Below, one piece after another: positions 1 to 64,000 of a stretch of DNA of 64,000 bases. Under the pieces are notes generated by a model. The model did not search any database. It had not been told where the DNA came from and was given only the letters and a program-made list of their open reading frames with translations. The translations under genes were made by a program, and so were the position numbers. How positions within the stretch are numbered: the stretch's first letter is position 1; each line of letters begins with the position of its first letter. The DNA comes from Octopus vulgaris (lineage: Eukaryota). Where the stretch lies: NCBI GenBank assembly GCA_951406725.2, contig OX597816.1, forward strand, positions 123,814,001 through 123,878,000, in the 5' to 3' direction.

Positions 1-1139
1 ATGGCCTGGAGAACTATTATAAACAGTAGGAGGTTAAGAGCCAAGCTCTGATAAATATCAGCTTGCCTCTAAATTCAATTCTAAGTTCAAAGCTAACTCT
101 AAACCTGCTGACAGTATCTCTTTCAATGGTTTGTATGTCTTTCACAAGCAATTTTCTACATATAGTAACCACTAGATTAAATAACATGATAACATGATAC
201 CTTGTCAAAAATCTATTCCATGTCAAAGAATGCTTGGTATAATAATTTGCTCTCTTCTAAGAACTCCTGTAGTTGCCTTACTAGGAAGTGGCAAGGATGT
301 TTGTACAAGGATGAAGTACAATCTCATCTAAGTGAATTTTCTAGTTAATTAACTGTGCTAATTACATCATGCAAATATCTTTCAAAACTTTTACATATCT
401 TCAGAGACCAATGAACTCTTACAATATATCTGTTTGTTTAGACCAACACATCATGATTTAAAGATATTTTTCAAATTATAAATCAAAGAAGGAGAGAAAA
501 TTTAATTTTCTATGATTTCAAAAAAGCTAAAACTTATTTCTGATAGCTCTGAGCAAGATAAAATATTTTAGCATTACTGTGTATGTAGACAAGAGATACT
601 TATTCAACCTGGTGTTGGTGTCACATATATGCTGCAATGTACTGGCTGTCATGCAATTAAGATCTTTCATGATGTAACCAGTTGTTTTTCTCATTTAAAC
701 ACCCCATGTTAAAAATTAGACAGAAATTAAACAAAAATTTGATAAATTTTACTTTTATTTTTAAAAAAACGAGAATTTTATGAATATTTTACAAAATGGA
801 AAAAAAAACACCACCATACAATCATGTGTTAATTTACAAATTTGTTTGAAATTAAATATCGTTATAAAATTTTTGCTTCTGAAAACTGCTGCGAATTTAA
901 GTAAATTAAGTTAAATTGCAAAATGTCCAAATATAGCTTGAATGACAAAATTTTATTACACATTACTAGTGAGTATATCTGTGTGTATGTGCATGTATGT
1001 GATTAAATGACAAAGGAACAGGAAATCTTGCAATGAGTTAGAATAGCTTACAACTGTTTCCGTTATGGGATGTAGTGCACCCAGAGGAGAGTGCTTGTGC
1101 ACTTTATAGCTTCTTAAATATATATAGTGCAATCTGTGG

Positions 1140-1285
1140 AGTGGTTAGTGTTAGAAAGGGAATCCAGCCATAAAAACCATGCCAAACAGACATTGAAGCC
1201 TAGTGTAATCTTCTACCTGGCTAGCTCCTGTCAAACCACCCGACTCATACCAAAATGGAAGGTGGATATTAAACGATGATGATAA
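1140..1285 (+). mobile_element. SINE/RTE-type 3' tail fragment ending in (GAT)n
   Basis: GGTTAGTGTTAGAAAGGGAATCCAGC...TTAAACGATGATGAT is a diverged copy of the tail seen at 5878-6030, 6297-6445, 7267-7410 and 47060-47212. Confidence 0.55.
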
Positions 1286-1288
1286 GGA

Positions 1289-1329
<41 letters not shown>

Positions 1330-1957
1330 CATATATATAAAATGGCGATTTGACGTCTATGTTTAGCATATAGGGTGTCCACTTTAGTGGTCATTCCTCT
1401 AAATTTTGTATGTAACACAATTTCTAATCTTTGGATTTTTTAAATATGCTAAGCCACTGGTTTTAATTGATTAGCATCAATTTCTACTCTTTTTATTTTA
1501 TTTTATATAATATATATATATATACGTGTACATCCATGGTTGCATATATATGTGCATCTCTTGGTGTATGTGTGGGTGCACATGTGTGTGTTTCATGCGA
1601 GTGTGAGTGAGCATATGCATATAGGCATATGTATGTGGGTGTGCGTGCGCACATGTGTATGTATGTACATGCATGCATACGCGATTGCTTTGAACATTTT
1701 AACTCCTTTACTTTTTACTTCCTCTCCTTCAGTTCTTTCTCTTATTTAACGGTCATTTTCATAGCATATTTTGATTACCTCAATAACTGAAGAAATGCCA
1801 GTGTGAGTTTCTGCCCCAACATCCAAAACTCGGAGTTTCATTATGTCAACCGAATAATTGTCACATATTATATTATATATATATATATATATATGCATGT
1901 ATGTATTTATGTATATATATATATATTTATATATATTCATGTATGTATATATATATA

Positions 1958-2170
1958 GTTAATCCAAGCAAGAAAACACAAAAAAACACAACAACGCGAG
2001 GATGTGGAACAAATATAGTATTATTGGACGCTCAGGAAAGAAGGGAAGAAGGAGGGTTTAACGTTTCGAGCAGAGTTCTTCGTTGGAAACATAGGAGAAG
2101 GAAAGATCTAGAGAAGGGAAGACAGAGGAAAAAAAATCGCCAATGGTACACACGAGGTCACATTTTGAAA
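1958..2170 (-). mobile_element. Penelope-type pseudo-LTR relic with degenerate minimal hammerhead
   Basis: Short segment between two (TA)n tracts. Minus strand 2058-2088 reads CCAACGAA-GAAC-TCT-GCTC-GAAA-CG-TTA, a decayed CUGANGA/stem II/GAAA-CG-UH pattern. Confidence 0.35.
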
Positions 2171-2417
2171 AATATATATATATATATATATATAATCAAT
2201 ATAGGGTGGCAAAAAAAATTTTGTAGAATTCTTTTGCCACCAGCGGCCTAGTAGGAAAAAATTAAATAGTCATAGACCATTTTTAAGTTTAACATCAACA
2301 ATCAAGGAACGGCCATAATAGGCCATTCACCCACTAGAAATAACAGCCAAAGCTTCAACCGCAAATAAAAGTCAATTCTGTAAACCAGGAGAAAATTTAA
2401 AAAACATTTACCCTGTA

Positions 2418-2524
2418 ATTTCTTATACGATATACCGTTTCATCTGCTGATTAATGGTAAACCAACCTGATTAAATTAAATCAAGCCAATCTTCCACAGG
2501 CCCTCAGATTCCTCAGTAAGAAAT
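2418..2524 (-). ncRNA. Type I hammerhead ribozyme (unit 1)
   Basis: Minus strand: AUUUCUUA-CUGAGGA-AUCUG-[58-nt structured insert]-CAGAU-GAAA-CGG-UAUA-UCG-UA^UAAGAAAU. Perfect 8-bp stem I, 5-bp base of stem II, stem III A-U/C-G/G-C/G.U, intact core, GUA cleavage triplet (cut between 2426 and 2425). Confidence 0.9.
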
Positions 2525-2909
2525 AGCCCAAGTCGGAACAGATATTTGCACGAGGCATTTCCGACCTTGCCAAGTTTATATCTGACCTAAAATTTTCAAA
2601 TCGTCGCACTCGCGCCAAATTTATCGGCAGCAAATAAATATAAGCCGTCGATTCCATTACGGAATTAACCAGAAAATTCATAATTAATCAATATAGGGTG
2701 GCAAAAAAAATTTTGTAGAATTCTTTTGCCACCAGCGGCCTAGTAGGAAAAAATTAAATAGTCATAGACCATTTTTAAGTTTAACATCAACAATCAAGGA
2801 ACGGCCATAATAGGCCATTCACCCACTAGAAATAACAGCCAAAGCTTCAACCGCAAATAAAAGTCAATTCTGTAAACCAGGAGAAAATTTAAAAAACATT
2901 TACCCTGTA

Positions 2910-3016
2910 ATTTCTTATACGATATACCGTTTCATCTGCTGATTAATGGTAAACCAACCTGATTAAATTAAATCAAGCCAATCTTCCACAGGCCCTCAGA
3001 TTCCTCAGTAAGAAAT
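2910..3016 (-). ncRNA. Type I hammerhead ribozyme (unit 2)
   Basis: Identical to 2418-2524, offset 492. Confidence 0.9.
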
Positions 3017-3401
3017 AGCCCAAGTCGGAACAGATATTTGCACGAGGCATTTCCGACCTTGCCAAGTTTATATCTGACCTAAAATTTTCAAATCGTCGCA
3101 CTCGCGCCAAATTTATCGGCAGCAAATAAATATAAGCCGTCGATTCCATTACGGAATTAACCAGAAAATTCATAATTAATCAATATAGGGTGGCAAAAAA
3201 ATTTTGTAGAATTCTTTTGCCACCAGCGGCCTAGTAGGAAAAAATTAAATAGTCATAGACCATTTTTAAGTTTAACATCAACAATCAAGGAACGGCCATA
3301 ATAGGCCATTCACCCACTAGAAATAACAGCCAAAGCTTCAACCGCAAATAAAAGTCAATTCTGTAAACCAGGAGAAAATTTAAAAAAACATTTACCCTGT
3401 A

Positions 3402-3508
3402 ATTTCTTATACGATATACCGTTTCATCTGCTGATTAATGGTAAACCAACCTGATTAAATTAAATCAAGCCAATCTTCCACAGGCCCTCAGATTCCTCAG
3501 TAAGAAAT
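3402..3508 (-). ncRNA. Type I hammerhead ribozyme (unit 3)
   Basis: Identical to 2418-2524, offset 984. Confidence 0.9.
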
Positions 3509-3893
3509 AGCCCAAGTCGGAACAGATATTTGCACGAGGCATTTCCGACCTTGCCAAGTTTATATCTGACCTAAAATTTTCAAATCGTCGCACTCGCGCC
3601 AAATTTATCGGCAGCAAATAAATATAAGCCGTCGATTCCATTACGGAATTAACCAGAAAATTCATAATTAATCAATATAGGGTGGCAAAAAAAATTTTGT
3701 AGAATTCTTTTGCCACCAGCGGCCTAGTAGGAAAAAATTAAATAGTCATAGACCATTTTTAAGTTTAACATCAACAATCAAGGAACGGCCATAATAGGCC
3801 ATTCACCCACTAGAAATAACAGCCAAAGCTTCAACCGCAAATAAAAGTCAATTCTGTAAACCAGGAGAAAATTTAAAAAACATTTACCCTGTA

Positions 3894-4000
3894 ATTTCTT
3901 ATACGATATACCGTTTCATCTGCTGATTAATGGTAAACCAACCTGATTAAATTAAATCAAGCCAATCTTCCACAGGCCCTCAGATTCCTCAGTAAGAAAT
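3894..4000 (-). ncRNA. Type I hammerhead ribozyme (unit 4)
   Basis: Identical to 2418-2524, offset 1476. Confidence 0.9.
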
Positions 4001-4884
4001 AGCCCAAGTCGGAACAGATATTTGCACGAGGCATTTCCGACCTTGCCAAGTTTATATCTGACCTAAAATTTTCAAATCGTCGCACTCGCGCCAAATTTAT
4101 CGGCAGCAAATAAATATAAGCCGTCGATTCCATTACGGAATTAACCAGAAAATTCATAATTAATCAATATAGGGTGGCAAAAAAAATTTTGTAGAATTCT
4201 TTTGCCACCAGCGGCCTAGTAGGAAAAAATTAAATAGTCATAGACCATTTTTAAGTTTAACATCAACAATCAAGGAACGGCCATAATAGGCCATTCACCC
4301 ACTAGAAATAACAGCCAAAGCTTCAACCGCAAATAAAAGTCAATTCTGTAAACCAGGCGATTCCATTACGGAATTAACCAGAAAATTCATAATTAATCAA
4401 TATAGGGTGGCAAAAAAAATTTTGTAGAATTCTTTTGCCACCAGCGGCCTAGTAGGAAAAAATTAAATAGTCATAGACCATTTTTAAGTTTAACATCAAC
4501 AATCAAGGAACGGCCATAATAGGCCATTCACCCACTAGAAATAACAGCCAAAGCTTCAACCGCAAATAAAAGTCAATTCTGTAAATTACAGGGTAAATGT
4601 TTTTTAAATTTTCTCCTGGTTTACAGAATTGACTTTTATTTGCGGTTGAAGCTTTGGCTGTTATTTCTAGTGGGTGAATGGCCTATTATGGCCGTTCCTT
4701 GATTGTTGATATATATATATATATATATATATATTTGTACTTTGTATATGGCAGATGTCTACTAGTGCACTCATAAAAGCTCCTATGCTACTTCTTGTTG
4801 GCTGCCATATGTTATTCATAGCCTGCCAAGTTAACTCCATGGAATTGTTATGTATGCAGTACCCTGTGTAGCATCAGATAAATA

Positions 4885-5160
4885 TATTAATGATGAGAAC
4901 TATTTCACTAATGGAAATATTATTTTTGTCAATGGCTTGCTAGATATGTTTCGGCATGACATGTCTTCGGCTTGAAGAGTTATGTATGTCGAATTATTGG
5001 GCACCTATAGGGTCCATGGATACTATAGATAATATTTAATAATATTCTGTGGATATGGTGAGATGATCCCATAAAAATGCATGTCATGCTGAAACATGTG
5101 TAGTAATGCATTAATAAAAATATAAAATTTCTATCTGTGAATTGTTTCTCATTATTAATA
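4885..5160. repeat. Imperfect ~80-bp inverted repeat pair
   Basis: TATTAATGATGAGAA...ATGTTTCGGCATGACATG (4885-4963) versus CATGTCATGCTGAAACATG...TTCTCATTATTAATA (5080-5160). Confidence 0.6.
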
Positions 5161-5172
5161 CATGTATATATA

Positions 5173-5568
5173 CTCTTTTACTCTTTTACTTGTTTCAGTC
5201 ATTTGAGTGCGGCCATGCTGGAGCACCGCCTTTAATTGAGCAACTCGACTCCGGGACTTATTTTTTGTAAGCCTAGTACTTATTCTATCAGTCTCTTTTG
5301 CTGAACCGCTAAGTTACAGGGACATAAACACACCAGCATCGGTTGTCAAGCAATGCTAGGGGGACAAACATAAACATACACGCACACATATATATACATA
5401 TATACGACGGGCTTCTTTCAGTTTCCGTCTACCAAATCCACTCACAAGGCTTTGGTCGACCCGAGGCTATAGTAGAAGACACTTGCCCAAGGTGCCACGC
5501 AGTGGAACTGAACCCGGAACCATGCGGTTGGTAAACAAGCTACTTACCACACAGCCACTCCTGCGCCT
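5173..5568 (-). mobile_element. tRNA-derived SINE (well-preserved copy)
   Basis: Minus strand starts GGCGCAGGAGTGGCTGTGTGGTAAG (A-box-like), then GGTTCCGGGTTCAGTTCC (B-box-like), and ends in a (AGTAAAAG)n tail. Homologous copies at 13014-13410, 13420-13945, 16740-17120, 20000-20165 and 63895-64000. Confidence 0.8.
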
Positions 5569-5584
5569 ATGTATATATACATGC

Positions 5585-6030
5585 ACGTAAAATACACCAA
5601 TCCGACCGTACGACAGGCACCCATGCCAACCCCCTTTGCTTGCGAAGACATGTTGGGGCAAGCGAAATTGAAATCGAAATCGAATTGAACCAGCCAGGAT
5701 CCCTGGTCTGGTGGTACGTAAAAAGCACTATCCGACTCGTGGCCGATGCCAGTACTGCCTCGACTGGCTTCCGTGCCGGTGGCACATAAAATACACCAAT
5801 CCGACTGTGGCCGTTGCCAGCCTCGCCTGGCACCTGTGCAGGTGGCACGTAAAAAGCACCCCCTACACTCACGGAGTGGTTGGCGTTAGGAAGGGCATCC
5901 AGCTGTAGAAACATTGCCAGATAAGACTGGAGCCTGGTGCAGCCTTCTGGCTTCCCAGATCCCCGGTCGAACCGTCCAACCCATGCTAGCATGGAGAACG
6001 GACGTTAAACGATGATGATGATGATGATGA
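5585..6030 (+). mobile_element. SINE-like element with internal GGCAC subrepeats and RTE-type (GAT)n tail
   Basis: Repeated GGTGGCACGTAAAAAGCAC modules, then GGTTGGCGTTAGGAAGGGCATCCAGCTGTAGAAAC...GGACGTTAAACGATGATGATG. Confidence 0.7.
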
Positions 6031-6139
6031 TATATATATATATATATACACATATATATATATATATATATATACTAGCTGAAGGTGACTCGCTCTATGC
6101 GTGGGTAAGAGTGTGATTGTTACTTTCTGTTGCTTCCTT

Positions 6140-6445
6140 TCAGCATGTAAAAAGCACCATCCGAACGTGGCTGATTGCAGCGCCGTCTTGACTGGCTTCT
6201 GTGCCAGTAAAAAACACCAACCGATCGTGGCAGGTGCCAGCCCCCCTGGCACCTGTGCCGGCGGCACGAAAAAAGCACCCACTACGCTCACAGAGTGGTT
6301 GGCATTAGGAAGGGCATCCACCTGTAGAAACACTGACAGATCAGACTGGAGCCTGGTGCAGCCTCCTGGCTTCCCAGACCCCGGTCAAACTGTCCAACCC
6401 GTGCTAGCACGGAAAACGGATGTTAAACGATGATGATGATGATGA
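6140..6445 (+). mobile_element. Second copy of RTE-tailed SINE-like element
   Basis: Aligns with 5700-6030 and ends in (GAT)n. Confidence 0.7.
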
Positions 6446-6939
6446 TTCTCCCTCTTTGTTTCTCTCTCCTTTCTCTCTCACTTTCCCCACTCACTTACTC
6501 TTCCTTTCTCTCGGACTCTCCCTCGCTTTCACTTACTCTCTATCTTTATCTATCTCTCTCCCATTTATAAACAACAAAAGATCTTGAGTAAGTTGCGAAA
6601 TAAAATATTTAGAAAGATCAATCATAAATATCAGGCAGTAACAACTGAAAAGTCTGCTTCAAGGCAGACAGCAAAACACTAACATTTAAAAGGGACAGAC
6701 GAACTTGCGAGCTGAATAAAAATAATAAAATATTGGAAACCAAAGTCTTCAACACAGAATCTCAACCATCCCATTTATATTCTGATCCCTGTCCCTTGTG
6801 AGTGTACCTTGCACTTTGCCACCATCTGTATCCTGCTGTCTCCCACTCTCTCTCTGTCCTTTTCCTGCACTTCTCTCAGGTTGGGTAATCATGCATCTCC
6901 TTTGTAGCAACATACTTGTTTTTGTCTTCTTTCCTGATC

Positions 6940-6970
<31 letters not shown>

Positions 6971-7099
6971 TCAGCTGGGTAACCTTGTACCTCCTCTACA
7001 GCAAGACACCTGTTTCTGTTTCACTATAACTTTTCATCATCTGACACAAGATCACCTCCTCCAATGCCCCTCTCCTCTCAAAAGAGTTTTTTTTTTGTT

Positions 7100-7410
7100 T
7101 TGCAAGTTACTTGGTGATCCTGTCAGTGTAGATGCCTCTTAAAAAGCATCCAGTCCACACTGTTAAGAAGCTGGCATTTGGAAAGGCATCCAGCTGTAAA
7201 AACCTTGCCAAAATTGACTTGCCTGTGCTTGTGCCACATTAAAAGTACTAAGTCAATTCTGCTGAGTGGTTGGTGTTAAGAAGGGCATCCAGCTCTAAAA
7301 ATCCTGCCAATACAGTCATAGAAGTCTGGTGAAGGCTTCTGCTTTGCCAGCTCCTGTCAAACCATCCCACCCATGCCAGCTTCGCAAGCAGATGTTAACC
7401 GATGATGATT
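7100..7410 (+). mobile_element. Diverged RTE-tailed SINE-like element
   Basis: Two GGCATCCAGCT modules and CCCATGCCAGC...GATGTTAACCGATGATGAT end. Confidence 0.5.
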
Positions 7411-8001
7411 ATATTTTCTATTATATTTCCACAAAATTGTATAAACATAGATACATACATACATTCACTAGTGTAGCTAGAGTATGTGCCACCCGGGGTG
7501 GCCCTTCTGCTTACCATCCCTGGACCCCACAAAAAACACACACTGCCTACAGCAGATCTAAAAGTGCCACTTGAGGCACACTGTTCCTTCCACGTCCCCA
7601 GCTATGCCAGTTTATACATGTATACAGGTATGTTTTGACCAAAGATTGGCCCAGGCCATGTATAACTTGATAACACCACCTGATAGGATTTGCTAAATCC
7701 TTTTTTAAGTCAAGGTTTGTGATATCATGGCCGTTCAAGTTGGGAGTTCTTGTTGAGTGAGTTGTACATATATTTTATATTATATTTCCACAAAATTTTA
7801 AACACAGTGTAACAGCCCATCCACAAGCCTCCAAAATGCACACAGGGTAAAAAATGTTCTTGAAGGATGTTTTATAATTTACATTTACATAACATGTTTC
7901 TGCAGCAAAATTTTCAAATACAGTTGGAAGTTCAATATTTTCAGATCTATATTGGCAAGTGTCAGTTGTTAATTTTTGTTTTTAATTGTTTCTGTTTCAA
8001 G

Positions 8002-8045
8002 GCATCATTTGAAAAGGATCTGTCAGATCAAAATGAAACAAAAGA
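8002..8045 (+). other. Possible 44-nt host micro-exon
   Basis: T-rich tract ...TTGTTTCTGTTTCAAG| then GCATCATTTGAAAAGGATCTGTCAGATCAAAATGAAACAAAAGA then |GTAAGA. Splice signals only, no homology evidence. Confidence 0.2.
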
Positions 8046-8109
8046 GTAAGAATAAAACTATATACTTTATTAAAATTGCATTCTATGTTCTATGGCTTTC
8101 AAACTTTTG

Positions 8110-8916
8110 TTCAACTATGTATGCTTATTTATGTATCATGTATATGCATGTATGTAATTCATGTATATGTGTATATATTGCATATATATATATATATATG
8201 TATATTTATATATATATATCTCCACACACATGCACACACATATGTACTGTATATAAGTGTGTACATATACACACACATGTATGCACACATATACACACAC
8301 ACATATTTAATATATGTATATAATATATATATATATATACAATGTATATATATATACACACATATGCAAATATATCTATGCATGTGTGTATATATATATG
8401 TATATATATCTATCTATATATACGTATGTATATACATAAATATATATGTGTATGTATATATATATTTATGTGTATATATATATATATGTATAAGTATGTA
8501 TGTATGTATGTAAGTATATATATATGTATGCAAATATATCAATGTATGTGTGTATACACACACACACTTACACACACATATATATATGTAACATATATGC
8601 TTGTGTGTGCATGCGCATACATTTATTAGGTTGACTTGGAGCTATACAACAAGAACCTAATTAATTACATGAGAAACCAGTATATTTGTTACATAACCTC
8701 ATGTTCTCAACACCTTTGCCACTTTTCATGATAGAATTCCCTGCTGTTATCTATTTCATGTGCCTTTATTCTCTCTTATTTGCACTTCTAATTTCTCATT
8801 TGAATTGTCTTTTTCTCCTTACTTATGCATTCAGTTTATGCATATGCAACTCTGTTTGTATGTAAGTAAATGTTATTAATTTATGTATGTATGTATGTAT
8901 GTGTTTGTACATGCGT

Positions 8917-8957
<41 letters not shown>

Positions 8958-9060
8958 TGAGGATACATACATACATACATACATACATACATACATACAC
9001 ACATACATACATACATACATACATACATACACACATACATACATACATACGTACATACAC

Positions 9061-9106
<46 letters not shown>

Positions 9107-9210
9107 GGACGGATAGATGGATACATAGATAGATATAGATATATACATATATATATATATATATGTAAGAATACATGTACTTACGTGTGTGTATATGTAC
9201 ATATGCATAT
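8110..9210. repeat. Compound (TA)n/(CA)n/(TACA)n microsatellite region
   Basis: Directly visible; source of many spurious YI/MYVC ORFs. Confidence 0.9.
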
Positions 9211-10014
9211 TTAGGCATGGAATCTAGAAAGTTAAACCATGTGTTCGTGCCAATCTAATGCTTTTTCTCACATCATGTTAAAGACTTGTAATAGGAAACT
9301 TCAGCAAATGGGCGAGTGAGGATTTACCAACTTCTCAATGATACCTTACAAGCTGAAAGCTAGTTAACAAGATATAGAAGAAAGTGTTAATTAATTTATT
9401 AACTGCATATAGTAATCAGTATTTGAATGCAGATATCATCATCAACATCATCATCATCATCGTTATCATCGGCGGCGTCATCATCATCATTCAACCTCTA
9501 TGTTTCACACTGGCATGGGTTGGATAGTAGGGCACTGATTAATTAATTGCTTTGTTTAACACCACCATGTTGTACTTCAGTGGAATCTGCTTTGTTGCAA
9601 TCATTTAGATGATGTATCTGGTCAGACCATAATGTCGTCCTACCAGTCACCAAAGTTCTGATAAGATTCATTGAGCACTAATCTTCTTTTGATTAAGCAA
9701 TAAAAGAAAAATTATCAGGGTCATACCTTTATTTAGAATATCATCTCAAGATGCTGGGACAAAATGCAGAAGAATCACAGCTCAATAAGGTATTAGGTAG
9801 AGCAAAGAGTAAAGAAACTACCTGTCCAATAATTGGAGACTTAAACTTCAGACAAAATACTTTGCAATAAGACATGCACAGTCAATAGATATTTTCTACT
9901 GATTTTCTATTAGGAAGCTATGACTTCCAAAATTATTCGAGGGTTCTCCCATTTGTGTCTGGTGCTGACAAAAGCCTAAGGAGCTTGAAAGAGTGCAGGA
10001 AGTGTGCTATGGAT

Positions 10015-10400
10015 TGGAACAAGTAATAATCTAAAAGAGCTAAGTCTGGATTATATACTGGGTGTAACATCAGTTCGATTCCCTCAAGTTCCTTGAGTTT
10101 ATTCTGGGTTGCTCAAGCAGTGTGAGGTCTTGCAGAGTTCATACCAGGTTGTTCAAGCTGTATGAGGTCTTGCATTGTCTTGCTGTAGAAGAGTTCACTT
10201 TCTGTTAATCAATGCTGGGTATTTTTGCTGAACAATATCATTCATCTGCTCCAGCTGTTCAAAGTACAAGTTGGCATCAATATTTTGACCATCTGGAAAG
10301 AATTTGTCATGAATTATCCCCTTGTAATTCCACCAATGTAGAGCATCACCTTGTGCTAAAAAAAACCTATGTTTGGTGATAGATTCCAGAAGCTGACCCT
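10015..10400 (-). pseudogene. Decayed mariner (Tc1/mariner DD34D) transposase fragment
   Basis: Minus strand WWNYKGIIH...IDANLYFEQL...LINRK*TLLQQDNARPHTA, followed by a degenerate YSPDL-like region; stops and frameshifts. Confidence 0.75.
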
Positions 10401-11302
10401 TACTTAAACACTGCTTATGCATGCTAGAATTGCTGAAAAATGATCTCCCCCAGATTATTCCTTGTTCCAATCCATGGCTTACTTCCTGTGCTCATGATGC
10501 TTCAACAACCAACATAAGATGGAAGCTTCAGTGTAGGAGTTGTTCAACTCAAAAGACAAGAATTGGTATCAGCATTGGATCAGAGAACTGGCAGAAAGAT
10601 GTCTTCCAACAGTGCAACACAATGACCTCTACTTTGAATGTTAGGCTGCTTTTGTTGTAACTTGATAAATAAAGCAAATAAATTACCAAACTATTACAAA
10701 CCTTTTGGCTCAAAAAAATACCTCATTGTCCACAATGTCTACTGTTGTTTTAATAACTCTGCCTAAAGCGAGAATCTTGAAATATCTCTATGGTAGGTCA
10801 ATGTGAAAATGTTTCTTATTACAGGTCAAATATATAACAAACATATTTGAGCTGATCTAGAAATTTGTGTATTCCACAACACTGCTCTGTGTGCCAACTA
10901 CATAATCTATTTGAGTCTCTTGACCATTGCTTATAGTCAGTAATTATTCTCTACTAATTTTCGACAAGCAAGCGATGACTATCAAAGTCATTTCAGGGGT
11001 GTTTGGTGACTGGTGCTGATGAAAACAATCAACAGAAAGAGAGCAAGAGAGAAAGAAAGAGGTTAGACATAAAATAAATTGTACAGGCCCCTGAATGGGA
11101 AGACAAAAGACATTGTCTATCATGCAGCTCTGCAATAAGTTCCAAATCAAGAAATTATATCATTGTTTTGATGAAAATTGTTCATTGCTTGAAAAATATT
11201 GGTCAAGTTTAATAAAATTTAATATGTACTCAATGCATGAACTGTTGTTGTTGGGCCCAAAGCCAAATGAAGAGCCTTCCACAAGAGCTAGATTTTAAGC
11301 TA

Positions 11303-11361
<59 letters not shown>

Positions 11362-11482
11362 AGCCAAAATTGCGAGGATAATCTGGTGCTTGACTGGGGA
11401 AAGAAAACTATCATCTATCTGGATGTTTTGTTGTCCCATTTTTGTATCACCTAGCTGTCCAGATGATTTGTGTTCTTGTCCC

Positions 11483-11525
<43 letters not shown>

Positions 11526-13013
11526 CTTTGTGTGTATGCATATGTGTAGATATCAATGAAATTAAATGCAATCCATTGTTAAATGGAACTGATGGTTAGG
11601 TGTTTATTTGATGATTGATGACATTTCCAGGATGAATTGTCCTAACTGTTATTCCTGAGATTGTGGTAGAGTATGCTATCTATATTCACATGACTGGAAT
11701 GGTAGCTTGATAAAGGATCTTGACTCTTTTGATACCAACATGCCTGCCTTTCTTTCTATGATACAAGCTTCATGTTTTAAAGTGATCTAATGTAAAGCCT
11801 TCCAGAAAATCTAATTTTAATTTATTTTCCAAACACCAGATTAATAAGATCACAGTTATTTCATAAAGATTTTCATTATTTAGAAAATTAATTGAAATTA
11901 AAACAGTGTGCTTCAGCAGATGTATGGTAACAAATGGGTTAAGTAGTAGAGCAAGATAAAAACATGTTTTAAATGTGTATTAGCAAAGCTTTGCAGGATA
12001 AAAATAAGTTTAACAAAACAAGAAAAGTATCAGTCAGAGTGAAAATAAGCTCACAAAATTGAACAGCACTGTATAACAAAATTTTAATGTTTTTTTGTCT
12101 TTGTTTAATAAGTGTTATTTGCTATTTGCTTCTAGCTAGAAATCTAAGGAAATGACTACTATTCCCTTCAAAACTTTACTTTTGTGATCCTGGACATCAC
12201 TGTTTTGAAACTTACCTATTTTCCATTACAATTCAGACAGATTCAGTGTTTCAATCAGATTTCCATTACATTTCAGAGAGAGTTGCTGAAGCAGAAATAC
12301 TGTTGCAGTAAATATTATGCCCAATGCCACAGATTTACTTGTCAGTTGCTTGACCGTAACCAGTTGAGCATATCCCTTAGTGGCTGACAATATGTACATC
12401 TCTGATCATGGACAGGAGTGGTGGAAGAGCATCACAGCCATGTGTTGAGAGGGATTATTTGGAGTTTTAATAAATGTAACAAAAGCAAAGTTTGAAAGAA
12501 ATATTATTATAATCCATATGAAATTATTCTATTTTGTACCCAATATTGAACATCACTTGCTAACAAATCTCATCTCAGATTTCATAGGTGTTTCATCTTA
12601 AAGAGTACCTCTGACATGGCTTTACAATTAGAACTTCATTGTCAGTAAGAAAAGAATTCAAAACATGGTTCCTGGAAATTGTTTAGGTCATGTAAAATAA
12701 TATAAAGCTTTTGATTAACATCACATAAAAATTTAGCAATGAATTTAAAGTAACTTATTCATATTAATCAATGAGACCATCAGAAATAAAATGAAAATTG
12801 GATGTCAATAAAAACATTCATATGCTGATTAAATTTCCACAAATGAATCAACAAGAGAACAAGATTATTTTGCAGCTAAAAGGACTTGGCTTGAGCTGAA
12901 AGATAAGAATGTGCATATAGCCTAGAGTTAAATACTGATTAGTAAACATCATTTGCAAAATGGTCTTGCTTAAAATGCAGGAAAAGAAAAGACAAGGATA
13001 AATGTTATTTTAC

Positions 13014-13410
13014 CTTTTATTGGTTTTAGTCATTGGACTGCAGTCATGCTGGTGCCACTGCCTTGGAGAGTTTAGTTAAACAAATTTATCCATTTACTTA
13101 TTATTTTACAGTCTGGTACTTATTCTATTGCAATTTTTACTGAATTGCTAAGTTAGAAGGATGTAAATAAACCAGCACCGGTTGTCAAGTGATGGTAGAA
13201 GAACAAACAGAACCCCACCAACACAAACACACATACACACTCACACATATGGTGGGCTTCCACACAGTTTCTGTCTACCAAATTCACTCAAGACATTGGT
13301 TGATCTGGAGCTATAATAGGCAACACTTGGCCAAAGTGACATACAGTGGGACTTAACCCAAAAGCTTGTGGTTGCAGTGAGCTTCTAAACCACTAAGACA
13401 TGCCTGCAAA
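13014..13410 (-). mobile_element. tRNA-derived SINE, diverged
   Basis: Colinear with 5173-5568. Confidence 0.7.
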
Positions 13411-13419
13411 GCAAATCCA

Positions 13420-13945
<526 letters not shown>

Positions 13946-14387
13946 TCCAGATTACAAAAGCATCGGAACGTAAAGTACACAAAATTTTCTGGCTTAACAA
14001 AATGTACATTCTATAATAGATTGAATTAGATGGACCACTCAAAGAACTTTCAAGAAATATAACCAGTATATCCCAAAAAGCTTATGATGCAGCTTCTAAT
14101 ATCACACAGTCCAAGTTTCTGTGAGATAAAAAAATGTAGAAATGACTAATGTTGATGAATAAGGGATCTTCTCTCGATACAAAAAATTGGATTTTGTTAG
14201 ATATGTTAGATATATGGAAGAAATATAAATGTTTTAAGGTAATAAACCCTACTTACAGAAATCAAAGGATCAGCACAAATTGGAGAAGAGCAAGTTGAAA
14301 GTAACCTGTTCTCCACACAATGCGAACTCATTAGGAAGGTTACTGGCAAGGAAAGGACAGAACTACAGATCTTAATAGGTATTGGTT

Positions 14388-14423
<36 letters not shown>

Positions 14424-15361
14424 CATGCATACATATAAATATATATATACATATGAGAGAGAGAGGGTGAAAGATGGTTGGGCTGATACGTAGATGTGAT
14501 GTGAAAAGATAATACTTGATTGATGGTAAATCCCTTAGCTCTGTGGTAGAAGTTACCTATAGAAGATGTAGATAAATAAAGAGATGGAATTGTTAGATAG
14601 AGTTGTGAGAAGACAGGACTTCATAGATCTCGTAAGACAGGATCGAGATTACTGGAAAGATGTATTACAGATCTATTTAATTCCGCCTAGCATAGACAAA
14701 AATAAACACAAAAAAACTCTGCAAAAAACAAAAAAAAAACCTGGCACTAAAATGGTTATGGCAATGATGGTAATAGAAATAAACATACATATATATACAC
14801 ATCCATATATGCACAAGTGTATGCATGTATGTATGTATGTATGTATATATGTATGTATGTGTGTCTGTATGTAAGTTTGTATATGTGTTTGTGTGTGTGT
14901 ATGTGAGTGTAGTATATATGTATATATATTTATCTATCTCGGCATATAAAATCAATAGATGAGAAAACTAATATAGGTGAAATGTTATCAGATAATTATC
15001 TGCATGATACATCACTTCTTCCCATGACTGAGTTCTATTACAGTTTTTACTGGAGTATAATATATCAGCATGTTACTGCTGAATGTGATAAACTAATATA
15101 ACTGAGGTGTTGGTAAGGTTAGACTCACTGTTCTATGAAACAATTTTGTATAAAGGTTATATCACTGACTATATACTATAGACTTTTAACTATCTTGGCT
15201 GGTTGCTTCTTATCATCAATGTTTTGTGAGATGATATTTTCAATATCTGGATTTTTGTTCATTTTGTATAGTGTAAATCAAATTAAAATCTGAATTTGTC
15301 TTTCGTTAAAAAAAGGAAGAAAGAAAAAAGAAAGAAAAGAAGCGATAGAATATATATATAT

Positions 15362-15398
<37 letters not shown>

Positions 15399-16134
15399 CA
15401 TACATACAAATATATAAATAAATATATATATATATATTCAATAGTTGTTGAGATGAGTGAAATATTGAACTCACCAGTTAAGTTTCTAAAATAAGAATTA
15501 ATAAATAAATAAAAAAAATAATGCATCAACAACAAAAAAAAACTAAGCAAATATGACATGAATAAATAAATCAACCTAAGCTAAAAATATTGTACTTACA
15601 TCAAATAAGAGAAATCTTTTATTTTTCTTTTCTAAATTTATTTATTTATTCTAAGCTGATTTTTTCTAAAGGCTAATAAAAATTCCTATGATATCAAAAT
15701 GGCTTTATCTAATTGGAAATGGAAGATAAATATTACAAAAGAATGGTGTTTTTCGAAATTAGAAGCAGGAATGGTAAATGATTGCTGGTAGACTTGCAAT
15801 AAAATCTTGGAATAAGAACAAGCTATCGTGGTCTAGTATTAGTTGTTATTCTGTTAGGACAATAATGATATGAGATTTTAACACAGAAGGTTTTATTGTA
15901 AGATATGACGAAGTTCCAAAATTATTAATGGAAGATTACCAAATTCTTCTTTCCCAACAGAACATATCCAGATATCTGATGGAAAAGGAATTTATGAAAA
16001 TAAAATGAAATAACATGAAATGAATTAAATAAAAGCTTGCCTGAGCCATAATAGATAATACAAATTTCCAATAGAAATATGAATATGTGCATCCACATAC
16101 ATACATACATACATATACAATATACATACACATA

Positions 16135-16170
<36 letters not shown>

Positions 16171-16204
16171 TGTATGTATGTATGTATGTATGTATGTATG
16201 TATG

Positions 16205-16255
<51 letters not shown>

Positions 16256-16739
16256 GTATATGTACTGGCAGACACAGACACACACACACACACATATATG
16301 GTTTCATATATGTAATATAGTATGGAAAACTTTAACCGAGATTATTCAAGCAATTAGTAGACAAAAAGTATATACAACAGTGTTTAAAATCTATCAAAGA
16401 AAAAAAAACAAAAATAATATTAAGGGTGATAAGATCAGTTGATTGAAATTTTTCAATAATACAGACACTATAGATTGCTGTGGAGCTGGATTTTAAAACC
16501 AACTAGTGAAAATAACAGACATGTTTTTATTTAACAAGACCTCAGCAGTGAATATTCTAATCAATTGGCAAGACTAAGAATGATTAATAAATCTAAAAGA
16601 TGAGGGAATATAATGATGTTGAAAACAGTGTAAAAGTCTTATCATGGATCCATCATGAATTATGCCAATGCTAGTGGGGCTTTTAATACCCACCCCCAAA
16701 TAACCCCCAACAACTACAAAGAATAAAATAATATCCCTT

Positions 16740-17120
16740 GGCAGGCATATCTGTGTGGTAAGAAGTCTGCTTCTCAACAACAAGGTTCTGGGTTCAGTCC
16801 CACAAGTGTCTTCTACTATAGACTTCAGCGTACCAATGCCTGGTGAGTTGATTTTTGTAGGCAAAACCTCAAAGAAGCCCATCATGTGTATATCTGTGTG
16901 TGTGTGTGTATGTGTCTTTGTCTTTATATTCCACTACTGCTTGATGACCAATATTGATGTGTTTATATCCCTATAACCAGTAGTTCAACAAGAGAGACCA
17001 ATAAAATAATTATGAGGCTTAAGAACATAAATACAAGTGTTAATTTGTTTGACTAAAATTCTTCAAGGTTGTCTCCCAACATAGCCACTGTCTAATGACA
17101 GAAACAAGTAAAAGATAAAC
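16740..17120 (+). mobile_element. tRNA-derived SINE, diverged
   Basis: GTGTGGTAAGAAG...GGTTCTGGGTTCAGTCCCAC...GAAACAAGTAAAAG; same family as 5173-5568. Confidence 0.65.
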
Positions 17121-17356
17121 GATAAATACATACATACATACATACATGCATACATACATGCATTCATATATATATATACATATACATATACATACACACA
17201 CACACATATACACATAAAGTATGGGGGTTTAGTTCACAGGTGATCTAAATGATAAGGTATGCTAGGTAAGTGCTGTAACGGATTACTAGGGATCCAAGGT
17301 TATAGCCGAGATGGTAGTTATGGAGCCATCGTAGATTTTCAAAGCAATGGATATAC

Positions 17357-17539
17357 AATTGTTAAACAGGACAGCAAACATTCAGGCATTTTTTCCCTAT
17401 TTGTCTCTGATGACGAAATATCTCATACTCATGGATATCCCAGAAACAGCTGTAAGATTTTGAATTTTTCCAATAATAATATTGTATATGACATGAGATG
17501 TTTGCCTTGCCTTAATGTTTGCTGTCCTGTTTAACAATT
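17357..17539 (+). mobile_element. Short PLE-type relic: hammerhead motif enclosed by 32-bp inverted repeats
   Basis: IR 17357-17388 versus 17508-17539 (1 mismatch). Internal GTCT-CTGATGA-[GAAATATC...GATATCCC]-GAAA-CAGCTG-TA-AGAT at 17403-17458. (TA)n follows. Confidence 0.6.
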
Positions 17540-17687
17540 ATATATATATATATATAACAATTACATATATATATATATACAGACAACCTTATTTTTAGTT
17601 GTAAAAAATTATTACCTTTGTATGGTATTTATTCCCATGCTGGCCACTTGATAATATCGATATTTAAATATTGATATTATCCTTATT

Positions 17688-17724
<37 letters not shown>

Positions 17725-18199
17725 TGTTTATTTGTTTAAGGTTCACTTTGCTATGCTTGCATTGGTTGCATGAATATGTTATTTGAGAAATTGTTTTACA
17801 GTTCAGAGCCATTTCTCAATTAAAATTCCTCTATTTTACATGGCTTTGAAGGCACAAAGTTCTTGGATAACTTGTTGACTTGCCATACGTTTGAACAAAC
17901 ACTTGCAGATCTAGATAAATGTGCAGGCATACACACATGCACATATACATATGCATATATGTACAGACACACTTACAAGCATACATACATTCATAGTACA
18001 TACATAGTGCAGCCCTTGGAGTTCCAAGATGCTCTCTAAATGCAAATTAGGCCATATTTCTGTGGAAAACATCACACATGTGATTAGCAGGTGCCCAAAA
18101 ATGTCATTAAGGTTCTACCTCCCTGTGCAACATGATGCTGTTGCAAAAAACAATATACAAAGCCATTTGGAAAAAAAAGTGTCTTAGAATAAATATAGA

Positions 18200-18625
18200 G
18201 AATCTCCCTTTTATTGAATATGTACACAAACATGAACACAAAGAATACTGGTAGAACATTCCCATTGAACCTTCTGTCAAATGTAGACATAACTAGCCAG
18301 ATATTGTTGTTTGGGACTGACAAGTAAAAGTATGTACCATCATAGAGGTCAGCTGGCCTGCTGATGTGAATATCTCTGAAAATCAAAGAGAATGAAGATA
18401 ACTATGGACAGCTGCTTCGAAACCTTCAGTTTCTATATTTGGATTACAAATTTACATTTATACCAATAACAATTGAAGCGCTAGGTTTTGTAAGTAAATG
18501 CCTAACTGTCAGTCTGGATAAGCTTGGATTTTCAGAAAAAGAAATCAACCACCTAACTTGCACATTACAAATACAATCTGTATGCGGTACAGTAAAACTA
18601 TGCAAGACTCTTATAATGTTTAAAA
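18200..18625 (+). pseudogene. C-terminal REL-endonuclease fragment of an R2-group (R4/Dong-like) non-LTR retrotransposon
   Basis: EVSWPADVNI...ENEDNYGQLLRNLQFLYLDYKFTFIPITIEALG...LQIQSVCGTVKLCK is typical of the REL C-terminus; disrupted. Confidence 0.55.
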
Positions 18626-19999
18626 TGAGAAATTGTTTGCATTATCTACATTCCAAAGATGGAACTTTGCATCTTCTTTAGAAACCAGCTCCTTCTTCAG
18701 AGGAAGAATTTTAATGATTAAGTACAGAAGAGACACACATACATAAATATATACATACAAATATGCAACCATACATGCATATACATTCATAGTCATTTTG
18801 CAGTTTCTACAGTAAAGGTTAGTATGAGTTAATAGTATACTGGCGACTTGCAACTTATATAAAATGTTGATGTTAAAGTTTAGCACAAGTTAATAGTATA
18901 CTGATGACTTGTGATTCCTATAAAATGTGTCCATAAAAATATCTGTGACAATTAATTGCAAGGATAAACTGTCTCTAAACTTTCTTCAGGGTAAAACATG
19001 TAAAAAGGCTACCTGATCATAAAATTTAGCAAATGAACCAAATAAAAGCAATGCTATTAAATAGGTAAATAAGATGCTCTATTTCTTCAGTATTTTGTTT
19101 ATTAAAGTTAGATGATATGGATATTTTTCAGAATAAAATAATATTCACAGAATAAGCAATCTATCTATTTTCAAAGCAGAAACCACCAAGAGAGCAAGCA
19201 ATCTAAAAACCTGTGTTGTTTTTCAAGAAGAAAAAAAAATACCATACATAGAAATTTCAGGAAGTAAATCTTTTACAAAGCTCATTAGCATAAGAGTTTT
19301 GAGCATACCATTTCACAGCATGGAGCATAATTGAGTTTTACTCTTTTTAACTTACTGAATGCACATTCATCACAGAATTGCATGAATGCTAAACTAAGAA
19401 TAAATTTGAGTATGCAGATGCATGCTATGAATAATTATATAGGATATAGAAAAAGTAAAGAATTCTTACACGACTTTACGGAAATGCAATGTGAACTTGA
19501 ATTTATAACAGGATGTGTTTGAAGTATGTTTGACTCTGATTCTAAAGGTCTGTTGCAAATACTTCATTCAAAGATTTTGAAGTGCAGTCAAAGTTTAAGA
19601 TAAAAGAGTACAATCTTTTGCAGAATTTTTGCTTGACCAGACTTAGATGATTTCAGATGTTTGCCAGTACTTCTGATGATAAGGAATTTTTCTAGAGTTC
19701 CCCTAAAGGATGTGTATCAAAACATGCTATATCTTTTATGACTTCACAGTTGTTCAAAAATTGCTCACCAATACTCATGATGATTTGGTCAGTTACTCAA
19801 TGAAACACTTCTGCCATGTAGTAATTTACTGGATGATCAATTCTTTGCTCTTTTTTGAGTTTAGTTGTCATTTATTTATTTATTTATTTATTTATTATGT
19901 TGCTCTGTTTGTAGTTCGACAATTGCTGTGTTGTCTTAACATTTTATGCTTTCATTCTGTGGATCCCCACTTCATTTGATGAAGTGCATTTTCTTTTGA

Positions 20000-20165
20000 T
20001 GCAGGTATGTCTATATGTCTAAGAAGTTTGCGTTCCAACCACATGGTACGGTTTCAATCCAACTGCTTGGCACCTTGGACAAGTGTCTTCTACTATACCT
20101 CTTTCTAACCAAAGCCATGTTAATGGATTTCCTTGATGAAAACTGAAAGAAACCAATTGTAGACA
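20000..20165 (-). mobile_element. tRNA-derived SINE head fragment
   Basis: CAACCACATGG...GGCACCTTGGACAAGTGTCTTCTACTATA...GAAAACTGAAAGAAAC; homologous to 13420-13570. Note: the head reads on the + strand, so orientation is uncertain. Confidence 0.5.
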
Positions 20166-21009
20166 CATACACCCACACACGCACATATGTACATATGTAT
20201 GTATGCATGCATGTATGTATGTATGTATGTATGTGTATGGGTGTATATGTGTGTGTATGTATGTATGTGTGTATGTGAGTGTATGTATGTATGTATGTAC
20301 ATGCATATGTATGTATGCATGTATGTATGTATGTATGTATGTATGTATGTATGTATGTGTGTGTGTGTATGTATGTATGTATGTATGTATGTATGTATGT
20401 ATGTATGTATGTATGTATGTATGTATGCAGGCTATTATTCAGTTTTATTTCAAGATTTCTTTCCAATAGAGAAGGAGCCAGCTTCTAACTCTGATCCAAA
20501 GCTCCTTCACTGGAATTTCAACAATATCAACAGTGTATTTTTGCATGTATGTGTGTATGTGTGCAGTTTTTAGATTCAGTGCATGTGCAGATTTGTTTTG
20601 TTTGATATGTGTATTCTCATATATATATTGCATATCTAAACATGCACATTGCACATATATATTTCAATAATAAACTTCTCTATGTATGTATGTATGTATG
20701 TATGTATGTATGTATGTATGTATGTATGTATGTATGTATGCATGTATGTATGTATGCATGTATGTTTGTATACATGTATATGCTTCTATCTTCTTACCTT
20801 GACAAAGTGTGATTGTTGTAAATGAGAACCACTTGTCATTCAAGTGGGTCTCTTTATTTCCAGTTTTCTGTAAAAGCATGTCCACACCTGAGAAAATAAT
20901 ATCTTGCTTGGAAACAAGTGCTTCCTAGCAACAGGAAGGATATCCATCCATCAAAAATTAACTGCCTTAACATATTCCATCTAACCAAGGCAAGCATGGA
21001 AAGGAGATA

Positions 21010-21900
21010 TTCTTTTCTACTCTAGGTACAAGGCTCGAAATTCTTGGAGAGGGGGCCAGTGGATTATATCGTCCCCAGTACGCAACTAGTACTTAATTTA
21101 TTCACCCCCAAAGTCGACCTTGGCAGAATTTGAACTCAGGATATAAAGACAGACAAAATACCTATTTCTATTTCTTTGCTACCCTAAACACAGAGGGGAC
21201 GGACAAGGACAGACAAACAGATTAAGTCGATTATATCGACCTCAGTGCATAACTGGTACTTATTTAATCGACCCCGAAAGGATGAAAGGCAAAGTCAACC
21301 TCGACGGAATTTGAACTCAGACCATTGCGGCAGACAAAATACCGCTAAGCATTTCACTCGACGTGCTTACATTTCTGCCAGCTCGCTGCCTTATGGAAAT
21401 ATTAAAATGGTGATGGTGATGCCTACCTATTTTTTCTGTGTTATATATATATTTTTTCCATCAGTGATGGCATTCTACTGATGAAATACGTTGATTACTA
21501 AAAGCAAAAATTTATAATTGGGACTAATAACTTAGCTGTTTTTGCAAAACATTTTAATATTATATGGATTCATTACATTTTTGAGAGCTAGGTATTTTTC
21601 GAGCACTTCTCATACATTTTATCCATCTTCAAAAATGAGCACTTATAAAGATTTCTAAATATAAACATTTTAAGCATAGAACTATTGGTTTCAAATTTTG
21701 GCACAATACCAGAAACATCAAGTAAGTGGGTAAGTCGATTAGATAGACCCCAGTATTCAACTGGTACTTAGTTTATCAACCCCAATAAGATGAAAGGCTA
21801 AGTCAACTTTGATGGAATTTGAACACAGAATGTAAATACATGCGAAATGTTGCTACTCCTTTTGCCCAGCATACTTTCATTCAATTCTGCCACCTTGTCA
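21010..21900 (-). mobile_element. Cluster of a second SINE family (three partial copies)
   Basis: Recurrent CCCCAGT..AACTGGTACTTATTT..TCGACCCCGAAAGGATGAAAGGCAAAGTCAACCTC..CGGAATTTGAACTCAG at ~21070, ~21240 and ~21745. Related plus-strand relics at ~31190 and ~33210. B-box-like GAGTTCAAATTCC on the minus strand. Confidence 0.6.
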
Positions 21901-24059
21901 CCTTTACAAACGTAGAAATATTAACATTAATTGATTTGAAGTTTGAAGGTACTAAGGTATTAATTGTAACTTTATCATGGCAGAAATCCCAGAATTGAAA
22001 GTTAGAGCTCTAGTAACTAAAATCTGACCCCACTTAGATCAGATGATGTACTCTGAATATTAGCCAATCAGTTTGCAGAAACATCACCCCATATCAGAGA
22101 ATGTGCTATCATGCTCAAGATGTTCCCTGTGAATAGGGGTAATATAAGCAAAAGTGCACCAGAATCAGCACAGAGGTTTGAGAAAGTTCCAGAGAAGTTA
22201 AATGAAAACAGGATTCTTGGTCCCTGCTCAATCTGTATTTAAAAAATTACTTCATCTTCAATGTAATTTTCTAAGCATGTACCATGAACACAATGTCTTC
22301 ATCTCTCACCACACAAATAAATAGCCAGCCAGTTCTTAGTCAAAACAAATCAGAGTACTTAAGAAGAGAAAATTACTTGGTCACAGCTCAACCTTGGGTT
22401 AAAGGAATTGTCAGCCAGGAAGAACAGAATATTTTTCCTGCCTCTCTCTACTTCTAGCCCAATACACTACTGATAAGCATCTCTATAATTATGTAAATAT
22501 TGTGATATACTTCTGTAAAAATAAGTGTTAACCAAACAGGTTTGAAGATGAGTTTATTATGAGACAGCACGCAGCTTAGCATCATACTAACATAACAATG
22601 CACATTTAATCATAGCCACAGCACCCAAATCACATGGCCAAGGACATGAAGTGTATATAACCTTATTTTATAGTTAAGTCTAAAATAGCTAAAATCATGA
22701 AAAGTCATGAATAATAAAAGTCTGTGAAACATTGTTTATTGATAAAATAAACTGTTTTATTGAATTTTTAATTGCAAACACGCCTCAGTTGACTACTTAT
22801 TTTTTTTAATATTTAATGAACAAATTGATATTAATCATTTGAATGATATATGTATGTACGCTGTATGTGTGTGTGAAGATATGTGGCTGAGGGGTTAAGG
22901 TGTTGCACTCACAATCACAAGATCGTGGTTTCAATGTCAGAACAGGGAGGTATTATACATTGTATTCTTGGGCAAAACACTTCACCTCACACAGCTGTAA
23001 ATGAGCTAACCTGCGATAGACTGGCGTCCTGTTTAGGTCAAATATCAATAACTCAGTCCCTTATATGCCATAGGTGAGTCCACCTAATTTAAGAACTACA
23101 ATCATACAAGAAAGCACATTATGACCAACGGCATATAACAACATTCAGTTGTCTGGTTAATACAGTAATATGTACGTATGTGTGTGGTGGGGATTCAAAA
23201 CCTTGTAGCAAGTCAAGAGAGCTATTTTTGTTACCGTGTTGTAGCACAGTTGTGCTATGGCAACTCTAACCAATCAGGGCTGGGCATGTATTAATGCCAA
23301 AAGCAGTTCTCTGCACAAGAAGAGAGATGGGTGTTTTAACCAGTTAGCAGAAAAATAGCAGACAAGCAACATTGCTTCTTCAGCATGGGAACAGCCTCTT
23401 TGTTTTTCACACCAACTTTGCACTGCCAGTTCTGAATTATAACAGCCCTCAGTTTTGATCACATCATGAGCAGTATATTTTCAAATCTTTCACTGACTCA
23501 TGCACATACGCAGCTACTTTCATATTACTTGTCAGCTCTTGATATCCTTTAATAAATCAAAATATTTTGTATAAAAATGCCTAATATTTTCATTACACAT
23601 GCTTCTCAAAAGCTCCCTTAGGTGAGAACCAGGTGAGTTGAGCCAAAAGGAGAGTTGATCCATCCCCTAGAACTACCACTTGCATTCCATAAAGAAAAGT
23701 TCAAACACCCTCTGTTGGTCACATATCTTTCTTTTCAGTTAAGGCAAATAGTTACATAACAACTCTGGGGACATGAGGGGAAGGAAGAACTCTAAATTGC
23801 TCAAGAAAGTGGATTTCAGAGTTAGAGGTAAAACCCTTTCTATCATTTACCTAGGGACAGTTATTTCTATGGTATTGTAGGCAACATGTAGCCTATGCAT
23901 TGTAGATTTTGATTGAATTTGATACAACTGCTTTGAAGTGAGGCAAAGTACATGTCAAAATGGCCAACCTGAGGGAGAGACGAGCCATTGATCATTAGGA
24001 GACTAGATCCATGGCTCACCTGTCCTTTTCTCTAAATTAAGATACCAATAGTATCAATA

Positions 24060-25400
24060 ATCGAAATATATAAGCTGGGGAAGATACGGACGGTCATGAT
24101 GCTGAGAGAATTGAAGGATATGGAAATCAGGCATAACCCACCAGAGGTGAAAGCAGCCAGGAAGTGGAAAGCAGAAGCAGAAACTGACGACATCTTGTCT
24201 TCTCTTATACACAGAGATATGGTGGGAGCAACGCATAACTATCGGAAAGGACTTGGTTTTGGTGCAGATCAGTTCAGACCGTTTGCAAGCATGATGTGGA
24301 GTGAACACAGATCTGTTGTTAGCAACAGAATCAAAACAAGAGAAGCAGAGAAAAGAGAGCTTCATTTGATCCGATGTTTTCATCAAGGTCAGATGACGAG
24401 ATGGGAAGAACATGTTGTTGAGAGGAAGATAAGTTGGGATTAGATATGGAAGTGGACGACATCTCAGCTGAGTTTCCTGATTCGTTCATCTTATGATGTT
24501 TTGCCATCACCTACGAATCTAGTAAGATGGAACGTCTCAGAGAATGACATCTGCAAATGCGGAAGGGTTGGTACACTGAAACATATTCTTTCCGACTGTT
24601 CATTAGCATTGAACAGGTATACATGGAGACACAACTTGGTCCTTAAGGTTATCTTCAATGCTATAAAGAACCAAATTCATCTCAACAACACTGAGAAAAA
24701 AACTGTTAAAAGTACCATCTAGAGATTTTGTTACCTTCGTGCGACCAGGTCAGCGGATCCGTTTCAAGAAGAAGATCAAGAAACTTCCTGTGAGAGATGA
24801 AAAGTGGAACGGCTATTGGGAGGTAACAGTAGATTTACCTGGGTGCCAGGTTTTCTTTCCCATCCCAATTACGAAAAAACCAGATATTTTGATGTGGTGT
24901 GAAAGAAAGAAAGTTGTAAATATAGTCGAGGTAACGGTTCCTCGGGCTCGAAAATTTAACCGTTATGTAAACCTCCTCAAGGAATGTGAAGACGCAGGCT
25001 GGAAAGTGGAACATTTTCCAATCAAAGTCGGATGTAGAGGGTTTGTTGGACACAGTGTGAGACAACTGTTGTTATCGCTAGGCCTAACTCATCGTAAAGT
25101 CAATACCACCATGACTGATATTCAATCTACAGTGGAGAAGGCTAGCCACTGGATTTGGTTAAAAAGAGATGATGTGCGATGGCTAGAAGGATATTGAGCT
25201 TAATTTGATAACCAGCTGATCTAGCAAGCAGGGCCTCATATCAGTGAGGGGGGCCCGGTGTGCATTGATGCCATCGAGAGGTAGGCCCCGAAACAGTGTG
25301 CATTCTCTCCTGATGACCCCATACACTTGCTGGCTTCCAGTATACGGAGCTTTTGACTGGTAGCACTTGCATGTGCAAGTTGTTTGCAAGACATATACAT
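24060..25400 (+). pseudogene. 3' part of a HERO-like (R2-group) non-LTR retrotransposon: CCHC knuckle plus REL endonuclease, disrupted
   Basis: ORF pieces 24096-24443, 24444-24722 and 24739-25197: QGQMTRWE..ERKISW*IWKW..LSFLIRSSYDVLPSPTNL, CKCG..GTLKHILSDC, RYTWRHN, KKPDIL..VEVTVP..KFNRY, VGCRGFVG..EKASHWIWLKR. Confidence 0.8.
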
Positions 25401-25413
25401 TTTTTTTCAGACG

Positions 25414-27190
25414 ATGCCACAGATCTACAGAAGGAAATCAAACCATGGGAGTGATGTGGTATTGCTTAATCAAGCAGCAAAAGCAATCCAAGAGAAGAAC
25501 GGTGTTTGGGCTGCTGCATGAGCCTTTGATGTAGACCAAATGACACTCAGATATTTTATGGATAGACAGAAAAGTGATCCTCAAGGAGAAAGTGGATATA
25601 AGAATTGTCATCTGAAGAATATAATATTTCTTCCAGAAATGGGAAGCAATCTAGCAGATCATATAAAAATATTAGCAGCAAGCTATCAGGGGCTTTCCAA
25701 AGGCAAATGTCAAAGCTTATCATATGAATATGCTGTAAAGAACTGAACTGATGTTCTTGATAATGAGAAAGCAAACAAAAAGCAAGGGGAATTTTCTGGT
25801 TGGGCTTCAAAAGTCACCTTAACCTTTCCATTCACAGCCCAGAGGCAACTTCATAAGCATGAGCTACTGCATTTAATCATCATACTGTGGGCCTATCTTA
25901 CAATAACCTTGCCAAAGTAATGGATCAGCACAGATCTGAAGCACAGGACATATACAATCTTGATGAAACAGGATGCCATACTGTACAAAAGCCTGGAACC
26001 ATCATCACTGAAAGGGACGTCAAGCAAGTTGGCTTAGTCACATTGGGTGAAAGAGGTGAAATGGTGACTGTTGTTAACACTATCAACGCTGGTGGTGGAG
26101 TGCTTCCGCCCTTTCTGACTTTTCCCCGCATAAACTATCATAATCATTTCAAACATGGAGCACCAGTGAGCTCAAACAGAGCAACCACCAGATCAGGATG
26201 GATCAATGAAAAAACTTTCGTGAAGTACCTCAGACGTTTTGTGAAACAAACATGTTGCTCTCCAGACTGAAAGGTGTTGCTCATTCTAGATAATCTTGAA
26301 GTTCATGTTTACAAGCAGCAGTTGGAAGGTAAAGGCAAATGGCATTGTGCTGTTATCAATCCCCACATATACATTTTATAAACTTCAACCCTTAGACAAG
26401 GTGGTGTATGGACCATACAAAAGAGCCTGCTTACGAGTGATGGATGGGTGTCCATCTATGATGTTCCTCTGTTAGGGAACAAAGCTCATGTGTTGGCATG
26501 TGTGCCATGCAATATTCTTGCTGGTTTTCAGAGTGCAGGAATTCTGCCATTCAATAGTGACATATTTTCAGATGGAGACTATGCATCAGCAGATGTCACA
26601 GACAGAATATCATGCAGTTTCAGACCCAAATGGAAACACAGCAGGCCCAGCAGGGAACACTATTGTAAACACTGTGTCTGGTATTATAACTCCGGATACT
26701 GATCCATCATCTTCATATGCATCACCCAGAGATATAAGACCTTTACCAAAAGAAACCCCTGGAAGATGAAAGCTTCCAACAGAAAGCTAGGTTGTGCTTA
26801 AATACTTATTGAGCCAAGAAATGCCCTGTCACAGCAGAGAAATCTCTATTCACAAAGACCACAAGAATCATGAGCAAAATGATGCTATAAGATGACTGTA
26901 CATCATCTGGTGAAAGTGAGTCCAAGATGGAAATAGTTTATGATGACACTGATGACTCTCGAGGAGACGACCAGAGTATCATTGAAAGTGATTTTGTCAT
27001 AGTCAAAGTCCCTGGGAAAAAATCGAGAATCTTTCACTACATTGCTAGAGTTGATGCCTTTGAAGGTGATGAGTTTGAAGGAGTTTTACTTCATCAGGTG
27101 TTGAGCATGAACGACCATGCTACATTTGTTGTGGATGCCAAGGATGAAGCACTTTATTCAAAGTCAAATATCACAATCACGTGAACATTA
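25414..27190 (+). pseudogene. Decayed pogo/Fot1-like (DDE_1, CENP-B-type HTH) DNA transposase
   Basis: MPQIYRRKS start at 25414; IYNLDETG, GERGEMVTVVNTINAGG, SGWIN, LLILDN, LQPLDKVVYGPYK; many stops and frameshifts. Confidence 0.8.
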
Positions 27191-28645
27191 ACTTGTCACC
27201 ATATCTACAACAACAAGGAAAGATCGAAGGCGGCAGACATTGCTGCACATACAATTCTTAACACCACAACCCCTATCTTTTTAAGCTATGATGTTAAAAA
27301 GACTGTTAGCTTAGGTGTATCTTTCGTTGCTAGAAGTAACAAAGCCAACTTACATCTCTGAGCAAAGTCTTTTCTTCTTTTGAACGAATAATTTCGGAAC
27401 AAATTTTATTCATATCCTTTCATGTGAGTGATTCCAGCTAATTTCCATTTTAAAAATGGCGACTCCACATAATATTATGGATATTTCCTGTTCAGATACT
27501 TCTAATGCAGAAGCTTACTCCACTTACTTTCATCAATCCCATTTCCTATGAACTGGTAAATTTTTACTAGACGACTGAAGACAAAATTCAGCCTCTGACA
27601 GACACACACAATGGAACTTGCCTTGTTATTTTGCACACTCAAACTCTCATTGCCAAAGTACTTGAAGAAATCGTTCATTGGTGCATTCAACAATGTTCTT
27701 TCAAGTTAGCTGCTTAAATGTGGGAAATCAGCAGCTTTCTTTGTCAATAATGCACTAACACCATTCCTAGGAAGGAAGACCCTTCACCATATATGCCAAT
27801 CTTCAACCAATAACCTAAGCATCATAATCCGACACGGATGAGTATCACCCAACAGACAGCAAACAGTTTGATTATATTTTACAGTTTATTGTAAGTATAT
27901 TTAACATCAAGGGCGCTGAAAAATTTCTTCAGCAGAAATAGCAGAATAACATGGAACAGACAGTTTTCACAGCCCAGTAGAGTCCGGCAGCACAATGAAT
28001 TGCAACCAAACTATTTTGCACGTGTAACTTCACAGAAGAGACTGTCGAAAAGTTTAACTGTGCATGTTTTTATATTTACTTTTTACTTTGTTTCTATTTT
28101 TTAAAAAGGACAAAGAAAATTCACCTGCCCTGCAAAACATAATTCGTTCACAAACACATTTATATCCTTGAAGCAGACATGTTCAAAGTAAAGAGATTTT
28201 TCTTCAGACTTCTCTTACAGTCAGTTTCACATACACATCCATATTACATGGCCTTCCATATTTCTGGCCGATTATACACCATGTATGCATTTATATTGCT
28301 CACTGTTCTTGTAACATTCATTTTTAAGAGCTGTTTTCTCTATTTGCATGTGTTTCTCAGAATTTTGCAGATATGAATGTAGACAATGCTTTATTTGCTT
28401 TCACCTTGTTTCATATTCTATCTTTGTTTTGTTTTTGTAGTTTGTATTTCAATATTTGCCTTGTTTGCTGTATTGTCAGAGTTGTAAAATTTAGACTTTA
28501 CTGAAGTATTTATGCACTATTCACTTTTTATGTAAATACTCCTCTAATTGTTTCACTGTTTCTACATTTATGTAAAGAGCTGGAACAACAGTAGCAATCA
28601 ACCACACATAATGATCCATGGTCACACACACACACACACACACAT

Positions 28646-28844
28646 AAAAGATGGAAGTGGAAATAGCACAGAATTAAATCTAAGACATTTCAGTTTAAGA
28701 GGGAACTTAATAAATGATTATAAAAATAAAAATATTAGCTTTTATTTATATAATTAATTTCTATTTATATAATCTTTTATTAAATTCCCTCTTAAACTGA
28801 AATGTCTTAGACTTAATTCTTTGCTATTTTCCCCTTCATCTTTT
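28646..28844. repeat. ~200-bp fold-back palindrome
   Basis: CTAAGACATTTCAGTTTAAGAGGGAA (28680-28705) is the exact reverse complement of 28785-28810; arms extend imperfectly; microsatellite flanks. Confidence 0.8.
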
Positions 28845-28981
28845 TTTATATATAAAAATTTGATGTGTATAGATCTCTAATCTTTTTTTAACTATATATA
28901 TATATATATCGAAAGAGAGAGTGAAATAGGTAGATAGATTGATAAGTGAATCTATCTATATAAATGGGCGTGTGTCAGCCT

Positions 28982-29014
<33 letters not shown>

Positions 29015-29081
29015 TGTGTGATTGGACAAACAAAAGGAAAGTGCACTCAACACATTTCGTAGGAATAGCATGTATTATTTA

Positions 29082-29481
29082 AAACAGTTTGATACAGTTA
29101 CATGTGACTTAAACCTTTGCAGGCCTCTAAGAGAAGCTCGTCTCTTTCAGGCTTTGGATTACCGTATGGAGAGATACAGGAAATCCAAAATGGGTAGCAG
29201 AAGATAGGCTGCTATTGGTCAAGGCAGGTCACATGGCATTGACAAAAAATATCACTTGCTCAGCAATGAAAGTTCCTTTCCCTTTCTAAAGGAACTGTTG
29301 TCGCTGAGCAAGTGATATTCCTTGTCAACACCATGTGACCAACCTTGACAAATAACAGCCTATCTTTGGTAGCAATCTTGGACTTCCTGTATCTGTCCTT
29401 ACACCAATCCAAAGCTTGAAAGAGATGAGCTTCTCTTAGAGACCTGCGAAAATTTAAGTTGCATGAAGCCATATCAGACTG

Positions 29482-29484
<3 letters not shown>
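29082..29484. repeat. ~400-bp imperfect fold-back palindrome
   Basis: Arms of ~200 bp around GTTCCTTT-CCCTTTCT-AAAGGAAC (~29273-29296). The ORF track shows mirror peptides (LREARLFQALD and LREAHLFQALD) on opposite strands. Confidence 0.85.
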
Positions 29485-29522
<38 letters not shown>

Positions 29523-32500
29523 TATACGGAGATGTACTTGCATACCAAGTGACCTGATCTGAGATTGTGTGCTGGAACAAAAACAATTGCAATGTGGAAG
29601 GTGTTTATAAGCCATTTAAGAAACACACAAAAACCATTAGATTTACTTCAGCATTTAAATTGCAGCATGGAATTTTGTCAGTGAACAGGTCACGGTCTCA
29701 AAGTGATGAAAATATTTTGACAAATTAAATTTAAATGTAGATGTGAATCTAACGGTTTTTGATATAGATATAGATATATAGATATTCAATTTTAATCCTA
29801 AACGATGAAATACTCAAATGATACATGCAGATAACCAAAGAAGTGCTACTGCGTAAGTGACAAAGTAATGGCCACCTTCTTCACTAACTCTGATTAGCCC
29901 TACTTTTGACAGGCACCTGTAAAATATTTTTATATCAAGAGATTGCAAATAAAATATAGAAAAATATACAGTAATATGGCATATTATATCAGCATTATAT
30001 ACTTCCATCTTGCTTTTCGGCAATAGCGCATAATATATTCATAGGCTAAAATGACAGCCATAAATCAGTAAATGAATAGCTTGTGTCACTTTAAGCCATT
30101 ATATTCAACACCTAAATCGATTATATATTACATAATTCACGCCATTATTATCATAATTTTCATATTTTACTATAATAATCGTGCTGACTTCCTTGTATTT
30201 TGTTTCTTATATGTCATTTATTATTATAATGCTGCTTATTTTTCATACATTTCAAAATTTAATGTGTTCTCAGTTTACAAAATCGAAAACGAAAGTGAAA
30301 CAAGTTTAAATTTAATTATATAACAACAATAGACAATCATATTTAAAAGGCAAAAATAACAAAAAAAATTATATAAAACACGAGCCAGTAAGCAAGAGAT
30401 ATTAAAAAGAAGGGTAATGCATCCTTAATATTTTATCATCAATAAAGGGCCAACCAGATCAGTCAGTCACCGGTTAATAGTATATTGTCGATTAGAAAAT
30501 CCTCTTGCTTCTATGATAAAGGTCAATGAATTGTGAATCCTAAAAAGGTTAGTAACCGTTTAATAAGTATGTTGACTTCTCACTTTAATTGTCCACTTTT
30601 TATTGACTATTCTCTTTTAATGGGTTGTTATGTAAAGAAAGTAAGGGTACAGTATGGCCAAATAGTTTAAAATTTGGTTTCGTATCCATGAAGTCCTGTA
30701 TTGGAACCCACTGTGTGACATTTTGGATATATGTCTGTGTGTTGATGTTGCCTAGGATAGAGGGGAAATGGTGTAAGAGAGAAAATAAAGGATTAAATAT
30801 TATGCAAAGCTGACTCATTAGTGCTAGTCAAATGTTGACATTTGGCTGTCAGTTTTGTTATACTCAAAATGTGAATCAGGAGTGAATTCTCAAAAACTCC
30901 CCTCCCAGCCCCTGAAAAATTTTTTTCCCATCTGGAGCCTTTTTATCAAAAATTTCATTAAAAATATCCATTTTCTGGAAGTCATGAGGAAACAAAATTG
31001 GTGGGTACACTTGTGTTGCTATGACAATGATCAGTAATACCCATTTAAAGAACAGAGTCAAACTGTCTACTTGATTTTGGTGGTTATTTGCACTTATAGT
31101 AGATATTGCTTTATTTTGGTTATTTTGTACCAAAATTTATTTCTAGTCAGTTAAATGGTCCACTGGATGAACCATTATCTGTTTTGGCTCTTTATGCTCT
31201 GAGTTAAACTCAATGGTGGTCAACTTTGCTTTTCATTTTATCTGGGTTGTTAAATTAATGTACCACTCAAGTACTAAGGATGATAGTATTGATGTGCCCT
31301 TCCTCAAAATTGCTGGCAGAGCTAGCTACACTACATCCCTGAACTTTATTAAAACACCTGCTGACACCTTTTGTAGCCATCGTTTTTAGGATCCATTTTG
31401 GTTAGGCGTTGTCAGGCAAAAATAATTTTTGCACTTTCTCACCTAAAATTGAGAATATTTGCAAAGCTGTTTTTAGAAGCTTATAAAAATTCTGGAATTT
31501 AGTTTCCCATAAATTTGCCTCTTATTGTGCCAGGAGGGTGTGACATTGAGCCCTCACTAAGACATCTCTTAATTCTCTTTAACAATAATATTAATTTAAC
31601 AATGATTATGATTCCAAAGAAAATAAGAATTGTCTGTCATTTTTAAATCATCATCTGGTCTGCTGCTAAAATTTTAAATCTCACTTCAAGTTATTCCAAG
31701 TTTGGTAGGTGAAATTTGGGGCATGAAAATAATGCATAAGCCCATCAGATAGATCGAGCCTGTTCCATAGTGGTCGATGTAATCCATCACCCTGTCAATG
31801 ACCACCTGGTCATTTGGTGCTTTTAGTGCAATCTACTTTAATGTAGTCATTCAGATCAGACTCGCAGTCAGAGGATAAAATACTATCTCAATATACTACA
31901 TCCTATAGCAGCATCTTATATGTTGTGGTTTCTTCTTTCTTTTCCATTATTACCTCAGTGCTCCTTAAAAAAGGTCATGAGTGCTGCCTTTCCTTCGAAT
32001 GAGAAACTGACAATTGTGACTTCCTGTATGTCAGAAATAGAGGCTAAAATTACATAACTTCAAAAAGTTTGTAACCTTGTTTTGCTTTTAATTTCTACAG
32101 ATAAAGGTATGGGATTTTTGTCATCAAGTATGCTAAATTACATCAATGTAAAAAAATTTGAAAAATTCTGATGGTCAGAAGAAATTTAAAAAGATCCAGT
32201 CTATTGTCTTCTATTATAACTCCATTCACATCTGAGATGCATCATAAAAATATAAATCAACTACAGGACTCAACAGGTACTTCCGTTTAATCTATTGCAG
32301 AAGAGTGAAAAACAAAGCTGACTCAGTGGAATTTGATCTCAGAGTGGCAATCCTATAGTAGGCAATTCCTCGACAGATCATGTTCAGTCAAACTCTCCTT
32401 GTTCCTTCAATATTATAGATAGTTTTTACCATTGTGATTTATTGGCTAAATCACAAGAAATATATAATAAATAGTCACTCTATGTTCATTGTTTTATTTT

Positions 32501-33899
32501 TGTTTTTGTGTTTGCTCATTTCCTGCCTTTAAGCTCTCATCTTGACAAATCTCGTGATAATTAGAAATTAAAATGCTGATACGTCTAGATAATGGAGAAA
32601 AATGCCCACTGACAATCGAATCATGCAATATCTCGTGATTGTACCCTAATATAATTTTATTTTATTTGTTTGTATATTTGGCTGTCATGGATATTCTTTA
32701 TAGTGGGCTGGTTAAAATTCGATAGTAGTAACATTTGACTTAACTTTTCACTATAAAATAATTAGTTACTGAAATCTTGAAATCTTTTTTTCCTACACTC
32801 ACAGTTTTCTGAAAATACTGCACACTAATCCATTTACGTCATCCTGTTCCAATGAAGAATTTGAAAGTTTCTCACTGAGGACGTCGAAAATACTGGGAGA
32901 AAATGTTGAAATTTTACCCTCAACAACACAAACTAACATTTCTGTTGTCAGTAGTTATTGACAATGAAAATTATCATGATAGAATAACATGCATTATAAG
33001 CAAATCAGGAGATCGACCCCAGATTGTAAATATCCACCTCTGCACCAAATTAAGGGACAGATGCCAGGGCTATATGAAAATTCTATAAAGATAAGTCAGA
33101 GATAGATTAACTTTTAAATATTTTCTCCAAACTGTTTATATCATATTATGAAAGTGATGAGGTAGTTGAGTCATTGAAATGTCAGTCTTGATATAGTCAT
33201 TCTGGTTCTCTGCTCTCTGAGTTCAAATACCACAATGGGTAAATTTGCTTTACATGCACTTTAAATTGATAAATAACGCTCTGGGGTTTAGTTCTTGATT
33301 GCTTCTTCTCTTTCTCTGGATCATATACATAATTCAAAGGTCCAGTCTTATTACAATGCCTCAAGCTCATTCAGCTAGAAAATTATGTTAAGGATACATT
33401 TGTATGCAAAATATAACTTTCACAATCAATTTGAGATCATTGTTAGGTAGCAGGGTATAACAACATTCTTGTAATTATATTGTTATTTTAATATATTATT
33501 TTACTTATTATAAATTTAAATTTCCAATTATCAATGTCTAATTTTTTGCTTCCAATTTTCCAATTTTAATTTCCAGTGTCTAACTCTTAATTTCCAATTT
33601 CCAGTTTTAATTTTTCATATTAAATATTCCTTTTCCTCCAATAAATGACTGTGCTTGCTGTTCCCTAAATTCCAATCTCCGCTCCTCTCACATCAAATTT
33701 GTACTCCTGTTAATAGGCTCTTTCATCTTCATTGATTAGGTGGGTACTGATTTTAGCTTGGATATAATTGCACTTTCATTTATATAATATTTTGGTAAAT
33801 AGCGGCTTTGTTTAAAAATTTATTTTTGAGTGGTGGATGCATCTATGGTGGAGGAGGAACTCCCTAAAATTGCAAGGAATGAAGACCATTCAAATGCAG

Positions 33900-34897
33900 C
33901 TAAAGTCCTATATTTCATGTACTATGTCAAGAAAAAGTTGTTTTCTATTTTTTAAAAGCAATTTGTTCCTGGATTTCAAACAGTTAACAAAAAACTTGAA
34001 GTAGAACACAAGATCTCACTAAATTATTGAATAATCTTCAGCATCTTATTGATACACTCAGTTCAATAAATATAATGCTAGAGAAAAAACTAAATGATTC
34101 AGTTATTTAGGCTGGAAGCCATATCTTAATTATCAATTTGAGAAGGAAATCCCTGTATAAATTTACTCAGCAAGAAGAAAATAAGATAAGACTGATGCAT
34201 AAAACTTGTTGTGAATGTTATGGATATTAAACAATGTCTTCCAGAAAACTTCCGTTTTTCACAATCAACAACTTATTTTAGTGTAACAGATTGGCTTAAA
34301 CCAATAAAAACCCGGAATTATAGACCTTGCAAAGCATTTTACCAAAGATTCAGAGATTTTGACAAAAGTTTACTTTCAATGGAATTTCAAGTTAGTTTTG
34401 ACACTTCATTTTACCACATCCATATGATGATATGGAGAGAATGTTTAGCCATACGGGTTTTATGAAATCAAATAAGTGTAACTCTTTAAGCATAGAAATG
34501 CTAAGAGAAATCTTGAATACCAAATATGGACTAAAACCAATGGTAAATGTTGTTATGATTATAAACTACCTAGTGAACTGTTAAAGAAAATTGAATCCAT
34601 GGAAGTTTATAGTGCATGTGAAAGTGCAGCTGTACATCAAAATTGATCAGGAAATTTTTGAAAATGTTCTGGAGTAAAAATCAAAGGTAATTATGGTATT
34701 TCATTCTAATTTAATTGAGATTGAAAATTTTAACACAAATCTTTTGAGCTTTACATCAATCTATGGTGAATTTCATTTTTTCTTTTTTTTTTGCTTAGGT
34801 GCTTTTCTTTTTTGCTACTTTAAATTTTATTTAATGCTTTTTAGTACCTTTTACTTATCAAAATAGTGCTTTTTAAACTTTGATATTGACAACCCTG
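33900..34897 (+). pseudogene. Decayed hAT transposase 3' region
   Basis: LPHPYDDMERMFSHTGFMKSNKCNSLSIEMLREILNTKYGLK (~34410-34535) resembles the hAT C-terminal dimerisation motif; ends in TIR-like ...TTGACAACCCTG. Left boundary approximate. Confidence 0.55.
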
Positions 34898-34899
34898 CC

Positions 34900-35446
34900 T
34901 GACGATCACATAATAAACGTGTAGTAAGCTCGAAGCCAAGTCAACAGATAGCGAAGTTTAAGAATTCAAAACGCAACCTTGTCCACATTAGAGGTTGAGT
35001 TATTGACCAATCAGCAACCAGACTTCACATGATAGATCATTCTTGATCCTATTGGAATATCATAGTACAAGGGTTATAAAAGGCTTGCTTTTAGCACTAA
35101 CTTTCAGTGTGTGGCAACGGGCAGTCCAGTGCTCACACATTCTCTTGTCATTATCATAGTCATTTTAACAACTTCTGCTCAACCTGGATATATCATTAGA
35201 TTTGTCTGTTATGAATTTAATGTGTATATTTTCTCCTGTCTTGGCAAGCCTCACTACAGAGCTTTTGTAATCACTACTTATGAGTGCTGCAGAATTATTC
35301 TTTCAATTATGTTGACTTGTGAACATTTTCTAATTCATGACCAACCTGAATATTGCTTGTGCAGTGAAATAAAGTCTCCTATTAAATGTTTGTAATGAGT
35401 TGTTATATCATTCACGCAGCCTCACATGCATACCATCAGGACAACA
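34900..35446 (+). mobile_element. Possible solo LTR
   Basis: TG...ACAACA ends; CCAAT 35007, TATAAAA 35075 and AATAAA 35368 in LTR order; no TSD identified. Confidence 0.35.
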
Positions 35447-36639
35447 AAAGCTAAATTTTTTTATGTGAATGGATGTGTGTGTGTGTGTGTGTGTGCGTGT
35501 GTGTGTGTGTAATATATAAGTATGTTCATTTTAGCACGTGAGTGATAGTTTGACACTTCTGGAATAAATGTAGAACCCTGTAGCTGTTCCTTTTGGGTCT
35601 GCTAAGTATTAAGTAAACAGCTCTTTATATTGGAAAGACGAGGCCCTGAGAACTTGTTCATCAAACAGTAAATGCACCAAAGGAAAACAATGTAACTGGC
35701 TGAAAATAGCCAATAAAAACATTGTCATGCAATATACCACTTCTTTGTAACAAAGATCATTCTGATCTCTGCCAAAATTATGTCTGTGATAATGGAGTCA
35801 CAATACAATTAAAGGGTGCACTGAAAGACTTGTGACTGACCAAGACAGATCTTGTATCTATACATATGTGTGTGCATATTGGTCTGTGTGTATGTGTGTG
35901 TGTGTGGGGGGTGTAGTGGGGGTGTGAGAGAGAGAGAGAGGAAGTGTTGGTAAATAAAGAAGATAGAAAAAGATTGATAAATGAAGAAAATAGAATAGGA
36001 GTTAGTAAGGGAAGAAGATAACATAAGAAATATGATACGTTGTTTTCCTTTATCGATGACAAGTCATACTCGACTGTTTAGGGGATAACAGCATAAATAA
36101 TGTACATGTAAGTGTAAAATATTCTTTTTAAAGCAGTAGATTTGTTATAAACCAAGGTTTTGTATGTATCATTTAGGCCAGTTTACATGTATTTAGGACA
36201 GATTTAACCTAGTGCAAAAATTAGTAGGAAGAAGTGGTAGGTTTGAACTGGATTGAGGTCATATTGAATCCCATGTTTTCACAACTGCAAATGAAAAGTT
36301 AGATGTACAGAAAGAAGGTTACAATGTTGGAGAAGAACTGCCTTGGTGAGATATTAGTTCATATTTTTGATTGCTTTCTACTCAATCTATACTGATAGAC
36401 TTTTAATCTCCTTTTACACCAGCAATGAAGTAGTTGGGAGATGTCCAAAGCACTTTATACAGAACAGAATATGGTGATTGATGTAGGTTTTTGAATTGCA
36501 TGGAAAATCATGTAAGCACTGCTGAATATTGGTTGATATGCGTCAACGAGGAGTGCTGAAGATATAAGTTCAAAGTCAATGAACATAGATTACAAAATCC
36601 AGAATATCCACAGAAGGGGCGAACATAATTACTTGACAA

Positions 36640-37200
36640 GTTAATGCTTAAGTATTACCATGTACAAGTTCGGTTGATATTCAACCAATTTCATCCCTAA
36701 TCATGGAATATCCAGAAGAGCATGTACTTTTATGAATGCATGCTTTGAGAATAGATTTCAACTGTTGATAAAATCTCTCAACAACGCTACTGGCAACATG
36801 CCTGTAAGCAGTTTTGGATGCCTCTTTGCAAATCAGATGTGTCAGCTCATTGAAGAGGTTGGATACAAACCAACGTTTTCAATCTATTGTGACTTTTGAA
36901 AGTATGCTAAATGGTTCAATCTAATGCTTGGTAGTTGTTTCTGCTCTGGTATGAGCCAACAGAATGGCTTCAGGTCAACTGGTAACTAGATCAATGCAAG
37001 TAATAAGTGTATAGACTTGTGAAAAGAGGCAGTGGTCCAATGATGGCAATGTGGATGTGCTGGAAACATTGCTCAGGTGTTGTGAAGATACCAAATAGTG
37101 ATTTAACATGTTGATGGACTTAAGCTGCCAGACAAGCAACACAATGCCTAATTTATTTACTAGTGTCTCTGTCAATGTCAGTCCAGACAAAGTGAACTGA
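36640..37200 (-). pseudogene. Ty3/Gypsy integrase relic
   Basis: Minus strand FQHIHIAIIGPLP / YTLITCIDLVTS*PEAI / FVSNLFNELTHL..KTAYRHVASSVVERFYQQLKSILK matches the Gypsy rve core. Confidence 0.7.
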
Positions 37201-37519
37201 TATAATTTTCAGTATGGAGTTAGCATTAGATGAGACAATTTATGAAAGAAGAGGCACATGATGAATGATAAAGAAAATGAGGATTTGTGCAGATTTAAAA
37301 CTTCTTAGTTTTGGTCCTGGTCAGCTGCAATCAGTTGACTTTCAAGAGTAAACTGAATTACCTTATGATAAATTACCAGCAGTAATGTGAAATGGCTTCT
37401 TATAAATGAAGGAAAGAAGATCAGAGGGGATTTTATCACTTTTCTTGATATTTCAATTGTCAGTAATGAAATTGAAGTAGTGATGTCAGTCAAGCAGTGC
37501 TGTCATAGAATTTGATTTT

Positions 37520-38440
37520 GATTTCACTTGCTTCTACAGGTCTTCGCAAGCAGAGTTTAGTGTCCAATGAAGGAACGGTATGCATAAGGGGTCTGGTTAC
37601 AAAACTGGCATAGGCCACGGATTATGGTCTCACTTGGTTTGCTGGGACTACTCAAGCACAGCATATTTCTAAAGGTCTTGGTCAGTAGTCATTGCCTCGG
37701 TGAGGCCTAATGTTTGAAGGTCATGCTTCACCAACTCATCTCAGGTCTTCCTGGGTCTACCTCTTCCACAGGTTCCCTCAACCACTAGGGTGTGACACTT
37801 TGACACTTTTTCACACAGCTATCCTCATCCATTATCACCACTTGACCATACCAGCACAGTCGTCTCTCTTGCACACCACATCTGATGCTTGTTAGGTCCA
37901 ACTTTTCTCTCAAGGCACTTACACTCTGTTGAGAAAGCACACTGACATTACACATCCAGCAGAGCATACTGGCTTCATTCCTTGAATGCTAACACATGTC
38001 CTCAGATGTCACGGCCCATGTTTCACTGCCATGTAGCATGGCTGTTCATACACACGTGTCATACAGTCTACCTTTTACTCTGAGTGAGAGGCCCTTTGTC
38101 ACCAGCTGAGGTCGGAGCTTTGCCCAGGCTATTCTCATTCTAGCAGCTACACTTTCATAGCACCCACCCTGACTTGGTCACCTAGGTAACAGAAGCTATC
38201 AAATACTTCTAGTTTTTCTCCCTGGAATGTGGCAGAAGTCATTCTCTGCATATTTTCAGTGTTTATTGTGCCTGAGCATCTGCCACATACAAAAACTATC
38301 TTCCCAGTTAACCTTCCTTTGATATTGCTGCACCTCTTATGTGTCCATAGCTTACACAGGGAACATCTTATAAAGTTTCTATCTACGCCTTTTCTACAGA
38401 TCGAGCAGGGCTATCTACCTGAAGGGATTTGTAGATGCTA
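37520..38440 (-). pseudogene. RTE-clade LINE 3' fragment
   Basis: MLCWMCNVSV..LREKLDL..IRCGVQERRLCWYG..MDEDSCVKKC..GTCGRGRPRKT; upstream F.YLG-like region. Confidence 0.75.
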
Positions 38441-39239
38441 AAATAGCTTGGGTGCTAATACAGAAGATGAGCTATGAAAAACCTTTTGAAATTGTCATCC
38501 AGTAAACACTTCATTTGATTCAGCAGTTGTTAAAGCTTCTTATCCACCAGTTTTCCTGAAATAAATGGTTGATGTTTTTTGCTGTGACACTCACTGAAGT
38601 GAATTTACTTATTCCTCTCTTCAGTTCTTCCCAATTCAGAGAACATAGTGGCATTGTGATGAGGTCTTGAAATTCCTGACTAATAATTGAATGCAACCTT
38701 TGAATTATACAACAAATTTGAAGCATCTGAAATAATACTGTTTATTGCAAAATATGAATCTGCCTGGGTAATCTAGAGAGACAAGTAGACTGTCGTTGAG
38801 ATGAAGAACTGTGTCATTAGTGTTGCAGTGGGAAATGTGGATGTCATTTCTAATAAATCTGTTCCAAGTCTAAAACATTCAGAATAATTAGGTTTACCAA
38901 AATGGTTGTTAACAGAAACTGCTTATCAAAGCATTGAAGTACAGTAAAGGAATTCAAGGGTTTCTGGGAATCAAACTCATGGCCTTGCAACCGTGAGTTG
39001 ATTACTTACTATAACTACTAAGCTACTCGCTTTTAGAATGTGTGTGTGTGTATGTACACACACACATGCACACACGCATGTAGTGTTCTGTTCTGTGATG
39101 ATAAAATCAACAAAAAATACTCCATCTAGTGAGAGATGAATATTATTTAATGACATCTCTTACCAAACAATCATGGGAACCTTCTTATCAGGTGCTGCAT
39201 AACATCTCTCCTTCCTGTGTTACTTCCCATATCTCTTTC

Positions 39240-39345
39240 CCAGTTTTCAGAGTTGGCACTGTAAATATAGGCACATTGAAAGGTAGGTCTAGTGAGATTG
39301 TAGAAATGCTTGAAAGGAGATGTGTTGATGTATGTTGTGTACACT
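39240..39345 (+). pseudogene. N-terminal APE-endonuclease fragment of an RTE-type LINE
   Basis: FRVGTVNIGTLKGRSSEIVEMLERRCVDVCCV. Confidence 0.6.
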
Positions 39346-39569
39346 ATGATACAGTTCTTCATCTCAATGACCATTCTGCAAGACTAGCCTGAGTTAAAGT
39401 ACTCTATCTTTATAGATTAAGTACTCTATCATAAACCCTCACTACCACTATGACCTTATCCACCATTTCTCTGCAAGAAATATGCCCACACTCCCTATTC
39501 CATCACTATTACCTTCCCAGAAGTGTTTATACCTATGCAATGGCTGAAGCTTCTCTCCACTTTGTCAGT

Positions 39570-40160
39570 GGCTGGGTTTCGGTTACTCCACATTGATAAG
39601 GAGCAAATACCCCAAAACTAGTCTGTGGTTGTCAAACCAGCAAGGGGAAGCTGCTGACCTCCTCTGTTCGAAGGTTATAATGGACACAGGTTTGTGTGTC
39701 ACATAGCTAGTTAGAAGCGAAGGCTGCTTGGAGTTAATCAACGGTAGCATTCTTCCTAATTTCCTGGACTGCCATGTTAGCTTGGCGATAACTATTGATA
39801 TCCAGTACCGCTGCCATAGTCTCCTTTAGAGAGACTTAGAAATATTAATATTTTGATTCTGGAAAACCGGTGGATGTATTCCACTGAATATGATTAAATA
39901 AACCCTTGAACAGACAGTCAGCAGTTACACCTGCTGGGCTTCAGCTATTTCACATTGATAAGGGGCAAATACCCCAAAACTAGCCTGTGGTTGTCAAACC
40001 AGCAAGGGGAAGCTGCTGACCTCCCCTGTTCGAAGGTTATAATAGACACAGGTTTGTATGTCACATAGCTAGCTAGAGGTGATAGCCTCTTGGAGCTAAT
40101 CAATGGTAGCATTCATCCTATTTTCCTGGACTGCCATGTTAGCTTGGCAATGACTATTAA
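39570..40160 (+). mobile_element. Old 362-bp-period tandem with degenerate minimal hammerheads
   Basis: ~210-bp direct repeat at 39588 and 39950, each starting (C/T)CACA-TTGATAA-GG(A/G)G-CAAATA-CCCC-AAAA-CTAG-(T/C)C-TGTGG; ends at (TA)n. Confidence 0.6.
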
Positions 40161-40337
40161 TATATATATATATATATATATATAATAAGGGATTGCTCCA
40201 AATGCTTACTGATTTTGTTTCAGTCAGGTATTCAAAATTAGTTATTCAACAGTTAATATATAAATCCAGGAATATATATAAAGAATTAATGGTAATGTTA
40301 TGCCATTTTGTAACAATCCTTGTTATTATTATTGCTG

Positions 40338-40368
<31 letters not shown>

Positions 40369-40415
40369 TATATAATCCAAACGGAAAAAAAAACAACAAC
40401 AATATACAGTATTAT

Positions 40416-40473
<58 letters not shown>

Positions 40474-40489
40474 GATGGTGTCGGATTGT

Positions 40490-40680
40490 GCCAGTTCCAC
40501 ATTAAAAGCACCCACCACATATTGTAAAGTGGTTGACATTAGAAAAGGCATCCAGCCGTAGAAACCAAGCTGAATCAGACTGGAATCTGGTACAGCTCTC
40601 TGGTTTGTCAGCTCTGGTCAAGCCGTTCAACCCATGCCAGCATGGAAAATGGACATTAAAGGATGCTGCTGCTGCTGAGA
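40490..40680 (+). mobile_element. RTE-tailed SINE-like fragment
   Basis: AAAAGCACC...GGCATCCAGCCGTAGAAAC...CCCATGCCAGCATGGAAAATGGACATTAAA. Confidence 0.6.
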
Positions 40681-42234
40681 CATGCATATATGTACAAATG
40701 TGTGTTAATCTATCTATATGCCTATCTATCTATCTATCTATATGGAAATTGTTATGGTTCTAACAGTGAAATATGAATATTAATTTAAACTTGGTATTTG
40801 TACTGTAGTTTTGCTTAACAAGATATGTGAAAGTTGAAACTGTGTGCAATAAAATACTTTTTACCTGTTTGTTTCTTATCCCTCTTTGATTTAATGAAGT
40901 ATGTTAGTATTGCGGTGACTATAATATAATAGCAATAACCTGATTTGTTCAACCGACCTTATTTATGAGTAAAATAATAATTAAGTTCAATTATTGTATG
41001 GCAAGATTAATGCACTGCATCAAAACAGAGAAACAGAATGGCAAGTCTATTAATTAAGTATTGAACTATAGTAATAGAGCGTGTGGTAAATCACTGAATC
41101 GGAATTGATAGTTTGCAAGCATTTAATTTAGTGTGTATTGGATCTCAAAATTATTCCAAGTATTGGATCAACTTTAAGTATTCAGTCATTCGCAAATGTT
41201 AGAGGCATATTAGAACTATAAGAACTATAACAATAAAGTGTTCATTGCAGGTCCTAAAAATGTGGAACCCGTAACATAGGCTACTCAAGGGCTAGGTTGA
41301 TCCAGAACTGTTAGTAAAAATTTTGTAGAGCCACTTCCTGAAACTTAGTTGTTCATTTTATTTACAAGGTATATGTAATGTTTGTAGAGGTTATTATATT
41401 ATCTATCAACAACGATGATGCTGTCACTGTCTGTCAGCCTGATTATTTCGATTATATTCCCTAATGTTTTACATAAAGCAATGAATCAAAATATATTGAG
41501 TTTTTATGCTATCATCCTTGATGCTTTTGTTTCACCTGTCAAACTTTTCTTTCCAACCATTTCAGTCCCGTATAACCTTTCTGACCTCATTTCTGGACAT
41601 CAGAAAAATGGAAGTTTAAAATCATAATGAGATATTAGTGAAACAATTCTTTCAGACCACCACTGTTCAACCATACGTGTTTTGGGTAGTAGAATGCAAG
41701 TTGATTGATTAGTTTCAATTTTGGAAGTCAAAATGAAAAATGCCAAATATCAACGGTTTCAACTTTTCTCTTGAAACTGCTTATCTATGAAAGGGTCTTC
41801 ATATCCATGCATTCCTATCAGTTACTGATTTCTAACATTTACAAATATATTATTCCCTCAGTTACATTTTATCGACATTTCTAATACTTGCACGTGAGAA
41901 AGGCATATACTTGCTATGAGGACTTCATCCATCATATATGAACAAAAATATACAACAAAGATTTATAATGGAAATAAGATTTGATTTTAAACTCATACAC
42001 ATACACACACACATGCACACACACACATGTACACACACACATACTTGCAATGCATCCCGGTGTTGCCTAGGTGTTATGACCTATAGCCATATTGTATTAT
42101 TTGTTCCTTTCTTATGGGCAGAATCAGCACAACTGATATACAGTGAACTGGATTACTGGTGTAATGGAAGTTATTGTTTGTTTAAAAGTGAAGCAGGAGG
42201 GTACAATATGTATATTTGTTTTGTTTGATCCTTC

Positions 42235-42525
42235 TCATGCCATGCCTGGCTCATAAGGGCCGGTTTCCCAGTTTCCTTGGCATATAGGTTCCCTACTTGG
42301 ATTGGACGCCAGTCCGTCACAGGTGAGCTGCAAGATGCAGGAAGAAAGAGTGAGAGAAAGTTGTGGTGAAAGAGTCAGCAGAAGTTTGCCATTACCTTCT
42401 GCTGTAGGCACGTGGAGCTTAGGTGTTTCACTCATAAACACACACATAGCCCGGTCTGAGATTTGAACCTGTGATCCCTCGACTGTGAGTCTGCTGCTCT
42501 AACCACTAGGCCATGTGCCTCCACA
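42235..42525 (-). mobile_element. tRNA-derived SINE (third family)
   Basis: Minus strand GTGGAGGCACATGGCCTAGTGGTTAGAGCAGCAGACTC...GGTTCAAATCTC (A and B boxes); related plus-strand relic at ~22880-23050. Confidence 0.65.
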
Positions 42526-43574
42526 ATTTGTATGGGTTTGCATGAAAGTGCTTTCTATTCTTAAGAAGAATCACAAACTATGTATTGCTTCATTCTCTAA
42601 AAGGAAGTTAATACAATTTTGCCCAGAAATTGTTTTCATAATTTTAGTTTTCCCCATCCCCACTGCAATTTCTTAAATTGTAACATTTTTACAAATTTTT
42701 TTTTTATTCATGTAGAAAAATACAGAGATTATGAGTCTGGGAAATATATATTTTTTTAAAGTTTAATTTTTCTTAAAAAAAAACACTCAGAGGCCCTTTC
42801 CCCACCTCACCCACCCATCACCTACCCACTTTCAAACAGCTAAAAACATCTTTATGTTTCACTTTCATCTGATGTTTCATGCATGCATAGAATTGTACTG
42901 AAATAACTGACGTAAAATATATTAAAGCACCATCAGAAAACCTGACATGCTAAAAACAACAGGTAAATGACATTATTTCTGAAGAGACTTCCTTGCTCTC
43001 CAATGTGCTAAAAGTGAAACATTGGGAATTTGTAGCTTTTTGAAAGTGGTGAGGTGATGGGTCGATGTTTAGGAAGGAGATTTTAGTGTTTCTTTAAGAA
43101 AGAAGGAAGAAGAAAATTCTTAAAGATTTGTACTCTGTATTTTTTTCTCTGTGGATTATCACGAAAGACATTAAAAAAAGTAAAGAATGAAGAAATTGGG
43201 ATGGGGAGGGAGAAAGTTAGAATATTGAGAATGTGTTTTTTGGGTGAAATCCTAATCTGTATTGAATATAGGAATCAAAAGAAATTTAGGTAAAAAATTG
43301 ATGGTGGAGTTTGTGCAAATGTCACCTCCGACATGCTAGAAACAACAGGTAAAGGACAGAATTTCTGGGAGAACTTCCTTTTAAATCTATATCGAAGATC
43401 AGGTTTTTAAATACGAATTACAGAAGAGAAAAAGATGATTTTAATTGGATTTGTGGTGTAATTCTGCATGTGCAAATAGCAAAAGATAGCATAATTCACA
43501 CAGAAGTTTTACCTAGAGTATGTGTGTGAGTATGTGTTTGAATGTGTATGTGTGTGTATGCCAAAGGAAGTTAT

Positions 43575-44775
43575 TATATCTTTATGCTTTGATGAGAGCA
43601 GAAATTGAATGAGAGAAGAAAGTGACATTCGCTTTGAAGTGAGAGCAGAAATTGAAAGAGAAGAGATGATGAAAGATGTATGTACGTCTATATGAAATGG
43701 ATGTGTGTGTAAGTGTGTGCGCATGTGTGTGTGTGTGAAAAAGAGAGAGAGAGAGAATGAAGGTATGTGTTGTTATGTATGTATTTTTTGCATGTATGTG
43801 TAAGTGGCGTTCATATCTTTCATATACACGTACATAAATACATATGCATAAAACTTTTTGAATGTATGTGTGCGTGTGCATGTAAGAGAGAAAGTAAGTG
43901 ATTGTATTTCCTCATAACATATAGAGAAATGGTTGTCTTTTAAGGTACACACTAATATAGAAAATGAGGTGATGTCGTCATGGTATAAAATGTCAATTAG
44001 GATAGTAGAATTATAGAAAGATTAGAATGTTAAATTTTTGTCATACAAATATGTAAATGAAAATAGAGTTTATTTGTTAACCAAAAGATTACTGAATCTT
44101 TTGAATCCCTGTACGTCAAAATCAACAACTCAGTTTTTGAACGTACTCATTAATTTCTGTAAAATTTTTTTATTTCTTTATGCTTTGAAGAGAGCTGTAA
44201 TTGAAAGGGAAGAGAAAGTGAAACCACAGCATTTGCTTTGAAGTGAGAGCAGAAAGTGAAAGGGAGGAGAAAGTGAACGATGTATGTATGTGTATATGAA
44301 ATGGACATGTGTGTGTGTGAGCATGTGTGCATACAGGTGCATGAGAGAGAGAGAGAGAGAGAAGGAGAAAGAGTGTGAATGAGTGAAGGTGTGTGTTGTC
44401 ATGTATGTGTAAGTGGCACTTATATGGTCTCTCTCTCACACACATACACATCTTTCATATACACATACATAAATACATATGCATACATCATTTTTGCATA
44501 AACGTGTGCATGTGTATGTGTGTGAGAGAGAGAGTGAGTGACTGAATTTCGTCATAACTTAGAGAAATGGATGTCTTTTAAAGTACACATATAGAAAATA
44601 TGACATCTTCCTCATTGTCATCATGGTATAAAATTTTTACGATAGTTGACTTATAGAAAACAATGTAAAATTTTTGTAATGCAAATATCTAAATGAAAAT
44701 AAAGTTTATTTGGTAGTCGTAAGAATCTTTTGATACCCAATAAGTCAAAGTTGGCCACTCAGTTTTAAATGCATA
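43575..44775. repeat. Old ~600-bp tandem duplication
   Basis: 43577 TATCTTTATGCTTTGATGAGAGC... to ~44140 is colinear with 44173 TTTCTTTATGCTTTGAAGAGAGC... to ~44770; diverged. Confidence 0.7.
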
Positions 44776-46689
44776 AGGAAGATATGCACACACACTGCAC
44801 TAACTCTCTTTGACATATATGGAAGTCGTTCCTGTCTGTCGTTCTCTCTGTCTGTCTCTCACATTCCTTGTGTGTCTATCTCTTCCTGTCTCCTCCCTTT
44901 CCTTGATATCAACCACCCTCATTATGCCACATTTTCCCAAACCTAACACATTTGCACCCCTCTCATTTTATCATGTAATAGTCCATTATCAAGTTTTATT
45001 GAAATTCAGTTAGCTTATAATTGAACTGGATGTTAGTTCAACATGTATTAAAAATTTGGTGAAGATTGCTTCTCTGGTTTGGGCATCAAGATGGTAACAG
45101 ACAGAAATTGCCATTTATATACAAGATATATATTATATATATATTATGTCTCGAACTAATACACCTGCTGGTTGTTTCTTTACCTATCTTCTTTTTTTTG
45201 ATTTCTATAAATTTGTACTATATATGCTGGTTCTTGCTTCACCTATCTTCCTTTTTCTTGTTTTCTGTAAATATGTACTATATATGTATATTTAAGGTAA
45301 TTCAGTTACGAAAACCAGTTTACATATTTCTTTTGCATTCTCTTTTTTATAATTGTCATTTGACTTGTAACTACACCTTTTCCATTTTAAAACCCATGAA
45401 GAATTATTTTGGGGTGGTTTTGTGGGGCTGGAATGGATTAATCATATTTCAGTGGGCAAAATTGATTTGTAAAATTAGTAAATCATAAAATGAGCTCAGT
45501 CATGGAATAAATTAAATTCGTACTGCAAGGCATCACTGTATTTATATTTGTGTAGTTTCTCTATCTCCATCATTAGAATTCATATATTACACAGAAAACT
45601 GATCTTTGAGTATTCTGAAGGATTTGGCTTATCTCTTAGAATAGACTTTTTATCATTCATTTAAATCTTTTGTTTTGTTTGTTTGTACTCTCTAATATGA
45701 TTTCAAGTGTATGAATCTGAAATTCTGCGAAGTCAGCTTTTATAGATCAAATTTTCACAAGAAGAGGCAACCATACAAAATGAAGTTTATTATTTTCTCA
45801 CCAACTTCACATAATCTACTATTACTTTCTATAGAAATAACTAGATGAAATACCCAGGGATGTGTGCTGCATGAAAATTTAATTGTTAAGTGTTTGCTAA
45901 CATACTTGATGTAATAAATCAAGAAATTTTATTAATCAAAATTATACACTTAGTGATGAAAAGGGTCATAATCTAAATGACTAATTCTAGTCCAAAATTA
46001 GAGGAGACAACTCTAAAATTTTAATTTAAAAAATAAATTAAATATTCAATGCAGTGAGAAGAAGTTGGATCATTAACAGTACAACTCTGACTTTAGCAGT
46101 CCAATGACAACTCTGAGCCTATTTAGGTCTTATCAAACTTCATCAAGGCAGCAAATTTTAAATGGCTAATCTGTAAAATCTGAGATTGACAAGAGAGGTC
46201 TTTGTGAATGAACACAGGGTGGTGTAATAAATTGAATGAGTGACTGGGGAAAATGTTTATGGACATCTGCTGCAATAAAACTTAACAGTAAAGTGGGTGC
46301 TAAGATATCTGTTCTGCTAAATCGCAACATTTTAATTGATTGGAATTACATCATCAATGATGAGAAATGTCATTTATTAAGGCAGGGAGACTTTTCTCCT
46401 ATCTTTCTTTTTATTTATTACACCACTCCTTGCTCATTCTCAATAACAAGAAAGTATATCCCTCTTGTCAGTTTGAGAGTTTTCAATCTTGGTTAGTTTA
46501 AGTTTTGCTGATGAAGTCACATAAAACAAAAACATGTCAGGAGTTTCACCAGACTGCTAAAAGACACTCACTAAGCACTGCATTTCATGTTTAATCCATT
46601 TATTTCAATTAAAATTTTGGAGTTGCCTCTCCTTCTTACATTTTTTTTCCAGAATTATTTATTCAGATAATTAATATTTTCATTCTTGC

Positions 46690-47212
46690 TTGTGAAGACT
46701 TGTTGAGGCAAGTGAATTGAAATCAAAATCAAAATCAAATACGATGATTGGCACCCATGCTAGTGGAGCGCTAAGAGTACAATATGAGTGAGATCCTTGC
46801 CAGAGCAACAAGCTGTCCTCCGTGCTGATGGCATGTTAAAAAACACCATTCGAGTGTGATCGTTACCTGCATTGCCTTACTAGCACCTGTGCTGGTGGCA
46901 CATGAAAAACATTCAAAGTGAGGTCATTGCCAGTGCTGCTGTACTGGCTCCTGTGCAGGTGGCACATAAAACACACCATCTGAGCGTGGCTGTTGCCAGA
47001 ACTGCCAGACTGGACCTCATGCTGTTGGCATGTAAAAGTACCCACTACACTCTTGGAATGGTTGGTGTTAGGAAGGGCATCCAGCTGTAGAAACTCTGCT
47101 AGATCAGATTGGAGTCTGGTGCAGCCATCTGGCTTGCCAGACCTCAGTCAAATCATCCAACCTGTGCTAGCATGGAAAGCGGACGTTAAATGATGATGAT
47201 GATGATGATGAT
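46690..47212 (+). mobile_element. RTE-tailed SINE-like element
   Basis: Same modules and (GAT)n tail as 5585-6030. Confidence 0.7.
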
Positions 47213-47269
47213 CACTGGGAGCGTAATTTCAAATAATCAATATTATTTTTGTTTTTGTCTAACTACATC

Positions 47270-47523
47270 TATTGGGTTGGTGAATAATTATTGCAGCTTT
47301 TTTCAACAAATTTTATCCATCAAAAACAATAACAATATTTAACAAAAACATCTTTAAATGATGGTATGACCGTCTGCCAAGCAATTGGGAATCAGTAATT
47401 GAAGTAGATGGTGAATATGCTCCGGAATAATCATTTAAAGATATCTTTGTTACAAGTCGTTATTGTTTTTGTTGAGTAAAATTTTTTGAAAAAATGCCAC
47501 AATAATTATGCATGAACCCAATA
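47270..47523 (+). mobile_element. Mariner-derived MITE (internally deleted)
   Basis: TA-TTGGGTT...AACCCAA-TA ends with long imperfect TIRs; the interior encodes YDRLPSNWESVIEVDGEYAPE*, a mariner C-terminus. Confidence 0.75.
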
Positions 47524-48767
47524 ATATGCTGGTACTCAGTAAGATACTCAGTTAATTTTTATCCTCATCTTCCAAATAAGATTTTTTAGAAGTTTCTGGG
47601 TGAAAGGGTTTGTTCTTACGCTGTCGTCTTTGAGTGTTGGATTTTCTAAACAGTAAAGTGTTTTTGCTTCTTCCATTACCACATTACTATCTCTTGAAAG
47701 ATATATTGACTTTGCAGGAGATTTTCTTGCTACCATTTAAAATAGCATTTTGCAGTCCCATCTTTCAGTTTGTTTTTATTTCTTTTTAATGCTGTCTACC
47801 ATTGTTTCACCACCTGCCTTGTAGTTGTTTTACTAAAGCTTGTGTTTTCTGTTTGTTGGCTTGTTTTACCAAAGAAAGAAGACAGCTGTTTTTGTTTTAT
47901 TTTGTTTTTGTTAATACTTTAGAGCTAGGCTGGTTGATTCAGCTTTTCATAAAAATTTGGATGATATTTTTGTATTCTGCTTTTATATGATACAATAATT
48001 TTTATAGGTACTGGAAGCTCACCTAACTTCATATTTCTGTGGTAAATATCACATTTGTGTCTGCCTTTGGATGTTGTATTCTATTATTATTGTTGTTGAT
48101 GATGATGCTGTCCCCAAAATGGTACGTGTTCAAAGGAGTCAGTACAAACATTCAAGTCCTAATGATTCCCACCTCCATAAACACACAACCACAAGACCAT
48201 TCTGGAACTATATCCTGTTGTAATTTCAGAAATAAAAGCAAAAAATACAGAAATTAAACTTGTGAGAATTAACACCACTTGAGTATTTCATACCCTGGGG
48301 AATGAGAAAGGCAGAGAAAGGGTGAGAGAAGTGGGCTGTTACAAAATAAGCAGTAGTAATAAGTGCACTCTCAATAACATCACTCTTTGCTTAATCAGTT
48401 GCAGCGCTGAAACCCACCTCAACCTCAGGGGTATACTTCACTAGTCATAACAGCAGTGGTCAATAAGAACAGGGTGTATGAATAGGAATGGCAGATTGTC
48501 AGAGTTAGTGCAAAAGGCATTAAAAGAATAGACTTTCTCCCAAAAAGTCTAACCCAAGCAAAATCAAAGAGAATGTGATGATTGTGTTGCCCTCCCAAGT
48601 GCATGTTTCTTCACATTTGTGGAAGTAGCAATGCTTTCTTCATGAAAATAATAGAAACCTCTAGCTAAACAAAATGTATATATATATATATATATATATA
48701 TACACTCACACACATACACATGCATACACATATATATACATATATATATATACATTTATATATATAT

Positions 48768-49887
48768 ATATTTGTTGTGCAAGATTTTTTATGTGAAGTC
48801 GTGTGTTGAAACAGATATTGTTATATTTCGGAATGGTCATATTGCCAGTTTAGCCAATAAAAACACACGCACTATATATTTGGTGTTATTTTGCTTCAGT
48901 GATATTTATTTTTTACATTAATCTTAATCTTATTTCGGCCAAAGTTCTTTCGTCACACTCCTGTGACCGCATCAGTGGTCCTTTGTTTTCTTCTCACTTA
49001 CTTGTGTCTCTCCTTACTAACCGTCAGCCATTTTGTATTTCTATTGTATGTCTTCATTTGCGCATGCTTATATCTCTATGTGCGTCTATGTTTATTTAGT
49101 GTGTGTGTGTGGGGGATGCCTGTAATATTTGTATCTTCTGGTTATATACATTCTTGTAATTTGTATTTTGTTTTTGTTGTTGTTGCTTTTGTTCTAATTT
49201 TATTCATGTGTTTACATCCACCCATTATTATCATTACATATGCTTGTATGTATGTATAACAACAATATTAGTAATAATAATAATAAATCTAATCGAGAAA
49301 AAAAAAAAAAAAAAGAATATACATATACATATATATATATATATACATACATATACATATACATATATATATATATATATACATATATACACACATATAT
49401 ACACATATACATATATATACACATATACATATATATAGATATTCATTTCTATTTCTTTAATTACCTGTGTATTTATTATGTTTGCAGGATCCACTATTGT
49501 CATATGTTGTGGTGTGCGCTATTGCTCCATTCTAGTTTTCTATTCAGGCTAGGTTTATTTTCTATTATATGTGTAGCTTCTGTAATTTGTCTAATTGTTG
49601 CATCTGTTCTATGTGTGGACAATATCTTAATCTCTATGTTATTGATTGATCCCCCGTGTTCTTGTTCGGCGTGTTGGTACAGAATCGATGAGCTTTTACC
49701 TTCCTTGAGTTGTCTCCAATGTTCATTCACCCGCTCACCAATGCTTCTTGCAGTTTCCCCTACGTATGTTACTGTCTTGTTACTGCATCGTCCCTCTATA
49801 CATCTTATACTATAGACCACATTTCTGGCTTTACAGTTCGTTTGTGGGCTAAATCTACATACAGTGCAATAGTTATCCGTACAGAGA
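48768..49887 (-). repeat. 3' pseudo-LTR (EN-coding end, 3'UTR and extension into ORF start)
   Basis: Near-identical to 53356-54475; includes the first ~24 codons [23 protein letters not shown] before (TA)n. Confidence 0.9.
48937..48981 (-). ncRNA. Non-canonical hammerhead-like motif in pLTR
   Basis: GGACCA-CUGAUG-CG-GUCACA-GGAG-UGUGAC-GAAA-GAAC-UU-UGGCC: 6-bp stem II, CCA/UGG plus GG/CC stem I, minimal stem III, but A9 replaced by CG. Confidence 0.5.
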
Positions 49888-52800
49888 GTTCTACTAAAAG
49901 GATAGATTCTACCAATTATAGATCTGATAGGGTTGCCTGGCTTTTCAACAACCTTAATTCTTAGTTTAAGTTTATCTAGGGTCCTTCTAAAGCGGTACGC
50001 TAGTTCACCTCCAGGGGTGGTGTCAACGAACATGACACTCTGGTATTTATGGCTATCATACCAAGAGTTGGCCTTCCTTATTTTCTTTTTGTCCTTTCTA
50101 TAGTGTTCCATGACTTGTTCCTGTAGAGTGGGCAAATCCCATTCCTATCATTACATAATATATTATCAAATTTCTTCATGGCTCCTTTGTATACTCTGAT
50201 CCTTTCTTTATGGCTGTAACCTGAGAACTGCATGCGGTGAATGAAATACTGTATGTGTCTCTTTAATTCTGTAGGCTCGCACATGCGTGACACATTTCTC
50301 ATTATTCTGACGAGGTCTGCCATCAAAATATTGAATTTGGCATTGCCCGCAATGGCTGAGTTCCGGTGGATCAGGTATTTTGAGGCCATAGGTTTTGCAT
50401 AGTATGAATGAAGGATTTGGGTTTTATTTTTCACAATTTCTAGCCAGAGTTCAGTGTCTAGTACTGGTAGTCTATGGTTGGGGTGTTTAGTGGGGTAGTC
50501 TATTGTGACCTTAATACTCTGGTGGATGGAGTTAGCTATTTGCTGGATGCTCTCCATAGTATTAGTTTCTATTACTATATCAACAGTACTTTCTTGTGGG
50601 GGTGCCTTTACTACTATATTGATATCATCAACATAGCGAGAGTACATGTTTACGAGTATGGATTTCTGCAGTAGGCATTCTTTAAGCCTTCTGTCCCACC
50701 ATACCATGAAGAGGTTGGCCACATCACCAGCGATACTAACACCGATGGCTGCCCCCTCGTCCTGGGCATATATTTTATTATTAAATTTAAATGTGTGGCC
50801 TTTTAGGGTAACTCTTATACTAGCTCCTAGTGCATGTGCGATCATTTTCTTTACCTGATGGACATTTGCGGGGCTCCGTATGGCTCTGGTCCATCCGCGC
50901 CATCTTTCTATATGTGTCTTCCTAGCCATAGAAGTAATTGTAGGCGGTCTACCTCTTAAACATCTACTGGGGCAGAAACTACTAAGATTATGTTTATCTA
51001 AGTATTCACTATTATATGTCAGTCTAAGTAGGAGGCCCAGTTCTTCTGTGTCGACATTACAGAACTCCACCTGGCTCTCGTTGATCATCTCCACGCACTT
51101 CTCCACTGCAAAATCTACGTCAATCGATGGGTATAGGGATACCACATCCATGCTACCTACTATACATCCTGTCAAGTCACAAGTTTTGTTACAGTCACTG
51201 ATCCTGCTTAGGAGATCTTCTGTGCTGTCACATACATCAGGTGACATCCTGATTATAGGGCGTATGATCATTGAGAGGAAGTAGGAGATTCTGTAATTGC
51301 TAGCGATATTCGCTCCACAGACTGGTCTTGTTGGTGGTCCTGCTATAGGGTCAGTAAAACCTTTATGGTCCTTGCGAAGTCCATACAGTGCCGGGATATC
51401 ATTGTTCCAGGCTTGGAAATTCTTTGCAGTACGTTTCTGAGGTCCCAGAACAATTGTCCACATCATCATGTGGGCATTGAGGACCTTTTCTCTCTCCTCA
51501 TGCGCCTGTACAGTTGTTACTTTTGTATTGGCGATATGAGGTTGCATTGCCTGGATGTAGTTCGGTAAGCTGTCTATTGACATCCTGCCGGACTTATCCG
51601 TGGGAAGGCATATCACCTCTCCGTTCCTCGTGCGCTGAATGAGCTTCTGTAGGCCACATGCAGGTTTAATCCCTAGTTGTTGGGCATCTGTCTTATTCTG
51701 TCTCTGTCTCTTAATGTATAAACCTAAAATCTGTCTAAGTTTGGTCCTAGCTATAGTGAACTGTGCTTCCATGTGGTCATTAGTACGTCTTGGGATGTAT
51801 ACCCTTTTGTTGAAGGGTAATGTTGTTGGATAAATTCGGTTCATGCAGTAAGTTTTGTCGCATACGTTGAAGAATTGAGTGTCAAAGGGATGGGTATACA
51901 TGTCAATGGTCTCTCTAGGGTTATCTTCATTATCGTTACTGTTTCCAACATCAGCCTTCCTATTATTATTATCACCATTACCACTACTACTACTACTACT
52001 AGTATTCCTATTACCACCACAACTATCACTACTATCCTCATTACTACTTCTACTGTTACCATCACCACTACTACTACCACTATTATTGTTATTACCTTTA
52101 TTCCTACCATTGCCATTATTACTATCATCGCTAGTGATATATTCATTGTTCCTGTTTCTGGTATATGTGTTGTTTATATTAGTGTTGGGTTTTATGTCTG
52201 TCTGTTGGTCCCTGTCAATCCCCCTGTTGCGGTCGTTATTTTTGTTCCTATGAGTATTGTTATCTGTTTCAAGTCCGCTGACTCCCTGTCCAAGGATCCT
52301 GTTGCATTCAACTTTATTCTCCATCGTGACCCCTATGACACAACTTTTATTCGTGTTTTTGTGACTATGGCTATCTGTGTGTGTGTTTGTGTGTCGGTTC
52401 TCCCTATAATTGTTGTTGTTGTTGCTGTTGTATACGATTTTTCTCTCTCTGTTTGTGTTTTTGTTTTTGTATCTATTGTTTGTGTCTATGCATACATTTT
52501 TTCTATTGTTATTGTTGTTGTCGCTGTTAGGGTTCGTGTTGTTGTTGTTGTTGTTGCCGCTGTTAGGGTTCGTGTTGCTTTTGTTGCTACGGTTGTTATT
52601 GTTGCGGTCATTATTGTTTGTGTTGTTGTTGCTGCGGTTAGTGTTTTTCGCGTTGTTGTTGTTGTCGCAAGTGTTGTTGTCATAGTATCTATTTAAATTC
52701 CAACGTATTTTTGTGAACGACTTTTCAATCTCGGACAGGCATTTGATGGTATTCACTTTACTATACACTGCATACTTTGGTGGTAGTTGAAGTATCGATA

Positions 52801-53428
52801 TTTCATCTGGGTCCGTTGTTACTCCCCCATAGATGTTCGCTTCATTGTCTTTATTGAACTCTTCTGGTAGTAGCACATCTTCCATAATAATTCCATTTAT
52901 TGTATCTGGATACTTCTGCTTTTCTTCCTTTGCGAGCTCATATTGACGTTTCTGTTTCAACCACGATAACTTCCTCTTAAAATGGATATTGCATTGGTGT
53001 ATTACATGTCTGTTTTCTTCATATATTATATCCATTATTAAGGTTTTCTCCTTTCGTGTCGTGATACTTTTAATTTCTTTTAAAAATATACGTTTACGCT
53101 TCTCTTGTTCGCTCAGCTCTCTGTATATTCTATTTCTAATATTTACCATTAGCGTCCTTTTTAGTCTTTCCGCTTGTCCGTTAGTGAGGTCAAGCCGTTT
53201 AACGTTGGCTGTGACCTTGTTGATACATATCCTGGACGAGACACATTGTTTTATAAAACGAAGCTGTTGCGTTGTCACAGTTTTCTTTAGGCAACAAAAT
53301 ATAGTGTTCTTCAGCATCTTGCAAGCCTGGCTGTGGCTCACGTTAGTACGTTTAAATATTTGTTGTGCAAGATTTTTTATGTGAAGTCGTGTGTTGAAAC
53401 AGATATTGTTATATTTCGGAATGGTCAT
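49500..53428 (-). CDS. PLE polyprotein: N-terminal domain, Asn-rich linker, reverse transcriptase, Cys-rich linker and GIY-YIG endonuclease (single 1-nt frameshift near 50086-50090; ~1309 aa if repaired)
   Basis: [52 protein letters not shown]; C-x4-C-x2-C-x7-C linker; VVY..C..C..YVGETAR...R.NEH...QH...H, RQITEA, LNRKLEW. The plus-strand copy reads through the frameshift. Confidence 0.92.
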
Positions 53429-54475
53429 ATTGCCAGTTTAGCCAATAAAAACACACGCACTATATATTTGGTGTTATTTTGCTTCAGTGATATTTATTTT
53501 TTACATTAATCTTAATCTTATTTCGGCCAAAGTTCTTTCGTCACACTCCTGTGACCGCATCAGTGGTCCTTTGTTTTCTTCTCACTTACTTGTGTCTCTC
53601 CTTACTAACCGTCAGCCATTTTGTATTTCTATTGTATGTCTTCATTTGCGCATGCTTATATCTCTATGTGCGTCTATGTTTATTTAGTGTGTGTGTGTGG
53701 GGGATGCCTGTAATATTTGTATCTTCTGGTTATATACATTCTTGTAATTTGTATTTTGTTTTTGTTGTTGTTGCTTTTGTTCTAATTTTATTCATGTGTT
53801 TACATCCACCCATTATTATCATTACATATGCTTGTATGTATGTATAACAACAATATTAGTAATAATAATAATAAATCTAATCGAGAAAAAAAAAAAAAAA
53901 AAGAATATACATATACATATATATATATATACATACATATACATATACATATATATATATATATATATACATATATACACACATATATACACATATACAT
54001 ATATATACACATATACATATATATAGATATTCATTTCTATTTCTTTAATTACCTGTGTATTTATTATGTTTGCAGGATCCACTATTGTCATATGTTGTGG
54101 TGTGCGCTATTGCTCCATTCTAGTTTTCTATTCAGGCTAGGTTTATTTTCTATTATATGTGTAGCTTCTGTAATTTGTCTAATTGTTGCATCTGTTCTAT
54201 GTGTGGACAATATCTTAATCTCTATGTTATTGATTGATCCCCCGTGTTCTTGTTCGGCGTGTTGGTACAGAATCGATGAGCTTTTACCTTCCTTGAGTTG
54301 TCTCCAATGTTCATTCACCCGCTCACCAATGCTTCTTGCAGTTTCCCCTACGTATGTTACTGTCTTGTTACTGCATCGTCCCTCTATACATCTTATACTA
54401 TAGACCACATTTCTGGCTTTACAGTTCGTTTGTGGGCTAAATCTACATACAGTGCAATAGTTATCCGTACAGAGA
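53356..54475 (-). repeat. 5' pseudo-LTR (5'-truncated tandem copy of the element 3' end)
   Basis: Direct repeat of 48768-49887; overlaps the ORF start codon at 53428. Confidence 0.9.
53525..53569 (-). ncRNA. Hammerhead-like motif in 5' pLTR
   Basis: Identical to 48937-48981; ~100 nt upstream of the ORF ATG. Confidence 0.5.
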
Positions 54476-56375
54476 TATCCCGGCACTGTATGGACTTCGC
54501 AAGGACCATAAAGGTTTTACTGACCCTATAGCAGGACCACCAACAAGACCAGTCTGTGGAGCGAATATCGCTAGCAATTACAGAATCTCCTACTTCCTCT
54601 CAATGATCATACGCCCTATAATCAGGATGTCACCTGATGTATGTGACAGCACAGAAGATCTCCTAAGCAGGATCAGTGACTGTAACAAAACTTGTGACTT
54701 GACAGGATGTATAGTAGGTAGCATGGATGTGGTATCCCTATACCCATCGATTGACGTAGATTTTGCAGTGGAGAAGTGCGTGGAGATGATCAACGAGAGC
54801 CAGGTGGAGTTCTGTAATGTCGACACAGAAGAACTGGGCCTCCTACTTAGACTGACATATAATAGTGAATACTTAGATAAACATAATCTTAGTAGTTTCT
54901 GCCCCAGTAGATGTTTAAGAGGTAGACCGCCTACAATTACTTCTATGGCTAGGAAGACACATATAGAAAGATGGCGCGGATGGACCAGAGCCATACGGAG
55001 CCCCGCAAATGTCCATCAGGTAAAGAAAATGATCGCACATGCACTAGGAGCTAGTATAAGAGTTACCCTAAAAGGCCACACATTTAAATTTAATAATAAA
55101 ATATATGCCCAGGACGAGGGGGCAGCCATCGGTGTTAGTATCGCTGGTGATGTGGCCAACCTCTTCATGGTATGGTGGGACAGAAGGCTTAAAGAATGCC
55201 TACTGCAGAAATCCATACTCGTAAACATGTACTCTCGCTATGTTGATGATATCAATATAGTAGTAAAGGCACCCCCACAAGAAAGTACTGTTGATATAGT
55301 AATAGAAACTAATACTATGGAGAGCATCCAGCAAATAGCTAACTCCATCCACCAGAGTATTAAGGTCACAATAGACTACCCCACTAAACACCCCAACCAT
55401 AGACTACCAGTACTAGACACTGAACTCTGGCTAGAAATTGTGAAAAATAAAACCCAAATCCTTCATTCATACTATGCAAAACCTATGGCCTCAAAATACC
55501 TGATCCACCGGAACTCAGCCATTGCGGGCAATGCCAAATTCAATATTTTGATGGCAGACCTCGTCAGAATAATGAGAAATGTGTCACGCATGTGCGAGCC
55601 TACAGAATTAAAGAGACACATACAGTATTTCATTCACCGCATGCAGTTCTCAGGTTACAGCCATAAAGAAAGGATCAGAGTATACAAAGGAGCCATGAAG
55701 AAATTTGATAATATATTATGTAATGATAGGAATGGGATTTGCCCACTCTACAGGAACAAGTCATGGAACACTATAGAAAGGACAAAAAAGAAAATAAGGA
55801 AGGCCAACTCTTGGTATGATAGCCATAAATACCAGAGTGTCATGTTCGTTGACACCACCCCTGGAGGTGAACTAGCGTACCGCTTTAGAAGGACCCTAGA
55901 TAAACTTAAACTAAGAATTAAGGTTGTTGAAAAGCCAGGCAACCCTATCAGATCTATAATTGGTAGAATCTATCCTTTTAGTAGAACTCTCTGTACGGAT
56001 AACTATTGCACTGTATGTAGATTTAGCCCACAAACGAACTGTAAAGCCAGAAATGTGGTCTATAGTATAAGATGTATAGAGGGACGATGCAGTAACAAGA
56101 CAGTAACATACGTAGGGGAAACTGCAAGAAGCATTGGTGAGCGGGTGAATGAACATTGGAGACAACTCAAGAAAGGTAAAAGCTCATCGATTCTGTACCA
56201 ACACGCCGAACAAGAACACGGGGGATCAATCAATAACATAGAGATTAAGATATTGTCCACACATAGAACAGATGCAACAATTAGACAAATTACAGAAGCT
56301 ACACATATAATAGAAAATAAACCTAGCCTGAATAGAAAACTAGAATGGAGCAATAGCGCACACCACAACATATGA
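54474..56375 (+). CDS. 5'-truncated inverted copy of PLE ORF (RT core plus GIY-YIG), frame intact
   Basis: Open from 54474 ([13 protein letters not shown]...) through the 590-aa ORF 54603-56375; differs from the minus copy by one extra A (no frameshift) and an E>K change in LK(E/K)GKSS. Confidence 0.88.
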
Positions 56376-56898
56376 CAATAGTGGATCCTGCAAACATAAT
56401 AAATACACAGGTAATTAAAGAAATAGAAATGAATATCTATATATATGTATATGTGTATATATATGTATATGTATATGTGTATATATGTGTGTATATATGT
56501 ATATATATATATATATATATATGTATATGTATATGTATGTATATATATATATATGTATATTCTTTTTTTTTTTTTTTTTTTTTTCTCGATTAGATTTATT
56601 ATTATTATTACTAATATTGTTGTTATACATACATACAAGCATATGTAATGATAATAATGGGTGGATGTAAACACATGAATAAAATTAGAACAAAAGCAAC
56701 AACAACAAAAACAAAATACAAATTACAAGAATGTATATAACCAGAAGATACAAATATTACAGGCATCCCCCCCCCACACACTAAATAAACATAGACGCAC
56801 ATAGAGATATAAGCATGCGCAAATGAAGACATACAATAGAAATACAAAATGGCTGACGGTTAGTAAGGAGAGACACAAGTAAGTGAGAAGAAAACAAA

Positions 56899-56943
56899 GG
56901 ACCACTGATGCGGTCACAGGAGTGTGACGAAAGAACTTTGGCC
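56899..56943 (+). ncRNA. Hammerhead-like motif in inverted copy's pLTR
   Basis: GGACCACTGATGCGGTCACAGGAGTGTGACGAAAGAACTTTGGCC. Confidence 0.5.
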
Positions 56944-57079
56944 GAAATAAGATTAAGATTAATGTAAAAAATAAATATCACTGAAGCAAAATAACACCAA
57001 ATATATAGTGCGTGTGTTTTTATTGGCTAAACTGGCAATATGACCATTCCGAAATATAACAATATATATATATACTTGC

Positions 57080-57113
<34 letters not shown>

Positions 57114-58834
57114 ACAAACATATATGCACACACACACGCACACACGCACATGTACATATAGGTACTCTTATGAGAATGTAAGTTTGTTTGGCCCATTGGT
57201 TGGTTTTGAACCGGTGGATTCACTGTGTGTATGTGTAGTCACCAACTGTTCTCAAAGAAAATAAGAAAAGGTTGCCTGCTCTCTGCTTTGCTTGACTCAG
57301 AGAAGTTACTGCTTTGGGTGAGAAGTTTCTTGCATTTGGGGGAGAGACAATGACGTGGTGTACCCTTGCCAGATTATTTTGTAAGTATAAAAAACAGTGG
57401 CTGAGAGGTGAGAATAAACCTCAGCTTGACTTTGGATTATAAATTTCTGCCTGACTTAGGATTATACAACTTCAGCCTGATTTTGGATTGGGGACAGTTT
57501 CCTTGTCTACAGTAACTGTAGCAATACACACATACATACATGTGTACCTTCTAATTCTTCATATTTCTTTGAATGTTCCATATATTGTATAACAACTCTC
57601 ACCCTATCTCTTTGTATTTATAACATGTTTTAATTTTTGTGTTTCACATTCCATGTTATCTTTCCTTTCTTTGCAACTCCTGGTGAAAGTTTGGTGCATT
57701 TTGCATCTCTTTGAGTCCTTGTGGCTAATAAAATATTATCGTTGTTGATATTGATGTTTGTATTGTTACTAATATTAGTATTAGTATTAGTAGTCTACAT
57801 ATGCTGTCAAAAATGATAGCCAATTCAGTTTGAATTTTTCATTTTTTCTTTATAGATCCAATTACAATTTCAAATTCTTTATATGAATATTGCATAAAGC
57901 TATAAATTCTAAATTTTCTCTGATTTCCCTCTAGGTTTAGACTGTTAAATCTGCTCTTACTTTCAGTCAGTTTTTGGAATTATCCAATATATTTTAGCAG
58001 AAAAATGATTACATGCAAGATTTTTTTTAAATATTTAATTTTTCCTATAATTAAATACATACATTACGAATTATTTATATAAGATCACTTAAAAGAAAGT
58101 TGCTTGAATTATTTCTCATTGATACAATACTATCCCGTTCCCCGCTGGCAGATGAACAATGATCAAAACTTTCAGATTTATCAGGAATATTATATAAATA
58201 GATTAAGCCATGAAAAATCCTCAACTTATACTCTGAATAGTTAACTATTAAACTTTGCTTTTAATCATTTACTTAGTGGAGGACGATATGCAGTGCTCAT
58301 AGCTTTGCATGTCCTCTTAAAAGAGTGAGATCAACACAATTACTATTTAGTTTATAAATGCATATAAATTGAAAATTCTCTTAGAAACATGCATGAGAAG
58401 TGGATCCCGAAATTCACAGGGGAGGAATGAGTGGAGAAATTGTTTACAGCATGGTTTTAAGAATCAGAGATAATAAGTCGGAAAAAAAGAAGGGCAGGTG
58501 TTTGGTATTTACAGAGGAACAATGTAACTTGTGAAATCAAAGAAGTAAAATCTGTTGTAGCTGTGGTGAATAATGAAATAGTTCATTTCTAGGTTAGGAG
58601 CTCTTGCATTTTGGTGGGCGAATCTTTGCCAATCCCATCTCAGATATTCATATATTGAGTAGTAGAACTGCCATCCATAGATGTTAAAACAATATTCCAA
58701 TGTTATTCATCCTTGAATTTAGTTAACACCAGCAACTAATGAGATATAGAATCTGGAATATTTCCAGGTCCTAAAGAATCACTTTTGGCCACACACATAA
58801 ATATGTATAGATACATGCATATATGTGTGTGAGA

Positions 58835-58879
<45 letters not shown>

Positions 58880-58919
58880 GTGCATGTGTGTGTTTTTGTA
58901 TATATATATGTATGTATTA

Positions 58920-59390
58920 GATATTAGTAATAGCAGTATTAGTACTAAATAGCCATCTTTATATCCTACTTAACATGGATGTATTATAGGAATACTATAA
59001 TGCTATGATATTTGTCTTGAAAAAGCATCTGGTATAGACACTTAGGGCTTAAATACTGAAAATCAGTGGCAAACGAATATTGTCCAGCACCAGTTGGAGA
59101 ACTGCAAGATCACATAACTTCAGCTTGTTTGCACTTCATCAGCAACAAAAATTCACTATCACTATTGTTGACCAAACTTCACTTCTACTGACATATAAAA
59201 ATTTTTAAAAAAAGTGATTAATCAGGCCCTGATGTCACAAAGGGCTGGCTAGCTAGATAAATATTTTGATATTAGCAACAGAAGCTGTATTAATATCAAA
59301 TAACAATCTTTATATCCTACTTAATATGGATGTATGATAACGATGCATAATATCACAATATTTATCTTGAAAGAACATCTCATAGATGTT
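58920..59390. repeat. Diverged ~125-bp direct repeat, period ~350 bp
   Basis: GATATTAG...ATCTTTATATCCTACTTAA(C/T)ATGGATGTAT...ATATTT(G/A)TCTTGAAA at ~58920 and ~59268, next to (TA)n. Confidence 0.6.
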
Positions 59391-62300
59391 TAGTGCAATA
59401 AAAATTTTTCTATGATAATGAAGTTTACATTCAGCATCCTGAGTTAGATTGCTTTCAAGAATCTGTCATGAAAATTAGTTGTAAAGTTTGGTTATTTTTG
59501 CCTGAAATGTAAGCAGTGAGGTGCAAACTCATTCTAGCCATTACATTTTATTATGGCAATTAACCATCTAATATGGTAGTGTAGATTGTTGTTGTTCTCT
59601 TCAAGAATGTTTTCTGTCAAGGTTGCTTCTGTTTCGTAATTTCATTTGCACATATACTGCAGATTTCTGCTTGGTGTTCTTTAAGAATAATTGCAGCTGT
59701 GTATAAGAAAGTATTGTTCAGTAATTAACAATGCATGATCCCATGTGTTCTCAAGCAAGATCATCGATTACTTTCGACACAAGAGCCTTAAATTTTTTCT
59801 TTAATTTTGTTAAGAATGACCTGTCACTGAATGAAAACTTAGTAAAACTGGAAAGGTTTTTTCAAATTGTTTTTTCAAAATGTTCTTAACTTGAATCTAT
59901 TCCACAATCATCTCTGTCGAATCAGTCACATGCGGGGAAATATGAGAGTTTAATGATGGTAGCAGCAGTTTGTTTACATTATCTTTGATCTCTCTTATGG
60001 CTGATTTTGGCTGGTTCTTAGTATTTGAAAAGATCAATTGGCATCATGAGAGTTGGAATAACAAGTTCTATCTGTGATAGCCATTTATTTTTTTTTATAT
60101 GCAACAAAAGATGCTTGTTGCCAAAGATGTTTTGCTATAAAATAGTTTAAGTCAGGATAAAAATTTGATCCAGTATTCTTTTAACTGCTTCATATAGCCA
60201 ATAGAAGGGATATTTCTGGCTTTCTCATAGAGCTGAAGTAGAACTCAGAACTCAGTTTAATTGTGAAAACCAGGTGTGAATAATGCATATATCTTCTTAA
60301 ATAACCTGTGTTTGCATTGGCATTGGTGTCATTACTATCAATTTCATCCATGATCAATAAAGCAAAACTTCATGTAGTATTAGATATATTTTGTAACCCA
60401 AGCTGACTATTGCTCCATCGCTAAGTAAAAAGTCTTTCTCTTATTTATGACAGGAAAAATAAACTAGTTACTGATTTAGGTTGGAGGAGTTAGTATAATT
60501 GTAGAATAGTTCAAAACATCATTTTAAAAATGGTCCTATTTATCTGCACATCTGATGCTTATGACTGCATGTTGTGTGTATATATGTGTGTGAGACAGAG
60601 ATGTCTTTTACCAATATTATTATATATTTGTGAAACTAGTATTCCTCTCAAGTTTGAGATTGTGTTTCATTCCTGGGTAGAGTAATTGTAGTACAAAATA
60701 CTCTTTTCTTGATATAGGAGACGGTTTTTGCCTAGGTATTACTCACAAAAACTAGTTTGTGATGTTTCCATTGGAGGATCTTTTTAAGCATCTTTTAATG
60801 AATTATTACATATTTAACTTAATGTATTTAGTGGAATGTGAATAATGACTACATATTGGCAAAATAAAATTTCGGTAAGGAGTAACAACCAATACACATT
60901 AGGAAGGGTAGTGTTTTGATATGGTTTCTGTAACAATACAATTAATCTGGATTACCTGAAAACATTCAGCTGGGAAAAAACATCAGTTAAAATCTGTTGG
61001 TTTACCAAAGATCAGGATGTACCACATTATATTGTATAAACATCTAAATAAGTGATCAGTTGTTAGAGTTGTTTGATATCATGTTGTTTGATATCATGTT
61101 TTGTTCTGGAAAGACGTCTATTTTGACTGCTTTTGTAAATATTGGCACTCAAATCTCTATTTCTTAAGTTGATAAAATCCTGGGACACAGAGCCCTTATG
61201 CAGGGACAGAGGAGTATATTGTCTACATATATAGATGTCACAATGGTCATGGGTTAAAGCTTTCCAACGATGCAAAACTAACTTAATACAAGAATATGAC
61301 AGAAATAATGAAGACAAACTAGCAGAAATGTTGGCAGGCTTGCATCTTGGCAGCTGGAGAGACAAAGTGACAGGGAAAACAGGTTGTAGCCATACTAAAC
61401 ACAGTTTTTAAGTATGGATGGGTAAATACAAAATTATCTTACCTGAACAGATCAGCTGAAAAAATCAGTGATTTTACAAAAATTGAGACAGATTCTAAGT
61501 AATCACTCGAATTATTTGAAATGATAACAACTAACCTTATTGTCTTCAATAAAAAAAGAGTGAACTACATTAAAGAGTAGATGTGGGTTAAATTAAGAGA
61601 TTGTGGAGGAAAAAATATACAAATAATTACACAGAATTAAAATTGTATGATAAACACATAAAAAGTCAAACAAGATTGAAATTATAATGAAAGTAAATCC
61701 CCTTCACATATGCAAGAAACTGCCTTTTGCATTGAACAGTATCATAGAGTATTGATTTTTTTACTTCTTGAATGGACAAGAAAAGGTCAACATCTTATTG
61801 ACTTGTAAATTAAACACACTTGGAGCACTTTATTAATACCCTAATATTTCTCTGTTTTTATCTAATTTTTTTTTCCACAAATCTCGCTCAGAAATGTGCT
61901 GAGAGAAAGCTATCTCTGAAATACTAGACAAAAGTAGCAAATGCTTCCATCACTTCTATAACATATTGTCTTATGGATGCCATACCTTATTCTAGATAAT
62001 GGCTGACCATCTTGATGTGTCTGCTCTTCTTCCTCTTGTTAAAAGGAATTGTTCCAATAATCAGAAGTTCCATTATTGTTGGGATTAATGATGCACAAGC
62101 ATGCAAGGAAGCTGTGACATCTGTAAAGATTATTTGACTGTGCTGGTGTGGTAGCCTTTATGCGGGAATGTCTTTTTGTGGCTTGCCTCTTTGACAGAGC
62201 TGCAGCAAGGTATAGTGTTGGCCAGTGTTTAGAATCATTTCAAGCATTCTTTTACTTTTAATAGTTGCTAATGTAGCCAGTGGAACTTCATTCTTTGTGG

Positions 62301-62959
62301 TTTATAGAGCATTAATGGATATGAGAGATGATGTTTGCATGGATATCCTGAACATTGATGACGATGAAGAGAGAAATCTCTTTTGAAATATTTTAGTTTG
62401 GAAATCATACACAAATTGCCAAAATTTTTGACCTAGCATTTCAATCATAGTCATTGCTGCTTCAGGATAAACTGTACAAGCAACTCAGTGATGGAATTGG
62501 CCTGTCTGGCATATGGACAAGTATGGCTATTGATTGAGTTCATTCCACCAACTTCCATTTGCAAGGAAACGTAAGTCAATTTATTGTGTCTGGTTGTTAT
62601 AGCAAAAACAAAGATTGAAAGAACAGAGAACAAGGTATTTTTCTCTCGTGCCGTGCCTTCTTCAACCCTTTTAAGTATCAACTGAAGAGAAACTCTGGGT
62701 GGAGAAGTAAGAAGTGCTCTCCAATAAGTTTCCTGCAAGATATGTGAGATGGCCAGCAGAGGCTGGGTAAAAGGTCCATTCTAAATATGTATTTGTAGAT
62801 CACATGCAGAAATTTGGGAGAAGTATTTTAGGAGTTGAAAGAAGTTCTTCGATAGCTCCTAGATGCTTGACAATAAATTTATTTCTTGTTTGTTACCATT
62901 GCACTGCACCCTAATATGCTGCGATATTCTTCACCCTACACCTCATCATTATTATCAGT

Positions 62960-63165
62960 ATTAGTGATAGTAGCTATTGCAGTGATGGTGGTAGTAGAAG
63001 TAGCAGTAGTAGCAGCAGCTGTGGTAGCAGTTGTAGTAATAGCAACAACAGTGGTGGTGATGGTGATGGTGTTGTTGTTGTTGGTGGTGGTGGTAGTCGT
63101 AGCAGCAGCAGTAGCAGCAGCAGCAGTAGCAGCAACAGTAGCAGTAGTTGTAATAGTAAGCAGTT
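62960..63165. repeat. Mixed trinucleotide low-complexity tract (GTA/GCA/GTG/GTT)
   Basis: Directly visible. Confidence 0.85.
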
Positions 63166-63293
63166 CATTTTGTTGAAAGGTATCTAACCACCAATTTTCT
63201 TATCAGCATGTAACTTGATAGATCTCATTGAGAAAGGTATGACTATCATATATTACTTTTGATATATACTTATCTATGTGTATTGAAATATTA

Positions 63294-63324
<31 letters not shown>

Positions 63325-63326
63325 GT

Positions 63327-63360
<34 letters not shown>

Positions 63361-63894
63361 TGTATATATATATAATATATATATATGAATGTATAATGTA
63401 TATATATATATATATGTGTATGTGTGTGTGTATATATAATATATATATATGTACATATATGTAAGGACAAGATGCAGCTTCGTTGAAACAGTCCTTCCTG
63501 CAAAGCAAGTTGAATAAAATTTGGGATTTTTGCAGAGGGTAAAAGTGGTAACAAGAACAGGACAGTAAGAACAAAACAAGACAGTAAAAACAAATGATGA
63601 GGGTTGTTAAACCAAGACGATATATAATAATAATAATAATAATATGAAGGAATATTACTCCAAACTTACAGGGAAAAATTCAATTTAGAAATACTAAATC
63701 AAATTTCACAAAATATAATATATATAAATGGTGGTTTTTTCTAATTCATATATATATATATATGTTGGCCTGCTCACTTAGCCAGTGGGGTAGCGTCATT
63801 TGACGGCTAAAACAATGCAAAGTGCATTGTGACCAGCGATGTGTAGCAACATCTGATAGCCTGGTCGGTCACAGTGATATATATATATATATAT

Positions 63895-64000
63895 ATTCTT
63901 TTACTTGTTTTACTCAATTGACTGTGGTCATGCTGGTGCACCACCTTTAGTCGAACAAATCAACCCCAGGACTTATTCCTTGTAAGCCTAGAACTTATTC
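63895..64000 (-). mobile_element. 3' end of tRNA-derived SINE (runs off window)
   Basis: CTTTTACTTGTTT...CATGCTGG..CACC..TTTAGTCGAACAAATC.ACCCCAGGACTTATTC matches 5183-5285. Confidence 0.7.

Follow-up and report, generated by a model that had tools for sequence, protein, structure and literature searches.

Structure of the insertion

The window analysed here is a stretch of 64,000 nucleotides of the Octopus vulgaris genome (GenBank assembly GCA_951406725.2, contig OX597816.1, positions 123,814,001 to 123,878,000 of the forward strand). At 2172–4734 it contains an insertion that consists of a tandem array of a 492-nt repeat and an inverted fragment of the same repeat, with (TA)n adjoining both outer ends. 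Unit coordinates of the repeat are counted so that window position 2193 is unit position 1. The array and the inverted fragment are referred to below as arm A and arm B. The features of the insertion, read from the sequence (for the first hammerhead copy also from allele counts in 102 loci), are as follows.

2172–2193, no strand: left (TA)n target, the putative primer of arm A
2193–4357, plus strand: arm A, 4.4 tandem 492-nt units from start point A (about unit 1)
2193–2293, plus strand: stretch of the array from unit 1 to just before start point B (unit 102)
2419–2523, minus strand: predicted type I hammerhead, copy 1, predicted cut 2426/2425
2911–3015, minus strand: predicted hammerhead, copy 2
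3403–3507, minus strand: predicted hammerhead, copy 3
3895–3999, minus strand: predicted hammerhead, copy 4
4358–4585, plus strand: re-copied segment of 228 nt, unit 457 to 192, an exact repeat of 4125–4352
4583–4710, minus strand: arm B, the inverted fragment, which runs from start point B (unit 102) to unit 226–229
4583–4585, no strand: 3-nt microhomology joining arms A and B
4709–4734, no strand: right (TA)n target, the putative primer of arm B

The first-pass annotation described 4583–4710 as the reverse complement of 2294–2421, joined to the array through a 3-nt microhomology. Both statements are confirmed: the match is exact (100% identity) and cannot be extended on either side, and 4583–4585 is common to the fragment and the array. 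The fragment is equally similar to 2786–2913 and 3770–3897, and because three stretches of the array match equally, its source unit is not identifiable. It had also been placed 4 nt past the predicted ribozyme cut. The fragment does adjoin the cut; because of the 3-nt overlap with the forward array, the true end of this arm is a range, 4–7 nt 3' of the cut.

Arm A halts at unit 197, which is 36 nt before the cut, and its plus strand would be the cDNA. The re-copied segment halts 41 nt before the cut. In 4125–4585 arm A is thus seen to halt at 197, jump back, re-copy 228 nt and halt again at 192; the two halts, both just before the cut, resemble stutters in other copies. Together, the array end and the inverted fragment make up a perfect palindrome of 91 bp whose spacer measures 34 nt. 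No ORF of at least 130 aa lies inside the array, and one simple-repeat frame overlaps its first 59 nt.

Predicted hammerhead ribozyme

Every 492-nt unit carries on the minus strand a type I hammerhead motif, which was read by hand from the sequence; the array comprises four complete units with the motif in each. Its parts are a 7-bp stem I, which is weak (−9 kcal/mol), CUGAGGA, a long stem II, GAAA, a 4-bp stem III and the GUA triplet, and the cut is predicted between window positions 2426 and 2425 (unit 234/233). An Rfam scan of the window gave nothing at the gathering score and no hammerhead at E-values up to 10. Minimum-energy folds of the unit contained stems I and II, and stem III was not formed. 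Over 102 loci the catalytic core is invariant except for N7, where all four bases occur, and H17 (A in 78 loci, C in 23, U in 1, never G); this test of conservation is weak, because the search anchor dictated nine positions and the family is young. Loop 3 (window 2431–2434) reads UAUA in 64 of the 102 loci and UGCA in 38. Both variants are palindromic, as expected of double-hammerhead cleavage.

Copies of the repeat and mapping of arm ends

A similarity search with the 492-nt unit gave 177 matches at 40 scored places. Exact patterns of (TA)n followed by unit 102 (end B) and by unit 1 (end A) gave 231 and 110 matches, respectively, and the reversed control gave none for either. The discovery set comprised 94 loci from the first 100 listed B ends, leaving out the window's copy and three matches on C8; three matches share one locus. 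The second, held-out sample comprised 40 loci on C9–C23, from 100 listed A ends, with one locus already included and five on C24 left out. A library of 114 distinct units served to map the arm ends, since diverged copies yield false ends when compared with the window unit only: in locus L073, what looked like an exact stop at 233 became 249 with the library. Hand edits removed two arms (L117, cut by the locus edge, and L125 A, mis-chained), kept only the long B arm of L112 and placed the stop of L125 B at 219. The latter stop, one of the 65 zone ends reported below, later turned out to be a template deletion, not an end. Ends were counted per position traversed for each arm, and the count, as defined, takes in only arms that start at (TA)n.

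Among the 94 discovery loci, 70 are head-to-head insertions that pair an A arm with a B arm, 19 are single-armed and 5 are complex, so the inversion in the window is the normal form of the family. Over both samples, two-armed head-to-head insertions in (TA)n with one arm per fixed start make up 107 of the 134 other copies. The earlier reading of the inverted fragment as a second cDNA is supported, the fragment being arm B of such a pair, and an inverted arm is no rare event in this family. A (TA)n-like anchor was seen by inspection on at least one arm in 39 of the 40 loci picked by similarity, the pattern-picked loci having been selected for (TA)n. The tail of the family is one-sided and about 100 nt long, and an overlap of 3 nt between the arms is the commonest (12 of 62 simple junctions).

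A perfect palindrome with a short spacer, such as the one at the end of the window's array, might also be produced by DNA-level fold-back or by later rearrangement of a one-armed insertion. We consider this extremely improbable, given the presence of exactly one A and one B end in 70 of 94 unbiased loci. For short co-terminal copies it is refuted, because each arm has sequence absent from the other: arm A has the tail, and arm B usually extends further inward.

With its tandem, non-coding, dispersed and multicopy units and a predicted hammerhead in each, the 492-nt repeat appears to be a new member of the non-LTR retrozymes, and its layout, as judged from sequence, agrees with that of a non-autonomous Penelope-like element. 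Variants recurring with a period of 2, 3 or 5 units inside one arm were observed in L039, L134, L063 and L043; multimeric circles or periodic source arrays are possible sources of them. Poly(A) lengths per unit were too noisy for phasing the arms.

Arm ends at the predicted cut

Arm ends were compared between unit 209–233, the 25 nt 3' of the cut, and unit 234–258, the 25 nt beyond it. In the discovery sample, 46 of 168 ends fell in unit 209–233 against 9.4 expected (46 of 171 before re-chaining), and 6 fell in unit 234–258 against 8.2 expected. This window was chosen after seeing the discovery data and was therefore fixed in advance for the held-out sample. There it contained 13 of 61 ends (3.9 expected), or 19 of 76 (4.8 expected) after diverged copies were re-chained, and unit 234–258 contained 7 (3.9 expected, P 0.1). 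For the pooled 134 copies the counts are 65 of 244 ends against 14.1 expected before the cut (ratio 4.6) and 13 against 12.0 beyond it. The maximum ratio for the best 25-nt window in 5000 null runs was 2.7.

In a free two-level fit the best window is unit 212–232, with the upper edge at 232–237 within 3 log-likelihood units; the fitted edge (232) coincides with the predicted cut (233/234) to 1 nt. Five arms stop exactly at 232 and none was mapped to exactly 233. Four arms were mapped to 235–237, of which three fit 232–233 via microhomology or filler; the arm of L091 passes the cut by 2–4 nt and is incompatible with 232–233. A second pile-up, chosen post hoc at unit 330–361, contained 15 ends against 13.4 expected.

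The first-pass annotation had proposed to tabulate the truncation points of other copies and predicted enrichment at or near 2421–2425. Such enrichment is found on the 3' side of the cut, with background beyond it; of the 244 arm ends, 9 lie at the corresponding positions, unit 229–233, where 2.5 would be expected (P 0.001). Truncation is thus enriched near the cut, in a zone (unit 212–232) and not at a single point. The proposal that the second cDNA ran nearly to the 5' end of a self-cleaved linear RNA gains support from the pooled ends, from the held-out sample and from four sequence subgroups, in each of which the zone excess is present. The junction in the window had further been offered as indirect evidence of cleavage in vivo. 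Such evidence exists as a statistical property of the copies; one junction is weak evidence, the excess over chance stems from the population of copies, and a second family, described below, failed the same test. Since about 51 of the 65 zone ends are in excess, the window copy has about four chances in five of being a run-off product.

The excess is present in both arms, whose lengths at the cut zone are 100 nt apart: among the arms reaching 209, first-pass stops in the zone were made by 20 of 82 A arms and 29 of 111 B arms. Later passes contributed 16 zone ends against 4.2 expected. By loci, 50 of 134 have a zone end, compared with 13 and 16 in the flanking windows. Deletions resuming at the cut were found at one locus (L125), where a 3-nt direct repeat explains the deletion equally well. 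At the A-arm end reiterated fillers of 7–9 nt were observed near 212 in L083, L086, L089, L097, L098, L104 and L116, and near 232 in L165. They suggest a stalled enzyme that slips repeatedly.

The sequence at unit 204–229 is AT-rich with short palindromes, and the ends could accumulate there if it offered easy microhomology to opposed arms. Certain junctions do recur at unrelated loci, with unrelated flanks on inspection (197/223 three times, 214/224 and 212/222 twice each), and AT content has a small positive effect on arm ends. When AT content and local folding energy are taken into account, the zone effect nevertheless remains, with a rate ratio of 5.8. Many of the zone ends have a partner arm whose own end is far off, and 4 of the 19 single-arm insertions end in the zone. 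This reading is largely refuted by the latter, and we regard it as very unlikely.

The same footprint would be expected from any fixed 5' end, including a transcription start near unit 233 that owes nothing to the ribozyme. A matrix built from nine U2 upstream elements of the O. vulgaris genome found no U2-type promoter element in the 492-nt unit, where it scored at most 2.5 against 18.7–27.3 on U2, although this is a crude test. The agreement of the fitted edge with the cut to 1 nt also speaks against a transcription start, which we hold to be highly improbable.

A second hammerhead family and possible stalling at stem I

An unrelated family with a 355-nt unit (L233:3852–5247, L234–L293) has a hammerhead with U3 and A8, the two-start layout and a 44-nt tail. 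Its stem I has a 30-nt extension (−35 kcal/mol). The same test was applied to 58 of its loci, with the exact cut at v221 and the window set beforehand on an estimated v218. In the 25 nt 3' of the cut there were 5 of 96 ends against 5.8 expected, and 7 of 91 against 5.5 expected after re-mapping, so that the test failed. A weak excess (scan P about 0.05) was seen 21–56 nt before the cut, where the stem I extension has its base. The arm-end footprint of the 492-nt family does not generalise as such to this family. Either its RNA is rarely cut or is clamped shut, or the reverse transcriptase stalls at the base of stem I in both families.

The second option has a counterpart as an explanation of the 492-nt family. 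The RNA would be uncut or circular, the enzyme would stall where stem I has its base or where a protein is bound to the ribozyme, and the trailing enzyme would catch up, whereupon the arms would join. The commonest stops of the 492-nt family are 212 and 226 (9 ends each), the latter being the stem I base; the base of the long stem I extension, and not the cut, is also where the weak excess of the 355-nt family is found. In the Penelope-like element Poseidon the ribozyme is protein-assisted, and unprocessed RNA is the main substrate in vitro, according to the portions of PMC11167929 considered here. However, stem I of the 492-nt family is weak, and stronger hairpins of the unit show no excess (6 ends vs 12.7 expected, 9 vs 11.9, 9 vs 11.7 and 9 vs 16.7, the first and last of these entries overlapping the start points). 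Moreover, 13 ends lie at unit 228–232, inside stem I, and the rate falls immediately past 233. We therefore consider stalling at stem I unlikely; it retains some weight because the modal stop at 226 is the stem I base in the 492-nt family.

Template of the two arms

Of the 42 loci whose arms have 15 or more diagnostic sites in common, 37 show no difference between the arms, compared with 2.7 for shuffled pairs; in L045 the arms are of two haplotypes, differing at two sites. Since both arms share one haplotype, this points to derivation of the A and B arms of a copy from a single RNA template. The ends of the two arms are also related. In 26 of 70 loci they are no more than 30 nt apart in absolute position, against 7.7 by permutation, and outside the ribozyme zone arms are co-terminal in 11 of 45 loci against 1.9. 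Where both first-pass ends are located at 190–237, arm A is short of arm B in 20 of 23 cases, with 2 ties and 1 reverse. The window copy, in which B ends at 226–229 and A at 197 and 192, fits this rule.

Unit-specific variants common to both arms, in register or offset, were observed in L037, L110, L043, L073, L103 and L125; for L037 gene conversion is a possible alternative. The variants shared in these six loci show that, for long arms, some templates are multimers whose units differ from one another. Most arms read through the cut site, and hence uncut multimers or circles probably served as templates as well. A model in which the template is purely a monomer circle sits badly with the shared variants and with the excess in later passes; circles as such are possible.

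Candidate partners and other elements of the window

At 48771–57062 the window contains a Penelope-like element with similarity to a reverse transcriptase and, at the C-terminus, a GIY-YIG domain (weak Pfam matches, E-value about 0.001, under the cut-off). It is tandem plus inverted in (TA)n, only its left end carries a tail, of about 47 nt, and its two-end layout is as in the 492-nt retrozyme. The 492-nt unit shares no sequence with it, nor with the 30 GIY-YIG loci compared out of 150 listed, the genome having thousands of candidates. A young GIY-YIG family (L209, L214 and others) has many open frames of 781 aa and two recurring (TA)n ends; it was ruled out by sequence as the partner of the 492-nt repeat. 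Frames at 24036–25197 and 25863–26270 resemble retrotransposon and DNA-transposon remnants by eye and have no Pfam match at an E-value of 0.001.

Comparison with known systems

The comparisons in this section use extracts of the cited papers. Metazoan non-LTR retrozymes, a class also described in PMC4209133, have RNAs of about 170–400 nt and repeats of 150–450 bp and are thought to move via RNA circles (PMC7229834). The 492-nt repeat shares with them non-coding tandem units, low GC content, one type I hammerhead per unit, dispersal as dimers to multimers and a link to Penelope-like elements (PMC7229834; bioRxiv 10.64898/2026.07.22.740005), and it differs in the 492-nt unit and the long stem II. 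The extracts favour circular intermediates or local tandem amplification, whereas the ends of the 492-nt family point to linear cut RNA and multimeric templates. A term search of the text of the same two papers turned up neither inverted two-arm insertions nor an analysis of ends.

Insertions of Penelope-like elements are described as having an inverted copy, a one-sided tail and a bias to (TA)n, and the role of their hammerhead is stated to be unclear (Craig et al. 2021, PMC8557442). For Poseidon, the sections consulted report that reverse transcription starts at two internal sites, that both strands are extended and that a dimer is predicted; ribozyme cleavage was dispensable in vitro, and RNA-seq read ends at the cut were not found (Frangieh et al. 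2024, PMC11167929). Like these elements, the 492-nt family has an inverted 5'-truncated copy, a tail at one end, (TA)n targets and two internal starts with both strands extended. Unlike them, as far as these extracts go, it has no ORF and a tail of about 100 nt instead of 30–40, and each of its starts is used once per insertion, on opposite strands and with one haplotype. Its ends are enriched at the ribozyme cut, unlike what is described for Poseidon in vitro.

In R2 elements with an HDV-like ribozyme, the ribozyme cut sets the 5' junction, according to the part of the work considered (Eickbush et al. 2013, PMC3774820). The 492-nt family would follow a similar logic, but with a different ribozyme and enzyme; R2 joins one cDNA to target DNA, whereas here two cDNAs are joined to each other.

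The element class and the inverted layout are already known. In the literature searched, with supplements and most subscription journals outside the search, no report was found that the ends of Penelope-like elements or retrozymes are enriched at a hammerhead cut.

In the twin priming of L1, attributed to Ostertag and Kazazian in 2001, the two target strands reportedly prime on one RNA, and joining by microhomology yields an inversion. The second primer site in L1 is variable, the arms do not overlap and there is a poly(A) tail. The 492-nt family has two fixed starts and overlapping arms, so that the mechanism would be similar and not identical; because of the overlap, one stretch of the RNA must have been copied two times.

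Proposed mechanism

We consider it likely that arm B arose when a Penelope-type reverse transcriptase, primed at the right-hand (TA)n, ran almost to a 5' end made by the predicted ribozyme. The steps from nicking and internal priming to run-off, stutter and joining are what we infer from the observed layout, shared haplotype and distribution of ends. A Penelope-like enzyme, probably a dimer, would nick both strands of (TA)n, and two cDNAs would be primed at the two internal sites, A and B, on one RNA. The template would be a linear RNA with a ribozyme-made 5' end, either a monomer or a partly cut multimer. The B enzyme would come within 0–20 nt of this end. The A enzyme, about 100 nt behind at the start, would halt some 10–25 nt earlier and often stutter. 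The two cDNA 3' ends would then pair via 1–4 nt, and each would be filled in on the other. Run-off of this kind would account for about a fifth of the arms (51 of 244 in excess).

It is quite possible, while short of probable, that the inverted repeats characteristic of Penelope elements are made in this way, with an enzyme dimer copying one cut linear RNA twice at the same time from two fixed internal starts. The leading enzyme would run off the 5' end left by the ribozyme, and the trailing one would collide about 10–25 nt behind it and stutter.

That about a fifth of the cDNA arms end just before the cut, even after several passes, is hard to obtain from an endless circle, and RNA cut by the ribozyme into a linear form likely serves as a template in living cells. 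If the collision reading is true, the hammerhead would be the terminator and the joining point of integration, and the arm ends found in genomes would provide an in vivo assay of ribozyme activity. For an assay of the Poseidon type, the 492-nt family offers a template, two start points and a stopping order, A before B.
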